49,353 bases of DNA from an uncultured archaeon (GTDB lineage Archaea; Nanobdellota; Nanobdellia; Woesearchaeales; CAIVOO01). The translations under genes were made by a program, and so were the position numbers. This document shows positions 1 to 49,353 of the stretch, piece by piece. The stretch lies in the NCBI GenBank assembly GCA_903907555.1, contig CAIVOO010000080.1, positions 1 through 49,353 on the forward strand, given 5' to 3'. Each line of letters opens with the position of its first letter. Positions within the stretch are counted from its first letter, which is position 1. The notes below the pieces were generated by a model, which saw nothing but the letters and a program-made list of their open reading frames with translations, ran no database searches and was not told where the DNA came from.

Positions 1-104
1 AGCTAATCATGGGGCGGGCCTCTTGGCTGGATAACTTCAGTGGCAGCTCTCTCTTCGATGCTGATTACCGTAGCATAAACAACTTTAACCGTCTTCGTGG
101 GGTA
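1..104 (+). repeat. DGR variable region (VR), possibly truncated by the window edge
   Basis: Aligns without gaps to 457-560 (offset 456) with 89/104 identical. All 15 mismatches lie at adenines of the 457-560 copy (10 A>G, 4 A>T, 1 A>C). The first non-A mismatch is at 105/561. Confidence 0.9.
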
Positions 105-275
105 CGTAGTGCGAGCGAAGCGAGCGTAGAAGCGCAAGTTGCGCCGAAGGCGCAGGACGCAAAAAAATTAGTGCATCCAGCTCTAGATGATGTTTTGGCA
201 TGCTTAGGAGATGACGTAGCTCCTTCAGTGCGTCCAAAAGTTGAAGAGAGAATACGAAAGCTATATAACATTTAA
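1..275 (+). CDS. DGR target (variable) protein, C-terminal fragment; the gene starts upstream of the window
   Basis: Frame 3 is open from the window edge to TAA 273-275, so the ATG at 9 is internal. GRASWLDNFSGSSLFDADYRSINNFNRLRG is the diversified copy of the Asn-rich TR-encoded peptide. The G-x-SW ... R-x-RG layout resembles lectin/FGE-fold DGR variable regions. Confidence 0.8.
   Translation, partial: LIMGRASWLDNFSGSSLFDADYRSINNFNRLRGVRSASEASVEAQVAPKAQDAKKLVHPALDDVLACLGDDVAPSVRPKVEERIRKLYNI
132..153 (+). promoter_or_regulatory. GC-rich stem-loops just 3' of VR (candidate DGR target-site hairpin)
   Basis: gcgcc-gaa-ggcgc (141-153) overlaps the alternative gcgc-aagtt-gcgc (132-144). Both lie in a conspicuously GC-rich block (105-160) that is absent from the TR copy. 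Confidence 0.45.
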
Positions 276-456
276 TTTTTATCTTCTTTTTTGTCTCAGA
301 GCTCCTAGTGGAGTAGTCTGGACTACATGCTCTTTTGCCATGGTTGAGGCGACTCGGCTATAAAACCTTTAATCTGGACAAGTTCTAGGTTGATAATTAC
401 AGCTGTGACAGAAAGCCTTCGAGTTTTCCTGAAACAGCGGTGCATGAGGCAATAAG

Positions 457-560
457 AGCTAATCATGGGGCGGGCCTCTTGGCTGAATAACTTCAATAAC
501 AACTCTAACTTCAATGCTAATAACCGTAACATAAACAACAATAACCGTCTTCGTGGAATA
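457..560 (+). repeat. DGR template region (TR)
   Basis: This is the adenine-rich invariant copy (37 A in 104 nt). In the VR frame it reads NNFNNNSNFNANNRNINNNN, i.e. AAY codons. It ends 28 nt before the RT ATG. Confidence 0.9.
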
Positions 561-587
561 GCCCAGGCTTTGAGATATTATAATCTC

Positions 588-1661
588 ATGGCAGCTTACA
601 GGAATTTGTGGAATGAATTGTGCAGCAGCCAGAATCTAGAGTTGGCTTTCAGGAAAGCCAGAAAGCATAAAACACTAAAAAAGTATGTGATAGATTTTGA
701 AGCGAATTTGCATGATAACCTTTCTATATTGAGAGCAGAGCTTCTGCTGCATTCATACAGTCCTAAACCTCTGGAAACTTTTATACTGCGAGATCCGAAA
801 ACCAGAAAGATAAGCAAATCAGACTTTAGGGACAGGGTTGTGCATCATGCTTTATGCAATATTCTTGAGCCTATTCTGGAAAAAGGTTTTATTTATGATT
901 CTTACGCCAACAGGATAGGTAAAGGTGCATTCAAGGCAGTGGACAGGTTTAAATTATTCTCTAAAAAAGTTTCGAGAAATAATTCTAGAAATGCCTTTGT
1001 ACTGAAAGCAGACATCAGGCATTATTTTGATACAGTAGACCACAAGATACTTCTAAGCATACTGAAAAAGAGAATTAAGGACAAAAACCTGTTGTGGCTT
1101 ATTAGAAAGATATTAAGCAATCATTCTGCAGAGAAAGGCATGCCTTTAGGCAATCTTACTTCCCAATTCTTTGCTAATGTGTATCTTAATGAACTAGACC
1201 AATTTGTAAAACATAAACTAAAAGCGAAATATTATATCAGATATGTTGATGATTTCATCATAATGCACAGCTCTTATGAGGTCTTGGAAGAATGGAAATT
1301 AAAAATAGGATTTTTTCTAAACAATCACTTATTCTTGGAATTGCATCCAGATAAATCTAAGATTGTTACCATGCATCGAGGCATAGAATTTCTGGGGTTT
1401 AACATATTAACTAACCACTTATTGCTTAAGAGAAGAAATCTGAGAAAATTTCGCAGGAAACTTATAGAAATTTGTCGCCTTCATGAGCTAAATCAAATAA
1501 GTTATGACAAAGTTTACGATTTTATGGAAGGATGGTGCGCCTACGCCAAACACGCAGACACATACAACATGAGAAAAAATATCCTAAATTCCTTCGAAGA
1601 AAAATTCTCCCAAGAAATTTCGAGCAAAGAAATTAATAGGCTTGCAGCAATAAAAAGCTAA
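588..1661 (+). CDS. DGR-type reverse transcriptase
   Basis: PLGNLTSQFFANVYL (I/LGxxxSQ signature) and YIRYVDDFIIM (YxDD catalytic box). The track ORF starts at 465 only because the TR frame runs open into the RT. ATG 588 (MAAYRNLWNEL...) is the likelier start. Confidence 0.88.
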   Translation: MAAYRNLWNELCSSQNLELAFRKARKHKTLKKYVIDFEANLHDNLSILRAELLLHSYSPKPLETFILRDPKTRKISKSDFRDRVVHHALCNILEPILEKGFIYDSYANRIGKGAFKAVDRFKLFSKKVSRNNSRNAFVLKADIRHYFDTVDHKILLSILKKRIKDKNLLWLIRKILSNHSAEKGMPLGNLTSQFFANVYLNELDQFVKHKLKAKYYIRYVDDFIIMHSSYEVLEEWKLKIGFFLNNHLFLELHPDKSKIVTMHRGIEFLGFNILTNHLLLKRRNLRKFRRKLIEICRLHELNQISYDKVYDFMEGWCAYAKHADTYNMRKNILNSFEEKFSQEISSKEINRLAAIKS

Positions 1662-1730
1662 TAGAATATTGCTATTTAGCCAGCCTAATTCAAACCGTAT
1701 AAAGCTCTAATTCGAGGCTTATAGCCATTA

Positions 1731-1752
1731 TCAGCGGTATTTTTACCGCTGA
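1731..1752. terminator. Hairpin between convergent genes (candidate bidirectional terminator)
   Basis: tcagcggta-tttt-taccgctga forms a 9-bp perfect stem. It lies 70 nt after the RT stop and overlaps the stop codon of the minus-strand gene. Confidence 0.4.
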
Positions 1753-2906
1753 CTAACCGCTGAAAGCAATTCCAGAACCTTCTCTTGAGCTTTCTTAGCA
1801 GTCAAACAAAAGCTCTTCTGCCCATCAACAAAAGGCACATACCTTTTCAGGTTAGCTTTAGAGCTAACAAAAATCCACTTATCAAAATGCTCATTAAGCC
1901 AAGAAACTTTCGATACAACCTGCTCAGAATTATTGATACCAGACTCAATCTCAATAGCCAACTTCAAGTCATCTGATACGAAAGCAACATCAGCTCTCTT
2001 GCCCTCTAAGCTGTACTCTAATTTCATGTCTTTGTGCATTTCTTTAAACAAATGCTTCATAATGAAATGATGATTACTCTCACTCTTGCTATCCTTCTTT
2101 ACATAAAATCCACTATTGCTGACTTTTCCATTAAGCTCTATGCCACGAGCAAAAATAAACCCTTGATTAGTAGCACGAATTTTCATCTCATCATCCAACT
2201 CATTAGTCCTGTAAAAATCTCTTTTCAATTTCGGACCAGAATTATCCAATTCTCTAAACTTTTTCAGAGAAATTTTCCCATCTTCAACATCTTCTCTAAC
2301 TTTAGCATAGATGATTTCAGCATCCCACTGAAGCTCAGGCTTAGTATCTAAACTGTTAGTTTGATAATAAGCTATAGCCTCTTCTCTCAATCTCTTATAC
2401 CTCTTCTGGTCACTCATGTAGTCTTCAAATTTTTCTCTAGCCTTTCTATTAACTTCATAAGCGTATTTTTTATTTAGAGGCAAGGCTTTCTCAGACTTCT
2501 TAGATTTCTTAAATTCAAACAACTCATTAACTAGCCTATCCTCTTCTTCACGACGTAAAGTTTCAACACGCAACTTCTCCAATCTCCATCTTTCTTCTGA
2601 TTCGGCAAATTCACGCATTCTCTTAGCTTCATTATCTTTTCTAAAGCTTTCTTGTAGTTCTTTTTCTGCTTCTCTTTTCTCAGACTCTAGTTTCTGCTCC
2701 TCTTGATATCTTTTCTCAATATGCTCGTGGCGTTTCTTAATTAAGAACACTAAAGCCCAAACAAACAAGATTATTACCGCAACTACACACAACACAACAA
2801 AAACATTATACCAGCTAAAAGAGGCATTAATTTCGTCAGATTTCTTTAGATAAACTATGCCTGCAAGTACAACACCCACAATGATTAACTCCATTTCGTT
2901 TTGCAT
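1743..2906 (-). CDS. Membrane-anchored coiled-coil protein with a possible C-terminal PD-(D/E)xK-like nuclease fold
   Basis: Two N-terminal hydrophobic helices are followed by ~150 aa of E/K/R-rich heptad-like sequence. The C-terminus carries HHFIMKH...RADVAFV...LAIEIESG, reminiscent of restriction-endonuclease-like cores. The family was not recognised. Confidence 0.6.
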   Translation of the reverse strand: MQNEMELIIVGVVLAGIVYLKKSDEINASFSWYNVFVVLCVVAVIILFVWALVFLIKKRHEHIEKRYQEEQKLESEKREAEKELQESFRKDNEAKRMREFAESEERWRLEKLRVETLRREEEDRLVNELFEFKKSKKSEKALPLNKKYAYEVNRKAREKFEDYMSDQKRYKRLREEAIAYYQTNSLDTKPELQWDAEIIYAKVREDVEDGKISLKKFRELDNSGPKLKRDFYRTNELDDEMKIRATNQGFIFARGIELNGKVSNSGFYVKKDSKSESNHHFIMKHLFKEMHKDMKLEYSLEGKRADVAFVSDDLKLAIEIESGINNSEQVVSKVSWLNEHFDKWIFVSSKANLKRYVPFVDGQKSFCLTAKKAQEKVLELLSAVSQR

Positions 2907-2907
2907 T

Positions 2908-4119
2908 TTACACAGTGTGATTCAATCCAATACCCTTAAGTTTCTCCATCAAAAAAGCTTGAACCTCTTTATCCTGCATCAGCATGTTCATCATTTGGTC
3001 AGAGTTGGCTCTAAGTTTCTCTTGCTGCTCTTTTCTCTCTTCTAACTCCATAGCATACTTCAAATCCAATATTCCGCCGCATTTGCTGCAGTGCTTGAAT
3101 TCATTAGAGTTTATGGTATCACAGCGAGAACAAATTCTAGGCAGCAACTTGCTTTCATCTTTCTTCTCCTCGTTCTTTATGCCATTCATAGCTAGAACTG
3201 CGTCATCAACTTCCCTGCCGCTCATGTGAACATAAGTCGAGGGCATGTCGCTTCCTTGTATCCATCCGAAATATTGATTCATCTGAAACTCTGTCAGATG
3301 ATTAGCCATATATGTAGCTCTTGAGTGTCTGAATATGTGCGGATTGAATCTTTTCTTTATGCCAACTTTCTTGAATAGATTCTCTAAAAGTTTTCTAATA
3401 GCCCCATAACACATTACCTTATTATGGTTAGTTTGTCCTATGTTAACCCATAACGGAGAATTATTGTCTTCCCTGAATGGATGACTATTAATCCATGTAG
3501 AAAGGTATGGTGTGCTTGATATCATCCTAATCTTCCTAGAGCCAGTTTTTCCTTTAACTGATATTACAACCCCATATTTGTCAAAGCTAACATTTCTTAT
3601 GCACAGATTACCAATCTCGCTAACTCTAGCTCCAGACTCCCACAACACAGAAACAAAAGCCTTATCACGAGGATGGTCTGATAACCTCACAAGTTTTTGT
3701 ACGTCATCTTCTGTGAGCAGTTCTCCTTCGCTAGGAAGCCTTTTCTCGCACCTGCTTATACCTATATTAATCCATTTCACAATATCTGGATATTCTTCAG
3801 TACCTTTGATCCATTTGTAAAATCTTCTAATAATCACCTTATACCCTTGCTTAGTCCAAGGTGACAGATTGCTTTGCTGTATCTTGCTGATAAAACTCTT
3901 AACATCTTCTATAGAAGTTTCATCGAAATCTTTACTAATTCTTTCTGCAACTATTTTCAAAGTATTAAGGTACTTCACTAATCTGGGTTTTGATATATTC
4001 TCCAAAACTAGAGCTTCATTAAACCTAAGAATCAATTCTTTATTCTTAGCTGATATCTGAGCTCCACGTACCTGGTCCAAGGCGCTTTCATACTGTTTCT
4101 CATAATTATGGATATCCAT
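2908..4119 (-). CDS. Tyrosine recombinase/integrase (XerC/D-like) with a C-terminal zinc ribbon
   Basis: WESGARVSE (box I Arg), HIFRHSRATYMANH (HxxR) and STYVHM (catalytic Tyr region), plus CSRCDTINSNEFKHCSKCGG. It lies 77 nt from the 3' end of tRNA-Ser. Confidence 0.85.
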   Translation of the reverse strand: MDIHNYEKQYESALDQVRGAQISAKNKELILRFNEALVLENISKPRLVKYLNTLKIVAERISKDFDETSIEDVKSFISKIQQSNLSPWTKQGYKVIIRRFYKWIKGTEEYPDIVKWINIGISRCEKRLPSEGELLTEDDVQKLVRLSDHPRDKAFVSVLWESGARVSEIGNLCIRNVSFDKYGVVISVKGKTGSRKIRMISSTPYLSTWINSHPFREDNNSPLWVNIGQTNHNKVMCYGAIRKLLENLFKKVGIKKRFNPHIFRHSRATYMANHLTEFQMNQYFGWIQGSDMPSTYVHMSGREVDDAVLAMNGIKNEEKKDESKLLPRICSRCDTINSNEFKHCSKCGGILDLKYAMELEERKEQQEKLRANSDQMMNMLMQDKEVQAFLMEKLKGIGLNHTV

Positions 4120-4143
4120 AGACTTACCTCTTTAGAAACAGCA

Positions 4144-4155
4144 TTTATAAATTTT
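4144..4155 (-). promoter_or_regulatory. TATA-like box upstream of the integrase
   Basis: On the minus strand this reads AAAATTTATAAA about 30 nt upstream of the ATG (4119). A GAGGT motif lies 6 nt before the ATG. Confidence 0.35.
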
Positions 4156-4196
4156 GTAGCCCAAAAGGGCCTCCGGGCGTTGCGCCCGAAGTCCTA

Positions 4197-4324
4197 CGCC
4201 GTCACCCGGACTCTCTCACTAGCGTTCGGAGCATTATCGCCCTGGGCGCTAATATTTGAACCGGGATACCCTTGCGGGAATCGGTTTTCGAGACCGACGC
4301 AGTACCGGATTGTGCCATGACGGC
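4197..4324 (-). tRNA. tRNA-Ser(CGA) with a ~44-nt non-canonical intron in the T arm
   Basis: Acceptor GCCGTCA/TGACGGC, 3-bp D stem, anticodon stem TCGGT/ACCGA with loop CTCGAAA. Long variable arm CCC-GCAA-GGG. T stem CCCGG/CCGGG with TTCAAAT, followed by 44 extra nt before the 3' T-stem strand. Confidence 0.75.
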
Positions 4325-4378
4325 ATATTGTGAATTATTTCTCATTCGCCTTAAATAAGTTTCTAGAAAAATATGAAA

Positions 4379-4393
4379 TAATGCTTCGGCCGG
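4379..4393. repeat. 15-nt direct repeat TAATGCTTCGGCCGG (copy 1; copy 2 at 4445-4459 overlaps the tRNA-Glu 3' end)
   Basis: The exact 15-mer occurs twice, 66 nt apart. The second copy covers the tRNA-Glu acceptor 3' strand plus 3 trailer nt. Confidence 0.8.
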
Positions 4394-4447
4394 CACGAGA
4401 AACCATTTCGAGATGGTTTCTGGGTCGTCCTTCGCATTACTTCGTAA

Positions 4448-4538
4448 TGCTTCGGCCGGGATTTGAACCCGGGTCGGAGCCTTTCTTCGCTTTATGCTCG
4501 AGAGGGCTCCATCCTTGGCCGGTCTAGACTACCGAAGC
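4448..4538 (-). tRNA. tRNA-Glu(CUC) with a 16-nt canonical (37/38) intron
   Basis: Acceptor GCTTCGG/CCGAAGC, anticodon stem GAGCC/GGCTC, loop CTCTCG-[AGCATAAAGCGAAGAA]-A, T arm CCGGG-TTCAAAT-CCCGG. Confidence 0.8.
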
Positions 4539-4585
4539 GGTATACGAATAGAAAAACCAAAACGTTTTTAAATTCTTCCCCTCGA

Positions 4586-4876
4586 ATGCACTTTTCTATG
4601 GATTACACAAACAAAAGAATATGTGATATTGTAGGTGAAGAGCGAATACATGAGATAGCTAAAATGTCTGTACCTTTTTTGTCTAGATTGATTTATGGCA
4701 CAGATTTTGCTGCGGAATTCCTGTCAGATGCTTTCAAGCACTGCACAGTTTCTAACCTTGAGCATTTTTATGAATCTCATTCTTGGTATTACGAGGAATA
4801 TTCAGCAAGACCGAGATATGAAAAGGTTATTGCTGCTGTAAGAAAGATTATGTCAGAAAATTGTACAGATTCCTAA
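4586..4876 (+). CDS. Hypothetical protein (96 aa)
   Basis: The track ORF 4463..4876 overlaps tRNA-Glu, so the internal ATG at 4586 (MHFSMDYTNKR...) lying after the tRNA is the plausible start. Confidence 0.5.
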   Translation: MHFSMDYTNKRICDIVGEERIHEIAKMSVPFLSRLIYGTDFAAEFLSDAFKHCTVSNLEHFYESHSWYYEEYSARPRYEKVIAAVRKIMSENCTDS

Positions 4877-4877
4877 A

Positions 4878-4950
4878 TGAGCCCAACGGGATTCGAACCC
4901 GCGACCTACCGATTAAGAGTCGGTTGCGCTAGCCGCTGCGCTATGGGCCC
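4878..4950 (-). tRNA. tRNA-Lys(CUU)
   Basis: GGGCCCA acceptor, anticodon stem ACCGA/TCGGT with loop CTCTTAA, T arm GCGGG-TTCGAAT-CCCGT. 73 nt with no intron. Confidence 0.85.
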
Positions 4951-5007
4951 TTATCTATGAATTTTCCTAGGTAATATTTAAATACCTTTCTATGCGGTTA
5001 GCTTAAA

Positions 5008-6144
5008 ATGAAGATTAAGCCTACTGGGTACTATTCATGGAAAACTGACGATTTTAAGCTAGCTAAGGGCTGCCAGCTGTGCGTCAAGGGCAGTAAGATG
5101 GTTCTTTTCGCTACAGGAATATGTCCGAGGCATTGTTTCTATTGTCCTGTTTCTGAAAAAAAGCATCAGAAAGATGTTGTTTATGCAAATGAGTGGAAGA
5201 TTTCTTCTGACAAAGACATGATTGAGGAATGTATCTTGACAGAAGCCAAAGGTTCAGGCATCACTGGTGGAGATCCATTGGCAAGACTGCCAAGAGTTTT
5301 GAAATATATCGGGATGTTAAAGAAGAAATTCGGAAAAAACTTTCACATACATCTTTACACACCTCCTGATTTGCTTTCAATCCCGACATTAAAGAAGTTG
5401 TATTCTGCAGGGCTTGATGAAATTCGCGTTCATCCAGATATTTTCAGCAATAAATTGTGGCACAAGGTTGATTTGCTGAAGAAATTCAAGTGGTCTGTCG
5501 GAATGGAGATACCTGTGCTTCCTGACGCTGAAAAACAATTATCCAACCTAATCTTTAATATGATTGGAAAAGTTGATTTCATCAACTTAAACGAACTCGA
5601 AATCTCAGATACTAATGCGCAGAATCTTGTGGGAAGAGGATATTTTCCGAAAGACAAGATATCTTATGGAGTAAAAGGCTGCGACAAGCTTGCAAAAAAG
5701 CTAATGAAAAAATTTGGAGACAAGATTCCAATACATTATTGCACATGCAAGCTGAAAGATAAGGTGCAGATGGCAAACAGAATCAAAATTAGAGCGAAAA
5801 ATGTCGCAAAGAAGTTTGATATTGTGACTAATGAAGGCATGCTGATTCGCGGAGCAATCTATCTGCCGAAAATCCTTCCGGGTTTTGATTATGAAAAGCG
5901 TTTGTTGAAAGTAAATAACATAATTACATTGAAAAAGTTGAATAAAACAAAAAATGAGCTTGCCAAGAATTTTAAGATTCCAAAAAACTTGCTAGATGTA
6001 GATGAAAAAAGATATCGTTTGCTCACTAACATAGGTGTGGTAGAGCATTTAGCAAAAGTATTAAAAAAGATGAATCTTGTTCCAGCAATAGTTGAAGAAT
6101 ATCCGACGTGGGACGCAATACAGCTGGATATCACATTCATTTAG
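5008..6144 (+). CDS. Radical SAM domain protein
   Basis: CPRHCFYC (CxxxCxxC) cluster motif near the N-terminus, and a GGDPL-type motif. Confidence 0.8.
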   Translation: MKIKPTGYYSWKTDDFKLAKGCQLCVKGSKMVLFATGICPRHCFYCPVSEKKHQKDVVYANEWKISSDKDMIEECILTEAKGSGITGGDPLARLPRVLKYIGMLKKKFGKNFHIHLYTPPDLLSIPTLKKLYSAGLDEIRVHPDIFSNKLWHKVDLLKKFKWSVGMEIPVLPDAEKQLSNLIFNMIGKVDFINLNELEISDTNAQNLVGRGYFPKDKISYGVKGCDKLAKKLMKKFGDKIPIHYCTCKLKDKVQMANRIKIRAKNVAKKFDIVTNEGMLIRGAIYLPKILPGFDYEKRLLKVNNIITLKKLNKTKNELAKNFKIPKNLLDVDEKRYRLLTNIGVVEHLAKVLKKMNLVPAIVEEYPTWDAIQLDITFI

Positions 6145-6216
6145 GGCCCGTGGTCTAGTGGCTATGACGCAACATTCACACTGTTGAGATCCGGAGTTCG
6201 AATCTCCGCGGGCCCA
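6144..6216 (+). tRNA. tRNA-Val(CAC)
   Basis: GGGCCCG/CGGGCCC acceptor, anticodon stem CAACA/TGTTG with loop TTCACAC, T arm CGGAG-TTCGAAT-CTCCG. Confidence 0.85.
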
Positions 6217-6356
6217 TTATTGTATTATGAATGATTTTTTTTCTTAAAAGTGTGGGCGGCTGTCGAAGTATTGTTTAATGTTTATTCTAAGCCCCCACGT
6301 CCCCCTTTATGTATTTTAAAAGACACATTTAAAAACACTAAAATCTCACCATCTTC

Positions 6357-7592
6357 ATGTTTAGCAAAAGAGGGGATTCGCAGGTAGATTGGGCTATTTC
6401 TATGAGTATTTTCATACTTGCGCTTGCCTTGTTTGTGATATATGTCAAGCCGATGCTGAATCAGGAGCAGCAGCCAGACTATTTTACTATCTTAATGGAT
6501 AAAATTGATCAAGAGCTCTACTGGCAGGTTGATGATTATCCGATAATAATACAGTCAGATTACAACCTTTCAAATGAGCCAATCTCAGTAGAATATCCTC
6601 TGACTTACAACAAATCTTATATTTTAATGCCTGAGAAATCATTTTTAGTTGACAATAATCTTTGGTTTGTTGCTGATTTGAACAATGGCAGCACAAGGTT
6701 TGATTTGATACATTCAGGAAGCCCTTATGCAGAGTTTGAGGAAGACAATGATTTATTCACTGATAACGAATCTGCAACCACATCAGAATTTACTGTCAAA
6801 TTCTTAAATTATGTTCCAAGTAAATTATCTTACAAAGAAGAGGCAGTGTCAGATTTAAGAATAATGTTCGATGGTGCAGAACCGTCAAAAAATTCATCTT
6901 ACGATAGAAGTGCAACTGTCGCAAGATACGAATCTGTCGATGAAGAACTCGGGCAAATCCAAACATATGTTTTCTCCGGCAGCAGCAGGATTTACTCCTA
7001 TATCACGCCAACTTTTGAAAGAGAAATATCTTTTGAAATGGTTCTCCATAATTTTTCAGATTACTATATCGACAATCTGGACAATTCACAAATAACATAT
7101 CCTGATTTTTGCGTTGAAAAAACAAACAGCCTGATAAGCTTTTCAGATTCTGGCTTGACATTATTGTTCGCTTTCGACAGGAATGCAACGTTTTCATTCT
7201 GCACAGACAACCGTTCGATAAATTTCAATATCAACCTGACAGCTGACAATCTTACTTTATTTAAGCTGTTCTTGATTGATGGGCAGGCGACATCTTTCAA
7301 TAAATATCTGAACCCTTACACTGCAAAATTTGGTTTTAATGAGAAATTATCAGGATTATCGCTAGACAAAATTACAACATTATCAAACCTTTCTTACAGC
7401 AAAATAAAGCAGGACTGGGGTGCAGGGGATTTCAAGATAACAGTATATGATTGGAACAGCACAAGCCTGCTTTCATTCGGGCAGAACCCGTACACTGCAG
7501 CAACAGTCTATTCAAAAGACTTAGTTACAAATGTTTTATTTTCGAACGGAACTTCAGAAAAAGGAACTTTGAATGTGAGGGCATGGTCATGA
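6357..7592 (+). CDS. Secreted or surface protein with a pilin-like (class III) N-terminal signal
   Basis: MFSKRGDSQVDWAISMSIFILALALFVIYV has a basic residue-Gly followed by a hydrophobic helix. The rest is Asn/Ser/Thr-rich and non-globular-looking. Confidence 0.65.
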   Translation: MFSKRGDSQVDWAISMSIFILALALFVIYVKPMLNQEQQPDYFTILMDKIDQELYWQVDDYPIIIQSDYNLSNEPISVEYPLTYNKSYILMPEKSFLVDNNLWFVADLNNGSTRFDLIHSGSPYAEFEEDNDLFTDNESATTSEFTVKFLNYVPSKLSYKEEAVSDLRIMFDGAEPSKNSSYDRSATVARYESVDEELGQIQTYVFSGSSRIYSYITPTFEREISFEMVLHNFSDYYIDNLDNSQITYPDFCVEKTNSLISFSDSGLTLLFAFDRNATFSFCTDNRSINFNINLTADNLTLFKLFLIDGQATSFNKYLNPYTAKFGFNEKLSGLSLDKITTLSNLSYSKIKQDWGAGDFKITVYDWNSTSLLSFGQNPYTAATVYSKDLVTNVLFSNGTSEKGTLNVRAWS

Positions 7593-7957
7593 AGAAAGCT
7601 TATGTCAGGACATTGGAAGCTGGGATAGCTGCATTCATAACATTCCTCTTCATAACAATGGTTCTTCCCAAATACGCTCCGTTGACTGAAAAAGCATACG
7701 ACCCGATGATGAACAGCTATGAAGGAAATCCTGATTTCAGGAATTGTGCAATAGACTATAATGTAAGCTGCCTTCAGTCAATTTTCAGGATTTCAGTACC
7801 TCAAAGCATGGAGCTTATTGTTGACATATCAGAAAATCCAAACACGATAAGAGCCAACCTTCCAACGAAAAGAATAAATACTGACTCGCTATTTATACAA
7901 GGTAACTCGACAGATTATGCTCCGAGGATGGTAAAGATTTATGATTATAAGAGGTGA
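7589..7957 (+). CDS. Small pilin-like protein
   Basis: ATGA start/stop overlap with the upstream gene. N-terminus MKKAYVRTLEAGIAAFITFLFITMVL. The track ORF start at 7451 lies inside the upstream gene. Confidence 0.55.
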   Translation: MKKAYVRTLEAGIAAFITFLFITMVLPKYAPLTEKAYDPMMNSYEGNPDFRNCAIDYNVSCLQSIFRISVPQSMELIVDISENPNTIRANLPTKRINTDSLFIQGNSTDYAPRMVKIYDYKR

Positions 7958-7960
7958 AGT

Positions 7961-8227
7961 ATGATCATTACAATAAATACGAAAGAGGACAGCAAGGATG
8001 AAATCAGGAAAATCATCAGCATGCTGCAAAATCTTCTGAACGAGCCAGGAATTGTTGATAGTTCTGCAAGCGGGCTGCCTTCATCCCCTGGAATATTTGG
8101 GCTGTTTGACAATCCTGCTCCTGCAACCAACGACAGTTCATCTCAGCAATCGCCTGTTTTTCCTGAAACAGCAAAGGAAGAAAAGGAAGATGACATAATG
8201 GACCATATAGAGATTTATGAATACTAA
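7961..8227 (+). CDS. Hypothetical acidic protein
   Basis: ORF in the operon context; it begins 4 nt after the previous stop. Confidence 0.5.
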   Translation: MIITINTKEDSKDEIRKIISMLQNLLNEPGIVDSSASGLPSSPGIFGLFDNPAPATNDSSSQQSPVFPETAKEEKEDDIMDHIEIYEY

Positions 8228-8693
8228 ACAGAAGATTGACAAGATAGAGAAGAATGTTGAATTGCTTGAAGAGAGGCTTCTCGAAAAAAAGCCTGACAGG
8301 TTTTCTGCAAAAGATATCTATATTGCATTCTTCGGGGCATTAGTTGTCGGATTTGCGTTCACATTCAACAGCCTGCTTATACAAGTTGTCAAGGCTCTCA
8401 CATGGAATCACGTGTACATTTTAATAGCAGCAACAGTTTTTATACTTTTATTACAGATTTATTTCATAGGATACCTGAGAGTCAAAGGAGATCCTGGCAG
8501 AAATTTATTTGAGTTTACGGCCAAGAGGCTTCCGACATTCTATTTGATATCGCTGTTTGTGGCTGCTTTGCTAATTTATATTTACGGCCTGAACCAGTTT
8601 TTGACAGACGGGGAATGGATTAAGGCACTGTTTGCCATATCACTGCCATGCGCAGCAGGAGCTGCTATCAGCGACCTGCTTAAGAAGTACTGA
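8217..8693 (+). CDS. Integral membrane protein
   Basis: Four predicted hydrophobic helices after a charged N-terminus. Overlaps the upstream gene by 11 nt. Confidence 0.6.
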   Translation: MNTKQKIDKIEKNVELLEERLLEKKPDRFSAKDIYIAFFGALVVGFAFTFNSLLIQVVKALTWNHVYILIAATVFILLLQIYFIGYLRVKGDPGRNLFEFTAKRLPTFYLISLFVAALLIYIYGLNQFLTDGEWIKALFAISLPCAAGAAISDLLKKY

Positions 8694-8695
8694 TT

Positions 8696-9106
8696 ATGAA
8701 ATACGAATTTTTTGAACACACTGCAGACGCCAAATTCAGGGCTTATGGGAAGAATCTTGAGGAATGCTTCTCCAATGCAGCTGAAGCCATGATTTCAATA
8801 ATGATTAAGCCTGAAACTGTTGAGCCGAAGATAACAAAGAATATCTCAGTCAATGGAACTGATTTGAAATCATTGCTTTACAATTTTCTAGAAGAGCTTC
8901 TTTTCCTGATAGATGCAGAATTTTTTATCATGCACAGGGTTGCAAGCATAAAGATTAATCCTATGGGCAAGAAGTATATGCTTAACGCAACCATTGAGGG
9001 AGACAAGTTGTCAGAAAAATACTCGACAACAGGCGATGTGAAAGCAGTGACATACAATGAAATGGAAGTAAAAGAGAATTATGTCCAGGTAGTTGTGGAT
9101 ATCTGA
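8696..9106 (+). CDS. Archease (RtcB activator)
   Basis: N-terminal FEHTADAKFRAYG motif and a size of 136 aa. It lies near rtcB. Confidence 0.85.
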   Translation: MKYEFFEHTADAKFRAYGKNLEECFSNAAEAMISIMIKPETVEPKITKNISVNGTDLKSLLYNFLEELLFLIDAEFFIMHRVASIKINPMGKKYMLNATIEGDKLSEKYSTTGDVKAVTYNEMEVKENYVQVVVDI

Positions 9107-9331
9107 TTATTTCGCCTTCTCTGTAACATCGTCCACGTGCCCGCATCTTCCGCATTTGTATTTCATTATGTTGTCTTCATCTGAATAGTTTATTCCCTGT
9201 TCAATCAATTCTGCCTTGTCATATCCGCACTTAGGGCATCTGTGGTCGTATGTGGCCATGCTGTGTTCATGATGCACTACCTTAATCTCTTCTTTTTCCT
9301 TAATTTTTTCGCTGAATACTTTACGTTCCAT
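9107..9331 (-). CDS. Zinc-ribbon protein resembling the TFS/TFIIS C-terminal ribbon
   Basis: CPKCGYDKAEL...YSDEDNIMKYKCGRCGH parallels CPECRHEKAYF...ASDEPETRFFRCEKCRH of the bona fide TFS at 31921. Confidence 0.55.
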   Translation of the reverse strand: MERKVFSEKIKEKEEIKVVHHEHSMATYDHRCPKCGYDKAELIEQGINYSDEDNIMKYKCGRCGHVDDVTEKAK

Positions 9332-9385
9332 ATACAGATTAGATTTTAGAGAAGTTTTAAATATGTTGCCATATAAAAATGGTAT

Positions 9386-10813
9386 ATGGATATAGAACTG
9401 AAGAAATTAAGCAACATAACATGGCAGATTCCCAAATCAGGCGAGATGAAAGTGCCTGCAGTAGTTTTCGCTTCTGAAAAGCTTCTTGAAAAAATAAAGC
9501 AGGATGATACTTTGAAACAGCTTAGGAATGTTGCCTGCCTGAAAGGAATACTGAAACAGGCGATGGTGATGCCTGACGCGCATCAAGGATATGGTTTCCC
9601 GATTGGCGGAGTTGCTGCTTTCGACATGCAGGACGGAGTAATTAGCCCAGGCGGTGTTGGTTATGATATAAATTGCGGTGTCCGTCTTCTTAGAACAGAC
9701 TGGAACTTCAGCCAGGTGATGGACAAGAGAAAAGATTTGCTTAATGAAATCTACAAAGAAGTTCCTGTCGGCGTAGGAAAGGGTGGAATAACAAAATTAT
9801 CGCGTGATATTTTAATGGAAATCCTGAAGAAAGGCTCAAAGTGGGCTTTGGAGCAGGGCTATGGAACAAAAGCAGATTTGGACAGAACTGAAGAAAATGG
9901 TTCTATGTCAGATGCAGACCCTCATACTGTATCTGCTAGAGCATTAGCTCGAGGCATGCCTCAGCTTGGAACTCTTGGCTCTGGAAATCATTTTGTAGAA
10001 ATACAGAAAGTTGACAGGATTTACAATCCAGAAATCGCGAAAGCTTTCGGGATAGATAGAGAAGGCCAGGTAATGGTAATGATACACTGCGGCTCACGAG
10101 GATTGGGACACCAGATAGCTTCTGATTACATCAAAGAGATGGAAGACAAATATGGATTTGCTCACCTGCCTGACAGGGAATTGGTGAATGCTCCTATACA
10201 ATCTGAATTAGGCGAGAAATATTACAAGGCGATGTGCTGCGCAATAAATTACGCTTTTGCGAACAGGCAGATGATAGAGCATTGGACAAGGGATGTCTTT
10301 GGAAAAGTTATGGGAACATTTGAAGGGATGAATCAAGTTTATGATGTCTGTCACAATTTAGCAAAGTATGAAAAGCATGAGATTGACGGAGAAATAAGAA
10401 AAGTTTGCATACACAGGAAGGGTGCAACAAGAAGCTTCGGCCCTGGAAGAGAGGAAATACCAGAAGTTTACAGGAAGATAGGACAGCCTGTCCTGATACC
10501 TGGTTCTATGGGAACGGCATCATATTTATTGGTTGGAACAAAAGAAGCAGAATTGGCAACATTCGGTTCTACAGCTCATGGCGCAGGAAGAGTTGAATCA
10601 AGAAGCAGGGCTTTGCACGAATTAAGAGGAGAAGATGTTGCCCGCGACTTAGAAGCGAAGAACATCACAATCAAGGGAGCATCCTGGAAAGGAATAGCAG
10701 AGGAAGCTCCTGAATGCTACAAAGATATTGATGAAGTAGTTCGCGTTAGCCACGAGGCAGGCATCGGAAAGATGGTTGCTAGACTAGTTCCGCTTGGTGT
10801 GCTGAAAGGATGA
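9386..10813 (+). CDS. rtcB: RNA-splicing ligase RtcB
   Basis: PDAHQGYGFPIGG, GSGNHFVEIQ and HCGSRGLGHQ motifs; 475 aa. Confidence 0.93.
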   Translation: MDIELKKLSNITWQIPKSGEMKVPAVVFASEKLLEKIKQDDTLKQLRNVACLKGILKQAMVMPDAHQGYGFPIGGVAAFDMQDGVISPGGVGYDINCGVRLLRTDWNFSQVMDKRKDLLNEIYKEVPVGVGKGGITKLSRDILMEILKKGSKWALEQGYGTKADLDRTEENGSMSDADPHTVSARALARGMPQLGTLGSGNHFVEIQKVDRIYNPEIAKAFGIDREGQVMVMIHCGSRGLGHQIASDYIKEMEDKYGFAHLPDRELVNAPIQSELGEKYYKAMCCAINYAFANRQMIEHWTRDVFGKVMGTFEGMNQVYDVCHNLAKYEKHEIDGEIRKVCIHRKGATRSFGPGREEIPEVYRKIGQPVLIPGSMGTASYLLVGTKEAELATFGSTAHGAGRVESRSRALHELRGEDVARDLEAKNITIKGASWKGIAEEAPECYKDIDEVVRVSHEAGIGKMVARLVPLGVLKG

Positions 10814-11049
10814 TTTCTGCGCAGGAAAAAGAACTTTTATGCATAATTGAAGATTCTGGCGAATTGAGTGATTTGGAATTCTTGAAAGTTTCCACAGGAG
10901 TTGAAATAGAAGAGCTTAAACCAATCTTGGAAAAGTTGGAGAAAGAAGAGTTCATATCAATAATAAAGAAACATGACAGATTTTATGGCGAAGATTTCTG
11001 GATGGTAAGTGTCACAGATAAATTCAAAGAGTCTTTGAAGGACGACTAA
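10810..11049 (+). CDS. Small putative winged-helix protein
   Basis: ATGA overlap with rtcB. 79 aa with a helical/wHTH-like composition. Confidence 0.45.
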   Translation: MISAQEKELLCIIEDSGELSDLEFLKVSTGVEIEELKPILEKLEKEEFISIIKKHDRFYGEDFWMVSVTDKFKESLKDD

Positions 11050-11593
11050 TTCTTTTCTTAACCCAATTTACAACATCAGGATAATAGCTGCTGGCGACAT
11101 AAACATACTTCTTCCTTTCTGCAGGATTCTTCATATCGCTTAATAACTTTTTTGGTGAGATAAATTTCACTTCTGAAACTTCTTCTTCCTGCAGTTTTAG
11201 TTTTGAGATATCACCATCGAATCTCAAAAGAAATATGGAGATATATCCTTTATTGAGGTATTTTTTCTTTGGAAGATGTGTAACTCTCTTTCTTATGACA
11301 AGACCTTCTAAATCCTCTTTTGTTACTTTTATTCCTAGCTCCTCCTCAAGCTCCCGAACAGCAGCATCATAAGGATGTTCCCTAAGAGCGACGTGTCCTG
11401 ATGCTGAACAATCCCATAATCCTGGAAAAGTATCTTTGATTTTTGCTCTTTTCTGAAGTAAGATATCTCCTTTAGAATTATAAATCCAGACATGCACCTC
11501 TTGGTGCCAATTTCCATTTATATGTGCCTCTTTCTTGTATTTTTTGCCAATTATCTGGCCTTCATCATCCAGAATATCAATTTCCTCATCCAT
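11024..11593 (-). CDS. NUDIX hydrolase
   Basis: Nudix box GHVALREHPYDAAVRELEEELGI. Confidence 0.8.
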   Translation of the reverse strand: MDEEIDILDDEGQIIGKKYKKEAHINGNWHQEVHVWIYNSKGDILLQKRAKIKDTFPGLWDCSASGHVALREHPYDAAVRELEEELGIKVTKEDLEGLVIRKRVTHLPKKKYLNKGYISIFLLRFDGDISKLKLQEEEVSEVKFISPKKLLSDMKNPAERKKYVYVASSYYPDVVNWVKKRISRPSKTL

Positions 11594-11865
11594 TACAATC
11601 CGAACGCATCTGTGAATTCTTTAATCTTTCTGTAATTGCTTAGAAATTCATGCCCTTGGTCTGTTAATGTGTAGAAACTCTTGTCCTTGTCATTGACTAA
11701 CAGCATAAGATTCTTTTCCATCAAGTCCTTTATGTAAAGCATCATCCTCTGATGCGATAAGTTTGATTTGTAAAGAAGATGGGTTGGCTTTATCTTTCCG
11801 CCCTTATCCTGAATGGCTTGGAGAATATCATGCACGATTTCCAGCTGGCTTCTTCTTTCACTCAT
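11593..11865 (-). CDS. Winged-helix transcriptional regulator (COG3432-like)
   Basis: MSERRSQLEIVHDILQAI...KPTHLLYKSNLSHQRMMLYIKDL pattern; 90 aa. Confidence 0.6.
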   Translation of the reverse strand: MSERRSQLEIVHDILQAIQDKGGKIKPTHLLYKSNLSHQRMMLYIKDLMEKNLMLLVNDKDKSFYTLTDQGHEFLSNYRKIKEFTDAFGL

Positions 11866-11872
11866 TTAACAC

Positions 11873-12541
11873 CTATTTTTTGAAACAATAAATTATTGCG
11901 ATTAGCAGGGACAGATAACCTAGCATGTGGATGCCTTCTGCAAGCGGGTCTATTCTGCCGTTATAATTTGCTATTATATAGAATACATGCGCTATCGTTT
12001 GCAGCAGGAACGAAAGGAAAACAAACAATGAAGCCATGTGCTTTTTCTTGTTGTAGTTTTCAAAGAACACAGATGTGATGAATCCAAGAATGATTATTGA
12101 TAGTATGTGAAGGAGAACTATTTCCTTGTATGCGAACAAAGCGAATAAGAACGTGAATACGCAGAACATGCTGACTAATCTTTTGTCATGCACCTTGAAA
12201 ACAAGCATCATCAAAGCCACATAAGCCAGCAATGTTGTCAGTACAAAACCTATCTGCCCAAAATCGATGACAGCAGCCGAGCGCATAGCCTCCATTATGC
12301 TTTCCCTTGCTTCAGAGCGGATTATCAATTCAGCAGCAATCTTGCTGATGAAAGATAAAGCGATGAATGCGAAAGACAATCCGAAAAAGAAGAATTTTCT
12401 ATCCTTGGTGAGCTTGTAAGCCTTGTAAGTTGCGCCTATGATTATTAAAGATATGACTAAAGAAATCATCTCAGGTACAGAGTTTATCGGGTTGAACCAT
12501 TCCGGCCCTAATAGAACTATTGCCATACAACTACTTCGCAA
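11873..12541 (-). CDS. Integral membrane protein
   Basis: About 7 hydrophobic segments. The true start may be the second Met (MAIVLL...). Confidence 0.65.
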   Translation of the reverse strand: MRSSCMAIVLLGPEWFNPINSVPEMISLVISLIIIGATYKAYKLTKDRKFFFFGLSFAFIALSFISKIAAELIIRSEARESIMEAMRSAAVIDFGQIGFVLTTLLAYVALMMLVFKVHDKRLVSMFCVFTFLFALFAYKEIVLLHILSIIILGFITSVFFENYNKKKHMASLFVFLSFLLQTIAHVFYIIANYNGRIDPLAEGIHMLGYLSLLIAIIYCFKK

Positions 12542-12623
12542 AATTCATTTATAAGCTTTGTGGATTTGGCTTCTCTATCAGCCCTTCATAACGCATTAAT
12601 AAACCCTCTGCCTAGCTAGGTAT

Positions 12624-12790
12624 ACACTCATCCAAACACTTCCCCTACCTCGCACTTGATGCGGGGACGGGATTTATGTTCATCGAAAACACCTCACCCC
12701 AGTCCTTGCAAAAGGCTGGGATTATACTCATCCAAAACACCTCCCCTGAACTCGCGCAAGCGAGGGAGAGGATTTTCTTTTTTTTATTTT
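12624..12790 (+). ncRNA. Candidate structured RNA: three tandem ~50-nt units (conserved 5' box plus hairpin) ending in a T-run
   Basis: Units 12626-12677, 12678-12725 and 12726-12773 share (A/G)(C/T)TCATC(C/G)AAA(A)CAC(C/T)TC. Each is followed by a different but self-complementary hairpin, two with GCAA loops. ATTAATAAA lies ~27 nt upstream and ttttcttttttttttatttt follows. The strand is uncertain. Confidence 0.45.
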
Positions 12791-12848
12791 CAGCTGAGAT
12801 TGAATAAAACAACACAAGGGGTGATCAAAATGTAATATCCGCGGGTCT

Positions 12849-12868
12849 GAAATGGCCCGCCATTTCAT
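12849..12868 (-). terminator. Hairpin after the 12882..13217 gene
   Basis: gaaatggc-cc-gccatttc inverted repeat lying 14 nt beyond the stop codon. Confidence 0.3.
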
Positions 12869-12881
12869 CTATTCTTTAGAA

Positions 12882-13217
12882 CTAATATCCTCTTCGCCAT
12901 CTTTTGCCAATTGCTTCCAACCTTATATCCTCTTCTTCTGGAGTTAATGGCCTGAACTCTTCACCATTAATATCTTTATACATTTCATATAATTCCTTCA
13001 GAGGAACCCTGTAAATTGCATTCTTATATCGCGGATTTTCTGGATTGAAGTTTGCAACTCTTTCATTATGTATAACAATAACCAACCTACTTTTTTCAAT
13101 TTTCTTTTCAGTAGCATCTGTTAAAAGTCTTTCAAGAACGTCATGTTGAATTTCGCCGTTAGGCCATTCGAGCATCTCGTCAGAACCTTCCAGTCTTATT
13201 GCACGTTTAGTCGCCAT
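12882..13217 (-). CDS. Hypothetical protein
   Basis: 111-aa ORF with coding-like composition and no recognised motif. Confidence 0.55.
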   Translation of the reverse strand: MATKRAIRLEGSDEMLEWPNGEIQHDVLERLLTDATEKKIEKSRLVIVIHNERVANFNPENPRYKNAIYRVPLKELYEMYKDINGEEFRPLTPEEEDIRLEAIGKRWRRGY

Positions 13218-13267
13218 AACTCTTTGAAGAAATTCTCTGATTTTTATAGAATACTATATATTGAGTT

Positions 13268-13873
13268 TTACAAGTCAATTATCTTGAACTGCCTACTGAC
13301 GTTTATTACTTTCGTCTTTCCTATCTGCTCTTCTATGCCTGCTGCTTCGTGCACGTGGCTGCAGAGTACAATGTCTGGGTGGAATGCATCTATAGCTTTC
13401 CTTAAACCTGCATTTCCTGGGACTATGTTTGAGAAGTTTTCCATCATTGAGCCTGTCGGATGGTTGTGCGTAATGAGAACTTTCAATTTCGCACCTTTGA
13501 TTCTCTCGTGGCCTTTCTTCAGCAGTTCATAAGTGTCTTTGTCAGAAACATTGAAGATCGGCCCTATATTTGCGCCTCCTGCTCCGAAGAATCCTATGTC
13601 TCCATACTTGATTCCATAGCCGTGCATGTTTCTCATGTCATACGCTTCTGCAAGAAAGTCTGCTGTGGCTGGAGAATCGTGATTTCCAGGTATCAAAAAA
13701 ACTTTTTTCCCTCTTTTGGCGAAATGCCCAAGAATATTTTCAGAGCTCTGCTCTGCATAAGTCAAATCTCCTGTAAGTATGACTAAGTCAACATTTTCTT
13801 TCACGGCAGTCTCTGCAAGTCTCTTTGCGAGAGAACTGTCTCCATGTATGTCGCCTGATGCTAGGATTCTCAT
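13268..13873 (-). CDS. Metallophosphoesterase (calcineurin-like)
   Basis: SGDIHGD, LTGDLT and IPGNHD motifs, with a later THNHP. Confidence 0.85.
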   Translation of the reverse strand: MRILASGDIHGDSSLAKRLAETAVKENVDLVILTGDLTYAEQSSENILGHFAKRGKKVFLIPGNHDSPATADFLAEAYDMRNMHGYGIKYGDIGFFGAGGANIGPIFNVSDKDTYELLKKGHERIKGAKLKVLITHNHPTGSMMENFSNIVPGNAGLRKAIDAFHPDIVLCSHVHEAAGIEEQIGKTKVINVSRQFKIIDL

Positions 13874-13879
13874 GATTGT

Positions 13880-14392
13880 CTATAAATGCAAATACTTTTT
13901 AATTGTTGCTATAATACCTTTTGGCTCTTGACTTTCTTCTGTCTTTTTATCTTTCATTAAATCTGCAACTCTGTATGTTCCTGTTGTTGTTCTGAACTGA
14001 ACGTCTTCTCTTGGCGGAAGATCTTCAAGTAATTTTTTTGTTACTTCATCTATTGTTTTGCAGGGTCGCATTCCAGAAACCCTGGCTTGAGAAGAAATCT
14101 CTTCGCTTTGCGTCATTAGATATACAATTGTTTCTTTACCAGTCACCATTTGTATGTGTTCTGCTAATCTGAAACCATTGCCATCTTTTATTCTCGAATC
14201 CTGCGATATCTTGTCATTTACTACATAGAAGCCTGTTTCCAGCCTAGAAAGTTGATTCCATGCTTGTTCAGGTGTTAGAATCTGCAGGGGGAAATCAGCT
14301 CTTCCTAATTTGCTTAATTGCTTCATATTTTCAACAAGAGTCTGCCTGTATTCGGCATCATTCTTCTTGTCGATGTATATTATGCTTCCCAT
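13880..14392 (-). CDS. Hypothetical protein
   Basis: 170-aa ORF lying 6 nt upstream of the phosphoesterase gene. Confidence 0.55.
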   Translation of the reverse strand: MGSIIYIDKKNDAEYRQTLVENMKQLSKLGRADFPLQILTPEQAWNQLSRLETGFYVVNDKISQDSRIKDGNGFRLAEHIQMVTGKETIVYLMTQSEEISSQARVSGMRPCKTIDEVTKKLLEDLPPREDVQFRTTTGTYRVADLMKDKKTEESQEPKGIIATIKKYLHL

Positions 14393-14573
14393 ACATTATC
14401 CTGAATATTACTCCTATATAAATGTTTCGTTTATTTACTACTGTAAGGTGACATAGTTATTGTCCCTGAATCATACGACATCTTGCCTTAATTCACCACA
14501 ACCCACTGGACATTGCTCGAAATGGCGTATTTAAACGACTTCTGCCTAATTGAATATGAAAGAGGTGATTGGT

Positions 14574-14702
14574 ATGAAAATGACAGTATATGATGCGAGA
14601 AAAGAGGTGTTTGGCGTTGGAGAGATATCCCCGAAATTCCAGAGCAAGATACATGAGCTATTTTATCAGCAAACGAAAGCAGTGACAATGGGCAGGAGGT
14701 AA
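14574..14702 (+). CDS. Micro-ORF (42 aa) with a strong SD
   Basis: AGAGGTGATTGGT precedes ATG 14574. Below the track's size cut-off. Its stop TAA sits 1 nt before the next ATG. Confidence 0.4.
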   Translation: MKMTVYDARKEVFGVGEISPKFQSKIHELFYQQTKAVTMGRR

Positions 14703-14703
14703 A

Positions 14704-14847
14704 ATGGCGATAAGTATAGAAAAGATTGGAAACTACGACTTTTACTCAATTGATGGAATAGAAAGAGACAGCGATGACGACGAGATAGACTTCCTGGAAG
14801 AGGGATTCATGAAAGGCTATCTGGAGGCAGACAATATAGACCGCTAG
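14704..14847 (+). CDS. Micro-ORF (47 aa), acidic
   Basis: GGAGGTAAA precedes ATG 14704. The sequence is MAISIEKIGNYDFYSIDGIERDSDDDEIDFLEEGFMKGYLEADNIDR. Confidence 0.45.
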   Translation: MAISIEKIGNYDFYSIDGIERDSDDDEIDFLEEGFMKGYLEADNIDR

Positions 14848-14924
14848 TATGATTTGTTGGGGGTTAATTTTTTTAATTTATAACAAAAGCAAGTTTTATA
14901 AATTTCAATACAAACATTTTCTAA

Positions 14925-15557
14925 ATGGAAAAATCTAACAAAATTAAAAAATTATATTTTGCATCATCTAATAAAGCTAAATTAAAAAGATTGCAAACAA
15001 TACTTGCTGAAGTCGATAAAAACATTAAAATCGAATTAGTTCCCGATTACATAGATGTTGAGGAGAAAGGCAAAGATGTTTTGGAAAATGCGGTGATGAA
15101 AGTTTTGCCTTACAAGAGCAAGTATAAAATTCCTGTACTCGGGATGGATACAGCAGTGTTCTTTGAGGGAGAAGATTTTGACCCGACTCACATTAAAAGG
15201 GTGGCATTAAAGGGCATGGACGAATCAAAATTATCGCAAAAAGAAATTGCAGAAAAGATTAAAGATTTTTATGTAAAGCTTGCGAAAAAATATGGAGGTG
15301 AGAAGGAATTCTATTTCGAAGACGGCTGGGCAATTTTATTTCCAGACGGCTCTATTGAAAAAATAAGCTATAAGAGAGAATACATTATGACTGATAAAAT
15401 ACGCGGGCAACTGGACATATTTTTCCCTATGCGTTCGTTGTATATTGTTAAAGCAACTAAAAAAAGTCCAACTGAGCAAACACTTGAAGAAGAATTGTTG
15501 GAATTGAAGCCGCAAATCGAAGCATTCAAAAAGTTGCTCAAGTTTATATACAACTGA
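14925..15557 (+). CDS. Possible Ham1/ITPase-like non-canonical NTP pyrophosphatase
   Basis: The N-terminal YFASSNKAKLKRL and VLGMDTAV weakly resemble the ATGNxxK / DDSGL layout of Ham1-family proteins. Confidence 0.4.
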   Translation: MEKSNKIKKLYFASSNKAKLKRLQTILAEVDKNIKIELVPDYIDVEEKGKDVLENAVMKVLPYKSKYKIPVLGMDTAVFFEGEDFDPTHIKRVALKGMDESKLSQKEIAEKIKDFYVKLAKKYGGEKEFYFEDGWAILFPDGSIEKISYKREYIMTDKIRGQLDIFFPMRSLYIVKATKKSPTEQTLEEELLELKPQIEAFKKLLKFIYN

Positions 15558-15572
15558 CATTTTCTCAATACT

Positions 15573-16118
15573 ATGCGCATATACAAAGACATCAATGAAA
15601 ATCTTGATGAAATCGCTTTCGAGATAGAATGCGGAGCAGTATTCATCTATCCTACTGACACAATCTACGGCATTGGCTGCAATGCTCTCGATTCTGCTGC
15701 AGTAAAAAAGATTAGAGAAATAAAAAAGCGAGACCAGAAGCCTTTCTCAGTCATTGCACCGAGCAAGGAATGGATTGAAAGGAACTGTGAAATTGACAAG
15801 AAATACCTGAAAAAGCTTCCAGGAAAGTACACATTAATACTAAAAATCAAGAACAAGGAATGCATAGCTCCAGAAGTTTCGAAAGGAAAGCTCGGAGTGA
15901 GAATTCCTAAGCACGAAATCTCAAAATTAGTTGAAAAGCTCGGCTTCCCGATAGTAACTACAAGCGTCAATCTTTCAGGAGAGAATCCAACGACTTCTTT
16001 GAAAACTTTAAAGAAAGAGATAGAAAAGATGGTTGATTTTGCAATAGATGAAGGAAAGCTGGAAGGAAAGCCAAGCAAAGTAATTGATATGACAACCAAG
16101 AAAATCTTGAGAACTTAA
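15573..16118 (+). CDS. tsaC: Threonylcarbamoyl-AMP synthase (YrdC/Sua5 family)
   Basis: FIYPTDTIYGIGCNA, KKRDQKPFSV and TTSVNLSGE motifs. Confidence 0.85.
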   Translation: MRIYKDINENLDEIAFEIECGAVFIYPTDTIYGIGCNALDSAAVKKIREIKKRDQKPFSVIAPSKEWIERNCEIDKKYLKKLPGKYTLILKIKNKECIAPEVSKGKLGVRIPKHEISKLVEKLGFPIVTTSVNLSGENPTTSLKTLKKEIEKMVDFAIDEGKLEGKPSKVIDMTTKKILRT

Positions 16119-16921
16119 GTATTAATTATGTATGTGCAATGGTTGTAGCTTACGTAATCAAGGCTTATCCTTAACTTATTGTAAACCACTTTTGTCTCGC
16201 GATTGTGAAGAGTGAATTTAACATCATTGTTGACGGAAAAATCGCAGTAGAATTGCTTGATGTCAGTTACTGTAACATTGTATCTTACTCCATCTATTAT
16301 TAATTTTTCCGTATCATTCCGCTCAACATCAAAAAATGTCGTGTTTGTTGGCTCCTCGTAATTAATGCCCCAGTGGTAGATGCTTATTTCTGGAGTATAT
16401 TCTTTAGAAACTGACGTGTTATCCTTAATATTGCATTTGATATTTGTATTGTTAACTTTAACCATCCCATTTATCGGTCCTTCGTACATGAAACTCAGCA
16501 ATTTAGAATAATTTTTTCCAGCATAAAGATTAAATTTGTTGTCATTAAATATGATGCCAATCTTTTCCCTAAGAATGTTGCATTCAACAGGCACATTGCC
16601 TAAATTGACAACCCAAAGATAATACTGTGCCCAATCTTCATATGTATCAACGCCAGAAATTTTGCTTCCATTAATATCGCCGTAATAAACACCAACGCTA
16701 AAAACTTGTTTAGGTTCATTGTTTACAGCAGGCGCGCTTGTATTTTCAGGCGCTTGCTTTACTAAAGTTTCATCCTTATCGCATATCTTATTGTCATTTG
16801 CATCAAGACAGCATTCGCTGCCTATCTGCATGTATGGCTTATTGCATAAGAATGATTTTTGCGCTGAGCATGCTGCCAGAATCAGTATTAATAGTGTAAT
16901 CAAAAAGGCTAATTTTTTCAT
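16115..16921 (-). CDS. Secreted lipoprotein-like protein
   Basis: Signal peptide MKKLAFLITLLILILAAC followed by Cys. The mature part is Asn-rich and Cys-containing. Confidence 0.65.
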   Translation of the reverse strand: MKKLAFLITLLILILAACSAQKSFLCNKPYMQIGSECCLDANDNKICDKDETLVKQAPENTSAPAVNNEPKQVFSVGVYYGDINGSKISGVDTYEDWAQYYLWVVNLGNVPVECNILREKIGIIFNDNKFNLYAGKNYSKLLSFMYEGPINGMVKVNNTNIKCNIKDNTSVSKEYTPEISIYHWGINYEEPTNTTFFDVERNDTEKLIIDGVRYNVTVTDIKQFYCDFSVNNDVKFTLHNRETKVVYNKLRISLDYVSYNHCTYIINT

Positions 16922-16960
16922 GCCTTTTCTAGAGCACTTGCAATTTAAAAGCTTAACTAT

Positions 16961-17158
16961 TTACTTGCTTTTTCTAAGTGGTTCATACCCTTGGCAGATT
17001 GTATCATATCCTTTGCATTCAATACAGCTAGAACCTTCAGTATAACCTGTCCACATAGCCTGGTCCTTCTTAAAACACAATACAGGATTGACTACTGGCT
17101 TTATTTGCGCATCTGCGCAAAGCGCGTCAATGCCATTTTTTTCTGCCTCTTTCGGCAA
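16961..17158 (-). CDS. Small Cys-rich protein, apparently co-transcribed downstream of the RSH gene
   Basis: TTG start preceded by GAGGTGAGGGAAGT, located 20 nt after the RSH stop. Six Cys in 65 aa. Confidence 0.4.
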   Translation of the reverse strand: MPKEAEKNGIDALCADAQIKPVVNPVLCFKKDQAMWTGYTEGSSCIECKGYDTICQGYEPLRKSK

Positions 17159-17178
17159 ACTTCCCTCACCTCTGAAAA

Positions 17179-19101
17179 TTATATCTTTCCTAAGTAAACT
17201 TTCTTGACTCCCTGCACCCTCTTGACCCTGTTTATCAAATCCTTAAGGTGCTCTAAATCATCAATCGCAAGCGCAAACCTGCATTCTGCAAGGTCAGGGC
17301 TTATTATTTTCGCATTTGCGCCCTGGACATTTGTTCCGGTGGCTGCGATAGTGTTCAGCACATCTGCGAACAAGCCAACCCTGTCAACTGTTTCAAGAAT
17401 TACCTCGACAGTTCCTACATAATCATTCTTCCATTTTGACTTTACTCTCTTTTGTACAACCCTGCCTTTCTCAAGCGCTTCGCAATCCTGCCTGTGCACA
17501 GTGATTATGTTCGTCTTTCCTTTCAGCCCGATTATGTCTTCCCCAGGCAGAGGGTTGCAGCATTTGCTAAGCCTTATTGTCGGGTTTTCATATTTCTCTG
17601 TGATTATCAGATTCTTTGAAATCTCCTCGCTTTCTGCCTCTACCGGATGATATCTTCTCACAGGCATCTTGCCGGATTCTTGAAGATGCTTTCTTATTTT
17701 CTGCTTTGCCTTGTTTGTCTTGGCTATCTTCATCCAGTTCCTGCTCGGCTTCTGGTTTTTTGAAGTAAGAATTTCAACGACATCGCCTGTCTTGAGCTCT
17801 GTCCTTATTGAAGAGAATGTGCCGTTAATTTTCGCTCCTGTGCATCGGTCCCCAAGATTCGAGTGGACTGCGTAAGCCAGGTCAATCACAGTCGAGCCGC
17901 TTGGCAGTTCGATAACATCGCCTTTCGGAGTGAAAACATAAATCTCATTCCCGAAGAAATCAACTTCCACAGATTCGACAAACTCCTGCGGGCTTGTTGT
18001 GCTCTTCTGCCAGTCCATTATCTGCTTAAGCCAGGAAAGTTTCTTGTCGAATTTTGAATCATCTGTCTTGACGTCCTTGTATTCCCAGTGGGCAGCGACT
18101 CCTTCCTCGGCAATCCTGTCCATTTCAGCAGTCCTTATCTGGATTTCAACAATCTGCCCGCTTTCTGTTATAGCGATTGTGTGCAATGATTGGTACATAT
18201 TGGTTTTCGGCATTGCAATGTAATCCTTGAATCTTCTCGGGATTGGTTTCCACATCCCGTGTATGAGCCCAAGAACTTCATAGCAGTCCTTTACGGATTT
18301 TGTGATTATCCTCATGCCTATGACATCATATATCTCATCAAAATTTCTTTCTTTTCTCTGCATCTTTCTCCAGATGCTGTAAATATCTTTCGCCCTTCCA
18401 TGGATTGCTGCTTCTATGTGTGCGTCTTTCAAGGCATTCTTGACAATTTTCTTGATAATCTCAACCTCTTCCTCACGCTCTTTCTGGTTTTTCTTTATCT
18501 TTTCCTCAATTTCACTGTATTTTTCAGGTTCTAGTATCTTGAATGCCAAATCTTCAAGCTCTGATTTGATTTTGTCTATTCCAAGCCTGTACGCGAGAGG
18601 GGCATAAACATCCATGACTTCTTTCGCAATCCTTATCTGCTTCTCCCTTGGCAGGTAGCCAAGAGTTCGCATGTTATGCAGCTTGTCGCACAACTTTATT
18701 ATGAGAACCCTGATGTCTTTTGCTGTTGCAAAAAGCATTTTTCTTAATGATTCAGCTTGATATTCTTCCCTGCTCTTGGCTTTCAGTTCAGTAATCTTGG
18801 TAACTCCGTCAACAAGCAGGGCAACATCTGCGCCAAAAGCTTTCTTTATGTAATTAACGTCATAATTGGCATCTTCTATGACATCATGAAGAAGCGCTGC
18901 GCAGATAGACTCATCATCCATCTGGAATTCTGCAAGAATATATGCAACATTAAGCGGGTGTTCGATATAAGGCTCCCCGGAAGCCCTCTTGTCATTCTTG
19001 TGGGCTTCTGCAGCAACTTCATAGGCCTTCTCTATAAGCTTGAAGTCTGCATTCTGGTTGTATTCCCTTACCTTCTTGAGAACGTCCTGTATTGTCGTCA
19101 T
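17179..19101 (-). CDS. Long RelA/SpoT homolog (bifunctional (p)ppGpp synthetase/hydrolase architecture)
   Basis: HD domain (HPLNVAYIL...LLHDVIED) and synthetase domain (RAKDIYSIWRKM, MRIITKSV, YQSLHT, EIQIRT, AHWEYK). TGS domain (VFTPKGDVIELP...GDVVEILT) and a C-terminal ACT-like domain. Confidence 0.9.
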   Translation of the reverse strand: MTTIQDVLKKVREYNQNADFKLIEKAYEVAAEAHKNDKRASGEPYIEHPLNVAYILAEFQMDDESICAALLHDVIEDANYDVNYIKKAFGADVALLVDGVTKITELKAKSREEYQAESLRKMLFATAKDIRVLIIKLCDKLHNMRTLGYLPREKQIRIAKEVMDVYAPLAYRLGIDKIKSELEDLAFKILEPEKYSEIEEKIKKNQKEREEEVEIIKKIVKNALKDAHIEAAIHGRAKDIYSIWRKMQRKERNFDEIYDVIGMRIITKSVKDCYEVLGLIHGMWKPIPRRFKDYIAMPKTNMYQSLHTIAITESGQIVEIQIRTAEMDRIAEEGVAAHWEYKDVKTDDSKFDKKLSWLKQIMDWQKSTTSPQEFVESVEVDFFGNEIYVFTPKGDVIELPSGSTVIDLAYAVHSNLGDRCTGAKINGTFSSIRTELKTGDVVEILTSKNQKPSRNWMKIAKTNKAKQKIRKHLQESGKMPVRRYHPVEAESEEISKNLIITEKYENPTIRLSKCCNPLPGEDIIGLKGKTNIITVHRQDCEALEKGRVVQKRVKSKWKNDYVGTVEVILETVDRVGLFADVLNTIAATGTNVQGANAKIISPDLAECRFALAIDDLEHLKDLINRVKRVQGVKKVYLGKI

Positions 19102-19156
19102 GGCAGTTTATAAAGTGAGGCAAATATTTAAATATTCCTAAGCCCGCTCTTCATAT

Positions 19157-20230
19157 ATGGCTCTTTTCAAGGATATGCTGAATAGCGGAGAATCTCTTTT
19201 TGTCAATGAAATAGCTCTGGACTATGATTTCATTCCGAAGGTTGTTCCTTACAGGGAGACGCAGCAGAGATACCTTGCAGCCTGCATAAAACCGCTCCTG
19301 AACCAAAGGAATGGCAGGAACGTCATAATGCTCGGACCGCCTGGCGTAGGAAAGACTGTTGCCTGCAAGCATGTTCTTCAGGAGCTGGAAGAAACAACTG
19401 ATGATGTTATTTTGGTATACATCAACTGCTGGCAGAAGAACACAACATACAAGGTTGTAATCGCGATGTGCGACATCCTTGGCTACAAGTTCACGCAGAA
19501 CAAAAAGACAGAAGAACTGTTTGAAATTGTAAAGAACATGCTCAACAAGAAATCAACAGTTTTTGTTTTTGATGAGATAGACAAGGCAGAAGATTATGAT
19601 TTCCTATACTCGCTTCTTGAAGAGATTTACAGGAAATCAATTTTCCTCATAACAAACTACAAATCCTGGATTGACGAGATGGACGAAAGGATAAGGTCAA
19701 GATTGTTGCCAGACATTCTCGAGTTCAAGCCTTACAATGCAATCGAGACTAAGGGAATATTGCAGGAAAGGGCTGGCTATGCATTTCCGCCAAATGCGTT
19801 CGAGCCTGCTGCATTCGATTTCCTTGCAAAGAAAACTTTTGAAGTAGGAGACATAAGGGCGGGGCTTCACCTGCTGCGCGAGTCCGGGCTGATAGCAGAG
19901 GATTCCAGCTCAAAAAAGATAACTCTGGAGCATGCGCAGAAAGCCTGTTCCAAGCTTCAGACATTCTCAGCAAAAGATACAGAAGAGCTTGATGAAGATT
20001 CAAAAAAAATACTTGAGCTTATCCGAGGAAATTCAGGAAAAAAGATAGGTGACTTGTTCAAGATTTACCAGGAGCTCGGCGGACAGCTTGTTTACAAGTC
20101 TTTCCAAAGAAGAGTTAACAAGCTCGATGAAAACAAATTCATAAAGACAGAGAAGCTTGTCGGCGGAGCCGAGGGGAATACAACAATTCTAAAAATAGCA
20201 ATAGACAAGAAGCTTACAGAGTTTGATTAA
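19157..20230 (+). CDS. Orc1/Cdc6 replication initiator
   Basis: FIPKVVPYRETQ, Walker A GPPGVGKT, Walker B VFVFDEID and a C-terminal winged helix. Confidence 0.9.
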   Translation: MALFKDMLNSGESLFVNEIALDYDFIPKVVPYRETQQRYLAACIKPLLNQRNGRNVIMLGPPGVGKTVACKHVLQELEETTDDVILVYINCWQKNTTYKVVIAMCDILGYKFTQNKKTEELFEIVKNMLNKKSTVFVFDEIDKAEDYDFLYSLLEEIYRKSIFLITNYKSWIDEMDERIRSRLLPDILEFKPYNAIETKGILQERAGYAFPPNAFEPAAFDFLAKKTFEVGDIRAGLHLLRESGLIAEDSSSKKITLEHAQKACSKLQTFSAKDTEELDEDSKKILELIRGNSGKKIGDLFKIYQELGGQLVYKSFQRRVNKLDENKFIKTEKLVGGAEGNTTILKIAIDKKLTEFD

Positions 20231-20234
20231 AAAA

Positions 20235-20795
20235 TTATCTTCTAAGTTCTTTTTTAACCAATGTCGCAACCTGGTGAGGGATTATTTTTGTAAGCTTGTA
20301 TTTCTTCATGAACTTATCAACAGTTTCCATGTTCTTTTTCAGGGATTGTTTTTCTGTTTTACAAACAATTTCCACAGTAGCCGGTATGTGTTCCACTTCT
20401 TCGATATAAATCGACAAATTGTTTTGCATAAATTCTTGTGTAGTTCTATTAAATGAGAATAAAGTTTTTAGCTTGTCGGGTAAATATCTTTGTGCTTCTT
20501 GTAGTGAAGAGCACTCCTTCATAGGCATCCCGACAGGCATATCAAAGATTTGAAATCCAGACGACCAAATGATGTTTGCCTTGAAAAATGGATAGAACTT
20601 GCCAACTTTCATAGAGGGCCAAACATTTTTGTGAATTTCACGCACCCAAAACAGGTTTTTATCAGTATTTGCAGAACCGAAAACATAATCTGTAAAATTC
20701 GCCTCGCCTACAAATTTTGCATATTTCTTCATATCTGTCAAGAAGTTTTTATCAGTAAGATATGCACGTTTACAGGCATAATGAGATAATGTCAT
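20235..20795 (-). CDS. Hypothetical protein (weak CYTH-like C-terminal pattern)
   Basis: 186-aa ORF. IYIEEVEHIPATVEI loosely resembles the CYTH beta-barrel EIE strand, but this is not secure. Confidence 0.5.
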   Translation of the reverse strand: MTLSHYACKRAYLTDKNFLTDMKKYAKFVGEANFTDYVFGSANTDKNLFWVREIHKNVWPSMKVGKFYPFFKANIIWSSGFQIFDMPVGMPMKECSSLQEAQRYLPDKLKTLFSFNRTTQEFMQNNLSIYIEEVEHIPATVEIVCKTEKQSLKKNMETVDKFMKKYKLTKIIPHQVATLVKKELRR

Positions 20796-20856
20796 ACGAT
20801 TAGTTTTGTTGTATTATACTTATATATTTATCCAAAGTAAAATAAAAAATAAATCT

Positions 20857-21462
20857 TTATTCTTCCATGAAATCATCTATAGCGTAAGGCATTTCCTTGT
20901 CTCTTGGCAATAATCCCCTGTTATGCATGTATTCCCTTGCAAGTATCCAGAAGAATAATCCCAATGATTTCTTTCCTTTGTTGTTGCACGGAACAACCAA
21001 ATCTATTTTGTTTGAAGAATTGTTTGTATCGCACAAAGCAACTACCGGGATTCCAATCCTTAAGGCATCCTCAACAGCATTCTTGTCAGGCCATGCATCT
21101 GTAACTATCATCAGCTTGAACTCGACAAAATCTTTCAGCATCATGTTGGTAAGCATTCCTGGAGTGTATCTGCCTGGAAAAACCTTTATGCCTGTTACCT
21201 TGTTGAACATCTTGACAGCTTTCCAGCCGTTCTCTCTCTTGCTGACAACAATAATCTCTTCAGGCGTATACTGCGAGATGAATCTTGTAGCAACCCTTAT
21301 TCTTTCATCAATCTTCTGCAGGTTCATCACAACAAGTCCGTCAGGCTTTATCTTGTAGATGAAATTGCTCATGTAGCTTGTCTTGAATTTTGTTCCTATG
21401 TGTATGCCTGCCTTCAGGTACTGCTCCATCGGCACCAGCAAATCTGTTTGTTCATCTGTCAT
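20857..21462 (-). CDS. rps2: 30S ribosomal protein uS2 (archaeal/eukaryotic type)
   Basis: YLKAGIHIGTKFKTSYM, DPRxD-like TDAWPDKNAV and PVVALCDTNN. Confidence 0.92.
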   Translation of the reverse strand: MTDEQTDLLVPMEQYLKAGIHIGTKFKTSYMSNFIYKIKPDGLVVMNLQKIDERIRVATRFISQYTPEEIIVVSKRENGWKAVKMFNKVTGIKVFPGRYTPGMLTNMMLKDFVEFKLMIVTDAWPDKNAVEDALRIGIPVVALCDTNNSSNKIDLVVPCNNKGKKSLGLFFWILAREYMHNRGLLPRDKEMPYAIDDFMEE

Positions 21463-21647
21463 TTTAATGCTCCGCTAGAATACGATTAGATGTATTCTTG
21501 CATTTTTGTTGCCTCAGCAAGTTATTGCTTCGCACCATTACCGATATGCGAAGCGTTCGGCAATAGACAAATGAGAACTCGGGTGGTTTATAAATCTTTC
21601 CCAGCTTTGCCGATAGATTTTTAAACCATCAAATTTTCTGCAATCTT

Positions 21648-21824
21648 ATGTCACAGGACAACAAGATAAGAATGCCATCCTCAATGGGAGGGCTTGTAAG
21701 CTATTTCGATGAGTACAAATCAAAAATTGAGATTAAGCCAGGTGTTGCCATAATTGCAATAATTGCTATAATAATTCTGGCAATAGTTATGAATTTTTAC
21801 GCAAAAAGTTTGTTCGGATTCTAG
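21648..21824 (+). CDS. Preprotein translocase subunit Sec61-beta (58 aa, below the track cut-off)
   Basis: MSQDNKIRMPSSMGGLVSYFDEYKSKIEIKPGVAIIAIIAIIILAIV has the conserved GL..YFDE motif followed by one C-terminal TM helix. Confidence 0.75.
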   Translation: MSQDNKIRMPSSMGGLVSYFDEYKSKIEIKPGVAIIAIIAIIILAIVMNFYAKSLFGF

Positions 21825-22513
21825 AACTTCCATTCTTTTATTACTCTTTCCCAGCTTTCAAAGGTTCCTGTATCAAACCACAATGCATCGGATTTGTATC
21901 CGTAAAGCCTTCCCATCTTTGCGATTGCAGGAAAGACATCTTTCTCAAGCATAAAGGATTTTTTGTCCGGCAGGTTATCAAATATTTCTTCATTGAAGAT
22001 ATAATATCCTGAGTTTATGTAATGTGATGGCGCTTCCTCTTTCTTCGGCTTCTCAACAAATTCAATTATCTTATCGCCTTCTAACTTAACAACCCCATAT
22101 CTGCTCGTGTCTTCCACGTGTTTCAAGGCTATTGTTATCATTGCATTGTGCTTCTTGTGGAATTTCAGCAATTCATTGAAATCAATTGCGAAAAGATTGT
22201 CTCCGTTAACTACAATGAAATCATCTTTTATCCTGTCAGTCATCTTCATCCAGCCGCCTGTTCCAACCAGACCTTTTTCAACGATATAAGAAAGTTTTAC
22301 TCCAACATCTTTGTTCTTGAAATAATCCATAATCTGTTCTGCCTTGTAGCCAACTGCAAGCGTAGCTTCCTTTATGCCTGCTTTCTTCAGAACGTCAAGT
22401 GTATGCTCTGTCAGGCTTCTGCCTTGTACAGGAATGAGTGGCTTCGGTATCTCCAAGGTAACCGGAATAAGCCTTGTCCCCAAACCGCCTGCAAGAATAA
22501 CTGCTTTGTCCAT
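21821..22513 (-). CDS. Sugar-phosphate nucleotidyltransferase
   Basis: N-terminal AVILAGGLGTRLIPVT...PKPLIPV motif. Confidence 0.85.
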   Translation of the reverse strand: MDKAVILAGGLGTRLIPVTLEIPKPLIPVQGRSLTEHTLDVLKKAGIKEATLAVGYKAEQIMDYFKNKDVGVKLSYIVEKGLVGTGGWMKMTDRIKDDFIVVNGDNLFAIDFNELLKFHKKHNAMITIALKHVEDTSRYGVVKLEGDKIIEFVEKPKKEEAPSHYINSGYYIFNEEIFDNLPDKKSFMLEKDVFPAIAKMGRLYGYKSDALWFDTGTFESWERVIKEWKF

Positions 22514-22565
22514 AAAACCTATTTCTAGAAGTAGGTTATAAACTTTGTTAATATTTGATATTGAG

Positions 22566-23633
22566 TTATGTTTTAGATATTGACCTATAATAAATTCGAG
22601 CTAAATCTACAGATGCCATTAAATTAACATTTTTCTTGAAGTCAGAAGGATCAGCGTGAGCTCTAAAGTTAAATACTTTTCCAGTAAATGCAAAATTCAC
22701 TTCTGAAGGTATGACATTTATATTTCCTTTGATAATCTTGTTCGGATCAAAACTTGTAGCCACCTTAACATCAATCACTCCATAGTCTGTGGTTAGTTTT
22801 AGAGAAGCACTAGTCTTTTGTTGAAGTAAATCTGCATCAAAAGTGATTCCTCCGCCTGTATTTTGATTAATAAGGGCCACTTTCGGTTTAAGGGTGTAAT
22901 AAATCTGAGCGGATGATAGCGAATCAAAACTCGTCCCATCAACTTTCAGGTTTTCCACTTGACCTGAAAAAGTTGGTTGTCCTTTCTCTAAATATGCAAC
23001 ATTTCTACCAATTTGTGCAAGGCCTGATGGTATTTTGCTCTCTGTTGAAAGTCCAAAGTCCATACTGCCATCTTTTGTTTCTAATTTTAAATTATCAGAA
23101 GCGACGACAGAGGGGTTTTCAAATTTTACTTGACTACTCTTTCCCAAACCTATTTGTTCTGTATTCTCAAAATCAAATGTTCCATATAATGCCTTTTTTT
23201 CAGATTCTAAAGGCTTACCTGGAGCAGTTGTTAACTCGAACCCTCCATTCTGAAGTGATTTCACACCTATGCCTCGGAATGCTTGATTGTTAAGATCCAG
23301 ATCCATCTTTCCATTCGTAAGCACTCCGTTTTTGTATGTTGTGTGGCCTTGTGTCAAATCTATGCCTGCAAATCCAGGATGTTTGTTCACAATTGCTTGC
23401 TGCGAATTGGGATAGCTGCTTAAGTCGCCTGCATTGTTTAAGTTGTCTCCATATCCCCACTGCTCTGCTGTTATTGCTCCAGCATTGCCAGACGCGATTG
23501 CCTGTTGCACATTTATTTTATCAGCAGGGGAATTTGCTATTGATGTTGGGTTTGTATAATCTGTAATATTTTCTTGAGCTATCGCTATCTGAACTGATAT
23601 CAAAAGGAACATCAGAAGAATTATCTTTTTCAT
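22566..23633 (-). CDS. Secreted protein
   Basis: Signal peptide MKKIILLMFLLISVQIAIA. The mature part is Gly/Asn/Thr-rich. Confidence 0.65.
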   Translation of the reverse strand: MKKIILLMFLLISVQIAIAQENITDYTNPTSIANSPADKINVQQAIASGNAGAITAEQWGYGDNLNNAGDLSSYPNSQQAIVNKHPGFAGIDLTQGHTTYKNGVLTNGKMDLDLNNQAFRGIGVKSLQNGGFELTTAPGKPLESEKKALYGTFDFENTEQIGLGKSSQVKFENPSVVASDNLKLETKDGSMDFGLSTESKIPSGLAQIGRNVAYLEKGQPTFSGQVENLKVDGTSFDSLSSAQIYYTLKPKVALINQNTGGGITFDADLLQQKTSASLKLTTDYGVIDVKVATSFDPNKIIKGNINVIPSEVNFAFTGKVFNFRAHADPSDFKKNVNLMASVDLARIYYRSISKT

Positions 23634-24421
23634 TTATCCACCTCTGCAGCGAATAAATAAAATACAGGTTTTTTGTTTATTATGCTTTCATTGTCAACTA
23701 TGGAAAATAGATATGTATTATTTTCTGTGTAAGCTACATCATAACTGTAATTTTGCAGAAGCAGATAGTATATGTCCACAATTCCCGGATTATTTTTCAG
23801 ATGGTTTGAGAAATCATCCATAAAAACACTGAACTTCTTCAAATTGACATCATAAGTCACTGGAGCAAACTCGCCAAGCTCTTTTTCAGCATTATTGAGA
23901 ATCAATTTTATTGGCATATCAACTTTGAATATTGTTTTGTTCTCCTGTAAGTTTGCTGTAACAGTAAGATTTCCTAATGAAACTTCTGCTCCTTGATATG
24001 TTGTTTTCCCGCTGGTATTTTCAAAAGGCATGCATGATGGCAAAGTCACACTTAGAATATTAGCAAGTCTTCGGTTAACATTCTCTATTGAATAATTATC
24101 AACCTCGCCATGCCTGTATACATAATTGCTGTACAAGTCGCTTTCATTCAAAAAATCTTTCTCAAGATAATCTTTTCCTCCCAGCATTCCAAAAAGCCTT
24201 ATCGATGTTTCGCCTTGCGCAAGTATGCAGTCTTGCATTGCAAGATTCAGGCTCTGCGCCTTATTATTCAGCTCAGCAGAATTTTGTGCGCTCTCAATTT
24301 TCTCTTGGCTGCTATTATTTTTCAGATAGAAAACTGAAGCAGATATTGCAATTATTATGATTCCGATGATGATGAATACAGAAACTTGTCCGACTTTCAT
24401 ATTTTTCATTAAAACAAACAA
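23630..24421 (-). CDS. Pilin-like (class III signal) membrane-anchored protein
   Basis: MKNMKVGQVSVFIIIGIIIIAIS has a K-x-G-Q motif followed by a hydrophobic helix. 4-nt overlap with the downstream gene. Confidence 0.6.
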   Translation of the reverse strand: MFVLMKNMKVGQVSVFIIIGIIIIAISASVFYLKNNSSQEKIESAQNSAELNNKAQSLNLAMQDCILAQGETSIRLFGMLGGKDYLEKDFLNESDLYSNYVYRHGEVDNYSIENVNRRLANILSVTLPSCMPFENTSGKTTYQGAEVSLGNLTVTANLQENKTIFKVDMPIKLILNNAEKELGEFAPVTYDVNLKKFSVFMDDFSNHLKNNPGIVDIYYLLLQNYSYDVAYTENNTYLFSIVDNESIINKKPVFYLFAAEVDK

Positions 24422-24453
24422 CTTTATAAATATGTTCCATTTTTACAAGTTTT

Positions 24454-24795
24454 ATGTTTCCAGGAGTAAATCCAAAACAGATGCAGCAGGCGATGAAGCG
24501 CATGGGTGTCCAGCAGACTGACATAGATGCTGTTGAAGTAATAATCAAGACTAAAGACAGCGAGCTTGTTTTCTCTAATCCGCAGGTTGCAAAAATTAAT
24601 ATGATGGGCCAGGAGTCATACCAGATTGTTGGGGAGCCTAAAGAACGCCCGCTTTCCTCAGAACCAGATATTTCTGAAGAAGACATTAAAACAGTCATGG
24701 AACAGGCAGGCGTTGGCAAGGAAAAGGCTGCAGCAGCCATAAAAAGGCATAAAGGGGACCTGGCAGAAGCCATTCTAGAACTAAGCGGGCAATAA
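24454..24795 (+). CDS. nac: Nascent polypeptide-associated complex protein (NAC)
   Basis: NPKQMQQAMKRMGV, a NAC beta-barrel core and a UBA-like tail (EKAAAAIKRHKGDLAEAILEL). Confidence 0.88.
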   Translation: MFPGVNPKQMQQAMKRMGVQQTDIDAVEVIIKTKDSELVFSNPQVAKINMMGQESYQIVGEPKERPLSSEPDISEEDIKTVMEQAGVGKEKAAAAIKRHKGDLAEAILELSGQ

Positions 24796-24849
24796 AGCCT
24801 TCTGTAATAGCAGAAAAGTTTAAAAGTACGCCGTCCTTTACTACTTTAT

Positions 24850-25347
24850 ATGGAGAAATTTCAGGAAGATAGGCTGCAGGCTCGAAAATACGTAAAGGCA
24901 GCAGACCACATGCTTACGCAGACTTACCTGCTTGTCAAGGACCCCAAGCTTCTTGTGGCTGTGACTGACAATCTTTTGCTTGCTTGCGAATCTGCAATGT
25001 CTTCAGTGCTTCATTATGACAGGATTTTCAAGAAAATCCCGCCGTTCCATGACAATTTCGAATCAAAATTCAACATGTTTAAAATGAAAACAGCGCCAAT
25101 GAACAAGCTTAATGAATATATTCTTTTGATAAATGAGCTTAAAACCCTCCAAGAAAAGCACAAGCAGAGCGCTGTGGAGTTTTCAAGAAAGGACAATTTT
25201 GTAATGGCTGATGACAACTACAATCTGCAGCTGATAACAAAGGAAAAAATACAGGATATCATGTCAAAAGTCAAGAATTTTTTGACAGAAGTTGAGAAGC
25301 TCACGTCAAAGGATGAAGGAATATTCAATTTAGCAAGCGAGATCTAA
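24850..25347 (+). CDS. Helical hypothetical protein (paralog A)
   Basis: 165 aa. Shares the K(A/R)ADH(M/L) box and overall layout with the next ORF. Confidence 0.6.
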   Translation: MEKFQEDRLQARKYVKAADHMLTQTYLLVKDPKLLVAVTDNLLLACESAMSSVLHYDRIFKKIPPFHDNFESKFNMFKMKTAPMNKLNEYILLINELKTLQEKHKQSAVEFSRKDNFVMADDNYNLQLITKEKIQDIMSKVKNFLTEVEKLTSKDEGIFNLASEI

Positions 25348-25814
25348 TGGAAGAGACATTCAACGAAGCGATTGAGGAACTGAAAAGGGCAGACCATCTC
25401 ATATTCGTAAGCCTGAAGTATACCAGGACAGTGGATGTCATAAAAAATGTCATTGAAAGGCTGATAAACTGCTTTGACTGCATAATCGGCGCTCTTCTGA
25501 AAAAGCAAATCAGCGATGAAAAGCTTGAGGAGATTCCATCAAGCGTTGTCGGCAGGGTGAATGAAATCAAAAAATTATACCCTGATGACAGGCAGATTAT
25601 TGAATGGCTGGATTTCTACATGGTCTTGAGAAGCATATCAAAAGCAAAATTCGACAGGTCAATGGAATACAGAAGGCATGTGACAATGACTGCCACGCTT
25701 GTAGACGGAACTGTGATGCAGGTTGACATTGACAGAATCCACGAATACTTTGACAAAACCAAAGAATTTATAGAATACGCAAGGAACATAATGTTCAAAA
25801 CAGAGCAATCATGA
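25347..25814 (+). CDS. Helical hypothetical protein (paralog B)
   Basis: 155 aa. Start overlaps the preceding stop, and the 3' end overlaps the minD-like gene by 4 nt. Confidence 0.6.
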   Translation: MEETFNEAIEELKRADHLIFVSLKYTRTVDVIKNVIERLINCFDCIIGALLKKQISDEKLEEIPSSVVGRVNEIKKLYPDDRQIIEWLDFYMVLRSISKAKFDRSMEYRRHVTMTATLVDGTVMQVDIDRIHEYFDKTKEFIEYARNIMFKTEQS

Positions 25815-26590
25815 CAAAATTCATTGCAATAGCATCAGGGAAGGGTGGTGTTGGAAAGACATCCACTGCAATAAATCTCGGAACAGCCCTCTCGCAGATG
25901 GGAAGGCATGTTGTCGTGATGGATGCAAATCTTACAACTCCGAATGTTGGCATTCATCTGGGAGTTTCAAAAGTTCCAGTAAGCCTCAATGATGTTTTAA
26001 GAGGAAAGAAAAGCATAAGCGATGCAGCTTATGAGCATTCTTCAGGATTGAAAATCATACCAGCAAGCATTTCAATGGAGGAGCTTGCGCACATAAATTA
26101 TGATAAACTTACAGATGCTGTACTGGATTTGGACGGCAAGACAGAGCTTGTGCTGATAGATGTTGCGGCAGGGCTTGGCAAGGAAGCTATTTCTGCAATA
26201 AAATCTGCGGATGAGATACTTGTTGTCGTAACCCCAGATATGCCTTCTGTCACAGATGCCTTGAAAACAATAAAGCTGGCGCATGATGTCGGGATAAAAA
26301 CTGCAGGCGTCATAATCAACAGGGTAAGGGATGACGGGCTTGAGCTTTCTGCAAAGAATGTGGAAGCACTGCTTGAGCGCCCAATCGTAGGCATTATACC
26401 AGAAGATGACAATATGAGAAAAGCTTTAAAGCAAAAGCATCCGATAGTATTTTCACATCCAGAATCAAAGGCATCTTTAGGCTATAAAAAAGTAGCTGCC
26501 TTGATGGTTGGAGCAAAATATGAACATTCTGCTTCAAAAAAACAGGAAAGTTTTTTCAACAGCCTGCTTAAGAAACTAGGACTAGCATAA
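25811..26590 (+). CDS. MinD/ParA-family P-loop ATPase
   Basis: Deviant Walker A in ASGKGGVGKTSTAINL. Confidence 0.88.
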   Translation: MTKFIAIASGKGGVGKTSTAINLGTALSQMGRHVVVMDANLTTPNVGIHLGVSKVPVSLNDVLRGKKSISDAAYEHSSGLKIIPASISMEELAHINYDKLTDAVLDLDGKTELVLIDVAAGLGKEAISAIKSADEILVVVTPDMPSVTDALKTIKLAHDVGIKTAGVIINRVRDDGLELSAKNVEALLERPIVGIIPEDDNMRKALKQKHPIVFSHPESKASLGYKKVAALMVGAKYEHSASKKQESFFNSLLKKLGLA

Positions 26591-26591
26591 T

Positions 26592-27128
26592 ATGCCAAAA
26601 CCGTTGGAACAAAAATTGAGGGAAAAGGGGTGGTCTGATGCTGATATTCAGCACGCTCTTTCTGTCCTTGGCGAAGGAAGCAACGTCGCAGAAATAAATG
26701 TTTATGCTAATAAAATAAATCCTGTGGTTTACTGGACCGCTTTGGTGATGGCAATCGCCGGAAACATATTCATAGCTGTCCTTCTCATACCATTCCTGCT
26801 TTTCCTGCAGAGCACACAGCTTTTCCTGCTGATGATTGTTTTGGGTATCAGCTTCGGCCTGCTGTTCAATTTCATATTGAAAGACATAGAGCTTGTAGAT
26901 CCTTCTCATCACATAATAGCAGAAGTGTTCATACCTGCATTGGGAATAATTACAATCTTCATAATGATTACAATTGCTAACCAATTAAGCTTCAGGGTAG
27001 ATAATCCAATCCACCAGAATCCTGTGTTAGTGAGCGTAATTTACATAGCAGCATTCATTCTGCCGTATGCAGTCTTCAGATTGTATGAGTTCTTTAAGGG
27101 AATAAAGATTTCGCATGTAGAAACGTAA
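26592..27128 (+). CDS. Integral membrane protein
   Basis: Four hydrophobic helices. Starts 2 nt after the minD-like stop. Confidence 0.6.
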   Translation: MPKPLEQKLREKGWSDADIQHALSVLGEGSNVAEINVYANKINPVVYWTALVMAIAGNIFIAVLLIPFLLFLQSTQLFLLMIVLGISFGLLFNFILKDIELVDPSHHIIAEVFIPALGIITIFIMITIANQLSFRVDNPIHQNPVLVSVIYIAAFILPYAVFRLYEFFKGIKISHVET

Positions 27129-27129
27129 A

Positions 27130-27279
27130 ATGTCAAGCAATACTTATGCGATTTATTTCATAATTATTGTAATAGTGCTTATATTCGTGTTAGCAGTTGC
27201 ATGGCTCTTACTAAGAAACAAGATGAAAAGGGATATTGAAGAGTCTCACAAGAGAATAAAGAAAGGCAGGGGAAAATAA
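27130..27279 (+). CDS. Small single-pass membrane protein (49 aa)
   Basis: MSSNTYAIYFIIIVIVLIFVLAVAWLLLRNKMKR... begins 2 nt after the previous stop. Below the track cut-off. Confidence 0.4.
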   Translation: MSSNTYAIYFIIIVIVLIFVLAVAWLLLRNKMKRDIEESHKRIKKGRGK

Positions 27280-27303
27280 TAGTTTTAGAGAAGCAGAAAT
27301 AGC

Positions 27304-27392
27304 ACGCCAGTGGTCTAACGGCATGATACGAGCTTCCCACGTAGAAACTACGGAAAGAGCTTGTGATCCGGGTTCAATTCCCGGCTGGCGTA
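27304..27392 (+). tRNA. tRNA-Gly(CCC) with an 18-nt canonical intron
   Basis: Acceptor ACGCCAG/CTGGCGT, anticodon stem CGAGC/GCTTG, loop TTCCCA-[CGTAGAAACTACGGAAAG]-A, T arm CCGGG-TTCAATT-CCCGG. Confidence 0.75.
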
Positions 27393-27402
27393 TTATAATA
27401 AT

Positions 27403-28131
27403 TTATTTCTTTCCTATCTTCCAAAGAAGATTGAACATATTTCTATATTCATCAGCTATCAAGTTGAGCCTTATCAGAATGGCTACTGGTGTTTCCATCC
27501 AGGCGACTATCGCCACATTATTTCCGTAAACATATGTTCCGACTGGAGTTGGCACTTCCTTATTGACAAATCTTTTTTCTGCGAGAGGTATTTTCTTTAT
27601 CTGCTTGCTGCTGCGCTCGCTTTCATTTATTATCATCCTGACTTTTATGTTTCTTTTCATGCGCTCGTTGTCAAAGTGCGGGAAGTAATGCTTGAGTATT
27701 TCATTGACATCTGCGCTGCCTGCAAATATCAGTATTTCCTTGCCGACTCTCAGCTGGTCGTCGAATACTGATTTGAGCGCCTGCTTTCCCCTGTAGAATA
27801 TTGTTTCATTCTTCTCTTTTGCCAAGAGCGAAAGGTTGTGCAGCCCTTGTAGCTCAGGCATTATCATCTTGATGTTGTCTTCCTGCTCATGCAGAATGTC
27901 AATCAGCCTGCTAGGCTCTACTGCCTCAAAATATTTCCTGTTGTTTGTTTTGATGTACGATACAAGCCCTTTCTGGATTAGCCGTTCAAGAGCATCATAG
28001 ACTGTTCTCCTGTGTATGCCTGTGTTTCTTGTAATCAAGCCTGCCAATGAAGCTCCCTCTTTCAGCAAATACTGGTATATTTTGGACTCTGCGTTCGTCA
28101 GGCCCATGTTTTCTAGGAATTTTGTGTTCAT
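27403..28131 (-). CDS. TrmB-family transcriptional regulator
   Basis: The N-terminal wHTH LGLTNAESKIYQYLLKEGASLAGLITRNTGIHRRTVYDALERLIQKGLV is the typical TrmB signature. Confidence 0.85.
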   Translation of the reverse strand: MNTKFLENMGLTNAESKIYQYLLKEGASLAGLITRNTGIHRRTVYDALERLIQKGLVSYIKTNNRKYFEAVEPSRLIDILHEQEDNIKMIMPELQGLHNLSLLAKEKNETIFYRGKQALKSVFDDQLRVGKEILIFAGSADVNEILKHYFPHFDNERMKRNIKVRMIINESERSSKQIKKIPLAEKRFVNKEVPTPVGTYVYGNNVAIVAWMETPVAILIRLNLIADEYRNMFNLLWKIGKK

Positions 28132-28163
28132 GAATCAAAAGAATACTATTTTATTTATATAAT

Positions 28164-28187
28164 TTGTGGTGAAATATATCACCACAA
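28164..28187. promoter_or_regulatory. Inverted repeat in a divergent promoter (candidate TrmB operator)
   Basis: TTGTGGTGA-aatata-TCACCACAA has perfect 9-bp arms and lies adjacent to a TTTATTTATATAA TATA-like stretch. Confidence 0.5.
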
Positions 28188-28232
28188 TAATATTAATACA
28201 AATTTCTTCTTATTATGCTTCAGGTGATAAAA

Positions 28233-29186
28233 ATGACACAAGAAATTTTAGGAGTAAAAGAATATGCAGGAATGAAGGAAAGCAGGATGGATTATGAGCG
28301 GGCAAAGCAGAATGCGCCTTTGCTGAAAAGCGAAATAATCGAGCCTTTTGAGCAGATGCTCAGGACGCATTATGCGAACGCGACAGGATTTGATGAATAC
28401 AGCCTGCCTTTCGCAATAACAAAGATTGGGCTCTCGCTAGGAGACGGGATAGGATTTGATCTTAGGGGGGAGACAAGGACAAAGAAGCCAGCTTACAAGG
28501 AAATTGTAAAGGACATGGAAGGCTATATCGAAGGAATAAACTTCCTTTTGTCAAGAGGCAGGACAATAACAGGAGTGATGAAGCACAACAACAAGCCTTT
28601 TGTGAATGTTGAAAAATTAAGGGATGACTATGATGTGAAAGTTGCAGCTCACATAAGCCCTGAGTTCAAGTTTACAATTGACTACAGATTCCAGCCAGAT
28701 GAAACTTCAAGCATTCTAGTTCCTACAAGAATGGGGCTTGATGCGAGAACTGCAGTGCTTTATGCAAATGCAGTTTCAATGTACGATTCGATGGCCAGAT
28801 TGCAGAAGTCTTTTGAACAGGATTCAAACGATGAGCAGTTTGCAATGGGCGAGCCAGTAAGAGTCACAAAAAAGAAAGCGTATGATGCTTCTGAAAAGAC
28901 AAGGGAAGGTCCAAGATGGAGCTATGTAGTCCAGACTTTGGTGACTGTTCCTGTGAAAAATGCTCCTACTGGAGAGCTTGATGATCTGCTAAATGCAGAA
29001 GGATCAATACACAAACTGCGAAGAGATTTTTCGCAATACAAGCTGATGGAGCATCCTGACAGGGCAGAGGTTTTTGTATCACTGAAAAGCGTTTACGACA
29101 GGATACAAGGACTGAAGAATTCAGACTCTGTTTCAGCAACAGTAATTTCTGTAGCTCAGCAGGAAGTCTTGCCAGAGAACCAGTAA
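28233..29186 (+). CDS. Hypothetical protein (~317 aa)
   Basis: The track start is 28215, but CAGGTGATAAAA precedes ATG 28233. No motif was recognised. Confidence 0.65.
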   Translation: MTQEILGVKEYAGMKESRMDYERAKQNAPLLKSEIIEPFEQMLRTHYANATGFDEYSLPFAITKIGLSLGDGIGFDLRGETRTKKPAYKEIVKDMEGYIEGINFLLSRGRTITGVMKHNNKPFVNVEKLRDDYDVKVAAHISPEFKFTIDYRFQPDETSSILVPTRMGLDARTAVLYANAVSMYDSMARLQKSFEQDSNDEQFAMGEPVRVTKKKAYDASEKTREGPRWSYVVQTLVTVPVKNAPTGELDDLLNAEGSIHKLRRDFSQYKLMEHPDRAEVFVSLKSVYDRIQGLKNSDSVSATVISVAQQEVLPENQ

Positions 29187-29220
29187 ATATTTTTTTATTT
29201 TTTACTTTTTCATGTTCGCG

Positions 29221-29322
29221 GTACAAAAAAATCTCGAAGATATTTTTTGTACAAGAAACGCCATGCGTTTCTTTGTATCTAATCTGGGATAAGTCTCACG
29301 CTAGTGAGACTACGCTCTCCCA
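29221..29322. other. Three consecutive hairpins in a convergent intergenic region
   Basis: gtacaaaaaa/ttttttgtac (29221-29252), acaagaaacg...cgtttctttgt (29251-29276), and ctggga-taa-gtctcac-gcta-gtgagac-tacgctc-tcccag (29284-29322). Confidence 0.35.
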
Positions 29323-29389
29323 GACTCACATTTTATTTAGAAATGTTTCTTATGAATAATAGAAAAATGAAGAAGAAATAAAATAAAAA

Positions 29390-29680
29390 TTAAGAAGCTT
29401 CCATATCTTCAGGCTTCTCTTCAATCTGTGATGGTATTGCTGTCTTTGAAATCAGCATCACATCGCCGAATGACTTGACAAGGTTCTGCGGAACAATAAC
29501 GCCCTTTGCGCTTCCCAAGACCTTTTCTAGATAAGAATTCCTTGTAGCCCTGACTCTCCAGCCGTAAACTTTTGTTTTTGTGAGAATTGCTTCCTCAACC
29601 TCGCCGAAGTAATCACCATTGTCGGTAAAAACCTTCATGCCGACTGTTTCCGAAACCCTCTTCATCTTAAGCATTTTCAC
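29390..29680 (-). CDS. PRC-barrel domain protein
   Basis: A 96-aa protein with the G.KV....G...G.V.D pattern (GMKVFTDNGDYFGEVEEAIL). Confidence 0.6.
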   Translation of the reverse strand: MKMLKMKRVSETVGMKVFTDNGDYFGEVEEAILTKTKVYGWRVRATRNSYLEKVLGSAKGVIVPQNLVKSFGDVMLISKTAIPSQIEEKPEDMEAS

Positions 29681-29806
29681 ACCTCATAATTTTTTTATTG
29701 AATAATAGCAAATCTTATCAGTTGCTTCTTGATTTATATAGTTTTCGGTTTAAATCGAGAATAATCATCAGCTAACTTTATAAATAAAGAGTATGGTATT
29801 AATGTC

Positions 29807-30496
29807 ATGCAGTACAAGAACCTTACAATAATAGGAACAAGCCACATATCGAAGCAGAGCGTTAACGAAGTAAAGCGAGTTATTTCAGAGAAAAAGCCTG
29901 CTGTTGTTGCTATAGAATTGGACAGAAATAGGTATGCGGGGCTTGTCAGCGGTGAAGAATCAAGAATTACTTTCAGTGATATAAGGCATATCGGGTTAAA
30001 AGGCTATATTTTTGCATTGATTGGCGCATATGTTGAGAAAAAACTTGGTAATATAGTTAATGTTAAGCCAGGAGCTGACATGCTTTCTGCTGCCCAGGCA
30101 GCTCAAGAGAATAATGCAAGGGTTGCGTTGATAGATCAGGACATTGCAATAACGCTTCAGAAGTTTTCCAAGCGTTTCACCTGGCGCGAAAAATGGAATT
30201 TCTTTGTAGATTTTGTTTACAGCTTCTTATTCAGGAAGAAAGCAATGAAAAGATTCGGGATTTCCAACCTGGATTTGTCGAAAGTTCCTGAAAAAGAAGT
30301 TATTAGGAAGATGATTGGATATGTCCAGATGAGATATCCTAACTTATACTTTGTTCTGATACAGGAAAGAAACTACATAATGGCTGCAAGACTGCACAAG
30401 ATAATGGAAATGTATCCTGAAAATGAGATAGTGGCTGTGGTCGGTGCAGGGCACGAAGAGGAGATCGTCGAACTTCTAAAATCCAAAGATATATAA
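29807..30496 (+). CDS. TraB/PrgY-family protein
   Basis: IIGTSHISKQSVNEV, VAIELD and the C-terminal VGAGHEEEI. Confidence 0.75.
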   Translation: MQYKNLTIIGTSHISKQSVNEVKRVISEKKPAVVAIELDRNRYAGLVSGEESRITFSDIRHIGLKGYIFALIGAYVEKKLGNIVNVKPGADMLSAAQAAQENNARVALIDQDIAITLQKFSKRFTWREKWNFFVDFVYSFLFRKKAMKRFGISNLDLSKVPEKEVIRKMIGYVQMRYPNLYFVLIQERNYIMAARLHKIMEMYPENEIVAVVGAGHEEEIVELLKSKDI

Positions 30497-30520
30497 ATTG
30501 AAAGTGCATTAAAAGGAGGC

Positions 30521-31255
30521 ATGGCTGGTTATTGGTATGCTGTAAAGAGGTATTTCAGATTTAATCCTGATGAGATTAAGGGACTTATAATCACAACCCT
30601 GATTTTTGGTTTCATGCTTTCTTTCAGGGAATGGGGCACTGAGCAGTTCCAGCTTTCTACAGGCTTGATAAATTTTGTAAATGCAACTCTTGTTGCAGGG
30701 CTTGCCCTTCTTTTCAGGGAAAGCATAAAAAGGATGTTTGCAATAAAAAAAGGTTATTACCTTGAATACAAAGTCTGGATTTACGGCATACTGTTTGCAT
30801 TAATACTTGCTTTTGTAACGAGAGGATATGTTGTTATTCTGCTGCCAGGAGCTGTAATACTTTATCACGAAGCAGGGCTTAGGATTGGAAGATTCAGGTA
30901 CTGGACAAATACATTCGACATATTCTTAGTTTCAATTATGGGTCCTGCAGCGAACATTGTGCTGGCTGCGATATTCAAATATTTATCTTACATCTGGCCT
31001 GCAAATCCATTGATAGCAAAAGCAATCACAGTCAATCTTTTGATGGCGGTATTTTCAGGACTGCCAATACCATATACAGACGGAGGAAATGCATTCTACG
31101 GAAATAGGTCATTATGGGCGCTTGCCTATGGAACAATAATATTCTCGGCAATACTGCTTTATTTCTTGAGTTCAGTTTTTTGGGCAATACTTGCAGGAGT
31201 AGTAATGGGATTCGTCTGCCTGATATTCTGGTTCATGTATGTTGATAAGCTATAG
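30521..31255 (+). CDS. Integral membrane protein
   Basis: About 7 hydrophobic helices. Confidence 0.6.
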   Translation: MAGYWYAVKRYFRFNPDEIKGLIITTLIFGFMLSFREWGTEQFQLSTGLINFVNATLVAGLALLFRESIKRMFAIKKGYYLEYKVWIYGILFALILAFVTRGYVVILLPGAVILYHEAGLRIGRFRYWTNTFDIFLVSIMGPAANIVLAAIFKYLSYIWPANPLIAKAITVNLLMAVFSGLPIPYTDGGNAFYGNRSLWALAYGTIIFSAILLYFLSSVFWAILAGVVMGFVCLIFWFMYVDKL

Positions 31256-31519
31256 AAAACTAAAAAATCCTTTCTGTACAAGATACGCTGCTAGAATGTA
31301 TGCAAGAAAGTGATGCAGACCGAACATCATGAAGAGTATGTAAACTGCGCAGGCGCCATCTATGAGACTAAGCATGCTTTCCCTGAACATGTAAGCCTTG
31401 GCTGCAAGGTATGCCATGGCTGCGAATGCGAAATTCCAGGCTATCAAATCGAACTGGAGCAGCACTATTCCTATAGCACATAAAAGGTCCATTATTCCGA
31501 AAAATTTAACTAGCATCAA
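31250..31519 (-). CDS. Small membrane protein
   Basis: Three hydrophobic helices in 89 aa. Confidence 0.5.
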   Translation of the reverse strand: MMLVKFFGIMDLLCAIGIVLLQFDLIAWNFAFAAMAYLAAKAYMFRESMLSLIDGACAVYILFMMFGLHHFLAYILAAYLVQKGFFSFL

Positions 31520-31548
31520 GCCTTCCCTCTGATAAAGATTAATAAAAC

Positions 31549-31881
31549 TTGCGTAAAATGAGCCGAAAAAACGGAGCTTGGTGGGGAGAATGGGTTGAGT
31601 CGTTCTTTGTAGTGCTTCTTATCATCGGATTCCTTATAGCGGTGTTTGCGCAAAGTGTGCTGCTGAATTACGTCATAATATTCCTTTGCGGGCTGTTTGT
31701 CGGCAGGCTGATGTATGAAGAGAAGAAGACTTTCAAGTTTCCAATCTATCTGATAATTGCAGGATTCTTGTTCGGTTACATAATTGGAAGTTATTATTCA
31801 GATTGGAAAATGATAATTCTAATATTTGTTGTTGGAGCAATCATCAGCTATTACATACATTACAAGAAATATCTGAAATAA
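31549..31881 (+). CDS. Small membrane protein
   Basis: Three hydrophobic helices in 110 aa. Confidence 0.5.
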   Translation: MRKMSRKNGAWWGEWVESFFVVLLIIGFLIAVFAQSVLLNYVIIFLCGLFVGRLMYEEKKTFKFPIYLIIAGFLFGYIIGSYYSDWKMIILIFVVGAIISYYIHYKKYLK

Positions 31882-31920
31882 TCCACAACATTTAAAAACA
31901 AAACTGCTCGCATCTCTAGT

Positions 31921-32226
31921 ATGTTTTGTCCGAAATGCAAATCAATCCTCCGCCCGATGAAGGACGGAAACAAGAAATTCATGGGATGCAGCTGCGGCTA
32001 TAAGGAAAATTCTGGAGGAAGCTTCAAGGAAGAGATAAAGAAAGAGAATAAGATTGAAGTTGTCAGGGAAGATGTCGAGACTCTTCCGTTAGTGGATGCG
32101 CAGTGCCCTGAATGCAGGCATGAGAAAGCATATTTCTGGAGCATACAGACAAGGGCATCAGACGAACCAGAGACAAGATTCTTTAGATGTGAGAAGTGCA
32201 GGCATACGTGGAAGGAATACACATAA
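31921..32226 (+). CDS. tfs: Transcription factor S (TFS/RpoM family)
   Basis: N-terminal CPKC...CSC ribbon and C-terminal CPECRHEKAYFWSIQTRASDEPETRFFRCEKCRHTW. Confidence 0.9.
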   Translation: MFCPKCKSILRPMKDGNKKFMGCSCGYKENSGGSFKEEIKKENKIEVVREDVETLPLVDAQCPECRHEKAYFWSIQTRASDEPETRFFRCEKCRHTWKEYT

Positions 32227-32447
32227 AAAACAATCTTCTGAAAATAATTGTCAAGCCAAACTCTTCTAAGAATGAAATTCTTGGCTTTGATGAGAATAAG
32301 CAGGCTTTGAAGGTTGCTATCTGCGAGCCTGCTGACAAGGATAAGGCGAACAAGGAAGTGATAAGATTCTTTTCAAAGCTTCTAAAAAAGAAAGTCAGAA
32401 TAAAATCTGGATTGAGAAGCCATGAAAAGATTTTAGAAATTACTTAA
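32196..32447 (+). CDS. DUF167 (YggU-like) protein
   Basis: LKIIVKPNSSKNEILG...LKVAICEPADKDKANKEVIRFFSKLL...IKSGLRSHEKILEI. The start is uncertain because it overlaps the tfs 3' end. Confidence 0.7.
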   Translation: MQAYVEGIHIKNNLLKIIVKPNSSKNEILGFDENKQALKVAICEPADKDKANKEVIRFFSKLLKKKVRIKSGLRSHEKILEIT

Positions 32448-33512
32448 CTACATATTCTTGTATGTTTCAACTTCTTTCTCTAAAATAACTAATTCAACTC
32501 CTGCTTTCTTGAACATCTCGATGCTTTCCTGCGCAGCGTGGTACATCTTATGCGCAACAACCCTTTTTATTCCTGTGCTTATTATCATCATTGCGCAAAC
32601 CCTGCACGGCGCCATTTTGCAGTATACTGTACCGCCTTGAATGCTTATTCCATTTTTTGCTGCCTGCAGCATTGCATTCTGCTCTGCGTGTATTGTTCTC
32701 ATGCAGTGCTGCCTTACTGTGCCGTCATCATCAATCACTTTTTTCATGAGATGCCCGACTTCGTCGCAGTGCGGCAGTCCTGGAGGCGAGCCTACATAGC
32801 CTGTGCATAGTATTCTTTTGTCTTTCACAATTAATGCCCCGCTTCTTCCCCTGTCGCAGCTTCCTCTCTTGCCGATTTCATTCATTATGTTGATAAAGTA
32901 TTCGTCCCAGCTCGGTCTTTTGTAAGTAGATGGTGTTTCTACTGTCTGCACTGGCGGTTTTGTCTTGATTTTCAAATCAGCAACCATCTTGTCAACTTTT
33001 TTCATCAGAGTGTAAACATCAGAATCGTTCATAAGAACTATGCTTGCCATGCTCATGCATTCGCCGATTCTCTGCCCTGAGCCTGTCTGCCCTGTCATTT
33101 CAAGTTCTTCCATCGCCTTGAATTCTTCAATCGTCTGAGGGTCTTCTTCCCTTTCTCTCTTTTTCATCCGCAGAAATCTGACTTCAAGCGGAGCATCAAC
33201 CTTTACTAAATGGAAATCATATTTTTTCTTTAGCGCATTGACTTCATCAGGATGCCTTATTGATGTAATGACATAATCTTTGCCTACAATTAATTTCTTC
33301 AGGACTCTTTCAGCAAGCACTGAATTGCCATGTTTCTCTCTTAACTCATTGCCTATCTTCTGAAGGTTTTCCCTTGTGACTTTCTTCTTTTTTGCCTTCA
33401 AGTCCTCTCTTAGAATGTCAGAAAGCGATATGTGCATGAAACCTTTCTCTTTTAGGTAATCGCCAACAGTATCCTTCCCCCCGCAAAAACTTCCTGTCAA
33501 ACCTATAATCAT
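32448..33512 (-). CDS. Fusion protein: N-terminal P-loop nucleotide kinase-like domain plus C-terminal dCMP deaminase
   Basis: GLTGSFCGGKDT P-loop at the N-terminus. HAEQNAMLQAA and PCRVCAMMI zinc motifs in the C-terminal ~150 aa. Confidence 0.8.
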   Translation of the reverse strand: MIIGLTGSFCGGKDTVGDYLKEKGFMHISLSDILREDLKAKKKKVTRENLQKIGNELREKHGNSVLAERVLKKLIVGKDYVITSIRHPDEVNALKKKYDFHLVKVDAPLEVRFLRMKKREREEDPQTIEEFKAMEELEMTGQTGSGQRIGECMSMASIVLMNDSDVYTLMKKVDKMVADLKIKTKPPVQTVETPSTYKRPSWDEYFINIMNEIGKRGSCDRGRSGALIVKDKRILCTGYVGSPPGLPHCDEVGHLMKKVIDDDGTVRQHCMRTIHAEQNAMLQAAKNGISIQGGTVYCKMAPCRVCAMMIISTGIKRVVAHKMYHAAQESIEMFKKAGVELVILEKEVETYKNM

Positions 33513-33647
33513 GCAGGGAAATAATGAATGAGTCTTTAAATTCTTTACTATTTTCGAGTAGATATATTTCGGAATAATTACGATGCAGGATATAAATCGT
33601 TAAAAAGCCTTCAAATATTCTTTTACGCAGTTTATAGGGGTGAAAAG

Positions 33648-35399
33648 ATGAAAACATTCGAAACTTTCGAAGACGTTCTAAAAACTGTAGAATTTGAAGG
33701 AAAATTGCTTCCTGGATTCAGTGGAATCGGCAGGTTAAGAGGAAGGCAGGATTACAGCGAAGATGAAACAACAGTTCTGAATCATTTCTTTACAAATATC
33801 AATTCTAATGTTTATTGTGCTAAAGACACAATGCCTAATGAATTCTGGGCTTTGATTATGGGGCAGTATGCTAGAAGCAATCTCACAGCGAGAGACAGGC
33901 TCCTGGTTTTGTTTCAAGATATGGAAACTAAAAAGAAGGGAATTCCTGTTAGCGAAGTTGCTGCAGCAATAAAAAAACACGGCGACATAACAGAGCTTCT
34001 TGAAAAACACATGAAAGAAGCAGGCAAATTCATAGAGGAATATGGAATAGCTTATGGCCACGCATCGTTGAGAGATTCAGGAACTATCAGAATTTGTTTC
34101 GAAGGCGTAAGCCAGAGGATTACAAAATTCCTGGAAGCTGCGAGGGAAGGCGCATATCAGGAGCAATCAACAAGGGCCTTGCCATTCAAGGTTGAGCATC
34201 TCGGAATGCCTTACGAAATAAGAGGAACAGAATTTGAGAATGTAATGATGTCTATGGATTTGAAGCTTATCAAATTCTATGACAGGCTTTATTCTTCTTT
34301 AGTACAGCATCTGCACAAGAAATTTGCGCATTTGAGAGCTGCTGCTGACAAGGAAATAGCTGACAGGCTTGGCGGGGATGATATAAAACTCACTGACAGG
34401 GACTGGAACGGCATTATCGAAGCCAAAGCATTCGATGTTGCAAGATATCTGCTGCCACAGAACATGACAACATCCCTTGGCGTGACATTAAACACAAGAA
34501 GATTTCAAGATGTTTTGACAGAATGGCAGTCATCGCATTTGTGGGAGATGAGAATGGTTGGCAGGGCTGCGCAGATAGAATCGATGAAGATAAGCCCAGA
34601 GCTGATGAAGCATGGCAATCCATCACCTTATTTCATGAACCTGCGCGGAAATCTTGATGGCGTGTTCGCAAAGTATGCAGGAAGAAATACTGATTTTGAG
34701 TACACAAACGAGTATGTAAGTTCAGTTCTTATTGCTCACACCCAAGAACTTGAAGACTTTGTGCTTGCAAGCATACTGCTTAACGGTTCTGATGGAAGCA
34801 GGTCATTATTCGAGCTTAAGGACATTGTAAAAAGATTAGGCGCTGACGAGCGAAGGGAAATTGCTGAAGCAGCTGCCAAAGGAAAGGGAGAGCATGATAT
34901 TTTTAGCAAATCATTGGAGATTGGCTCATTAACATTTGAAAGGGTGTACGACATAGGAGCTTATAGAGACTTGCACAGGCAAAGGGGAGACAGGCAGCAG
35001 GTATCGCCTTACAGTGTTGTAGGTTATAGCATGCCTGTTGAAGTGGCTGAAGTCGGAATGGACAAAGAATTTGTAGCATCGGCTGAAGAAGTAAAGAAAC
35101 TTTATGATTACTTTGGTGCTAATGGATTAAGTCACGTCGGAGAATATGTTCCGATGATGGCAAACACGCTGCTTCACGTAGCAACAATGGATCCAGGCCA
35201 GCAGTTCTATCAGGCAAAATTAAGATGCCAGGCAGCTGGAATAGATTCTTACAGGACAATCTCATTGCAGGAGGTAGCGCAAACATTGGAAATAATGCCT
35301 TCATTCAAGGGATTAGTGCCTTATGATGCAACACCTAAATATGATTTGGGAAGGCTTCCAGAGAAAGTTGAAGGCATTGTGAGAAAGAACAAGAAATGA
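33648..35399 (+). CDS. thyX: FAD-dependent thymidylate synthase ThyX-like (long form)
   Basis: ARYLLPQNMTTSLGVTLNTRRF and YRDLHRQRGDRQ resemble ThyX core motifs. At 583 aa it is far longer than the ~220-250 aa canonical form. The neighbouring dCMP deaminase and tmk fit the assignment. Confidence 0.6.
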   Translation: MKTFETFEDVLKTVEFEGKLLPGFSGIGRLRGRQDYSEDETTVLNHFFTNINSNVYCAKDTMPNEFWALIMGQYARSNLTARDRLLVLFQDMETKKKGIPVSEVAAAIKKHGDITELLEKHMKEAGKFIEEYGIAYGHASLRDSGTIRICFEGVSQRITKFLEAAREGAYQEQSTRALPFKVEHLGMPYEIRGTEFENVMMSMDLKLIKFYDRLYSSLVQHLHKKFAHLRAAADKEIADRLGGDDIKLTDRDWNGIIEAKAFDVARYLLPQNMTTSLGVTLNTRRFQDVLTEWQSSHLWEMRMVGRAAQIESMKISPELMKHGNPSPYFMNLRGNLDGVFAKYAGRNTDFEYTNEYVSSVLIAHTQELEDFVLASILLNGSDGSRSLFELKDIVKRLGADERREIAEAAAKGKGEHDIFSKSLEIGSLTFERVYDIGAYRDLHRQRGDRQQVSPYSVVGYSMPVEVAEVGMDKEFVASAEEVKKLYDYFGANGLSHVGEYVPMMANTLLHVATMDPGQQFYQAKLRCQAAGIDSYRTISLQEVAQTLEIMPSFKGLVPYDATPKYDLGRLPEKVEGIVRKNKK

Positions 35400-36025
35400 A
35401 CAGGCATCCAGACTCTAGGCTGATTGTTTATGACGGGCAGAACTGCTGCGGCAAGACCACGCAGTTCCATTTGTCTTCTAAATATATTTATGACAAAGAC
35501 AGAAAATACAATGTCCTGCTGACAAGAGAGCCGACTTTTGGGAAGTACGGCTTGCAGATAAGGCAGGTTCTGGCAAGCGGGAAAGACCCATTTTCTGTCA
35601 GGGATGAATGTTTTGATTTGTTTGTGAAGGACAGGTTCGACCACATCGATAATCATATACTGCCTGCCCTTGAGAAGGGCTATATCGTGCTCTGCGACCG
35701 CTACATGTATTCAACATTGTCATTCCAGGGAGCGCAGGGTGTTGGTTTTGAGAAGATGATTCAGGCGCATGAAGGAGTCCTTGTTCCAGACTTGGTCCTG
35801 CTTTTTGATTTGCCCATAGAAATTGCGAATGAGAGGAGAAGAAAAAGGGGAGAGCTGATTAAGGTTACAGAAAATGAAAAGATACAGCCTGCTGTTGCCG
35901 AAAACTACAGGAAAATGCAGAGTTTACTACCTAACCATCCAATAAAAGTTATAGATGCTACACACTCAATTGAAAAGATATTTGAGGAAGTCAGAAACGA
36001 ATTAAACAAAGTCTTGCCTTACTAA
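35396..36025 (+). CDS. tmk: Thymidylate kinase
   Basis: P-loop DGQNCCGKTTQ, LLTREPT and DRYMYS motifs. ATGA overlap with the thyX-like gene. Confidence 0.85.
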   Translation: MNRHPDSRLIVYDGQNCCGKTTQFHLSSKYIYDKDRKYNVLLTREPTFGKYGLQIRQVLASGKDPFSVRDECFDLFVKDRFDHIDNHILPALEKGYIVLCDRYMYSTLSFQGAQGVGFEKMIQAHEGVLVPDLVLLFDLPIEIANERRRKRGELIKVTENEKIQPAVAENYRKMQSLLPNHPIKVIDATHSIEKIFEEVRNELNKVLPY

Positions 36026-36777
36026 TCAACATTCTGAACTCTAACCGCAATATTCAGCCCTGGCCATTGCTTTTTCATCATCTCAGCCATGTTTTCAAGG
36101 AATTCTTTGGAAGGCGGCTCTATTGGATTGTATTTCTCATCAACCAAAGGCACATTGTTCCTGAACTGCTGAAGCACCCAAGTACATTTTATGTATTTTA
36201 TTGCTTCAGCAATCTTGAGAAGGTCTTCTTTGGTGTAAACAAGCGTGGGAACTATTGTTGTCCTGATTTCTATCTGGACTTTGTTCTGAATCTCTTCAAG
36301 ATATTTCAGCGTATCCTTGATGCTTGCCAGTAGTTTCTCTGTGCTTCTGAAGAAAGTCTTTGACTTTGTGACTTCCTCAATCTCCAATCCAATCGGGCAT
36401 TTGACATCTACAGCAATAAAGTCAACAAGATTCTCCAGCATTAGAGATTTTAAAGTTTCAGGCTTCGCCCCGTTAGTTTCAATACCAACTAACAATCCAT
36501 TCTGCTTTGCCATTCTTGCTAATATTAATACAGCCTGCCTCTGCAATGAAGGCTCACCGCCTGTAAACAGCACCCCATCTATGAATTTCTTGTTCTCAAG
36601 CATACTGTTCTTTATCAGCATCAAATCAGTCTGATGCTCCTGCTTGAAGTCAAGATAGTTCTTCACATTGCAGAAAGGGCACTTGAAATCGCAGCCGGAC
36701 ATGAAAATAGTCATGCATCTCTTTCCAGGCCAGTCTGCATAGGATACTGATGTTATGCCCCCAATATACGCTTCCAT
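36022..36777 (-). CDS. Radical SAM activating enzyme (NrdG/PflA-like)
   Basis: SYADWPGKRCMTIFMSGCDFKCPFCNV and FTGGEPSLQ. Confidence 0.8.
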   Translation of the reverse strand: MEAYIGGITSVSYADWPGKRCMTIFMSGCDFKCPFCNVKNYLDFKQEHQTDLMLIKNSMLENKKFIDGVLFTGGEPSLQRQAVLILARMAKQNGLLVGIETNGAKPETLKSLMLENLVDFIAVDVKCPIGLEIEEVTKSKTFFRSTEKLLASIKDTLKYLEEIQNKVQIEIRTTIVPTLVYTKEDLLKIAEAIKYIKCTWVLQQFRNNVPLVDEKYNPIEPPSKEFLENMAEMMKKQWPGLNIAVRVQNVD

Positions 36778-36819
36778 ACGAAGAACTCTGGATTTAGGAT
36801 TTATAATGCTGTCGGAAAA

Positions 36820-37476
36820 TCACTTATTTTCTATTGTGCTTATAATATCGTCAACATCATCGACAAAGTACAGCAAATCTAAATCTTTCACATTGTTAAT
36901 GAAGAATTCTTGTTTCAATGGATTGTTTTTCAGCCAATCAAAGAGCCCTTTCCAGTATTTCTTATTCACGCAGATTATCGGCACCTTGTCAACAATTCCT
37001 GTCTGCATCAGCACAGCATATTCAAACAGTTCATTCAATGTTCCATATCCGCCTGGATAGAAAATTAATGCTTCGCTCTTTATAGACATTACAAATCTCC
37101 TGATAAATAAGAAGTCAAATGATAATGATTCTGTAAATATTGAATCCGATACTTTTTCTCCTTTCAGCAGCGCAGCTTTTAATCCGAAAGAAGGAGCTCC
37201 TGCTTCTGCAGCGCCAGAGTTCGCTGCATGCATTATTCCAGGGCCGCCACCGCTCACTATAGCGTATCCTTTTTTTCCCAATTCAAAGGCAACCTCTTTG
37301 CAATGCTTGTAATATTCACTCTCTTTCGAGACCATGTGAGAACCAAAAAATGTGATTATCTTCTTGTCAACTTTGTTCAATAGAGCCAATCCATCATTTA
37401 TTTCTTTCTGAACCTGGTTTATGGTCCAGTCTTTCTGCAAATACTGTTTATTCTTGTGAAGCTTGCTCATATGCAA
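36820..37476 (-). CDS. LOG-family (TIGR00730-type) protein
   Basis: SGGGPGIMHAAN and PGGYGTLNELFE motifs. Confidence 0.85.
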   Translation of the reverse strand: MHMSKLHKNKQYLQKDWTINQVQKEINDGLALLNKVDKKIITFFGSHMVSKESEYYKHCKEVAFELGKKGYAIVSGGGPGIMHAANSGAAEAGAPSFGLKAALLKGEKVSDSIFTESLSFDFLFIRRFVMSIKSEALIFYPGGYGTLNELFEYAVLMQTGIVDKVPIICVNKKYWKGLFDWLKNNPLKQEFFINNVKDLDLLYFVDDVDDIISTIENK

Positions 37477-37512
37477 AAGCTTTAAATTCTCTTTTATATA
37501 TAAAACCTATCT

Positions 37513-38538
37513 ATGCACCCTGCCATCCTGTTTGAGAAGAAGCCGAACAATATAGTCAGATGCACTGCCTGTAATCACTATTGTCTTATCAAGGAAAACA
37601 GCACAGGCATATGCGGTGTTAGAAAGAATATCAAAGGCGAATTATTCTTATTGGTTTATGGAAAGTCTTCTGGCTCTCATGTCGATCCTATGGAGAAGAA
37701 GCCATTATTCCATTTCCTGCCTGGAGAAAAGATTTTCTCATTCGGCACTGTCGGATGCAACTTCGGATGCGGGTTCTGCCAGAATTGGAATATTTCGCAG
37801 ATAACAAGGGGTGCGCAGAGTCAGAAAGAGTATGTTATTGACCAATATGGAGCTGACTTGTATCCTGAACAGATAATTGATTATTGCGTAAAGAATGAGA
37901 TAAAAGCTATTGCTTACACTTACAATGAGCCAACAATCTTTGTAGAATATGCTTTGGATGTGATGAAGCTGGCAAAGAAGCACAAGATAAAAAATGTTTT
38001 TGTAACCAACGGCTATGAATCAAAGGAATGCGTAGAACTCATAGCTCCTTATCTTGATGCAGCAAACATTGATTTGAAAGGCTTCACAGAGAAATTCTAC
38101 AGCAATCTGTGCAAGTCAAGGCTTAAGCCTGTGTTAGAAACAATTAAGCTGATGCACAAGAAAGGAATCTGGCTAGAATTGACTACATTGCTTATTCCTG
38201 GCGAAAATGATTCTGAGAAGGAGTTGAAAGAAATTGCAGAGTTCATAAAATCAGTTTCCCCATCAATTCCCTGGCACATAAGCGCTTTCCATCCTGATTT
38301 TGAGATGCTGGAGAAACAGCCGACAAAATTATCTTCATTAGAAACAGCTTACAACATAGGCAAGAAGGCAGGATTGAAGTTTGTCTACATAGGAAACATC
38401 ATATCAGACAAGTATGAGAACACTTACTGCCCGAAATGCAACGAACTTGTGATAAAGCGGATGGGTTATCAAGTGCAGAACTTCCTGAAGAACGGCAGAT
38501 GCAAATGCGGTGAGAAGATTGCAGGAGTGTGGAAATGA
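37513..38538 (+). CDS. amrS: AmmeMemoRadiSam system radical SAM enzyme
   Basis: CTACNHYC and CGVRKN at the N-terminus, plus the GCNFGCGFCQNW cluster. It sits immediately upstream of the MEMO- and AMMECR1-family genes. Confidence 0.85.
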   Translation: MHPAILFEKKPNNIVRCTACNHYCLIKENSTGICGVRKNIKGELFLLVYGKSSGSHVDPMEKKPLFHFLPGEKIFSFGTVGCNFGCGFCQNWNISQITRGAQSQKEYVIDQYGADLYPEQIIDYCVKNEIKAIAYTYNEPTIFVEYALDVMKLAKKHKIKNVFVTNGYESKECVELIAPYLDAANIDLKGFTEKFYSNLCKSRLKPVLETIKLMHKKGIWLELTTLLIPGENDSEKELKEIAEFIKSVSPSIPWHISAFHPDFEMLEKQPTKLSSLETAYNIGKKAGLKFVYIGNIISDKYENTYCPKCNELVIKRMGYQVQNFLKNGRCKCGEKIAGVWK

Positions 38539-39296
38539 TCAGAGAGCCGGCAGTTTCAGGAACTTTTTATCCTTCTGACAAGCACGAGCTTTCGCAAATG
38601 ATTGACAAGTTTTTGCTGGATGCAAAGCCTGTATTCAATGGAAAGCTCAAAGCAATAATAGTTCCTCATGCAGGTTACATCTATTCAGGCCCAATAGCAG
38701 CTTATGCTTACAAGCTGATAAAAGACTATAAGAAAATAATATTAATAGGCCCAAGCCATCAGGTTTACTTCTATGGAGCTGCTTATGATGAATCAGAATT
38801 CTGGCAGACTCCTTTAGGGAAAGTAAAGATTTACAGGCCAAACATTGATTCAGAGATTCTTGCTCCAATGGAAGCAGCTCATCTGCAGGAGCATTCTGTT
38901 GAAGTCCAGATACCTTTCCTGCAGAAAGTTTTGAAAGACTTCGAAATACTTCCAATAGTGACTGGTGAAGTAACTCCCAAAGAATTATCTGAAATTATAG
39001 TTCAGCTTTTGGATGAAAACACCTTGCTAATCATCAGTTCTGATTTAAGCCATTATCTGCCTTACAAAGAGGCGGTAGCGGCTGATTCTGTAACTTGCTC
39101 AGCAATAGCAAACAATAACCTGCCAGAATTCGCGAGCAAAGGCGATGCCTGCGGCAAAACAGGAATAGAAGTTGTTATGCACATTGCAAAGAAATTGGGT
39201 TGGAAATGTTCGCTGCTGAAATATGCAAACTCAGGAGATACTGCAGGAGACAAAAGGAGGGTTGTTGGATATGCCAGCTTCGCATACTTTAAGTAA
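38529..39296 (+). CDS. amrB: AmmeMemoRadiSam system protein B (MEMO1 family)
   Basis: REPAVSGTFYP, VPHAGYIYSG and SSDLSHY. Confidence 0.85.
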   Translation: MEMIREPAVSGTFYPSDKHELSQMIDKFLLDAKPVFNGKLKAIIVPHAGYIYSGPIAAYAYKLIKDYKKIILIGPSHQVYFYGAAYDESEFWQTPLGKVKIYRPNIDSEILAPMEAAHLQEHSVEVQIPFLQKVLKDFEILPIVTGEVTPKELSEIIVQLLDENTLLIISSDLSHYLPYKEAVAADSVTCSAIANNNLPEFASKGDACGKTGIEVVMHIAKKLGWKCSLLKYANSGDTAGDKRRVVGYASFAYFK

Positions 39297-39837
39297 AGAA
39301 GAGCAGAAATATCTTCTGAAACTTGCAAGAAATGCAATTGTTAAATTCCTTAACAAGGAAAAAACAGATTTTGAGAAGCCTCCTTACGAAATTCTTAATG
39401 AAAAGCGCGGAACATTTGTCACATTAACAATAAACAAGGAGCTTAGGGGATGCATTGGCAACATAATTCCTGCTTATACAATCCAGGAAGGAGTAATCAG
39501 AAATGCAATCAATGCAGCATTTAACGATACAAGATTCTTTCCTTTGGCAAAAGACGAATTAAAAGATGTTGAAATCGAAATATCCATACTTACCAAACCA
39601 GAGGATTTGAAATTCAAGGACTATAATGAGCTTTTGAAACTTTTGAAGCCGGAATATGGGGTTATTCTTGAGAATTCAGGATATTCTGCCGTATTCCTCC
39701 CGCAGGTATGGGAAGACTTGCCTGATAAGGAAGAATTTCTTTCGCATTTATCGATGAAAGCAGGACTTGATTCAGATGCATGGAAAGACAAGAAGACTAA
39801 AATAAAAATTTTCGAAGTGCAAGCATTTCATGAGTAG
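39271..39837 (+). CDS. amrA: AmmeMemoRadiSam system protein A (AMMECR1 family)
   Basis: LRGCIGNIIP motif. GGAGG lies 10 nt before ATG 39271, and the track start at 39223 is probably too far upstream. Confidence 0.85.
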   Translation: MPASHTLSKEEQKYLLKLARNAIVKFLNKEKTDFEKPPYEILNEKRGTFVTLTINKELRGCIGNIIPAYTIQEGVIRNAINAAFNDTRFFPLAKDELKDVEIEISILTKPEDLKFKDYNELLKLLKPEYGVILENSGYSAVFLPQVWEDLPDKEEFLSHLSMKAGLDSDAWKDKKTKIKIFEVQAFHE

Positions 39838-39894
39838 TGAATTTCACAGATTTGATTAAATGTTTCAATAAAAGAATTATTTACAATAGTAAAA

Positions 39895-39990
39895 TTATTG
39901 CTGCTGCTCCTCTGCCTTTGCAAAGTTTGCTAATGTAGTATTCTTCTTAACTGTCTCGTAACTTATTTTCTTGAACTTTTCCTTGCTCAT
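39895..39990 (-). CDS. Possible micro-ORF (31 aa)
   Basis: On the minus strand AGAGGTGTTT is directly followed by ATG; the peptide is MSKEKFKKISYETVKKNTTLANFAKAEEQQQ. The SD is the only support. Confidence 0.25.
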   Translation of the reverse strand: MSKEKFKKISYETVKKNTTLANFAKAEEQQQ

Positions 39991-40272
39991 AAACACCTCT
40001 TTTTCTTGACGAGAAAAAATTATGATGTCTGTGTATATAAACATCTCTAAAATTTAAAATATGTTTTGCATGATATATGTTTAAGGTTGTGATGTTCTGA
40101 TTATTTTATTGCAGTTATGAGTGAAAAAATTTTAACTTAGCAATGGTATTCATTTGTGAAAAATATTTTACAGAATATCATTCAAAGAATATATTATCAA
40201 CAACAATCATGTTTATATACCAATTGTCATTTCTAAATTCTCCGCGGGTTGTGCTTTTCAAAACTGAAAAAA

Positions 40273-40286
40273 CACAACAGGTTGTG
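40273..40286. promoter_or_regulatory. Palindrome upstream of nrdR-nrdJ (candidate NrdR box)
   Basis: CACAAC-ag-GTTGTG lies 38 nt before the nrdR start. A further GTTGTG occurs at 40248-40253, 33 bp upstream of the 3' half-site. The ends resemble the acaC...Gtgt NrdR-box consensus. Confidence 0.4.
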
Positions 40287-40323
40287 GTTTTAATCATTTT
40301 TTAGTGAAAATCGAGGTGTATGA

Positions 40324-40800
40324 GTGAAGTGCCCTTTTTGTAACAACGAAAACACGAAAGTTCTTGACAAAAGAGAGACTGATGACAGCAAACTGGTCAC
40401 AAGAAGAAGGCGAGAATGCACAGACTGTTCTAAAAGATTTACAACATATGAAAAAATAGAATCAAACGACTTGATAATAATCAAGAGGGATGGAAGGAGA
40501 GAGCCTTTCTCAAAAGAAAAAATTATGAAAGGATTCATGCGCGCCTGCGAAAAGCGCCCGATACAATCACAGGCGATAAACAAGGCTGTTGATGAAATAG
40601 AGCTTGAATTGCTGTGCAAAAAAGCAGGCGAGGTGCAGAGCAAGAAGATAGGCGAGCTTGTGATGAGCAAGCTTTTCCAGCTTGACAATGTAGCTTACAT
40701 AAGGTTCGCGTCTGTTTACAGGAAATTTGCTGATGTTAACGATTTCACTGAAGAAATAAAGAACCTGAAATCTATAAGAGTGAAAAATAAAATCAAATGA
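40324..40800 (+). CDS. nrdR: Transcriptional repressor NrdR
   Basis: Zinc ribbon CPFCNNENTKVLDKR...CTDCSKRFTTYE plus an ATP-cone. GTG start with GAGGTG 5 nt upstream. Confidence 0.9.
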   Translation: MKCPFCNNENTKVLDKRETDDSKLVTRRRRECTDCSKRFTTYEKIESNDLIIIKRDGRREPFSKEKIMKGFMRACEKRPIQSQAINKAVDEIELELLCKKAGEVQSKKIGELVMSKLFQLDNVAYIRFASVYRKFADVNDFTEEIKNLKSIRVKNKIK

Positions 40801-40801
40801 G

Positions 40802-43800
40802 GTGGAAATAGTGTCTGAGACCAAGTCAAAAACAGAGCATGCGGGGATGAATTTTCCAAGAAAGTTTACAACAGAAGGAAAAAATCCTTTGGAAGAGGTT
40901 GACTACGAAAAGAGAGACTGCGCAATCATAGAGCCTGACGGCAAGATTGTTTTCGAAATGAAAGGGATAGATGTTCCATCAACATGGTCTCAGCTGGCAG
41001 CAGACATCCTAATCTCAAAATATGTCAGGAAAGCAGGAGTTCCAGGAACCGGCAATGAAGTAAGCGCAAAGCAAGTTGTTTTCAGGATAGCTAACACAAT
41101 AAGAAAGTTTGGCGAAGAGCAGGGTTATTTCAAATCTACAGCTGATGCGCAGGCATTTGAAGACGAAGTCTTGCATCTGTTGATAAACCAGAAAGCAGCA
41201 TTCAATTCACCAGTGTGGTTCAACTGCGGATTGTTCCAGCAGTACGGGATAAAGGGCTCTGGCGGAAATTTCGCATTCGATTTCGAGAAGAACAAGATTA
41301 TCGAGACAGACAGCAGCTATGAAAGGCCTCAATGCTCTGCATGTTTCATTAATTCAGTGGGCGATGACTTGATGTCAATATTCGGATTGGTAAGGACAGA
41401 GGCCAAGCTTTTCAAGTACGGCTCTGGAACAGGAACCAATTTCTCAAAATTGCGCGGAAGGAATGAAAAGCTTTCCGGCGGGGGAAAATCATCAGGACTA
41501 ATGTCATTCCTCGAAGTATTTGACAGGGCTGCAGGCTCAATCAAATCAGGCGGAACAACTAGAAGGGCAGCGAAAATGGTATGCCTTGACATGGATCATC
41601 CTGAAATTGTTGATTTCATCAACTGGAAAGTCAAGGAAGAGAAAAAAGTAAAGGCATTGATAGATGCAGGCTATCCTTCAGATTTCAACGGCGAGGCTTA
41701 CAAGACAGTTGGCGGGCAGAATTCCAATAATTCTGTAAGAATAAGCGACGAATTCATGAACGCAGTTCTCTCAAACGGAAAATGGAAAACAAAAGCAAGA
41801 ACTGGCGGAGAAATCATGGGCGAATATGATGCCAAGGACTTGATGAGGCAGATATGCACAGCAGCCTGGCACTGCGCAGACCCAGGAGTGCAGTTCGATA
41901 CAATAATCAATGACTGGCACACCTGCTCGAACACAGACAAGATACGGGCTTCAAATCCGTGTTCAGAGTTTATGTTCATTGACGACAGCGCATGCAACTT
42001 AGCATCAATCAACCTTTTGAAATTTGTGGATGACGATGGAAACTTCCAGATAGATGATTTCAAGCATGCATGCAAGATTGTGACAACAGCCCAGGAAATA
42101 ATTGTTGATGCAGGCTCTTATCCAACAGAGTCGATTGCAAAAAACAGCCATGACTTTAGGCCTTTGGGGCTTGGTTATGCAAATTTAGGGACTATGCTGA
42201 TGATTAACGGAATTCCCTATGAGAGCGACAAGGCTTTTGCAATAGCAGGAGTCATAACTTCAGTAATGACTGCGACAGCTTACAAGACATCAGCTGAGCT
42301 GGCTTTGGTAAAAGGAACATTCAACGGATTCCAGAAAAACAGGGAGCCTATGCTCAGGGTAATGAACAAGCACAGGGATGCAGCATACAAGCTTGACATC
42401 AGGCTTTGCCCGAAAGACTTAATCAACGCAGCAAGAGAGGAATGGGACGAAGCAATCAGGCTGGGAGAGAAGCACGGCTATAGAAATGCGCAGACAACAC
42501 TGCTTGCTCCGACAGGAACAATAGGCTTGCTGATGGACTGCGACACTACAGGAATAGAGCCTGATTATGCAATTGTGAAATGGAAAAAGCTTGCTGGCGG
42601 AGGATATTTCAAGATTGTAAACCAGTCTATTCCAAGGGCACTGCAGAAGCTAGGATATTCAGACAAGCAGATTGAAGACATAATCTTCTATATTTTGGGC
42701 CACGGAACTATCGAGTCAGCCCCCCACATAAATCCTGACGCATTGAATAAGTTGGGATACACTGACAATGAGATAGTTGAGGCCGTAAAGGCTGTCAGAA
42801 AAACAAAAAAGATAGACGAGAATACGCCTTATGTAAGCACTAAAGCGCTGAATCAGAGAGGATTGACAGCAGAGCAGATAGAGCAGGCAAAATTATTTGT
42901 TGAAGGCGCAGGAACAATCGAAGGAGCTCCTCACTTGAAGGAAGAGCATGTTTCTGTATTCGACTGCGCAAGCAAGTGCGGCAAGGGAAAAAGATTCATC
43001 AGCCCTATGGGGCACGTGAAAATGATGGCAGCAGTCCAGCCGCATCTGTCAGGGGCAATATCAAAGACAGTCAATGTACCGAATGAGTCAACAGTTGATG
43101 ACATTGAAAAGATTTATTTCGAATCCTGGAAGATGGGATTGAAATCAGTCGCCCTTTACAGGGATGGATGCAAGCTTTCACAGCCATTGAACACATCATC
43201 AAGTTCATTGACAGAAAACAAGGAGAAGAAAGCATCAGCAGTTTTGGAGCTTCCTAAAGGAGTTCTTTTGAGAGGACAAAAGCTTTCAATGCCTCAGAGA
43301 AGAAAAGGGATAACAATTGCCTCTGAAATCAGCGGAAACAAGATTTTCCTCAGGACAGGAGAATATGATGATGGGAAGCTGGGAGAAATATTCATTGACA
43401 TGCACAAGGAGGGGGCAGCATTCAGGAGCATGATGAACTGCTTTGCAATTGCTGTATCTGTCGGACTGCAGTACGGAGTTCCGCTGACCAAATATGTGGA
43501 TGCATTCACATTTACAAGATTCGAGCCGAACGGATTCACAGACCATCCGAATGTAAGGACATGCACGTCAATAATCGACTTCATATTCCGCGTTCTCGGA
43601 ATGGAATATCTGGGAAGGACAGACTTTGTTCAGGTTAAGCCTGTGACAGCAAAGGCATCATTTGACGAGATTCCAGGAGAGGACTTGCTAACCAAGCAGA
43701 ATGCAAACGAGATACAGACGCAGCTTGCATCAATGATGGGAGATGCGCCAATCTGCAATGTATGCGGGCATGTGACAGTGAGAAATGGAGCCTGCTACAG

Positions 43801-43837
43801 GTGCCTGAACTGCGGAAACTCGCTTGGATGCAGCTAG
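40802..43837 (+). CDS. nrdJ: Class II (adenosylcobalamin-dependent) ribonucleotide reductase
   Basis: RASNPCSEFMFIDDSACNLAS active-site region, 1011 aa, C-terminal CNVCGH...CYRCLNCG ribbon. The GTG at 40811 (6 nt after GAGGTG) may be the real start. Confidence 0.9.
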   Translation: MEIVSETKSKTEHAGMNFPRKFTTEGKNPLEEVDYEKRDCAIIEPDGKIVFEMKGIDVPSTWSQLAADILISKYVRKAGVPGTGNEVSAKQVVFRIANTIRKFGEEQGYFKSTADAQAFEDEVLHLLINQKAAFNSPVWFNCGLFQQYGIKGSGGNFAFDFEKNKIIETDSSYERPQCSACFINSVGDDLMSIFGLVRTEAKLFKYGSGTGTNFSKLRGRNEKLSGGGKSSGLMSFLEVFDRAAGSIKSGGTTRRAAKMVCLDMDHPEIVDFINWKVKEEKKVKALIDAGYPSDFNGEAYKTVGGQNSNNSVRISDEFMNAVLSNGKWKTKARTGGEIMGEYDAKDLMRQICTAAWHCADPGVQFDTIINDWHTCSNTDKIRASNPCSEFMFIDDSACNLASINLLKFVDDDGNFQIDDFKHACKIVTTAQEIIVDAGSYPTESIAKNSHDFRPLGLGYANLGTMLMINGIPYESDKAFAIAGVITSVMTATAYKTSAELALVKGTFNGFQKNREPMLRVMNKHRDAAYKLDIRLCPKDLINAAREEWDEAIRLGEKHGYRNAQTTLLAPTGTIGLLMDCDTTGIEPDYAIVKWKKLAGGGYFKIVNQSIPRALQKLGYSDKQIEDIIFYILGHGTIESAPHINPDALNKLGYTDNEIVEAVKAVRKTKKIDENTPYVSTKALNQRGLTAEQIEQAKLFVEGAGTIEGAPHLKEEHVSVFDCASKCGKGKRFISPMGHVKMMAAVQPHLSGAISKTVNVPNESTVDDIEKIYFESWKMGLKSVALYRDGCKLSQPLNTSSSSLTENKEKKASAVLELPKGVLLRGQKLSMPQRRKGITIASEISGNKIFLRTGEYDDGKLGEIFIDMHKEGAAFRSMMNCFAIAVSVGLQYGVPLTKYVDAFTFTRFEPNGFTDHPNVRTCTSIIDFIFRVLGMEYLGRTDFVQVKPVTAKASFDEIPGEDLLTKQNANEIQTQLASMMGDAPICNVCGHVTVRNGACYRCLNCGNSLGCS

Positions 43838-43844
43838 AATTATT

Positions 43845-44540
43845 TTATTTTTTATAATTTATTTCTGATGTTGGAATGGGTTTGATTGTTCTAACATAGA
43901 AACTCTTTTTAACTGTTAAATATGGTGTGTAGTAAGCAATTCCTTTTTTCGAAACTGTTTTCTTAAAATGTTCGAAGGAACCGAACGGCGATTCTATATT
44001 GTCTCCTCCTTCAACAGGCCTGAAATGCGCACTTTCGAAATATCTAGATGATGCTTTAACAAATATCACTGTATTTTTGTAAATGTGCTTTTTCTTAGCC
44101 CACTGATTCATTTTAGTGACAAATTTAATTTCTGGCTTTGTTAAATGAGGTTTCGTCATAAGTATCTCTTCTGTAAAAATAAGTACTGTATTCACTAATG
44201 CGCCCCCTCTTAAATTTAGATAATAATCAATATTTTTCTTATTGTTCGGACCAAAATCAATGAAAGGATTGTTCAAATCTTTCTTACTTGTCGCAATAAC
44301 TACTGTTTGGTCTACAGGCTTGCCCCACCAGCGCATCATAATAAAACCTTTGTTATAAAGCTTTAAACAAATGTTGAAAAGTTTAAAAATATCCTTCTTA
44401 TTTTTCTCGAATGGGTCTTTTTTATGGTTCAAGCCGTTTTTTCTGATATCAGATATGTATTCTTCGGAAACAATTCTGCATAAAAACTTAGAATCAACAT
44501 GTTTTTTCCAGAATGTATAAAGAGATTTATTGTTCATCAC
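43845..44540 (-). CDS. Hypothetical protein, Lys/Asn-rich
   Basis: 231-aa ORF, visibly more AT-rich than its neighbours. No motif was recognised. Confidence 0.55.
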   Translation of the reverse strand: MMNNKSLYTFWKKHVDSKFLCRIVSEEYISDIRKNGLNHKKDPFEKNKKDIFKLFNICLKLYNKGFIMMRWWGKPVDQTVVIATSKKDLNNPFIDFGPNNKKNIDYYLNLRGGALVNTVLIFTEEILMTKPHLTKPEIKFVTKMNQWAKKKHIYKNTVIFVKASSRYFESAHFRPVEGGDNIESPFGSFEHFKKTVSKKGIAYYTPYLTVKKSFYVRTIKPIPTSEINYKK

Positions 44541-44598
44541 AAGAATATTCGAAAAAGAGTTTATTAAGCTTTTGATTAATTACTAAAAAACAAAAGAA

Positions 44599-45309
44599 TT
44601 AATCATCCTTCTCGAATAAATATTTGCTATGGTCTTCTTGAGCCTGCTTGACAAGTTTTGCGAATAGCTGCGGATTAGTAACCCTGTAATGAGTTGCTCC
44701 TGAAGACTTGTATTCAGGATTATCAAATCCTTCGAGCTGCCTAGTGAGCTCAGTAAGGCCGTTGCTAAATCTGATGGAAAAATCAACATTCGGAATGTTT
44801 ACTTTAGGCATTATCTGCATTACAGAATTGTGTATTGTGAGAATATTCTCATCAGATACTGAATAAAGTGCCAATGCCCTGCCTTTTTCAGGTCTCTCAA
44901 ACCTTCCTCCGAATTTTCCGTAGAATCCTGAGTTAGGAAATTTTGTTGCTGATCTGAAGAAGCTTGCATATGTTTCCAATACTTTATACAATGCAAACAA
45001 ATTCAGCGAAGGATTTTCAGAGAATGCCTCGACAACCACCTTGCTGTGTTCGTCCACTAATTGTCTTGGCACATATTGCCTGTTTTCTGACAATACTCTT
45101 TCCAGTTCTGCCACATTGAAAAGCGCCTTCTCTTTAGGAGTTCCTGCAGAGAAGAAGGTTACATAAGACCATCCTGAGCCGTTGTCTCCTAAAAGATGTA
45201 AGTTGTCTTCTTTCGGCTCGAATTTTTTCCCTTGTTCTTCTATAAGCTTGGCTAAATCGCTGTGTCTTTTGTTCCAATTTGTTATTAATTGTCTATTTTG
45301 TCCATTCAT
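44599..45309 (-). CDS. Hypothetical protein
   Basis: 236-aa ORF with no recognised motif. Confidence 0.6.
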   Translation of the reverse strand: MNGQNRQLITNWNKRHSDLAKLIEEQGKKFEPKEDNLHLLGDNGSGWSYVTFFSAGTPKEKALFNVAELERVLSENRQYVPRQLVDEHSKVVVEAFSENPSLNLFALYKVLETYASFFRSATKFPNSGFYGKFGGRFERPEKGRALALYSVSDENILTIHNSVMQIMPKVNIPNVDFSIRFSNGLTELTRQLEGFDNPEYKSSGATHYRVTNPQLFAKLVKQAQEDHSKYLFEKDD

Positions 45310-45376
45310 TGCAAGATTTTCGGAAAATACGCTTATATTTAATATTAACGTTTTTAGAATGCCGGAAAATTTCCGG

Positions 45377-46267
45377 TTATTGAATTTTTATCTTTGCTAT
45401 GAAGAATCCCTGGGTCTTTGTCTTGTGGGGCCAGAATCTCCTGCACTTTTTTATTTCAGGATTTAGTTTGCGTTTAAAATGAGTAAGCCCTTCATCTCCT
45501 ATAGGAAGCTTAATCTCTTCAAGTTTAATGTTGTGAAATTTGCCTAGCGCCCAATCAATTACATATTCATTCTCTTCAGGCTCGAGCGAGCAGGTTGAAT
45601 AAACTATTGTTGCTCCTTTATTTGCAGCATTTATGGCTGCTGCCAGCAGCTCTTTCTGAAGCTCTGCTCTTTCTTTTATGCCTTCCAGCGTTTTCTTTCC
45701 AAACCACTCTTTGTCGTCAACAAAGTTTCCTGAACATGGGGCATCAAGAAGTATCTTGTCAAATTTTAATTCATAATTTGAAATCTTTCTTGCATCGTCA
45801 ACATAAACAAGAACATTTTTCAGCCCCAGGCGCTCAATATTGTTTTTCAGGGAGCCGATTCTTGCAGGGTTTGTGTCAATGGCGATAATCCTGCCCTCAT
45901 TTTTCATGTACTGCGCTATATGGGTTGTCTTTCCTCCAGGCGCAGCAGCCATGTCAAGAACCAAATCGCTTTGTTTCGGAGCAAGCACCTGTGCAGGTAC
46001 CTGCGCAGCAGCCTCCTGTATGTAATAGTATCCTTGCAAATATTCTGATGATGCCCCTGGTGAGAATTTTGCTTTTTTTACCCAATATCCGAAATCAAGA
46101 TAAGGGATTTTTTCTATTTCTATGCCTTCTGCCTTAAGTTTTTTTATCAATTCATCATCAGAAATCTTTAGGTTGTTTATCCTGATGGCTTGAAGCTCTT
46201 TTGCAAATTCCAATCCTTCGAATTCATCTCCAAGAATTTCCTTGTACCTTTCTAGAAATTGATTCAT
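45377..46267 (-). CDS. NOL1/NOP2/Sun-family RNA cytosine-C5 methyltransferase
   Basis: DMAAAPGGKT, LLDAPCSG and VYSTCSLEPEENE motifs. Confidence 0.88.
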   Translation of the reverse strand: MNQFLERYKEILGDEFEGLEFAKELQAIRINNLKISDDELIKKLKAEGIEIEKIPYLDFGYWVKKAKFSPGASSEYLQGYYYIQEAAAQVPAQVLAPKQSDLVLDMAAAPGGKTTHIAQYMKNEGRIIAIDTNPARIGSLKNNIERLGLKNVLVYVDDARKISNYELKFDKILLDAPCSGNFVDDKEWFGKKTLEGIKERAELQKELLAAAINAANKGATIVYSTCSLEPEENEYVIDWALGKFHNIKLEEIKLPIGDEGLTHFKRKLNPEIKKCRRFWPHKTKTQGFFIAKIKIQ

Positions 46268-47370
46268 AGTTCTATAATTATTTCTCCAGTTTTTTCATCA
46301 ACAGACTTTATTACTTTGTGGTTCTTCAGTTTTTCCTTTATTTCCTTCCAGCTGTATTTTTCTCGGGCTTTCTTAAGCTCTGTCATTATCTCCTGAATGA
46401 GCTGATAATTCTCATAAATCGCATCGCCTTTCTTCTTGTTGTCTTCAATGTCTGTTTTTATTGTATCCAGCTGTTTCTTCTGCAAATCAATAATATTCTG
46501 TATCTTTGCTATCTCCTTGTCTTTCTTTGAAGATATGTCTGTTATTATCTTGGCCTCTCTCTTTTTTGTGAGCACAGAATCAAGAGCTGAATTGAAGCTG
46601 TCGAATGTTTTCTTTCCAGATTTTTCAAAAAAACCAAGCTTTATCGGAGCTATCTCGCCAGTTTCATACAATGCAGGATTGTTTTTTGCATCTCTCAGCT
46701 TTGTTAATGCGCTGAATACTGCTTTCTTCTCCTTGTCATTAAGCGAATTCGCCTTCTTTTTCTTGTCAATTTCGGCATTGAGGCAAACCTCTTCAGAATA
46801 AGTGCCTCCCAAGCTAAGATTTATTGCCAATGACTTTACAATTTCCTTGTCATCAAGCATTTCTTCGAAAGCTCCTTCTGTTAAATGCAGGAAGTCAAAT
46901 TTTGATTTTGGAAAGACATACTCTTTGCCGCGCTTCAGCTCCCTGTCTTTAGAGATTTGTGTAGAAAATAGTGTGATAATCCTGTAATTAGGGTCGCAAA
47001 TCACAATGTTGCCCTGCCCAAAAAGCTCTATAATCATTATCCTCTTCTCATCCTTGTGCTGGAATTTAAGCTCTACAATCCTTTCGAAACCATGCTGCTC
47101 TATAGATAAGAGTTTAGTATTGTCTATGTGCTTCCTCAATCCCATGCAAAACTGCGAAGGCTTCTCAGGATTATCTCCCTTTGATGAAGCCAGATAGAGA
47201 AATTTGCCTGCAACAATCCTAAGAATTTTCCTGCCCTCTCCTGATATGTGGAATTCAAGAGTTATCTCCCTATCTTCAGGATTGTATATCTTCTCGACCT
47301 TCCCTCCAACTACAGCCTGCAGTTCAGGAATAAGCCTGCTCAATTCAAAGGCAGTTATTTCTTCTTTCAT
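46264..47370 (-). CDS. NFACT-N (FbpA/Rqc2-like) protein, short form without a recognisable NFACT-R domain
   Basis: The N-terminus AFELSRLIPELQAVVGGKVEKIY...ITLEFH is typical of NFACT-N and is followed by a coiled coil. It ends at 368 aa, overlapping the next gene. Confidence 0.7.
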   Translation of the reverse strand: MKEEITAFELSRLIPELQAVVGGKVEKIYNPEDREITLEFHISGEGRKILRIVAGKFLYLASSKGDNPEKPSQFCMGLRKHIDNTKLLSIEQHGFERIVELKFQHKDEKRIMIIELFGQGNIVICDPNYRIITLFSTQISKDRELKRGKEYVFPKSKFDFLHLTEGAFEEMLDDKEIVKSLAINLSLGGTYSEEVCLNAEIDKKKKANSLNDKEKKAVFSALTKLRDAKNNPALYETGEIAPIKLGFFEKSGKKTFDSFNSALDSVLTKKREAKIITDISSKKDKEIAKIQNIIDLQKKQLDTIKTDIEDNKKKGDAIYENYQLIQEIMTELKKAREKYSWKEIKEKLKNHKVIKSVDEKTGEIIIEL

Positions 47371-47450
47371 AGAATAGCAAAAAGAAAGTCGGTTTATAAA
47401 TGTTTATTAGAATAATCATAGATTATTTGGTTGAATAAAGATCTGATTAT

Positions 47451-48197
47451 TTAAGGCCTAGCAACTGACCACATAAACTCAAAGTAATTCTTTAATGTAT
47501 TTACTATAAACTTGTTTTTAATAAATATAACAATAGGCTTCTCTTGTGCTAAACAATGAATTGAAATTTTATCCTCTGTTATTCCAAATGCAGTATTATA
47601 TGCTTCAACATTATCCAAATATCTTACTTTAAGCCCCTTTACTTTAGTAAACTCCTTCCCTCTTATCTTAGAATCCATTACACCTCTTCCATTCATGCCT
47701 CTTCTTTCAATCTCTTTTTCTATTCTTTTCATCTCCCATGAATGCAGAACCTCATAGCTCTTCCCTGTTCCTCCAAAAAAACAGAAATCCTTTGATTTTA
47801 AAACCTCTTCATACATAACCTTTAATCCAGATATTCCTTCATAAACTTCAACAAATTGCTCAACTTCCTTTAATTTTTCTATATTCTTCAATTCAGGAAT
47901 CAGATTCTGTATAAATTCAACTTGCTCATTAACAGGCCTTAGAAGATTATCTGGATTAGTTGCAGAAAAATACTTCTTCTTTTCTTTCATAATATAATTT
48001 ACTAATCCCTTTTCAGCTAATTTATTCAAAACCTGATAAGTTAATGTTCTGTCTAAGCCTACTTTCTTAGCCAATTCAGAGCCATTAATAGAGCCTCTTT
48101 TCAATAGTTCCAAGAATACCTTAGCTTCATTCCCTGCTAATCCTGCTTGCTTTAGCTTTTCTTCTGTTGTTGCCATACCTCTTGTAAAGATGAACAA
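47451..48197 (-). CDS. TrmB-family transcriptional regulator
   Basis: LKQAGLAGNEAKVFLELLKRGSINGSELAKKVGLDRTLTYQVLNKLAEKGLV. Confidence 0.85.
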   Translation of the reverse strand: MFIFTRGMATTEEKLKQAGLAGNEAKVFLELLKRGSINGSELAKKVGLDRTLTYQVLNKLAEKGLVNYIMKEKKKYFSATNPDNLLRPVNEQVEFIQNLIPELKNIEKLKEVEQFVEVYEGISGLKVMYEEVLKSKDFCFFGGTGKSYEVLHSWEMKRIEKEIERRGMNGRGVMDSKIRGKEFTKVKGLKVRYLDNVEAYNTAFGITEDKISIHCLAQEKPIVIFIKNKFIVNTLKNYFEFMWSVARP

Positions 48198-48206
48198 CTA
48201 TTTAAA

Positions 48207-48229
48207 TGTTGTTAGTTAAACTTACAACA
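48207..48229. promoter_or_regulatory. Inverted repeat in a divergent promoter (candidate TrmB operator)
   Basis: TGTTGTTAG-ttaaa-CTTACAACA has 8/9 complementary arms and lies next to a TATTTAAA TATA-like element. Confidence 0.4.
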
Positions 48230-48275
48230 CATCTTAATATATTTAGCATTATTATCACTAATAAGTGGGACAAAA

Positions 48276-49241
48276 ATGAAAACAGTATTCAAAGTAGTGG
48301 AACAGGATCAAACAAAAGATGGAGCATTTAAGACATATTATGATAATTGCCCTTCTAATGAATTAGAGATAACTTTAGATAAAAGCATTGAAAGCCCAGG
48401 TTTTCAATCTTTGATAATTGAAGAACTAATAGAACTAAAAGATGAATCACTTGGAGGGGAGATTGATAGGGCAGTTATAAGTTTATTGAGCCAAGCAATA
48501 CTTAAGTCGGGAACATACGTGTGGAGATTTAATCCAACCACAGAATTCAATTATCCTGTAGATAATGACGATACTGCAGTTGCACAAAAAGCCATAATTC
48601 TCTTAAGAAAATCCCCAATATTCTTCAATCCCGCAGGCCTAGATATACTTCTATATCATGAAAACAGCTGGTTAAAGGATATTAACAATCAAGCATTATG
48701 GCTAAGCGAAAATGAACAAGCCATACCAACATTTACAGAAAAAATAGGTAATTCAATAGACCCTGTTGTAAATGCAAATATACTTAATACATATATCCTA
48801 ATCGATGAAGAGAATGAAGAGCATAAACAAAAAATAAAAGAAGGAATAGCTAATTATCTAAAAGATTGCATAAGAAAAATAAACAAAGTTGAAATGTCTA
48901 AAATTTCAAAATATTATTTATACAATTCTTTTTTTGCATATCAGATTTCTAAGATACAAAAGGAAGAAGGATTATTTGAAAAAGAATCAATAGATACTCT
49001 TAAAGAAATTGTACATAAAACTCTGCCAAAAAATACATTAGATGCTGCTCTTTCAGTATTGACATTAAACAATCTCTATGACCAAGATGAAAGATTAAAT
49101 GCATATCTAAAAGAAAGGCAGGATAATTTTGCAAAACCCTATGCATTATTCAGGAGAATAAGAGGCAATGTTTATTTCGCATCCCCTGCATTAAACAGCT
49201 TGCTTTGTTACAAGGCATTTAATAACAGGGATAAAAAATGA
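48276..49241 (+). CDS. Hypothetical protein (321 aa)
   Basis: ORF divergent from the TrmB-like gene. No motif was recognised. Confidence 0.65.
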   Translation: MKTVFKVVEQDQTKDGAFKTYYDNCPSNELEITLDKSIESPGFQSLIIEELIELKDESLGGEIDRAVISLLSQAILKSGTYVWRFNPTTEFNYPVDNDDTAVAQKAIILLRKSPIFFNPAGLDILLYHENSWLKDINNQALWLSENEQAIPTFTEKIGNSIDPVVNANILNTYILIDEENEEHKQKIKEGIANYLKDCIRKINKVEMSKISKYYLYNSFFAYQISKIQKEEGLFEKESIDTLKEIVHKTLPKNTLDAALSVLTLNNLYDQDERLNAYLKERQDNFAKPYALFRRIRGNVYFASPALNSLLCYKAFNNRDKK

Positions 49242-49353
49242 CACAAAAAACAAAAAGTTTGGATAAGTTGATATTACTAGAAGACGTAGATCCTGAAGGT
49301 TATGAAAATTTAATGGAAAAAATAGAACCAATAGTGAAAAAAATAGGTTTTCA
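49238..49353 (+). CDS. Hypothetical protein, N-terminal fragment (runs off the window)
   Basis: ATGA overlap with the preceding stop. MTQKTKSLDKLILLEDVDPEGYENLMEKIEPIVKKIGF... is open to the window end. Confidence 0.5.
   Translation, partial: MTQKTKSLDKLILLEDVDPEGYENLMEKIEPIVKKIGF

Follow-up and report, generated by a model that had tools for sequence, protein, structure and literature searches.

A DPANN-type diversity-generating retroelement with a conserved folded RNA around its template repeat

[quoted passage not shown] A first-pass annotation made from the sequence alone had proposed a DGR in an archaeal context, and this identification holds: the variable repeat (VR) and the TR differ at adenines only, the RT is of DGR type, IMH and IMH* elements and a hairpin are present, and the target is of lectin type. 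A DGR of a DPANN archaeon is nothing categorically new, such elements having been described in 2015–2017. The less ordinary feature, judged from sequence comparison, appears to be a conserved folded RNA around and upstream of the TR, with which no helper protein was found. The repeats and genes of the cassette are positioned as follows.

1 to 104, + strand: VR, aligned without gaps to 457–560, with mismatches at TR adenines only
3 to 275, + strand: 3′ part of the target gene (90 codons and a stop), encoding a variable protein with a predicted AvpA-like C-type-lectin fold
89 to 104, + strand: IMH, CCGTCTTCGTGGGGTA, the invariant 3′ end of the VR, with TGGGGT at 98–103; encodes the invariant LRGV strand
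140 to 154, + strand: GC-rich hairpin or cruciform predicted by folding, TGCGCC-GAA-GGCGCA, 35 nt 3′ of the VR and within the target coding sequence
457 to 560, + strand: TR, defined by the gapless alignment, with 37 adenines and 14 AAY codons in the target frame
545 to 560, + strand: IMH*, CCGTCTTCGTGGAATA, the 3′ end of the TR, with TGGAAT at 554–559
588 to 1661, + strand: DGR reverse transcriptase, 357 amino acids, with LGNLTSQ and YVDD (RVT_1, E = 2.7e-24)

Formal alignment bears out the gapless 1–104/457–560 repeat with adenine-only mismatches that the annotation had described. The two copies differ at 15 positions (10 A>G, 4 A>T and 1 A>C), every one of them a TR adenine, and 0 of the 67 non-adenine TR positions differ (hypergeometric p = 2e-8 for all 15 mismatches falling on 37 adenines in 104 nt). 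Similarity is lost from positions 105/561 onwards; in the other direction the homology reaches the first base of the window, whose edge masks the 5′ edge of the repeat. In the target frame, that of the ORF ending at 273–275, the TR reads NNFNNNSNFNANNRNINNNN and the VR reads DNFSGSSLFDADYRSINNFN, with 13 of the 15 changes at codon positions 1 and 2. No additional VR-like copy was found in the whole 49 kb window, and a 29-mer scan of GTDB genomes for the locus gave no match. Woesearchaeota/Nanoarchaeota loci L001, L008, L012 and L014 have the same cassette and together supply seven adenine-only VR/TR pairs; locus L010 shares the TR and RNA but did not pass the strict VR/TR pair test.

The annotation had counted all 15 mismatches together as replaced adenines. 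Their restriction to adenines stands, but two of them have another origin. The GG at 101–102 opposite the AA at 557–558 is the difference between TGGGGT and TGGAAT; it is constant in 7/7 VR/TR pairs of the same target type from five related loci, and TGGGGT is found in 7/7 VRs of that type (L001, two in L008, L012/L013 and L014/L015). These two A>G changes are a fixed IMH/IMH* difference and no fresh mutagenesis. With the IMH positions set aside, 13 mismatches are left, all on the 34 adenines of the first 100 nt (p = 1.3e-7); these 13 mutagenised sites lie within VR positions 30–85 and alter 10 of the 14 AAY codons. The strings given in the annotation contain 10 amino-acid changes, and its count of 11 changed codons is reached by including Ile>Val at 102. 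In L010, one more VR-like end has GGTACG at the point where it becomes visible. The hairpin loop GAA, at 146–148, lies inside the ORF at 3–275. At the corresponding place, relatives have a GC stem of 4–7 bp capped by a GNA triloop, the stem sequences differing (GTCCCC-GTA-GGGGAC, GCGCCC-GAA-GGGCGC, TCGCC-GAA-GGCGA and CGTCCGC-GAA-GCGGACG), so that the stems covary among related loci. An inverted-repeat search at default settings overlooked the hairpin that the fold calculation showed. The same IMH TGGGGT and IMH* TGGAAT are present in DUSEL4 Nanoarchaeota/DPANN DGRs (Paul et al. 2015, PMC4372165; Wu et al. 2018, PMC5758913), and nanoarchaeal DGRs likewise have a GRA-triloop hairpin within the target gene (PMC4372165).

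The annotation placed the N-terminus of the target protein outside the window and called for recovery of the upstream contig and a fold prediction. The gene map of a 47,828-bp sibling contig agrees with that placement: the full target is an intact gene of 276 amino acids at positions −555 to 275, with the VR in its 3′ part, internal to the protein and followed by a 57-aa tail. A fold was also obtained, though on the model of a homolog. Searches with the 90-aa fragment returned one partial match only (P0121), exact look-up of the partial target in a protein collection gave no match, and target-profile scans of genome and metagenome collections found three loci only, one of them L001; it was through the full-length target of L001 that the family was reached. 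Its members are about 280 aa long and have no Pfam domain, and their alignment gives the consensus WRASWLxxFxxxSxFxAxxRx7LRGVR. At 50% identity the family forms about 375 clusters; one member carries a protein-kinase fusion, and inspection by eye shows no evident signal peptide. Profiles of the target searched against PDB and Pfam gave nothing meaningful, and the similarity to AvpA went undetected. However, an AF2 model of a homolog, P0128, with 60% identity to the window fragment, reached a pLDDT of 92.7 with a 95-sequence alignment (47.8 with 13 sequences), and Foldseek matched it to AvpA (5ioo_A, E = 3.9e-6, probability 1.00, TM 0.54/0.68), the sole PDB match with E ≤ 0.001. The model thus supports an AvpA-like C-type-lectin fold for the target, in line with the lectin-fold-like surface that the annotation had suggested, and would thereby define a second AvpA-like target family unrelated in sequence.

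The resemblance to AvpA (PDB 5IOO; Handa et al. 2016, PMC5006420) extends to the layout of the protein. Like AvpA, the P0128 model has a single-domain C-type-lectin fold with inserts, and the VR is near residues 181–210 in AvpA and about 195–227 in the window target. In AvpA a two-helix, 46-aa tail after the internal VR carries the DNA hairpin (PMC5006420), and the window target is alike. The β5 strand encoded by the IMH is RFxGV in AvpA (PMC5006420) and RLRGV in the window. Sequence identity is 12%, with no profile-level match between AvpA and the target family; the VR of the window is the longer of the two, with 14 AAY codons compared with 10 in AvpA, and the family is about 25 aa longer.

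One part of the VR is anomalous. It starts with LIMG-RASW, as the TR flank does, where 10/10 full-length homologs have P193 and W195 (DP[FI]W-RASW). The first ~11 nt of the VR may thus reflect homing that ran too far and harmed the protein, or else an error of assembly. According to the latter reading, the start of the window (about 1–11, or up to 28) would be TR flank joined on by the assembler, the VR really beginning at ~12. The homology in L001, L008, L012 and L014 does begin at the GG(N)GGGC equivalent of window position 12, the first 11 nt equal the TR flank and displace invariant residues, and the window begins at the repeat. Moreover, a second assembly apparently begins within ~3 nt of the same point, on a contig of 32,449 bp that has 146 additional nt ahead of the RT ORF, and the contig of P0121 also breaks at its VR. 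Nevertheless, we consider such a join unlikely: the shared stretch of 29 nt is short for a chimera at large k, the 47,828-bp contig crosses the site with the 276-aa gene intact, 5′ boundaries of DGRs vary with the extent of homology (PMC5758913), and the boundary falls at helix H2 of the RNA described below, the expected cDNA stop.

Between the target gene and the RT, and reaching into the TR, comparison of related loci revealed a conserved RNA structure, preceded by a candidate promoter.

247 to 260, + strand: candidate BRE/TATA box, cgaaag-CTATATAA, overlapping the last target codons (RKLYNI*)
285 to 467, + strand: weak match to Rfam RT-16 (RF03019), 37.1 bits against a gathering score of 50
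293 to 576, + strand: structured DGR RNA enclosing the TR, supported by covariation
293 to 301 with 568 to 576, + strand: helix H0, paired at 9/9 positions in six loci
297 to 442, + strand: match to Rfam RT-11 (RF03106) over the full model length, 104.4 bits, E = 2.6e-22, below the gathering score of 143.5
302 to 312, + strand: 5′ hairpin of the DGR RNA
317 to 321 with 563 to 567, + strand: helix H1 of the DGR RNA
322 to 328, + strand: invariant linker ACTACAY between H1 and H2
329 to 334 with 454 to 459, + strand: helix H2 of the DGR RNA
342 to 346 with 355 to 359, + strand: helix H3 of the DGR RNA
402 to 410 with 430 to 438, + strand: helix H4 of the DGR RNA
467 to 473 with 545 to 551, + strand: helix H5, joining the two ends of the TR

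Across nine loci, 94.9% of cells are paired, compared with 37–52% when the pairing is slid, and 17 pairs show double changes (0/500 shuffles); for twelve loci the corresponding figures are 91.0% and 23/29 pairs. H0 shows two compensatory changes in the window copy among the six loci compared, and loci L020 and L021 retain H2 by full compensation. MAFFT misaligned the 3′ half when run on the trimmed RNA. We conclude that 293–576 is a covariation-supported RNA in which the TR forms the loop between H2 on its 5′ side and H1/H0 on its 3′ side. No RNA around the TR appears in the descriptions of Paul et al. 2015 (PMC4372165) or Wu et al. 2018 (PMC5758913).

Part of this RNA belongs with known Rfam families. 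Positions 297–442 align to the whole RT-11 model, including its hairpins and the conserved single-stranded CUGGACUACACGCUCU. Locus L012 passes the RT-11 gathering score (158.7 bits) at the corresponding site, immediately 5′ of its TR, and L016, L017, L018, L020, L021 and L002 pass that of RT-16, likewise just 5′ of their TRs. The window copy thus appears to be a divergent relative of RT-11, below the curated threshold for membership. Both Rfam models end before the TR and lack H1 and H0, and RT-11 also lacks H2. The paper that described RT-11 and RT-16 gave a DGR role to RT-10 alone and speculated on the others (Weinberg et al. 2017, PMC5737381). Our comparison ties these orphan families, known only for lying close to RT genes, to DGR templates, and extends them by covarying long-range helices that exactly delimit the TR.

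For transcription of this RNA, cgaaag-CTATATAA at 247–260 is a better promoter candidate than TATAAAA at 359–365. A near-identical cgaaag-YTATATAA is present 32–33 nt 5′ of the first helix in 5/6 RT-11-type loci. We rejected TATAAAA as the promoter of the TR RNA: it is replaced by ATGAAA or GTGGAG in 6/12 loci, one of which, L014, shares the subtype of the window, and it also sits inside the covarying RNA.

The zero count of non-adenine mismatches, the intact RT and the structure-preserving RNA suggest that the DGR is active or recently active. Alternatively, the cassette could be a fossil in which homing took place in the past, the VR being a frozen allele. Assemblies of related loci that share an identical RT (L012/L013, L014/L015 and L010/L011) have identical VRs, which counts towards a fossil and gives no sign of activity; the replacement of the conserved Pro/Trp before RASW by Ile/Gly encoded by the TR flank could mark a damaged target; and target homologs without a nearby RT exist (L003 and L006/L007). 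Against this, the RT ORF is intact with all motifs present, no non-adenine mismatch has accumulated over 67 positions, the RNA helices are kept by compensatory changes, those in H0 being specific to the window, and the sibling contig has an unbroken target ORF of 276 aa. We regard a fossil as distinctly improbable, and favour a DGR that is, or recently was, active.

The RT most likely starts at ATG 588, 27 nt after the end of the TR; its ORF is open from 465 (465–1661) because the TR happens to be stop-free and in frame. LGNLTSQ and YVDD, which the annotation had reported in this ORF, are both there. As for its assignment to the DGR type, profile and structure-database searches favour bRT of Bordetella phage BPP-1, the best solved relative (8ub7_A, E = 7e-45, with the alignment starting at residue 5; group II intron RTs reach E = 1.7e-24 at best). 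The two enzymes are 32–35% identical and share active-site and template-contacting residues, with identical or conservative residues aligned to D138, I181/G182, Q187, R74, F66 and I76, as named for bRT (bioRxiv 10.1101/2023.10.23.563531). The RT also matches PHROG 1423 (E = 8.5e-118), and the identical protein is present on 6 contigs. An alignment-based RT scan of IMG/VR found 74 loci encoding relatives, 53 of which have strict adenine-only VR/TR pairs; a single-sequence RT scan found none. By these sequence criteria, the window RT is assigned to the DGR type. That it is instead a retron or group II intron RT, and the 104-nt repeat an unrelated duplication with a chance adenine bias, has next to no probability: the top NCBIfam model is a group II intron RT/maturase (TIGR04416, 170 bits), there are weak retron/DRT matches, and some sources label homologs 'retron-type' or 'group II intron RT', but the scores are far under the curated cut-offs (170 versus 300 bits, and 58 versus 235 bits for retron_St85_RT), bRT leads the solved matches by 20 orders of magnitude, searches for group II intron RNA gave no match in the window at the gathering score or in 1–5000 at E ≤ 1, the adjoining RNA resembles RT-11 and surrounds a TR for which there is a VR copy, and the adenine restriction (p about 1e-7) recurs in every related locus.

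We looked for an accessory protein near the cassette. None of nine loci has a conserved ORF between target and RT, and no match to the Avd family was found among genes within ±10 kb (precomputed Pfam map) or among the small ORFs scanned. Avd-sized ORFs are marked between RT and target in nanoarchaeal DGRs (Paul et al., PMC4372165), and 90% of the CPR set have the order TR-(avd)-RT (PMC5758913), whereas the window has no Avd-sized ORF there. Two kinds of candidate were discarded: the reverse-strand ORFs over the TR, which exist because the TR complement has no stops, are unconserved among loci, and the 131/133-aa neighbours of L008 and L012 are unrelated. Sequence conservation among Avd proteins is low, so that one may have escaped these searches or may lie elsewhere in the genome. 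An accessory protein (Avd or HRDC/MSL/CH1) accompanies about 71% of DGRs, and 29% are without one (PMC5758913). A compact, apparently Avd-free RT and RNA system of ~1.4 kb would be a test bed for cDNA priming and stopping without Avd, and could suit engineered targeted mutagenesis.

We propose that a promoter at ~247–260 would drive a single transcript with its 5′ end at H0, extending across the RT-11-like domain and the TR and on into the RT message. The RT would bind this DGR RNA, and cDNA synthesis would begin at the TR 3′ end beside H1, either at the AA of TGGAAT or immediately 5′ of it; a start at this point would explain why the AA is never transferred. The RT would copy the TR, misincorporating opposite adenines, and would halt at H2. 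The resulting cDNA would replace the VR, guided by the IMH and hairpin; recoding of up to 14 Asn codons would thereby give about 3e16 variants of the face with which the lectin fold binds its ligand. Because no Avd is encoded, we assume that the RNA alone acts as the scaffold that Avd and the spacer RNA provide in phage BPP-1. The priming site, the ends of the transcript and the independence of Avd are what we infer from these features.

The BPP-1 DGR (mtd-avd-TR-brt; bioRxiv 10.1101/2023.10.23.563531; PDB 8ub7) offers the closest parallel for such an RNA. It too shows adenine-specific TR-to-VR transfer, has IMH/IMH* and a GC hairpin after the VR, and loops the TR out between two adjacent RNA duplexes, one with the TR 5′ sequence and one with the TR 3′ end or flank. 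In BPP-1, however, the partner strand of these duplexes lies 3′ of the TR, in the spacer (Rfam RT-10), whereas in the window it lies 5′ of the TR (317–334, RT-11-like), a circular permutation; the duplexes are linked by 7 invariant nt (ACTACAY) in the window and by 2 in BPP-1. Unlike BPP-1, the window has only 27 nt from TR to RT start, a VR that is not C-terminal, and no Avd that we could find. By analogy, the RNA at 293–576 may be a permuted counterpart of the BPP-1 spacer RNA. A broader proposal, which we put forward tentatively and hold to be possible but doubtful, is that RT-11 and RT-16 serve a DPANN clade that lacks Avd as its cis-acting DGR RNA, circularly permuted relative to the BPP-1 spacer RNA, so that the strand that forms H1 with the TR 3′ flank, and next H2 with the bases immediately 5′ of the TR, is upstream of the template; cDNA synthesis would be primed in cis from the invariant GG(A/G)CUACAY junction on the 5′ side of the TR, with no accessory protein.

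In other respects the element is of a known kind, since its GAA-triloop hairpin in the target gene, internal VR and orphan target fit the nanoarchaeal DGRs of 2015–2016. In those DGRs, too, the VR is internal to an orphan target of ~260–280 aa with a C-terminal tail, the target is 5′ of TR-RT on one strand, and the RT relatives are named Nanoarchaeota/Woesearchaeota. The DGR of BPP-1 diversifies a phage tail fibre; the window is chromosomal and archaeal. The DPANN-like context proposed by the annotation is borne out by relatives of both RT and target in Woesearchaeota and Nanoarchaeota MAGs, and by genes for Orc1/Cdc6, an archaeal RqcH and a XerA-like recombinase, which are also encoded in the window.

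The locus is a real, complete-looking diversity-generating retroelement (DGR) of the published nanoarchaeal/DPANN type. Our analysis adds a new target family, which structure prediction assigns as similar to the nanoarchaeal variable protein AvpA, and links the Rfam motifs RT-11 and RT-16 to a DGR RNA that brackets the template in a system apparently free of the accessory protein Avd. The first-pass annotation had described a gapless, adenine-only repeat, and formal alignment of the variable copy (VR, 1-104) with the template (TR, 457-560) confirmed it: 15 of 15 mismatches (10 A>G, 4 A>T, 1 A>C) lie at adenines of the TR copy, which has 37 A in 104 nt, and 0 of its 67 non-A positions differ (hypergeometric probability 2e-8). 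Similarity stops sharply at 105/561; at the other end, homology extends to window base 1, so its 5' limit lies beyond the window edge. Read in frame with the ORF ending at 273-275, the template gives LIMGRASWLNNFNNNSNFNANNRNINNNNRLRGI and the variable copy LIMGRASWLDNFSGSSLFDADYRSINNFNRLRGV, with 13 of the 15 changes at codon positions 1-2. We found no further VR-like copy on either strand of the whole 49 kb.

Not all 15 mismatches are mutagenic. In every related pair of the same target type (L001, both L008 VRs, L012/L013 and L014/L015), VR ends in CGTGGGGTACG and TR in CGTGGAATA; hence, the last two A>G changes represent a fixed difference between the 3' ends of VR (IMH, TGGGGT) and TR (IMH*, TGGAAT), exactly that described for DUSEL4 Nanoarchaeota DGRs by Paul et al. 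(PMC4372165). The remaining 13 sites are confined to the 34 adenines in the first 100 nt (p = 1.3e-7) and hit 10 of 14 AAY codons, for a repertoire of ~3e16 possible proteins. A hairpin (TGCGCC-GAA-GGCGCA, 140-154) lies 35 nt past VR in a region of 61% GC, compared with 39% for the window. Relatives carry, at the equivalent position, a GC stem that differs in sequence and is capped by a GAA, GCA or GTA triloop, in agreement with the "GRA trinucleotide loop inside the target gene" published for nanoarchaeal DGRs (PMC4372165).

The ORF at 465-1661 is open from within TR, with the reverse transcriptase (RT) proper starting at ATG 588, 27 nt from the TR end; alignment to bRT, the RT of Bordetella phage BPP-1, starts at query residue 4 (bRT residue 5). 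Since ~50 of 120 homologous RT gene calls contain an in-frame Asn-rich TR peptide, abutment of TR and RT is a feature of the clade. The best solved relative is chain 8ub7_A (328 aa, E 7e-45), which we take to be bRT because residues named for that enzyme (D138, I181, G182, Q187, K29, F66, R74 and I76; bioRxiv 10.1101/2023.10.23.563531) fit the chain, whereas the top group II intron RT match reaches only 1.7e-24. The window RT retains D138, G182, Q187, F66, R74, I76 and the catalytic aspartates of YMDD, and has Leu in place of I181. The protein matches RVT_1 (Pfam) and PHROG 1423 "Reverse transcriptase" (8.5e-118), and falls far under the cut-offs of the NCBIfam group II maturase (170/300) and retron (58/235) models. 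We detected no group II intron RNA (Rfam) at gathering score in the whole window, nor at E <= 1 in 1-5000. Searching with a profile built from the RT plus 23 relatives, we identified 74 IMG/VR loci with RT relatives (27-57% identity), 53 of which have a strict adenine-only VR/TR pair within 2.5-kb flanks. Together, the bRT match, the PHROG match and these pairs argue, at the sequence level, for the DGR-type RT proposed earlier.

The exact RT protein is present on six contigs. The gene map of one, of 47,828 bp, supplied the extent of the full target gene that was to be sought upstream: 276 aa, from -555 to exactly window 275, which places VR at about residues 186-220, followed by a 57-aa tail. 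L001, a Woesearchaeota MAG with a 70% identical RT and the same layout, has a 290-aa target (VR, RASWLLNFNYYSCFNAYFHLISNANSLRGV; TR, RASWLNNFNNNSNFNANNHNINNNNSLRGI). With this target as query we obtained 11 homologs, and a profile search extended the family to 375 cluster representatives (E <= 1e-3), among which no Pfam domain was found apart from one kinase fusion. The N-terminal 190 residues are 55-65% conserved, and the motif WRASWLxxFxxxSxFxAxxRxxxxxxxLRGVR is hypervariable precisely at the AAY positions of TR. AlphaFold gave a pLDDT of only 47.8 on 13 sequences; on a 95-sequence alignment it predicted the homolog P0128 (60% identical to the window fragment) with pLDDT 92.7 and pTM 0.80. 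In a Foldseek search of the PDB, the sole significant match of this model was 5ioo_A, AvpA (E 3.9e-6, probability 1.00, TM 0.54/0.68). AvpA has a C-type-lectin fold with an internal VR (181-203); its 46-residue tail contains the DNA hairpin, and IMH encodes its beta5 strand, RFxGV (PMC5006420). The target family shares this plan, with RLRGV at the beta5 strand and two predicted tail helices, although identity is just 12% and we found no profile-level sequence match to AvpA. The model of P0128 thus supports the earlier suggestion of a lectin-like fold. One member of the family alignment is fused to a Ser/Thr protein kinase (Pkinase, E 6.7e-49), and the family is without an obvious signal peptide, which hints at intracellular sensing rather than surface adhesion.

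The 180 nt from the target stop to TR are conserved above the level of the adjacent genes. RNAalifold on nine loci, including three whose TRs encode unrelated VR types, predicted five helices (H1-H5); a sixth, H0, is found in the window and the five other loci of its subtype.

Helices of the RNA enclosing TR
293-301 with 568-576: H0, 9 bp, encloses all the others
317-321 with 563-567: H1, 3' strand two nt past the GAATAG of TR
329-334 with 454-459: H2, 3' strand adjoins the TR start and extends over its first bases
342-346 with 355-359: H3, a local hairpin
402-410 with 430-438: H4
467-473 with 545-551: H5, joins both GC-rich TR ends

Across the nine loci, 94.9% of cells form standard pairs, a share that drops to 37-52% once the 3' partners are shifted by 1-3 columns; 17 of 29 pairs show both-sided changes, and none of 500 shuffles reached any observed measure. 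With three loci from outside the structure derivation added (L020, L021 and a second element in L002), 91.0% are paired and 23 of 29 pairs show double changes, again with 0 of 500 shuffles, for a structure derived from part of the sequences tested and a set of 12, which is few. H2 is maintained by complete replacement in L020 and L021 (GCATCT/AGATGC and GCCCCT/AGGGGC, versus GCTCTT/AAGAGC). H0 reads GTCTCAGAG/CTTTGAGAT in the window and GTCTCAGCA/TGCTGAGAC in four of the five other subtype loci, a difference of two compensatory double changes; in L014 it is GTCTCGGCA, with one G-U wobble. TR as defined by homology (457-560) is exactly the loop between H2, which ends at 459, and H1, which starts at 563. 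Some loci carry hairpin-rich insertions of 60-100 nt in the H4 loop (L010:3880-3990, L016:2900-2970), with GAAATG...CATTTC repeats alike in both; this resembles either a variable expansion segment or the insertion of a small repeat element.

At relaxed Rfam thresholds, 297-442 matches RT-11 (RF03106) over the full model length (104.4 bits, under the gathering score of 143.5; E 2.6e-22), and 285-467 weakly matches RT-16 (RF03019). The homologous element of L012 passes gathering for RT-11 (158.7 bits), and L016, L017, L018, L020, L021 and L002 pass for RT-16; each of these elements lies directly 5' of a TR. RT-1 to RT-19 were described only as motifs near RT genes by Weinberg et al., who assigned RT-10 to the BPP-1 spacer and, for others, speculated on roles in retrons or DGRs (PMC5737381). 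In the literature searched, we found no report tying RT-11 or RT-16 to DGRs. Both models lack H1 and H0 because they end ahead of TR.

The BPP-1 template also forms a loop flanked by two neighbouring duplexes. In the template:primer duplex, TR117-129 pairs with Sp47-56 and priming occurs from A56; in the "stop" duplex, Sp59-70 pairs with the stretch immediately 5' of TR (bioRxiv 10.1101/2023.10.23.563531). The partner strand of both duplexes is 3' of TR in BPP-1 but 5' of TR in the window, where it runs from 317-321 (pairing with the TR 3' flank) through an invariant ACTACAY to 329-334 (pairing with the segment just upstream of TR). Given this difference, we hypothesize by analogy that the archaeal RNA is a circular permutation of the BPP-1 arrangement, with priming from the GG(A/G)CUACAY junction. 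A single transcript would begin at about 285-293, span the RT-11-like domain and TR, and continue into the RT message; RT would bind this transcript, cDNA synthesis would start at the TR 3' end next to H1 and end at H2, and the cDNA would replace VR, guided by IMH and the hairpin.

A candidate promoter lies 32 nt ahead of H0 (247-260, cgaaag-CTATATAA), and near-identical boxes occur at equal distance in L008, L010, L012 and L014 (cgaaag-TTATATAA, cggaag-TTATATAA, cgaaat-CTATATAA and agaaaa-GCATATAA). By established promoter geometry, it looks like an archaeal BRE/TATA box, from which transcription would be expected to start at about H0. The box overlaps the final target codons (cga aag cta tat aac att taa, RKLYNI*, window 247-275), and the conserved (R/K)(K/E)LY at tail ends may reflect promoter DNA, not protein function. 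The hairpin at 140-154 likewise constrains the target tail.

We found no Avd-family match among roughly 30 genes mapped around the locus, and the interval separating target from RT contains no ORF, in either direction, that is conserved among nine loci. The locus is apparently without Avd, a poorly conserved family. Accessory genes are absent from 29% of a curated DGR set; in contrast to this locus, 90% of the CPR/DPANN set have a reverse-strand avd between TR and RT (PMC5758913).

One feature of VR departs from its relatives. The window residues before RASW are LIMG, encoded by DNA (1-11) identical to the TR flank (457-467), whereas 10 of 10 full-length homologs have P and W (DP[FI]W) at this position. 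Either a homing tract once extended too far, to the base of H2, and replaced conserved residues, or the first ~11 nt of the window are an assembly artefact. A 32,449-bp assembly apparently starts within 3 nt of the window start, with 146 nt more before the RT ORF, and the contig of another target homolog, P0121, is also broken at its VR.

The closest RTs (60-71% identity) are from MAGs named Woesearchaeota, Nanoarchaeota or Nanoarchaeia, and the window encodes Orc1/Cdc6, archaeal RqcH, a XerA-like recombinase, RtcB/archease and two over-long tRNAs; names and gene content are consistent with the DPANN-like context noted at first reading.

Other features of the window
2908-4119, minus strand: XerA-like tyrosine recombinase with C-terminal zinc ribbon
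4448-4538, minus strand: tRNA gene, 91 nt, 45.5 bits, 3' end toward the recombinase
17179-19101, minus strand: RelA/SpoT-family (p)ppGpp synthetase/hydrolase, 640 aa, 727 bits, over the TIGR00691 cut-off
27304-27392: tRNA-Arg(ACG), 89 nt, 48.5 bits
32448-33512, minus strand: 354-aa protein with dCMP/dCTP-deaminase domain

Both tRNAs probably contain introns, which for tRNA-Arg(ACG) fits an archaeal genome. The region 3' of RT (1743-4538) also encodes a protein of 387 aa that has a membrane segment at its N-terminus, a coiled coil and no family match. The DGR might be on a small element integrated at the tRNA at 4448-4538, with the other att site off the window. Directly upstream of the target, a divergent gene pair occurs in three otherwise non-syntenic loci (upstream of the window on the sibling contig's gene map, L001:3556-4841 and L010:1-1236): one gene encodes a DUF6036/AbiEii-like nucleotidyltransferase of 220-230 aa, the other a ~200-aa protein that shares 74% identity between L001 and L010. 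The pair might form a type IV toxin-antitoxin system that moves with the DGR, or an accessory module not yet recognised. Other pairs near DGR loci are HEPN/Polbeta in L014 and ParE in L012.

In the related L008 DGR (L008:4268-7313), one TR (6126) serves two adjacent targets, whose VRs lie at 4850 and 5683; the second of them, of 226 aa, is without family assignment. Target homologs without a nearby TR or RT occur in L006/L007, flanked by genes for topoisomerase VI and KH/RIO, and on a 1.56-Mb Woesearchaeota scaffold (L003). In L002, the only part of the RNA that follows a target tail (1-420) is its 5' core motif, at 311, and 5120-5740 holds a second VR/TR pair and a gathering-level RT-16 RNA with no RT gene called downstream. 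Such loci suggest fragmentary cassettes or cassettes served in trans.

The RelA/SpoT gene adjoins an Orc1/Cdc6 gene; since long RSH proteins are, to our knowledge, unusual in archaea, it may be a bacterial acquisition. The N-terminal part of the 354-aa protein matches "anti-phage dCTP deaminase" under cut-off (109 bits versus 400), and the gene could serve nucleotide-depletion defence or ordinary dCMP deaminase metabolism.

Follow-up and report, generated by a model that had tools for sequence, protein, structure and literature searches.

Organization of the locus

The window, which is the whole 49,353-nt stretch of DNA analysed, corresponds to an entire contig (C80) and begins within the VR of a DGR. 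The remainder of the DGR is followed by a cargo gene, a tyrosine integrase, and a tRNA gene cluster. The initial annotation had described a target/TR/RT cassette, a membrane-anchored gene of the coiled-coil type, and an integrase with a zinc ribbon at 2908–4119, and each of these lies at the positions it gave. The features of this region are as follows.

1..104, plus strand: VR, truncated by the contig start, within the 3′ portion of the target gene (VR/TR alignment)
3..275, plus strand: 3′ end of the DGR target gene, 90 codons (5′-open ORF)
297..442, plus strand: structured RNA of RT-11/RT-16 type, between the target stop codon and the TR (RNA family match)
457..560, plus strand: TR (VR/TR alignment)
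588..1661, plus strand: DGR reverse transcriptase, RT (RVT_1 and phrog_1423 matches; 588 is the likely start)
1743..2906, minus strand: cargo gene, 387 aa, with two TM helices, a charged segment resembling a coiled coil, and a predicted nuclease-fold domain at the C terminus (sequence and Atlas structure matches)
2908..4119, minus strand: tyrosine integrase, 403 aa, with a C-terminal zinc ribbon (Phage_integrase and SAM_4 matches)
4120..4194, minus strand: integrase-proximal island end, a 77-nt spacer containing a GC hairpin, also conserved in the C135 paralogous island
4195..4207, minus strand: proximal att core, GGGTGACGGCGTA on the tRNA strand (second copy at C144:27671-27683)
4197..4324, minus strand: tRNA-Ser(CGA), the putative integration target, with a ~44-nt insertion
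4379..4459, minus strand: 15-nt direct repeat of the tRNA-Glu(CUC) 3′ end (copies at 4379–4393 and 4445–4459), enclosing 51 nt with a hairpin

The DGR cassette

The VR and the TR differ by 15 mismatches, all 15 of which fall at TR adenines. With a DGR-clade RT and a TR/VR pair that differs at TR adenines, the locus is a DGR. The RT matches RVT_1 with 86 bits and phrog_1423 with 396 bits. RTs that are 47–67% identical to it were found in 80 metagenome loci from groundwater and sediment; no copy of the host genome itself was among them. The structured RNA matches RT-11 with 104.4 bits (E 5e-23), under the gathering score of 143.5, and an RT-16 RNA occupies the equivalent position in loci L077, L080, and L089. 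The ORF list contains no Avd-type accessory ORF near the DGR. A second version of the VR, at places 84, 85, and 87 and with a loose end at 53, is present on a contig of run X1. The target fragment gave no reliable match in sequence searches of Pfam, PHROGs, NCBIfam, PADLOC, or PDB.

The 387-residue cargo protein

The product of the neighboring ORF has two hydrophobic helices at its N terminus and a stretch rich in K and E. Only five homologs were found, and searches of the same five sequence collections returned nothing reliable. Atlas structure matches of the C-terminal domain (TM 0.54–0.73) comprise CoiA_nuc and the terminal domain of archaeal VirB4/HerA ATPases. As a lead only, the predicted structure suggests a CoiA-like nuclease fold of the PD-(D/E)xK type. 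By the same structure matches, the domain also appears to occur fused to VirB4/HerA ATPases.

The tyrosine integrase and its family

The integrase matches Phage_integrase (PF00589) with 66.6 bits, above the cut-off of 27.1, and also matches SAM_4. Judged from its sequence, it is a member of the tyrosine recombinase/phage integrase superfamily. The residues R165 (ARVSE), H261 and R264 (HIFRHSR), W286, and Y296 (TYVH) can be read from the sequence, and the catalytic lysine (GKTGSRK) is placed by position alone. The ORF is uninterrupted and all the catalytic residues are present. The CxxC motifs of the tail lie at residues 330 and 344. An identical integrase and an identical 387-aa protein are both encoded on a 157-kb public contig.

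The integrase belongs to a Woesearchaeota-wide family of about 1000 proteins located beside tRNA 3′ ends. The family is patchy, being present in 49 of the 301 genomes of the order. A co-directional tRNA lies less than 300 nt upstream of the integrase in 33 of 50 family loci. The layout of an integrase beside a tRNA 3′ end also occurs in C135, G028, G031, G021, G224, G280, and G303, and the homologs of G031 and L166 target tRNA-Glu.

The putative tRNA-Ser(CGA) target site

Exactly 77 nt (4120–4196) separate the integrase ATG from the 3′ end of tRNA-Ser(CGA), which bears out the initial annotation, where the integrase 5′ end faced the tRNA at this distance. The att core comprises the end of the T-stem, the acceptor 3′ strand, the discriminator, and two flanking nucleotides, i.e., the last 11 nt of the tRNA plus 2. 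The tRNA was called neither by ARAGORN nor by Rfam at the gathering score. It contains a ~44-nt insertion (4210–4253) between the T-loop and the 3′ strand of the T-stem, 2 nt from the att core. The MFE fold of the insertion has a 3 × 3 internal loop and no canonical bulge-helix-bulge, and does not establish a BHB motif. In the same cluster, the direct repeat of the tRNA-Glu(CUC) 3′ end is probably the scar of an earlier integration.

The DNA right of the tRNA cluster had been regarded as ordinary housekeeping sequence, and its gene order is indeed common to three genomes of the same family. The gene order across the integrase and DGR, by comparison, is not conserved. In G004, a genome of the same family, tRNA-Ser(CGA) is found at the syntenic place, has no insertion, and is followed by TatD, with neither integrase nor DGR. 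This genome thus displays the unoccupied site. TatD, which adjoins the tRNA cluster in relatives, was considered as a marker of the other island end and dropped: in this MAG it lies on C157/C119, followed by L10e and an Lhr helicase, with no island DNA.

A distal att copy on contig C144

An exact 13-nt copy of the tRNA-Ser(CGA) 3′ end is present at a single other place in the MAG, C144:27671-27683, which lies 1.6 kb from the right end of C144. Its orientation puts this right end against the left end of C80. To the left of the copy, C144 carries CDC48 along with a gene of 138 aa. The two genes lie 4–5 kb from the same tRNA cluster in G005 and G002, both of the same family, with order and orientation kept. 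On the island side, C144 encodes a DUF6036 nucleotidyltransferase (NTase, 236 aa), whose stop codon is ~95 nt from the att copy, and a 206-aa partner that has no reliable match in the five sequence collections already named. The two proteins likely form a toxin–antitoxin-like pair that would stabilise the island.

G303 contains a homologous arrangement. The order there is tRNA-Ser(CGA), an integrase 63% identical to that of C80, cargo, and 208-aa and 213-aa genes. The last two are 59% identical to the C144 pair, with order and strand kept, and ~80 nt past the NTase stop codon, 14 nt of the tRNA 3′ end are repeated. Since a 13-mer alone is weak evidence in a 1.17-Mb genome, the case for the distal att is based on synteny and on the G303 homolog. 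One other tRNA has a distant 13-mer match, probably by chance. Matches of 12 nt to tRNA ends across the genome mostly reflect chance or duplicate contigs and were excluded from the evidence.

A direct repeat therefore marks the far boundary, with syntenic host genes beyond it, and we infer that C144 and C80 are joined across an unassembled gap. Most of the DGR target gene would sit in this gap, which could also hold a further att copy, i.e., tandem islands. The initial annotation had the element extending leftward past the window, and proposed a search for a distal repeat of the tRNA-Ser 3′ portion. The window ends where the contig ends, and the repeat on C144, with a geometry like that of G303, supports the extension through the proposed join. 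No other contig in the MAG was found to overlap the C144 end or to share the flank of C90. Logan contigs of four runs (2–5x, 200–500 nt) do not bridge the contig start, where absence of cover is not evidence, and at this low depth they displayed neither an excised circle nor an empty tRNA-Ser(CGA) site. No att-like copy with up to three mismatches lies inside C80:1-4190; thus, nothing suggests a smaller island that excludes the DGR.

Related islands

The same MAG contains a paralogous island on C135, whose integrase is 83% identical and lies 77 nt from tRNA-Ser(GCT). The homology between C80 and C135 spans from the integrase start to the tRNA 3′ end. C135 and C90 are identical over the entire tRNA-Ser(GCT) and diverge exactly at its 3′ end, indicating that the two contigs are alleles of one tRNA-Ser(GCT) locus.

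Three delimited islands carry a DGR. The G224 island is located at tRNA-Ser(CGA) and measures 11.7 kb with an 11-nt repeat. The G021 island, also at tRNA-Ser(CGA), measures 6 kb and has a repeat matching at 14 of 15 nt. The G280 island, at tRNA-Glu, measures 9.9 kb with a 13-nt repeat, beyond which lies a second integrase. Islands lacking a DGR are found in G028 (11.2 kb), G031 (7.2 kb, with restriction-modification cargo), and L166. The repeat register is identical to the C80 att core in G028, G031, G224, G021, G280, G303, L166, and C90. A distal repeat was found in 2 of 33 integrase loci searched with 10-kb flanks, suggesting that many islands exceed 10 kb, are decayed, or have tRNA ends mis-called by the ARAGORN intron mode. 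None was found in L077 or L080.

The C80 island is a member of this modular family in Woesearchaeota-type DPANN archaea. An integrase marks one end and, in the nearest kin, a wHTH/NTase pair marks the other. The cargo is exchangeable: islands variously bear secreted proteins, GmrSD, a restriction-modification system, or a DGR with its target operon. Apart from the VirB4/HerA link of the 387-aa protein, two hints of conjugation were seen among the islands, a TrbC/VirB2-like pilin in the G028 island and a weak NikA-like RHH on C135.

DGRs are enriched beside the zinc-ribbon integrases. Among the 301 genomes of the order, five contain a total of six pairs of an RT and such an integrase no more than 5 kb apart, against an estimated chance expectation of about 0.26 pairs. 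Further RT–integrase neighbors are L077, L080, L089, L118, and L133.

Nature of the element

The best explanation places the DGR among the cargo of a small cryptic integrative island, with insertion at the tRNA-Ser(CGA) 3′ end by the island's own tyrosine integrase; we assign this reading a probability of about 0.85. The outcomes that, according to the initial annotation, would have refuted an integrated element all turned out otherwise: a repeat lies at the far side, related genomes differ in gene order, and the integrase falls well short of XerA. The island would read, from the left, as the C144 host genes (CDC48 ... NTase), the att copy at C144:27671-27683, the DUF6036 NTase and its 206-aa partner, and the gap. 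On C80 it would continue with the VR, the RT-11-type RNA, the TR, the RT, the 387-aa protein, the integrase, the att core, and tRNA-Ser(CGA). The integrase would recombine site-specifically within a ~13-bp core lying right at the 3′ terminus of the tRNA. Its gene would stay intact after integration, as in the lambda/pNOB8-like "type II" mode, and the core would regenerate the tRNA. The island may be mobile at present.

Alternatively, the DGR could be an ordinary chromosomal one, with the integrase an unrelated and possibly dead remnant and the 13-mer on C144 a chance match. Neither composition nor GC content stands out, 12- to 13-mers can recur by chance, and most DGRs of the RT clade lack integrase linkage: about 70 of about 75 loci of the clade in the order have no adjoining zinc-ribbon integrase, and in G028 the DGR is 148 kb away from the integrase. 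However, RT and integrase adjoin in a shared arrangement in at least 10 independent loci, and in three of them att repeats enclose the DGR. The G303 homolog links the genes of C144 with integrases of this type and has an att copy at the equivalent spot. The integrase itself is intact, with complete catalytic residues, and nothing att-like separates it from the DGR. These observations render a chromosomal DGR unlikely.

Still less probable is an integrated virus whose DGR would vary a virion or host-recognition protein and whose structural genes would lie in the gap. Archaeal viral DGRs exist, and Bordetella phage BPP-1 and the ANME-1 virus provide provirus precedents; the integrase matches phage integrase PHROGs, and the gap between C144 and C80 is unassembled. 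Yet virion, terminase, and replication genes are absent from the visible 5.8 kb and from the four to five complete homologous islands annotated (6–12 kb), including G224, G021, G028, and G031. Relatives of the integrase and RT number zero in 2.9 million IMG/VR contigs, whereas the same pattern scan gave 60 genome and 151 metagenome matches. In addition, both G224 and L077 carry, as DGR cargo, an operon for an AAA_5 ATPase of the cellular kind. The initial annotation had left the choice among virus, plasmid, and genomic island and had called for a search for capsid, portal, and replication genes. These were seen neither in the visible parts nor in the complete homologous islands; the island is retained, and the virus and plasmid are not. 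The visible parts also contain no T4SS, VirB4, coupling protein, or relaxase module of the kind expected of an ICE.

The integrase is most improbably the XerA dimer resolvase of the host with an incidental tRNA position: although XerA (NF040815) is its best NCBIfam match and it and its paralog are the sole PF00589 matches in the 98%-complete MAG, it scores 113–114 bits against a curated cut-off of 220, has 403 residues and a zinc ribbon instead of about 280 residues, belongs to the patchy family described above, and is present not as one conserved copy but as two, each 77 nt from a tRNA-Ser, whereas G001, G002, and G005, of the same family, carry a true XerA of ~280 aa (203–241 bits) and no zinc-ribbon integrase.

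Comparison with known elements

Archaeal CIEs and other tRNA-targeting iMGEs, with pNOB8-type integrases, have been described (Krupovic et al. 2019, PMC6563490; Badel et al. 2021, PMC8371274). In Thaumarchaeota, att sites can measure only 8 bp, and their median is 17 bp (PMC6563490; PMC8371274). As proposed for the C80 island, the type II elements retain an intact integrase after integration and recombine at the 3′-distal part of the tRNA between short direct repeats. Like the C80 family, the CIEs are small (mostly <20 kb), lack viral and conjugative signature genes, bear toxin–antitoxin, restriction-modification, or nuclease cargo, and occur as tandem and decayed copies. The C80 island differs in its DPANN host of the Woesearchaeota type, in its CxxC..CxxC zinc-ribbon integrase, which forms a large family of its own, and in its DGR cargo. 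The text of the 2021 review (PMC8371274) does not mention DPANN, Nanoarchaeota, or zinc.

In bacteria, DGRs reside on Bacteroides ICEs (bioRxiv 10.1101/2024.11.15.621889) and, as cited in PMC5758913, on a genomic island of Legionella pneumophila Corby. As far as these accounts describe them, the bacterial elements resemble C80 in placing a cellular, non-phage DGR inside an integrase-bearing, horizontally transferable island; DGRs are patchily distributed among relatives because they lie in such islands. By the same accounts, the bacterial elements are large and conjugative, measure tens of kb, and have had excision and transfer demonstrated experimentally. The C80 island is archaeal and lacks a T4SS module, its delimited relatives are far smaller (6–12 kb), and its mobility is putative.

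DGRs of DPANN, CPR, and archaeal viruses are summarised in PMC5758913 and PMC8144416, and in these surveys a DGR is classed as either cellular or viral. The term integrase does not occur in PMC8144416, which treats a mobile-element origin of DGRs as a hypothesis only. The C80 DGR shares with the DGRs summarised there the RT clade, adenine-only mutagenesis, the lack of an Avd-like ORF, and a structured RNA upstream of the TR. Unlike the surveyed DGRs, those described here are placed inside att-delimited islands.

Implications

DPANN and CPR are unusually rich in DGRs, whose spread there has been described no further than as "cellular, perhaps once on mobile elements". The present analysis connects a DGR of DPANN with an integrative island bounded by att repeats, a linkage that recurs in several lineages. 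The large integrase family with its short core at tRNA ends was previously undescribed. The repeats of the DGR and the strain-variable islands break MAG contigs exactly at this place, and such islands are consequently split systematically and missed. Speculatively, frequent introns and insertions in the target tRNAs may reflect an arms race over integration sites. The islands are proposed as a concrete vehicle for the horizontal transfer of targeted hypermutation in archaea. More tentatively, and with somewhat less than even odds, still-active modular mini-islands, each composed of a zinc-ribbon integrase, a ~13-bp att core, and sometimes a wHTH/NTase pair, might shuttle cargo between genomes, including complete DGRs with their target operons, and so spread DGRs through episymbiont lineages.

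The DGR, integrase and tRNA-Ser(CGA) gene of C80

The source MAG (G000) comprises 1.175 Mb in 159 contigs, and the window is all of one contig, C80. The public runs containing its stretch are freshwater sediment metagenomes. C80 starts within the variable repeat (VR) of a diversity-generating retroelement (DGR). The layout described in the initial annotation, with the DGR, a membrane protein gene and an integrase 77 nt from tRNA-Ser(CGA), is borne out by the features at C80:1–4324.

Features of the left end of C80
1–104, VR
275, stop of the DGR target gene, upstream of the structured RNA and the template repeat (TR)
297–442, structured RNA of RT-11/RT-16 type (Rfam), between target stop and TR
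457–560, TR
588–1661, DGR reverse transcriptase (RT), RVT_1 domain
1743–2906, minus strand, 387-aa protein with a charged stretch and, at the N terminus, two hydrophobic helices
2908–4119, minus strand, 403-aa tyrosine integrase with SAM-like and catalytic domains and a CxxC..CxxC tail
4197–4324, minus strand, tRNA-Ser(CGA), 3' end exactly 77 nt from the integrase gene
4210–4253, minus strand, ~44-nt insertion in tRNA-Ser(CGA), 2 nt away from the att core, with the T-loop on one side and the 3' T-stem strand on the other
4379–4393 and 4445–4459, 15-nt direct repeat of the tRNA-Glu(CUC) 3' end (plus 3 flanking nt), enclosing 51 nt with a perfect hairpin

The VR differs from the TR at 15 positions, all 15 at TR adenines. 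A contig from sequencing run X1 departs from this VR at places 84, 85, and 87, and its VR end diverges. The structured RNA scores 104 bits (E 5e-23) against Rfam RT-11, under the gathering score of 143.5, and 37 bits against RT-16. At the equivalent position of three metagenome loci, L077, L080, and L089, the RT-16 match exceeds the gathering score.

RTs of the DGR type also occur as two adjacent ORFs in at least nine genomes from different families, split at the same position (query residue ~180), for example at G021:C18:18431–19512, G134:C23:10993–12056, and G217:C13:32896–33958, and in G082:C18, G110:C65, G125:C6, G155:C1, G280:C29, and G085:C185. The second ORF begins MPLGNLTSQFF.... Parallel decay could explain the split, as could a recoding site or an RT that naturally comes in two pieces.

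Outside the insertion, tRNA-Ser(CGA) is intact, with a cloverleaf, a CGA anticodon and a long variable arm. Because of the insertion, it is called neither by ARAGORN nor by Rfam at gathering score. The insertion, probably a non-canonical intron, folds into its own 8-bp hairpin, and in the MFE fold a 3x3 internal loop takes the place of the canonical BHB. No such insertion interrupts the orthologs of G004, G224, and G021; the G303 ortholog contains a 91-nt intron, located at the canonical position. The next genes are tRNA-Glu(CUC), with a canonical 16-nt intron, and tRNA-Lys. The repeat pair behind tRNA-Glu(CUC) looks like an integration scar. Comparable local repeats lie 73 nt behind tRNA-Tyr (14 nt, C84:14588 and 14661) and 95 nt behind tRNA-Pro (12 nt, C7:1415 and 1510).

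The integrase belongs to a tRNA-associated family distinct from XerA

The integrase could have been the housekeeping dimer resolvase XerA, a possibility raised in the initial annotation. It scores 113–114 bits against the NCBIfam XerA equivalog, for which the cut-off is 220. A separate protein of ~280 aa reaches 200–280 bits in most genomes of the order, and three genomes of the same family (G001, G002, and G005) contain this XerA-type protein and lack the 403-aa type. The C80 protein is thus not XerA, as its patchy occurrence also indicates: the integrase family is present in 49 of the 301 genomes of the order. In the 98%-complete MAG, the sole PF00589 and NF040815 hits are the two island integrases; a XerA ortholog was not found and is probably unassembled.

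The residues R165, H261, R264, W286, and Y296 are read in the integrase. Its family has ~1000 members, each of ~400 aa, and the source databases name the homologs Woesearchaeota or Nanoarchaeota. Of 50 integrase loci taken from species-representative genomes, 33 are preceded by a co-directional tRNA at a distance of under 300 nt. Among the target tRNAs are Ser, Thr, Tyr, Asp, Glu, Met, and His, as called by the ARAGORN intron mode, which may be imprecise.

A second integrase of the MAG, 83% identical, lies on contig C135, 77 nt from tRNA-Ser(GCT). The integrase–tRNA spacers of C135 and C80 are homologous right to the tRNA end. C135 equals contig C90 from 34 nt upstream through the entire tRNA-Ser(GCT), and the two diverge exactly past the last tRNA base. 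The sample therefore contains two alleles of this locus.

Alleles at tRNA-Ser(GCT)
C135:1–2364, paralogous island with the integrase, a NikA-like RHH protein and a GmrSD-type nuclease as cargo
C90:5133–7052, integrase-less 1.8-kb islet with wHTH-MNT/HEPN, between 13-nt repeats of the tRNA-Ser(GCT) end

The region upstream of the C90 wHTH-MNT gene (promoter) is 82% identical over 66 nt to that at the end of contig C144.

The distal att copy lies on contig C144

The distal repeat of the tRNA-Ser 3' end that the initial annotation had predicted is found at C144:27671–27683. The sequence, GGGTGACGGCGTA, comprises the T-stem end, the acceptor 3' strand, the discriminator and two flanking nucleotides, and was the one exact 13-mer outside C80 when the MAG was scanned with the tRNA-Ser(CGA) 3' region. 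Alone, a 13-mer is weak evidence: for one other tRNA, too, a 13-mer turns up at a distance, probably by chance. Two independent facts back the C144 copy, synteny and a homologous island. To its left lie a 138-aa gene and CDC48, which in G005 and G002 are found 4–5 kb from the same tRNA-Lys/Glu cluster with order and direction kept. On the island side, the gene for a 236-aa DUF6036 nucleotidyltransferase overlaps with a gene of 206 aa. Their G303 homologs (59% identical) close an 11.9-kb island as its final two genes, and tRNA-Ser(CGA) and an integrase of 63% identity stand at its start. A 14-nt tRNA 3'-end repeat, ~80 nt past the nucleotidyltransferase stop, terminates the G303 island; the equivalent distance on C144 is ~95 nt.

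The C144 copy is 1.6 kb from the right end of the contig and has the orientation of the proximal copy, C80:4195–4207, so the island side runs off C144 toward the start of C80. No att-like sequence (up to 3 mismatches) was found within C80:1–4190 or C144:27684–end. We therefore infer an island of C144:27684–29281, a gap, and C80:1–4194, with the DGR inside. As an ORF on the target-gene strand starts 8 nt short of the C144 end, the gap may, at a guess, hold little more than that gene. In G004, the site at tRNA-Ser(CGA) is empty.

DGR repeats and VR variation break assemblies and so split islands across contigs. Contigs end at or within ~1 kb of the DGR RT or VR also in L118, L133, G206:C10, G174:C10, and G286:C15/C20, as in C80.

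DGRs and other cargo on related islands

Among the 301 genomes, the RT clade occurs in 55. In G000, G021, G206, G224, and G280, no more than 5 kb separates RT and integrase, giving six pairs against a chance expectation of ~0.26 (~33 pairs × 10 kb per 1.3 Mb), an estimate that draws on related genomes, not all independent; G224 and G280, being congeners, are not. Of the 80 metagenome loci that contain a related RT, three (L077, L080, and L089) also encode a family integrase within 1–1.5 kb, beside a tRNA in two of them, and the integrase loci L118 and L133 contain a DGR RT. Most DGRs of the clade have no linked integrase, and that of G028 is 148 kb from one. Three DGR islands are fully delimited.

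Delimited islands in related genomes
G224, tRNA-Ser(CGA), 11.7 kb, distal repeat 11 nt: integrase, RT, three to four paralogous targets, AAA_5 ATPase
G021, tRNA-Ser(CGA), 6 kb, distal repeat 14/15 nt: integrase, split RT, target, HEPN, wHTH-MNT
G280, tRNA-Glu(TTC), 9.9 kb, distal repeat 13 nt: DGR, with a second integrase directly after the repeat (tandem islands)
G031, no DGR, 7.2 kb: SacI-type R-M cargo
G028, no DGR, 11.2 kb: HNH endonuclease, Cas4-like nuclease, VirB2-like pilin
G303, no DGR, 11.9 kb: secreted proteins

DGR-linked integrases are scattered on a quick integrase tree, which forces at least six changes. On this tree, the G224 and G280 DGR-island integrases group with that of the G031 R-M island, which means that cargo is exchanged among closely related backbones.

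A conserved operon forms the DGR cargo in G224 (L171, G224:C3 7920–13597) and L077 (1047–5735). Besides an AAA_5 (MoxR-like) ATPase, it encodes a protein of ~580 aa and several paralogous targets of ~260–285 aa starting MNYKIPDSF.... The operon brings to mind those NTP-dependent conflict systems that DGRs diversify.

The 387-aa protein of C80 is rare, with 5 homologs in 5.8 billion clusters. Atlas structure matches (TM 0.54–0.73) relate its C-terminal ~170 aa to standalone Nanobdellota proteins, CoiA-type nuclease domains, and a terminal domain of archaeal VirB4/HerA-like ATPases. The C terminus is thus predicted to adopt a CoiA-type-nuclease-like fold, one also fused to archaeal VirB4/HerA ATPases. 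As a lead only, the protein may act on DNA at the membrane.

Nature of the element and proposed mechanism

The integrase would recombine a ~13-bp core that the tRNA 3' end shares with the island, thereby regenerating the tRNA. The wHTH/DUF6036 pair would stabilize the island. The DGR would diversify the target protein, the body of which would be encoded in the gap between C144 and C80.

Of the virus, plasmid or genomic island proposed initially, the genomic island is supported and the virus and plasmid are not. The visible 5.8 kb yielded no capsid, portal, terminase, replication or T4SS module, and neither did those complete homologous islands that were annotated. In IMG/VR, no relatives of the integrase or RT were found by the scan that returned 60 genome and 151 metagenome hits. 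By the scheme used for Thaumarchaeota (PMC6563490), the island falls under the cryptic integrated elements; short att sites, from 8 bp upward, are normal among thaumarchaeal elements (PMC6563490). The integrase remains intact after integration, as do pNOB8-type archaeal integrases (PMC8371274). That review of archaeal integrases mentions neither DPANN nor zinc-ribbon integrases.

In bacteria, DGRs are carried by integrative elements such as Bacteroides ICEs, for which excision and transfer were shown (10.1101/2024.11.15.621889), and a Legionella island (PMC5758913). A global DGR survey only hypothesized a mobile-element origin (PMC8144416). The kind of element is therefore known and the DPANN case is new: these are the first att-delimited, integrase-borne DGR islands that could be found described for DPANN archaea.

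Follow-up and report, generated by a model that had tools for sequence, protein, structure and literature searches.

A three-box array beside a woesearchaeal DUF5985-like gene as a candidate member of a small-RNA gene family complementary to translation start regions

The window considered here is a stretch of 49,353 nucleotides, contig C80 in the genome of an uncultured member of the Woesearchaeales, and it harbors a short intergenic array of three conserved boxes, each followed by a hairpin. Sequence comparison indicates that this array is most likely an expanded member of an undescribed small-RNA gene family whose members occupy one and the same genomic position across many related archaea. 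The cross-genome comparison makes a plus-strand small RNA, extending from approximately 12624 to 12790, the best reading of the locus. We assign a probability of roughly 0.6 to the proposal that the stretch encodes a plus-strand non-coding RNA of around 160 nt whose boxes occlude translation initiation regions (TIRs) led by a Shine-Dalgarno (SD) sequence. The functional strand appears, with good confidence, to be the plus strand; our confidence in the mechanism of repression in trans is lower.

Genomic setting and anatomy of the array

The host genome comprises 1.18 Mb, has a G+C content of 40% and is 98% complete. The array is located in an intergenic region (12542-12881) that is flanked by two minus-strand genes. 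On one side lies the start of a membrane gene (11873-12526, minus strand, ATG at 12526), identified as DUF5985-like by a domain search, and on the other the 3' end of a gene for a 111-aa protein of no recognised function. The array begins 100 nt from the ATG of the membrane gene, on the opposite strand, and encompasses three box-plus-hairpin units of 52, 48 and 48 nt at 12626-12771. The box, TCATCSAAA(A)CACYTC, is found on the plus strand at 12628, 12680 and 12728. These three matches in the window compare with none in 100 shuffles of it, and the tandem units with a conserved box that an initial annotation had described from the letters of the sequence are borne out in both position and pattern. 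At the level of the core word, the array contains two exact ACACCTC boxes and one variant (ACACTTC), with a hairpin after each. Independent contigs from two sediment metagenome runs cover the array at 100% identity, and it is therefore not an assembly artefact. A pattern scan of the 1.18-Mb genome returned no further copy of the strict box, and one more single unit, consisting of GCTCATCTAAACACCTC and a hairpin, is present on contig C90.

The array is preceded by a conserved archaeal promoter on the plus strand (12582-12603), which is composed of CCCTTCATAA, with AA in the BRE position at 12590-12591, a gap of 4 nt and the TATA box TTAATAAA at 12596-12603. The promoter has the BRE/TATA geometry seen genome-wide, and its orthologs in relatives drive plus-equivalent transcripts. 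The distance between TATA and start in the genome's leaderless genes and in the orthologous promoters predicts that transcription starts at 12624-12626, which would place box 1 at the extreme 5' end of the RNA. Box 1 (ACTCATCCAAACACTTCCCC, 12626-12645) harbors the anti-start triplet CAT at 12629-12631 and a weakened anti-SD, CACTTCC, at 12637-12643, and its predicted mean unpaired probability is 0.63. It is followed by hairpin 1 (12643-12671), in which an outer CCC/GGG stem encloses an inner CCTCGCA/TGCGGGG stem with the loop CTTGA; the hairpin has one U.G pair on the plus strand and a predicted energy of -15.9 kcal/mol. Box 2 (GTTCATCGAAAACACCTCACC, 12678-12698) has its anti-start CAT at 12681-12683 and the anti-SD CACCTC at 12690-12695, with an unpaired probability of 0.64, and leads into hairpin 2 (12698-12720), CCCAG-t-CCTT/GCAA/AAGG-CTGGG, which has a GNRA loop on the plus strand and a predicted energy of -14.1 kcal/mol. 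Box 3 (ACTCATCCAAAACACCTCCCC, 12726-12746) has CAT at 12729-12731 and CACCTCC at 12738-12744; it has the highest unpaired probability, 0.73, and shares 15-17 of its about 21 positions with boxes found in other genomes. Part of its anti-SD is overlapped by hairpin 3 (12740-12771), the presumed terminator hairpin, where an outer CCTCCCC/GGAGAGG stem with one C.A mismatch surrounds an inner CTCGC/GCAA/GCGAG stem, with a predicted energy of -15.4 kcal/mol. The T-run TTTTCTTTTTTTTATTTT, which includes a T8 (12773-12790, plus strand), follows and is likely to be an archaeal termination signal. The hairpin sequences, the GCAA loops, the TATA-like element and the T-run had all been reported correctly by the initial annotation.

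Two further elements provide the context of the array. Outside the RNA, the divergent membrane gene has a TATA box of its own on the minus strand (12547-12554) with a PWM score of 10.3 and a predicted +1 at 12525; as this site predicts the gene's own ATG, the membrane gene is leaderless. On the plus strand, 3' of the T-run, an SD-like GGGGTGATC is followed by a start-stop ATG-TAA (12818-12835), which would form part of the RNA only if termination were leaky. In the modelled fold of 12624-12880 the GGGGUG of this element pairs with the CACCUC of box 2, with a z score of -3.7.

Complementarity to the translation start region

The 3' end of the 16S rRNA in this genome is GGAUCACCUCCU, and the resemblance of the box to the anti-SD, remarked upon earlier, is genuine. 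SD-led genes account for about a quarter to a third of the genes in the genome, a typical one having the form GGAGGUGUUUU-N-AUG, and the pattern GAGGTG-N4-6-ATG opens a long ORF in 63 of its 72 genome-wide occurrences. Reverse-complemented, the box gives exactly the ordinary TIR of the genome, GGAGGUG-N5/6-AUG. Read from the opposite strand, the units contain GGAGGTG-N6-ATG, GAGGTG-N6-ATG and GAAGTG-N5-ATG, with their ATGs at 12731, 12683 and 12631, which confirms the SD and start codon that had been noted in each of them. On a PWM, the three reverse complements score within the 46th-63rd percentile range of real SD-led TIRs, and they exceed the 99.9th percentile of the window background. Taken together, the 16S tail, the behavior of the GAGGTG pattern and these scores identify the reverse complement of each box as a complete TIR of average quality, and the scores fit an anti-TIR on the plus strand and a real TIR on the minus strand equally. 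Where the box matches once in another genome, the match is the antisense of a gene start.

For the best candidates, the duplexes predicted between the boxes and SD-led starts have energies of -22 to -27 kcal/mol. Over all SD-led TIRs the gain is modest, with a mean of -12.7 kcal/mol for the boxes versus -11.1 kcal/mol for shuffled boxes, and 24% of the duplexes are at -15 kcal/mol or below, versus 10% with shuffled boxes. Complementarity does not extend past the generic TIR in any mRNA of the genome; elsewhere the best match is 21/28 and is not at a gene start, and no single mRNA stood out in a target scan of the genome. Two candidates for an extra copy or target were rejected as chance matches, one (C18:4055) inside a glycosidase gene and the other (C128:63) at the end of a coding region.

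A family at syntenic loci of the Woesearchaeales

The DUF5985-like membrane gene was used as an anchor for comparison. It is found in 209 of 401 sampled genomes (GTDB), and 80 regions upstream of it, including that of the window, were compared across the order. Within these regions the core word ACACCTC occurs 24 times on the divergent strand, equivalent to the plus strand of the window, versus three times on the other, with an expectation of about 1.6 per strand (binomial p 5e-5); control words, made by reading ACACCTC backwards or scrambling it, occur zero to two times in the 80 loci. The 24 sites are distributed over 20 of the 80 loci and 11 GTDB families. On the same strand and within 150 nt, 22 of the 24 are followed by a run of five or more T, as against six that are followed by a run of five or more A. 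A promoter motif, CAYAA-N2-5-TATA, is present at 16 of the 80 loci, and the box lies downstream of it at 13 of these, compared with seven box-bearing loci among the 64 that lack the motif (Fisher p 1e-7). The stretch from box to T-run folds better than its shuffles (mean z -2.6, with 14 of 19 below -1.5). Only 4 of the 24 sites, two of them the window's own, have an SD-spaced start codon on the opposite strand. The strand specificity of the box, the T-runs and the promoter, along with the rarity of these start codons, indicates that the conserved entity is a unit of promoter, anti-SD, hairpin and U-run on the plus-equivalent strand.

The window shares each of these features. Its array is divergent from the DUF5985-like gene and, at 100 nt from the ATG, falls within the range of about 100-250 nt that delimits the family, an arrangement shared by 20 box-bearing loci; the family promoter motif CAYAA-N2-5-(T)TTWATAAA is represented by CATAACGCATTAATAAA, and box, hairpin and a run of at least five T follow each other on the plus strand. 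The comparison also shows that homologs do exist, and of the two readings entertained by the initial annotation it supports that of a plus-strand small RNA with exposed CCUCC-type motifs, given that promoter, ACACCUC box and T-runs share one strand in 20 of 80 loci from 11 families.

The closest relative that was found comes from a 1.8-kb contig in ENA; it encodes a version of the 111-aa protein with 58% identity and has GGGAATTCATACTCATCC between two hairpins in the same orientation. In one family (f135), represented by four genomes, a hairpin with a C-rich loop is followed by the invariant, unpaired AAACACCUC, a terminator hairpin and a U-run. Here AAACACCTC is invariant in the unpaired linker that separates the two hairpins, and six pairs keep their pairing through changes on both sides. 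At a further locus (L073), which has no ORF, there are two C-rich boxes and a hairpin with T5. What the syntenic loci (for example L087/L099, L088/L092/L093/L097, L124/L126, L130-L132, L090, L146 and L162) have in common with the window is their position, the promoter motif CATAAYGTATTWATAAA, the ACACCUC(C) core and a hairpin with a U-run on the same strand. They differ in that most have one or two boxes and lack the anti-AUG, and in that the box of some loci sits in the loop of a hairpin or follows a small ORF. The hairpin sequences are unrelated between families, and three full anti-TIR boxes occur in the window only.

Other searches returned little. The strict box and tandem-box patterns, run against 301 and 401 genomes of the order and JGI metagenome contigs, retrieved antisense gene starts or chance matches only; they were too strict to detect the homologs, which surfaced through synteny. 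A BLAST search of the region against relatives yielded matches to the T-run only, and in word-based protein searches each of the two neighboring genes retrieved only itself.

History of the array and the small-ORF relatives

Units 1 and 3 share about 80% identity from end to end, and the sequence 5' of unit 1 and 3' of unit 3 also aligns with the flanks of unit 2. The array therefore consists of two copies of an approximately 100-nt element with the order box-hairpin A-box-hairpin B. The stems of units 1 and 3 differ by single substitutions and indels, with no double compensatory changes. Hairpin 2 alone has a wholly different stem, and it has the GCAA loop in common with hairpin 3. The hairpins described as covarying are real; the covariation itself is weak. 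With a duplication marked by single changes, and with three copies, the array permits no statistical claim of covariation, and the suggestion of structural selection from covariation among the units was an over-reading. A comparison of strain variants for covariation found all public contigs of the host species to be identical. The threefold array is in no other genome searched, which included 301 and 401 genomes of the order and JGI metagenome contigs, and it is a species-specific product of the approximately 100-nt duplication.

In several relatives the boxes are found behind a small ORF. Four family relatives have the CCCTTCATAA-N4-TATA promoter on the divergent strand, driving a leaderless small ORF that begins precisely 20 nt 3' of the TATA and that is succeeded by AACACCT and a hairpin. 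Three loci (L033, L036 and L037) have a single AACACCT box and hairpin 3' of the leaderless small ORF, and here the box can pair with an AGGTG upstream in the same transcript. At others the small ORF is SD-led and encodes 41 aa; in L078/L087 it precedes the arrangement AAATCATCAATCTCAACACCTCTTTT-hairpin-TTTTATG-CTCACTCAAACACCTCTCC-hairpin-TTTTAGG, and in L087/L099, where it is conserved, the units are likewise tandem and the box CTCACTCAAACACCTCTCC equals the window box at 15 of 20 positions. With the boxes lying within the 3' UTR of a small ORF in several relatives, an independent role in trans is not assured.

These loci lend themselves to another account of the array, in which it would be the remnant of a 3' UTR or terminator module from a lost small-ORF transcript, tandemly amplified and transcribed from the plus strand with no role in trans. 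Such a module would at most terminate transcription, or would formerly have folded back on the SD of its own small ORF. This account is in keeping with the absence of both the leaderless and the 41-aa small ORF from the host genome, and with a species-specific array in which units 1 and 3 are a recent duplicate. We nevertheless regard it as unlikely. Among the units, conservation is far higher in the boxes than in the stems, which argues against neutral decay, the promoter has been kept, and the anti-start CAU stands at the exact spacing in all three boxes. Moreover, several families (f135, f77, f16 and others) have the promoter, an invariant box and the terminator without any small ORF.

Strand assignment

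The strand of the array is not settled by the locus alone; it is the comparison of syntenic loci that decides for the plus strand. Both strands fold about equally, the hairpins being as stable or stabler on the minus strand compared with -14 to -16 kcal/mol on the plus strand, and of 19 segments from the family, 12 fold better as the G-rich strand. Judged by its G.U pairs, hairpin 1 points to the plus strand, whereas hairpins 2 and 3 point to the minus strand, on which alone some stem extensions make use of G.U. The two GNRA loops (GCAA) are found on the plus strand only, and the boxes are predicted to be mostly unpaired in a plus-strand RNA (0.63-0.73) and mostly paired in a minus-strand RNA (0.21-0.45). 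A promoter PWM, learned from the leaderless genes of the genome (AA at -34/-33 and TTTAWAAA at -30 to -23), gives the plus-strand TATA a score of 6.9 and places its +1 at 12626; in the reverse direction this TATA scores 6.8 and an A-run TATA-like site on the minus strand 6.3, all three being near the 90th percentile of random 100-nt windows. Runs of T8 are not specific to gene ends, with 11 behind gene ends and 15 behind gene starts genome-wide. Sequencing runs that match the locus are all of DNA; no RNA run matches it or three related loci, including one RNA run of a related study.

A functional minus strand would mean that the units are real ribosome binding sites with start codons, partly sequestered by the hairpins, which drive ORFs of 28, 12 and 11 codons and either regulate the membrane gene or are co-transcribed with it. 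A perfect SD-N5/6-ATG in all three units, with a PWM score typical of real TIRs, is what such a leader would contain, and motifs of this kind are real starts in around 90% of cases genome-wide. The TIRs would be mostly paired in the minus-strand RNA, the stop of the first ORF is 14 nt before the third ATG, and the A-rich TATA-like site could act as the promoter. However, the predicted minus-strand start, at about 12755, would halve hairpin 3, and the T-runs and conserved promoter belong to the opposite strand. The membrane gene is leaderless and has a conserved TATA of its own, and the start codon is absent from 20 of the 24 homologous sites. The mini-ORFs are not conserved either: those opposite the homologous sites have 2-44 codons and unrelated peptides, the equivalent ORFs at one locus (L072) have just 5-7 codons, and what is conserved 3' of the ATG is the nucleotide sequence, with indels that break the frame. 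An SD-occluding leader on the minus strand, the second reading of the initial annotation, is thus not supported, and we judge it highly unlikely.

Coding potential fares no better. The peptides of the minus strand are unrelated, and two ORFs on the plus strand (43 and 59 aa) lack an SD or leaderless start and run through the T-run, while units of 52, 48 and 48 nt break the frame.

It is hardly credible that the array acts as DNA, with three direct repeats of around 20 bp, some 50 bp apart, that bind a regulator of the divergent promoters or serve as an iteron- or ORB-like element and with hairpins that are incidental palindromes, for although the 48-52 bp spacing is regular, the entire divergent promoter region is unusually conserved across families, a winged-helix gene (HTH_45) is two genes away and a box fragment lies just upstream of the divergent gene start in L072, the boxes of the window are downstream of the promoter they would regulate and not between the two TATA boxes, their number varies from one to three between genomes, the conserved core is an anti-SD, and the hairpins and T-runs are associated with it in a strand-specific manner that a double-stranded binding site does not predict. 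A replication origin was rejected on anatomy, there being no skew inflection and no adjacent orc1/cdc6.

Relation to known RNA classes

The array does not belong to any recognised RNA family. A search of Rfam with the array gave no match at E<=10 beyond chance matches to unrelated families, the 20 related loci gave none at E<=0.1, and the whole window gave only tRNAs, in agreement with the original impression that no known family was involved. The snoRNA-like matches to Rfam at 12850-12904 are far below threshold. Among the specific classes considered, a CRISPR array requires near-identical repeats of at least 23 nt and unique, non-palindromic spacers of at least about 25 nt, and was rejected as the repeats are 80-85% alike and the "spacers" of 17-23 nt are themselves hairpins. 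A C/D box guide RNA was rejected since neither strand has RUGAUGA/CUGA pairs at guide spacing, and an H/ACA guide RNA since the hairpins, of 23-32 nt, lack pockets and have no Rfam match.

In bacteria, CcsR or "cuckoo" RNAs, RsaE/RoxS and LhrC are small RNAs with C-rich motifs that are found in tandem or in multiple copies and repress many SD-containing mRNAs. Their motifs are short (UCCC/CCUCC), usually reside in hairpin loops and come without an anti-start codon. Repeated anti-SD motifs are common to these RNAs and the window, and there is no Rfam match between them.

The streptococcal csRNAs (cia-dependent, ccnA-E and relatives) present an unpaired anti-SD and anti-AUG between two stem-loops (Marx et al. 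2010, PMC3091779). The likeness to the window covers this unpaired anti-SD and anti-start, the terminator hairpin, the multicopy or tandem organization and a proposed block of initiation (PMC3091779). The csRNAs, however, are bacterial (Firmicutes), have a CiaR-dependent sigma-70 promoter and carry one anti-TIR per RNA of about 90 nt, encoded in separate genes, whereas the RNA of the window would be archaeal, with a BRE/TATA promoter and three anti-TIR boxes in a single predicted transcript. The array does not match the csRNA model in Rfam, and the resemblance is one of analogy, not homology.

In archaea, sRNA41 of Methanosarcina mazei is reported to mask ribosome binding sites and is the nearest functional analogue (Buddeweg et al. 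2018, as summarised in PMC5867862). As described there, sRNA41, together with loop 2 of sRNA154, is comparable with the window RNA as an archaeal intergenic small RNA with proposed masking of the ribosome binding site on several (polycistronic) mRNAs; it differs in belonging to another phylum, in having experimental support and in being regulated by nitrogen (PMC5867862). The boxes of the predicted window RNA span the SD through to the AUG and are repeated three times. The array would appear to represent a new family of a familiar type of regulator.

Proposed mode of action

We infer transcription of the array, the ends of the RNA, its action in trans and its targets as follows. The BRE/TATA promoter at 12582-12603 would start the transcript at about 12624, and transcription would stop in the T-run after hairpin 3, at about 12785, to give an RNA of around 160 nt. 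This RNA would be built from three modules, each with a mostly single-stranded box of about 20 nt and a G+C-rich hairpin that may hold the boxes apart and exposed. Every box combines an anti-SD, CACCUCC, a spacer complementary to U/A and an anti-AUG, CAU, and could cover an entire TIR. By pairing with the SD and start regions of SD-led mRNAs, the boxes would block binding of the 30S subunit, and the RNA would act as a translational repressor. At the core of the family stands the anti-SD ACACCUC(C), placed in a linker or a loop and succeeded by a hairpin and a U-run; the form in the window would be a lineage-specific elaboration in which a unit of about 100 nt was duplicated and the small ORF of the relatives was lost.

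A variant of this mechanism, which we consider decidedly unlikely, is that the RNA, rather than regulating particular genes, imitates the 16S 3' tail on a global scale and, with its three sites, soaks up TIRs like a sponge, thereby titrating SD-led mRNAs. If true, it would shift translation between leaderless and SD-led messages, would be conserved across the Woesearchaeota and would be co-regulated with the membrane protein through a shared bidirectional promoter. More remote still is the idea that the RNA acts not on the cell's own messages but on the SD-led messages of a host archaeon or a virus.

Significance

Judged by the comparison of sequences, on which it is wholly based, the finding is real and goes beyond a curiosity of one genome. 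With synteny, promoter motif, box and T-run there is now a searchable definition, which may form the basis for a proper RNA family; the clearest case, and one well suited to testing, is the copy in the window with its three complete anti-TIR boxes. The Woesearchaeota and other DPANN archaea have tiny genomes with few recognisable regulators, and we know of no regulatory small RNA from either, including in the literature searched. If the translational-repressor reading is true, these archaea would possess a simple post-transcriptional switch that acts on the SD-led part of their proteome and is encoded at one position in at least 11 families.

Units and start signals in the genome

The array of three box-plus-hairpin units at 12626-12771 (+), predicted to yield a small RNA of around 160 nt, has a single-unit second copy in the same genome, outside the window, on contig C90 at about 15100-15260 (+). 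Reading along the plus strand, this unit is composed of a TATA-like element (GATTTATATATAAG), a hairpin, the box (GCTCATCTAAACACCTCTTT), a second hairpin (AAACGCC-TGAATAAG-GGCGTTT) and then TTTTATTCTCATACACCCCC. It is flanked on both sides by minus-strand genes, and the open reading frames opposite it are only 2 and 11 codons long.

Across the whole genome, leaderless promoters have AA at -34/-33 (BRE) and TTTAWAAA at -30 to -23, as counted from the ATG, an architecture that is clear even with crude ORF starts as input. Most genes lack a Shine-Dalgarno (SD) sequence, and SDs of the GGAGGUG type are found in roughly a quarter to a third. Just past the T-run of the array, at 12818-12835 (+), a strong SD-like sequence, GGGGTGATC, lies 3 nt ahead of a start-stop, ATG-TAA. 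Its reverse complement, GATCACCCCTT, is similar to the 3' end of 16S rRNA, and in the predicted fold of 12624-12880 (z -3.7) the SD-like sequence is paired with box 2 (12678-12698).

The neighborhood of the membrane gene

In many Woesearchaeota, a conserved SD-led small protein of about 40 residues (MKY..DLLAI..LL.AG.I..EA..MR.Y...) is encoded divergently from the DUF5985-like membrane gene, being found upstream of this gene in L087, L098, L099, L100, L113 and other loci; no copy is found in the window's genome. In some genomes, units with the anti-SD core come after this small ORF. In the family relatives L033, L034, L036 and L037, the place of the array is taken by a leaderless small ORF, M(K/R)IV(R/K)(V/L)F..., which starts exactly 20 nt past the conserved TATA. 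A minus-strand mini-ORF in the window, MSIIPAF..., resembles the N-terminus of this protein but, because it lies on the other strand, the likeness is probably a coincidence.

Two back-to-back micro-ORFs at 14550-14847 (+) have counterparts beside the membrane gene in L033 and L034 (MTVAEMRKNVFGV...) and in L038 (an acidic 27-residue ORF), and the neighborhood is therefore rearranged between genera. The 111-residue protein encoded at 12882-13217 (-) has no match in Pfam or PHROG and no homologue by word-based search; 44 remote homologues are found in a representative library. The gene for the closest of these, in L072 (58% identity), has one HTH_45 gene and one DUF5985-like gene as neighbors, and the three genes are thus linked.

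The bidirectional promoter region

Between the membrane gene and the array lies a bidirectional promoter region of about 70 bp (12542-12603 in the window) that, in comparison with the syntenic loci, is strikingly conserved across families, in the pattern CCCTTTATAAAC-TTTGTGGATT-..GTTCTTTA..-CCTTTCATAAYGTATTTATAAA. This conservation suggests that the membrane gene and the RNA share a putative regulator-binding architecture.

Follow-up and report, generated by a model that had tools for sequence, protein, structure and literature searches.

A long RelA/SpoT homologue of the Rel type, lacking most of the alpha-helical domain, beside an Orc1/Cdc6-like gene in an uncultured archaeon

The window analyzed here, 49,353 nt of contig CAIVOO010000080.1 (assembly GCA_903907555.1) from an uncultured archaeon of the Woesearchaeales, carries on its minus strand (positions 17179–19101) a gene for a 640-aa protein that was assigned to the long RelA/SpoT homologues (RSH) of the Rel type from its open reading frame, its Pfam domains and its TIGR00691 score. 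Divergent to it, and 55 nt upstream, lies an Orc1/Cdc6-like AAA+ gene (19157–20230, plus strand; Pfam Cdc6_lid and AAA_22), with the genes for uS2 and Sec61-beta farther along, and the flanking genes are thus archaeal, as the initial annotation had read them. Downstream, the 257-nt spacer that follows the RSH gene contains a 65-codon ORF with a TTG start and five cysteine codons (16961–17158, minus strand, from the ORF listing), and beyond it, behind a separate TATA element, the same listing gives a gene for a 268-aa protein of secreted or lipoprotein-like character (16115–16921, minus strand). The latter is a lineage-specific insertion 3′ of the RSH gene, of which only the N-terminal ~65 aa, comprising a signal and a Cys module, recur elsewhere in the order.

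Judged by its sequence, the 640-aa ORF is a true member of the long RelA/SpoT homologues, of the bifunctional Rel type, and every checked catalytic motif in it is intact. The protein scores 727.5 bits against TIGR00691 (cut-off 499.2), which places it in the long RSH family, and 660 bits, again over the cut-off, in the genome-level search; it stays below the equivalog cut-offs of both the SpoT model (549 versus 947) and the RelA model (427 versus 728). Pfam matches comprise HD_4 (aa 26–175), RelA_SpoT (aa 235–343), TGS (aa 387–446) and ACT_4 (aa 564–636), the last two bearing out the TGS and ACT-like domains recognized at the outset. Its identity to any other known sequence is at most 62%. Bacillota Rel (B. 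subtilis 6yxa, 6htq and 8acu, S. aureus 7oiw and RelSeq 1vj7) has the same order of HD, synthetase, TGS, zinc-finger and ACT/RRM domains, the same catalytic motifs and the same RXKD motif. A residue-by-residue alignment with B. subtilis Rel 6yxa gives 51% identity over aa 3–476 with all motifs conserved, and the AF2 model (pLDDT 82) places the catalytic half on S. aureus Rel 7oiw with a TM score of 0.95 and an rmsd of 1.8 Å. The window protein differs from Bacillota Rel in being some 80–95 residues shorter, with its alpha-helical (AH) domain reduced to two short helices and a disordered linker, and in belonging to an archaeon with archaeal ribosomes. E. coli RelA (5iqr, 5kpv) and SpoT (7qpr) belong to the same superfamily and share its types of C-terminal domain.

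The HD hydrolase domain (aa 26–175; 18577–19026, minus strand) contains R39, H48, H72-D73, E76-D77, D139 and N143, and when aligned to 6yxa has its metal ligands and catalytic ED pair in place, the intact HD motif noted earlier being confirmed as LLHDVIED at aa 70–77. Each of these HD positions except D77 (62%) is conserved in 90% or more of 65 archaeal-clade members. The (p)ppGpp synthetase domain (aa 235–343; 18073–18399, minus strand) likewise has a complete motif set, comprising G235-R236-A-K238, K246, D259, Y303-H307, E319-T324 and H338-K342, within which the motifs YQSLHT (303–308), EIQIRT (319–324) and AHWEYK (337–342) stand as first annotated. Eight synthetase residues (R236, K238, K246, D259, Y303, H307, E319 and Q321) are invariant in 65/65 clade members, and conservation of this kind across the archaeal-clade proteins is, at the level of their alignment, a mark of purifying selection. 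An RXKD charge motif is characteristic of bifunctional Rel/SpoT and EXDD of RelA. The window protein carries RFKD at aa 290–293, the bifunctional form, together with an intact HD domain, whereas E. coli RelA combines EXDD with a dead hydrolase.

Degeneration of the catalytic domains, named in the initial annotation as an observation that would overturn it, was looked for, and both residue sets proved intact; to judge by these residues, both domains look functional. The HD domain would be predicted to hydrolyze the starvation signal (p)ppGpp in an Mn-dependent manner and the synthetase domain to move pyrophosphate from ATP onto GDP or GTP, while the C-terminal module of TGS, zinc finger and ACT/RRM may toggle the enzyme between synthesis and hydrolysis. 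Not all bacterial (p)ppGpp targets are found in archaea, which counts against this reading. The protein might instead have drifted to one activity, as a hydrolase or a synthetase only, or might make another nucleotide, for instance (p)ppApp. Sub-functionalization does occur in the archaeal clade, as the HD residues are degenerate in 8 of its 65 members and an ExDD-like motif is found in about 12, but the window protein retains the full HD set, RFKD and all synthetase residues, and for this protein we consider such a drift quite improbable.

All three C-terminal domains are present and fold in the model: TGS (aa 387–446; 17764–17943, minus strand; PF02824, E = 4e-22) as a beta-grasp with pLDDT 81–91, the zinc-finger/RIS domain (aa 499–544; 17470–17607, minus strand; PF19296/PF28438 matches) with C514, C515, H536 and C540, and ACT/RRM (aa 551–637; 17191–17451, minus strand; ACT_4, E = 3e-14) as beta-alpha-beta-beta-alpha-beta with pLDDT ~90. 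Within the CCHC zinc finger, C515, H536 and C540 are invariant in the archaeal clade and C514 is kept in 64/65. The least ordinary feature of the protein is that the AH domain, typical of bacterial Rel/RelA and lying outside the family definition, is mostly missing between TGS and zinc finger, and this holds for the whole archaeal clade. What remains in the window protein is a remnant at aa 447–498 (17608–17763, minus strand), defined by alignment and the AF2 model, in which two short helices are joined to a linker with pLDDT below 50 at aa 480–495. Some 60–70 residues of the bacterial AH region are missing, aa 478–498 aligning opposite aa 494–592 of B. badius Rel. The main gap spans 42 bacterial-consensus columns (~60 in total with smaller gaps) and is shared by 75/75 archaeal-clade rows; for the window protein, PF19296 reaches 20.7 bits, below its threshold of 23.8 and with partial coverage of the model, and a full AH domain is thus not found. 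The archaeal clade has shed most of the domain by which TGS and zinc finger are connected in bacterial Rel.

The same region has been lost in several bacterial Rel lineages. Short AH-less Rel proteins of 655–685 aa from Spirochaetota MAGs and other bacteria (examples are loci L021, L023, L026 and L062, and P0147, P0150 and P0166, among others) have their deletion between TGS and zinc finger at the same place, and since these short forms are scattered across the bacterial tree, AH loss looks recurrent. They show no robust kinship with the archaeal clade. The Spirochaetota short Rel was considered as donor or sister and rejected as unsupported, the two being adjacent only in the full-length IQ-TREE tree (SH-aLRT 88) and not in the FastTree tree or the tree built from NTD and TGS columns.

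With the AH domain lost, any coupling to the ribosome and uncharged tRNA that is retained would have to be geometrically different, and the enzyme could also have stopped docking on ribosomes. In the latter case it would be active off the ribosome, with TGS, zinc finger and ACT/RRM serving only as an autoinhibitory or ligand switch (the ligand being, for example, an amino acid or a nucleotide) and not sensing uncharged A-site tRNA. The clade-wide absence of the AH core and the predicted disorder of the linker are in keeping with this, as is the repeated bacterial loss of the region, from which it follows that the AH domain is dispensable in some settings. Yet the domains known from bacterial complexes (5iqr, 5kpv and 6htq, for example) to bind tRNA and rRNA, namely TGS, ACT/RRM and the CCHC zinc finger, are strongly conserved in the archaeal clade, and we hold an off-ribosome enzyme to be possible but doubtful.

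The phylogeny proposed in the initial annotation was then computed, and places the window protein in an archaeal RSH clade that is monophyletic with a support of 99 in FastTree (300 rows), 99 in IQ-TREE (97 rows) and 89 in IQ-TREE restricted to NTD and TGS columns; the RSHs of the window's own family (f1) cluster with a support of 98. Of 301 genomes sampled from the phylum, all at least 90% complete, 132 (44%), closed genomes among them, have a TIGR00691 match over the cut-off, and RSH is found in 6/6 genomes of the family. Monophyly, this distribution, the gene order kept in the family and a native composition together speak for a single ancient transfer with vertical inheritance thereafter, in which the gene would have passed once, long ago, from bacteria into the ancestor of this DPANN class. 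Acquisition from a bacterial donor, as initially suggested, thus holds for the ultimate origin and is not supported for this archaeon as the recipient, the gene being old and clade-wide. Similarly, the statement that long RSH enzymes are rare in archaea agrees with classical surveys (Atkinson 2011, PMC3153485) but no longer describes DPANN. In the part of the article consulted, Li et al. 2021 (mSystems, PMC8407392) report RelA/SpoT in 41.7% of Woesearchaeota, with a predicted bacterial origin. Lineage and gene family are the same as here, and their 41.7% compares with our 44%; that part of the article covers presence and predicted transfer. The loss of AH across the clade, the conservation of residues and the synteny are results of the present analysis.

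A recent horizontal transfer, or a bacterial contig fragment that mis-binning or chimeric assembly placed in an archaeal MAG, might be suspected from the overwhelmingly bacterial membership of the RSH family and from the GC content of the gene (0.432 versus 0.393 for all genes in the window). The GC deviation (z = 1.8) is, however, common to the Orc1 gene, the tetranucleotide signature is normal (distance z below 1), and archaeal genes flank RSH on both sides of the same contig. An independent assembly from another sample yields a contig with the same gene order and 99.95% identity over 7.9 kb; this contig, the only other one, differs at four sites, all within the lipoprotein-like gene and none in the 65-codon ORF. 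In addition, the nearest relatives of the window protein are archaeal orthologues of the same family with the same Orc1 neighbor, and closed single-contig relatives carry the gene. A chimeric assembly at this locus, which the initial annotation had raised as a possible refutation, was not seen, and with it recent transfer is effectively refuted.

Within the window's family RSH sits beside Orc1/Cdc6, the two adjoining in four relatives (G002, G003, G004 and G006). They are ~450 nt apart in one further genome, G022, and coordinate comparison shows them separated by more than 20 kb, or located on separate contigs, in at least 20 others. A general functional linkage was therefore rejected, adjacency being confined to family f1 with near-adjacency in G022. 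The 55-nt spacer between the divergent genes holds a palindromic TATA-like element, AATATTTAAATATT (19123–19136, no strand assigned), at ~22–35 nt from both ATGs, and the core ATATTTA(A/T)ATATTT recurs at the same place in the family relatives L004, L006 and L007. The majority of the window's genes carry a TATA element at −35 to −25 and lack a Shine–Dalgarno (SD) motif. The palindromic element probably serves both divergent genes as a bidirectional promoter from which two leaderless mRNAs start, a putative function assigned from its sequence and position.

The 65-codon ORF had been put forward as a coupled, Cys-rich micro-protein. Its TTG indeed lies exactly 20 nt past the RSH stop and is preceded, 7 nt upstream, by the SD-like motif GAGGTGA (17166–17172, minus strand, from a scan of the window); the cysteines number five and not six. 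Their spacing, C-x13-C-x16-C-x2-C-x6-C, is not that of a known zinc ribbon. The window holds four copies of GAGGTGA, where chance would give 4.3, and the motif therefore proves nothing by itself. Three of the four sites sit just upstream of candidate small ORFs. The codon score of the ORF is 0.20 per codon. Gene windows score 0.33 ± 0.10, and the ORF exceeds their 5th percentile; spurious frames have their 95th percentile at 0.216. With a consensus SD at the correct spacing and a codon score in the lower range of real genes, there is a real chance that the ORF is translated.

As a conserved companion of RSH, the micro-protein finds no backing. The ORF is absent downstream of RSH in 10/10 related loci that still have sequence there, where a convergent gene for an acidic TRASH zinc-finger protein or other genes are found instead. 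The search beside RSH genes that had been proposed for it gave no match downstream of RSH in L004–L014, and neither tblastn against 12 related loci nor a listing of the ORFs behind each related RSH gave a homologue. No Pfam or NCBIfam family was found, nor a homologue in a word-index search of 5.8 billion proteins or among Atlas features (best 0.79); 200 genomes of the order, searched in all six frames, gave no significant match (best per-genome E = 1e-3, to an unrelated 458-aa frame), and the gene calls for the independent contig do not include the ORF. Three other origins were tried and rejected: a relic of the acidic TRASH/zf-FCS protein (BLASTP E = 0.13, 7/18 identities), a structured RNA in the 257-nt spacer (fold z = 0.00, no Rfam match), and a connection with the lipoprotein-like gene, whose homologues gave no link to the ORF. 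Weighing the SD-like motif, the short distance to RSH, the codon score and the other GAGGTGA sites against this lack of relatives and of a recognizable Cys pattern, we regard a translationally coupled micro-protein that modulates RSH as unlikely. By these comparisons the ORF is a lineage-specific orphan and no part of a conserved RSH module; it may have arisen by chance where the spacer was rearranged, or be a recent micro-gene led by an SD motif.

From the architecture, residue conservation, phylogeny, distribution and synteny established above, our preferred reading, to which we assign a probability of about 0.8, is that of an AH-reduced bifunctional Rel that would descend vertically from one ancient bacterial transfer, with the 65-codon ORF an orphan outside the conserved module. 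The finding is real but largely ordinary, as nearly half of the relatives carry the gene and its occurrence was published in 2021. The window protein adds little beyond published RelA/SpoT reports, and the micro-protein, the new element of the initial annotation, fails as a conserved feature. A bolder and tentative proposal, which we hold less likely to be right than wrong, is that the AH-less archaeal Rel is a working stringent factor which, by way of TGS, zinc finger and RRM and with its linker remodelled, would detect starvation on the archaeal ribosome. If true, this would be the first alarmone signaling shown in the domain Archaea, with (p)ppGpp made and degraded in DPANN archaea and, in the window's family, Orc1/Cdc6 co-expressed with Rel from the shared palindromic promoter. 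A conserved, fully catalytic-looking Rel in ~44% of one DPANN phylum provides a concrete protein with which to test alarmone use in archaea, and would illustrate the adaptation to archaeal ribosomes of a bacterial factor that docks on ribosomes and has lost its helical domain.

The gene for the long RelA/SpoT homologue (RSH; 17179-19101, minus strand, 640 codons) encodes a protein in which Pfam recognizes HD_4 (aa 26-175, E = 3e-49), RelA_SpoT (aa 235-343, E = 6e-44), TGS (aa 387-446) and ACT_4 (aa 564-636) domains, and which scores 727 bits against NCBIfam TIGR00691 (spoT_relA; cut-off 499) and under the cut-offs of both the SpoT and RelA equivalog models. The catalytic motifs quoted in the initial annotation were all found in place. 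Residues 3-476 align with B. subtilis Rel (6yxa; phmmer, E = 9e-161), all motifs matching, and the catalytic half of an AF2 model made from 65 clade sequences (pLDDT 82) superposes on S. aureus Rel 7oiw with a TM of 0.95 and an rmsd of 1.8 Å. The full hydrolase (R39, H48, H72-D73, E76-D77, D139, N143) and synthetase (G235-R236-x-K238, K246, D259, Y303, H307, E319, Q321) sets are present, and the charge motif reads RFKD, the type found in bifunctional Rel/SpoT, EXDD being the RelA form. In the 65 archaeal-clade proteins compared, no synthetase residue varies, the HD residues are retained in at least 90%, and the zinc finger keeps its ligands C514, C515, H536 and C540 in all or nearly all of them; judged from this conservation, purifying selection acts on both catalytic sites and on the regulatory C-terminus, and the degeneracy of both domains once considered is not what we find. 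Eight of the 65 have degenerate HD residues, some 12 of the 65 carry an ExDD-like motif (clade members cited for this divergence are P0057, P0124, P0125, P0128, P0131, P0144, P0157 and P0230), and one genome, G163, holds two long RSH genes, which together suggest RelA/SpoT-like sub-functionalization within archaea.

Archaeal-clade RSHs measure 618-663 aa versus ~710-740 aa for bacterial Rel, and in the alignment the loss maps between TGS and zinc finger: aa 494-592 of Bacillus badius Rel stand opposite aa 478-498 of the window protein, and ~60 bacterial-consensus columns are missing in 75 of 75 archaeal-clade rows. The AF2 model has two short helices here (454-475) and a disordered stretch (480-495), followed by the zinc finger. 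Because several Spirochaetota MAGs and scattered other bacterial representatives have a Rel without this region too, loss of the alpha-helical domain is not specific to archaea. Bacterial Rel proteins of 655-685 aa without it occur at Spirochaetota MAG loci L020, L021, L023, L026 and L062, and further examples (P0147, P0150, P0158, P0162, P0164, P0166, P0170, P0171, P0184, P0214) bring the set to a dispersed distribution over the bacterial tree, so that the loss looks recurrent in bacteria. Architecture and conservation of the window RSH are, at the level of sequence, those of a bifunctional Rel. From established knowledge of Rel/RelA/SpoT, its HD domain would hydrolyze (p)ppGpp, its synthetase domain would produce (p)ppGpp from ATP and GDP or GTP, and its C-terminal domains would set the balance. 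The shortened linker may still let TGS hold the tRNA CCA end, and zinc finger and RRM the A-site finger, on the archaeal ribosome; alternatively, given that linker, regulation may be ribosome-independent.

A contig from another sample encodes an identical RSH protein in matching gene order, with 99.95% identity over 7.9 kb and four differences, all within the lipoprotein-like gene (16115-16921, minus strand). Tetranucleotide distance in 2-kb windows over the RSH is normal for the window (z < 1), GC shows a mild elevation (z = 1.8) of a kind also seen over the Orc1 gene, and the genome (1.18 Mb) is 98% complete. The second contig, the in-range tetranucleotides and this completeness make chimeric assembly or recent import very unlikely. 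The archaeal flanks were likewise borne out: the divergent upstream neighbor is an Orc1/Cdc6-like AAA+ gene (19157-20230, plus strand), with archaeal uS2, Sec61-beta and RtcB nearby on the same contig. Midway in the 55-nt spacer between RSH and Orc1/Cdc6-like gene (19102-19156) lies a palindromic TATA-like element, AATATTTAAATATT (core 19123-19136), ~22-35 nt from each ATG; its core is conserved in place in family relatives (L004, L006, L007), and the element resembles a bidirectional promoter from which both genes would be transcribed as leaderless mRNAs. The first ~65 aa of the lipoprotein-like protein comprise a signal peptide, a lipobox-like Cys and a Cys-rich CC..D.N.N.IC segment. In the order, this N-terminus heads many otherwise unrelated proteins, spread over 28 of 121 genomes, with as many as 7 copies in G028, and it looks like a common secretion or anchoring module.

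Twenty nucleotides past the RSH TAA stop, a 65-codon ORF (16961-17158, minus strand) starts at TTG, 7 nt from the end of a GAGGTGA; ORF, start and GAGGTGA are as first described, and its cysteines number five, not six. In favor of the ORF, the few SD-led starts in the window, where most genes are leaderless and have their TATA near -30, come after other genes, and of the four GAGGTGA sites three stand before candidate small ORFs. Its codon score, 0.20 per codon, falls between those of real genes (0.33 ± 0.10) and those of spurious frames (95th percentile 0.216), and gene callers left it uncalled on the other-sample contig. We give it about an even chance of being translated. Pfam and NCBIfam searches gave no family, a large protein index no homologue, 200 genomes of the order no credible match and an Atlas search no return; the RSH-downstream spacer has no unusual RNA fold. 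At all ten related RSH loci having downstream sequence the ORF is missing, so that the coupled micro-protein first proposed is not a conserved feature, and a functional partnership with the RSH is improbable. In family relatives its position is taken by a convergent acidic protein of 86-111 aa, with a TRASH/zf-FCS zinc finger by Pfam in the G006 copy, followed by a gene that we take to be seryl-tRNA-synthetase-like. The small ORF, compared with this finger, bears no relation to it. A 47-aa acidic ORF in the window (14704-14847, plus strand) resembles the acidic part of a 96-111-aa protein that ends in a TRASH/zf-FCS finger (Pfam zf-FCS 3e-6) and is convergent to RSH in relatives, as at locus L004 (3426-3761, minus strand); the tblastn E is about 5e-4. 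As the window's copy is fingerless and displaced by ~2.3 kb, the RSH downstream region is, on this comparison, rearranged in the window's lineage. Elsewhere, an 89-codon frame (7958-8224, plus strand; codon score 0.27, gene-like; no Pfam family) follows immediately on a GAGGTGA (7951-7957) and is probably a genuine small gene of the pilin-like cluster with an SD-led start. ARAGORN calls a 91-nt tRNA-like gene (4448-4538, minus strand; two-base anticodon undetermined in its output, no Rfam call), which may contain an intron.

Atkinson et al. 2011 (PMC3153485) list the archaea as devoid of long RSHs; Li et al. 2021 (PMC8407392), who predict a bacterial origin, give RelA/SpoT frequencies of 41.7% for Woesearchaeota, 69% for Diapherotrites and 21% for Pacearchaeota. 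In a 300-row FastTree phylogeny one clade (support 99) takes in all 75 short archaeal-type sequences, 10 of which were extracted from genomes of archaea in the window's order; IQ-TREE (LG+C20 PMSF, 97 rows) recovers the archaeal split (99) and groups the window's family (98), and NTD+TGS columns alone keep the split (89). A placement of the Spirochaetota short forms near this clade (SH-aLRT 88 in the 97-row tree) disappears in the FastTree and NTD+TGS trees. Long RSHs occur in six of six genomes of the family, in about half of 40 relatives, closed single-contig genomes among them, and, above the TIGR00691 cut-off, in 132 of 301 genomes evenly sampled from the phylum (each at least 90% complete). 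Several genomes of the order without a long RSH have stand-alone HD-only homologues of ~190-230 aa (E = 1e-23 to 1e-42; G040:C2:71994-72380, G037:C3:21478-21885, G048:C3:63090-63542, G083:C19:11572-12069, G095:C4:101170-101670, G254:C2:367937-368389) that resemble small alarmone hydrolases. In the window's own genome, a 330-aa ORF (L002, G000:C8:249-1241) matches RelA_SpoT below threshold over aa 158-221 (18.6 bits); it could encode a divergent nucleotidyltransferase or an SAS-like protein. Orc1/Cdc6 is the divergent neighbor of RSH in four family relatives and lies ~450 nt from it in G022; by gene coordinates, the other genomes compared do not share this linkage. The acquisition by this archaeon itself that the initial annotation envisaged does not fit a gene that sits inside one archaeal clade and is this widespread. 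Clade monophyly, distribution and synteny, taken together, indicate a single ancient bacterial-to-archaeal transfer of RSH, with vertical inheritance and scattered losses since, and the RSH of the window is a real, intact and native gene that adds one member to an already published group.
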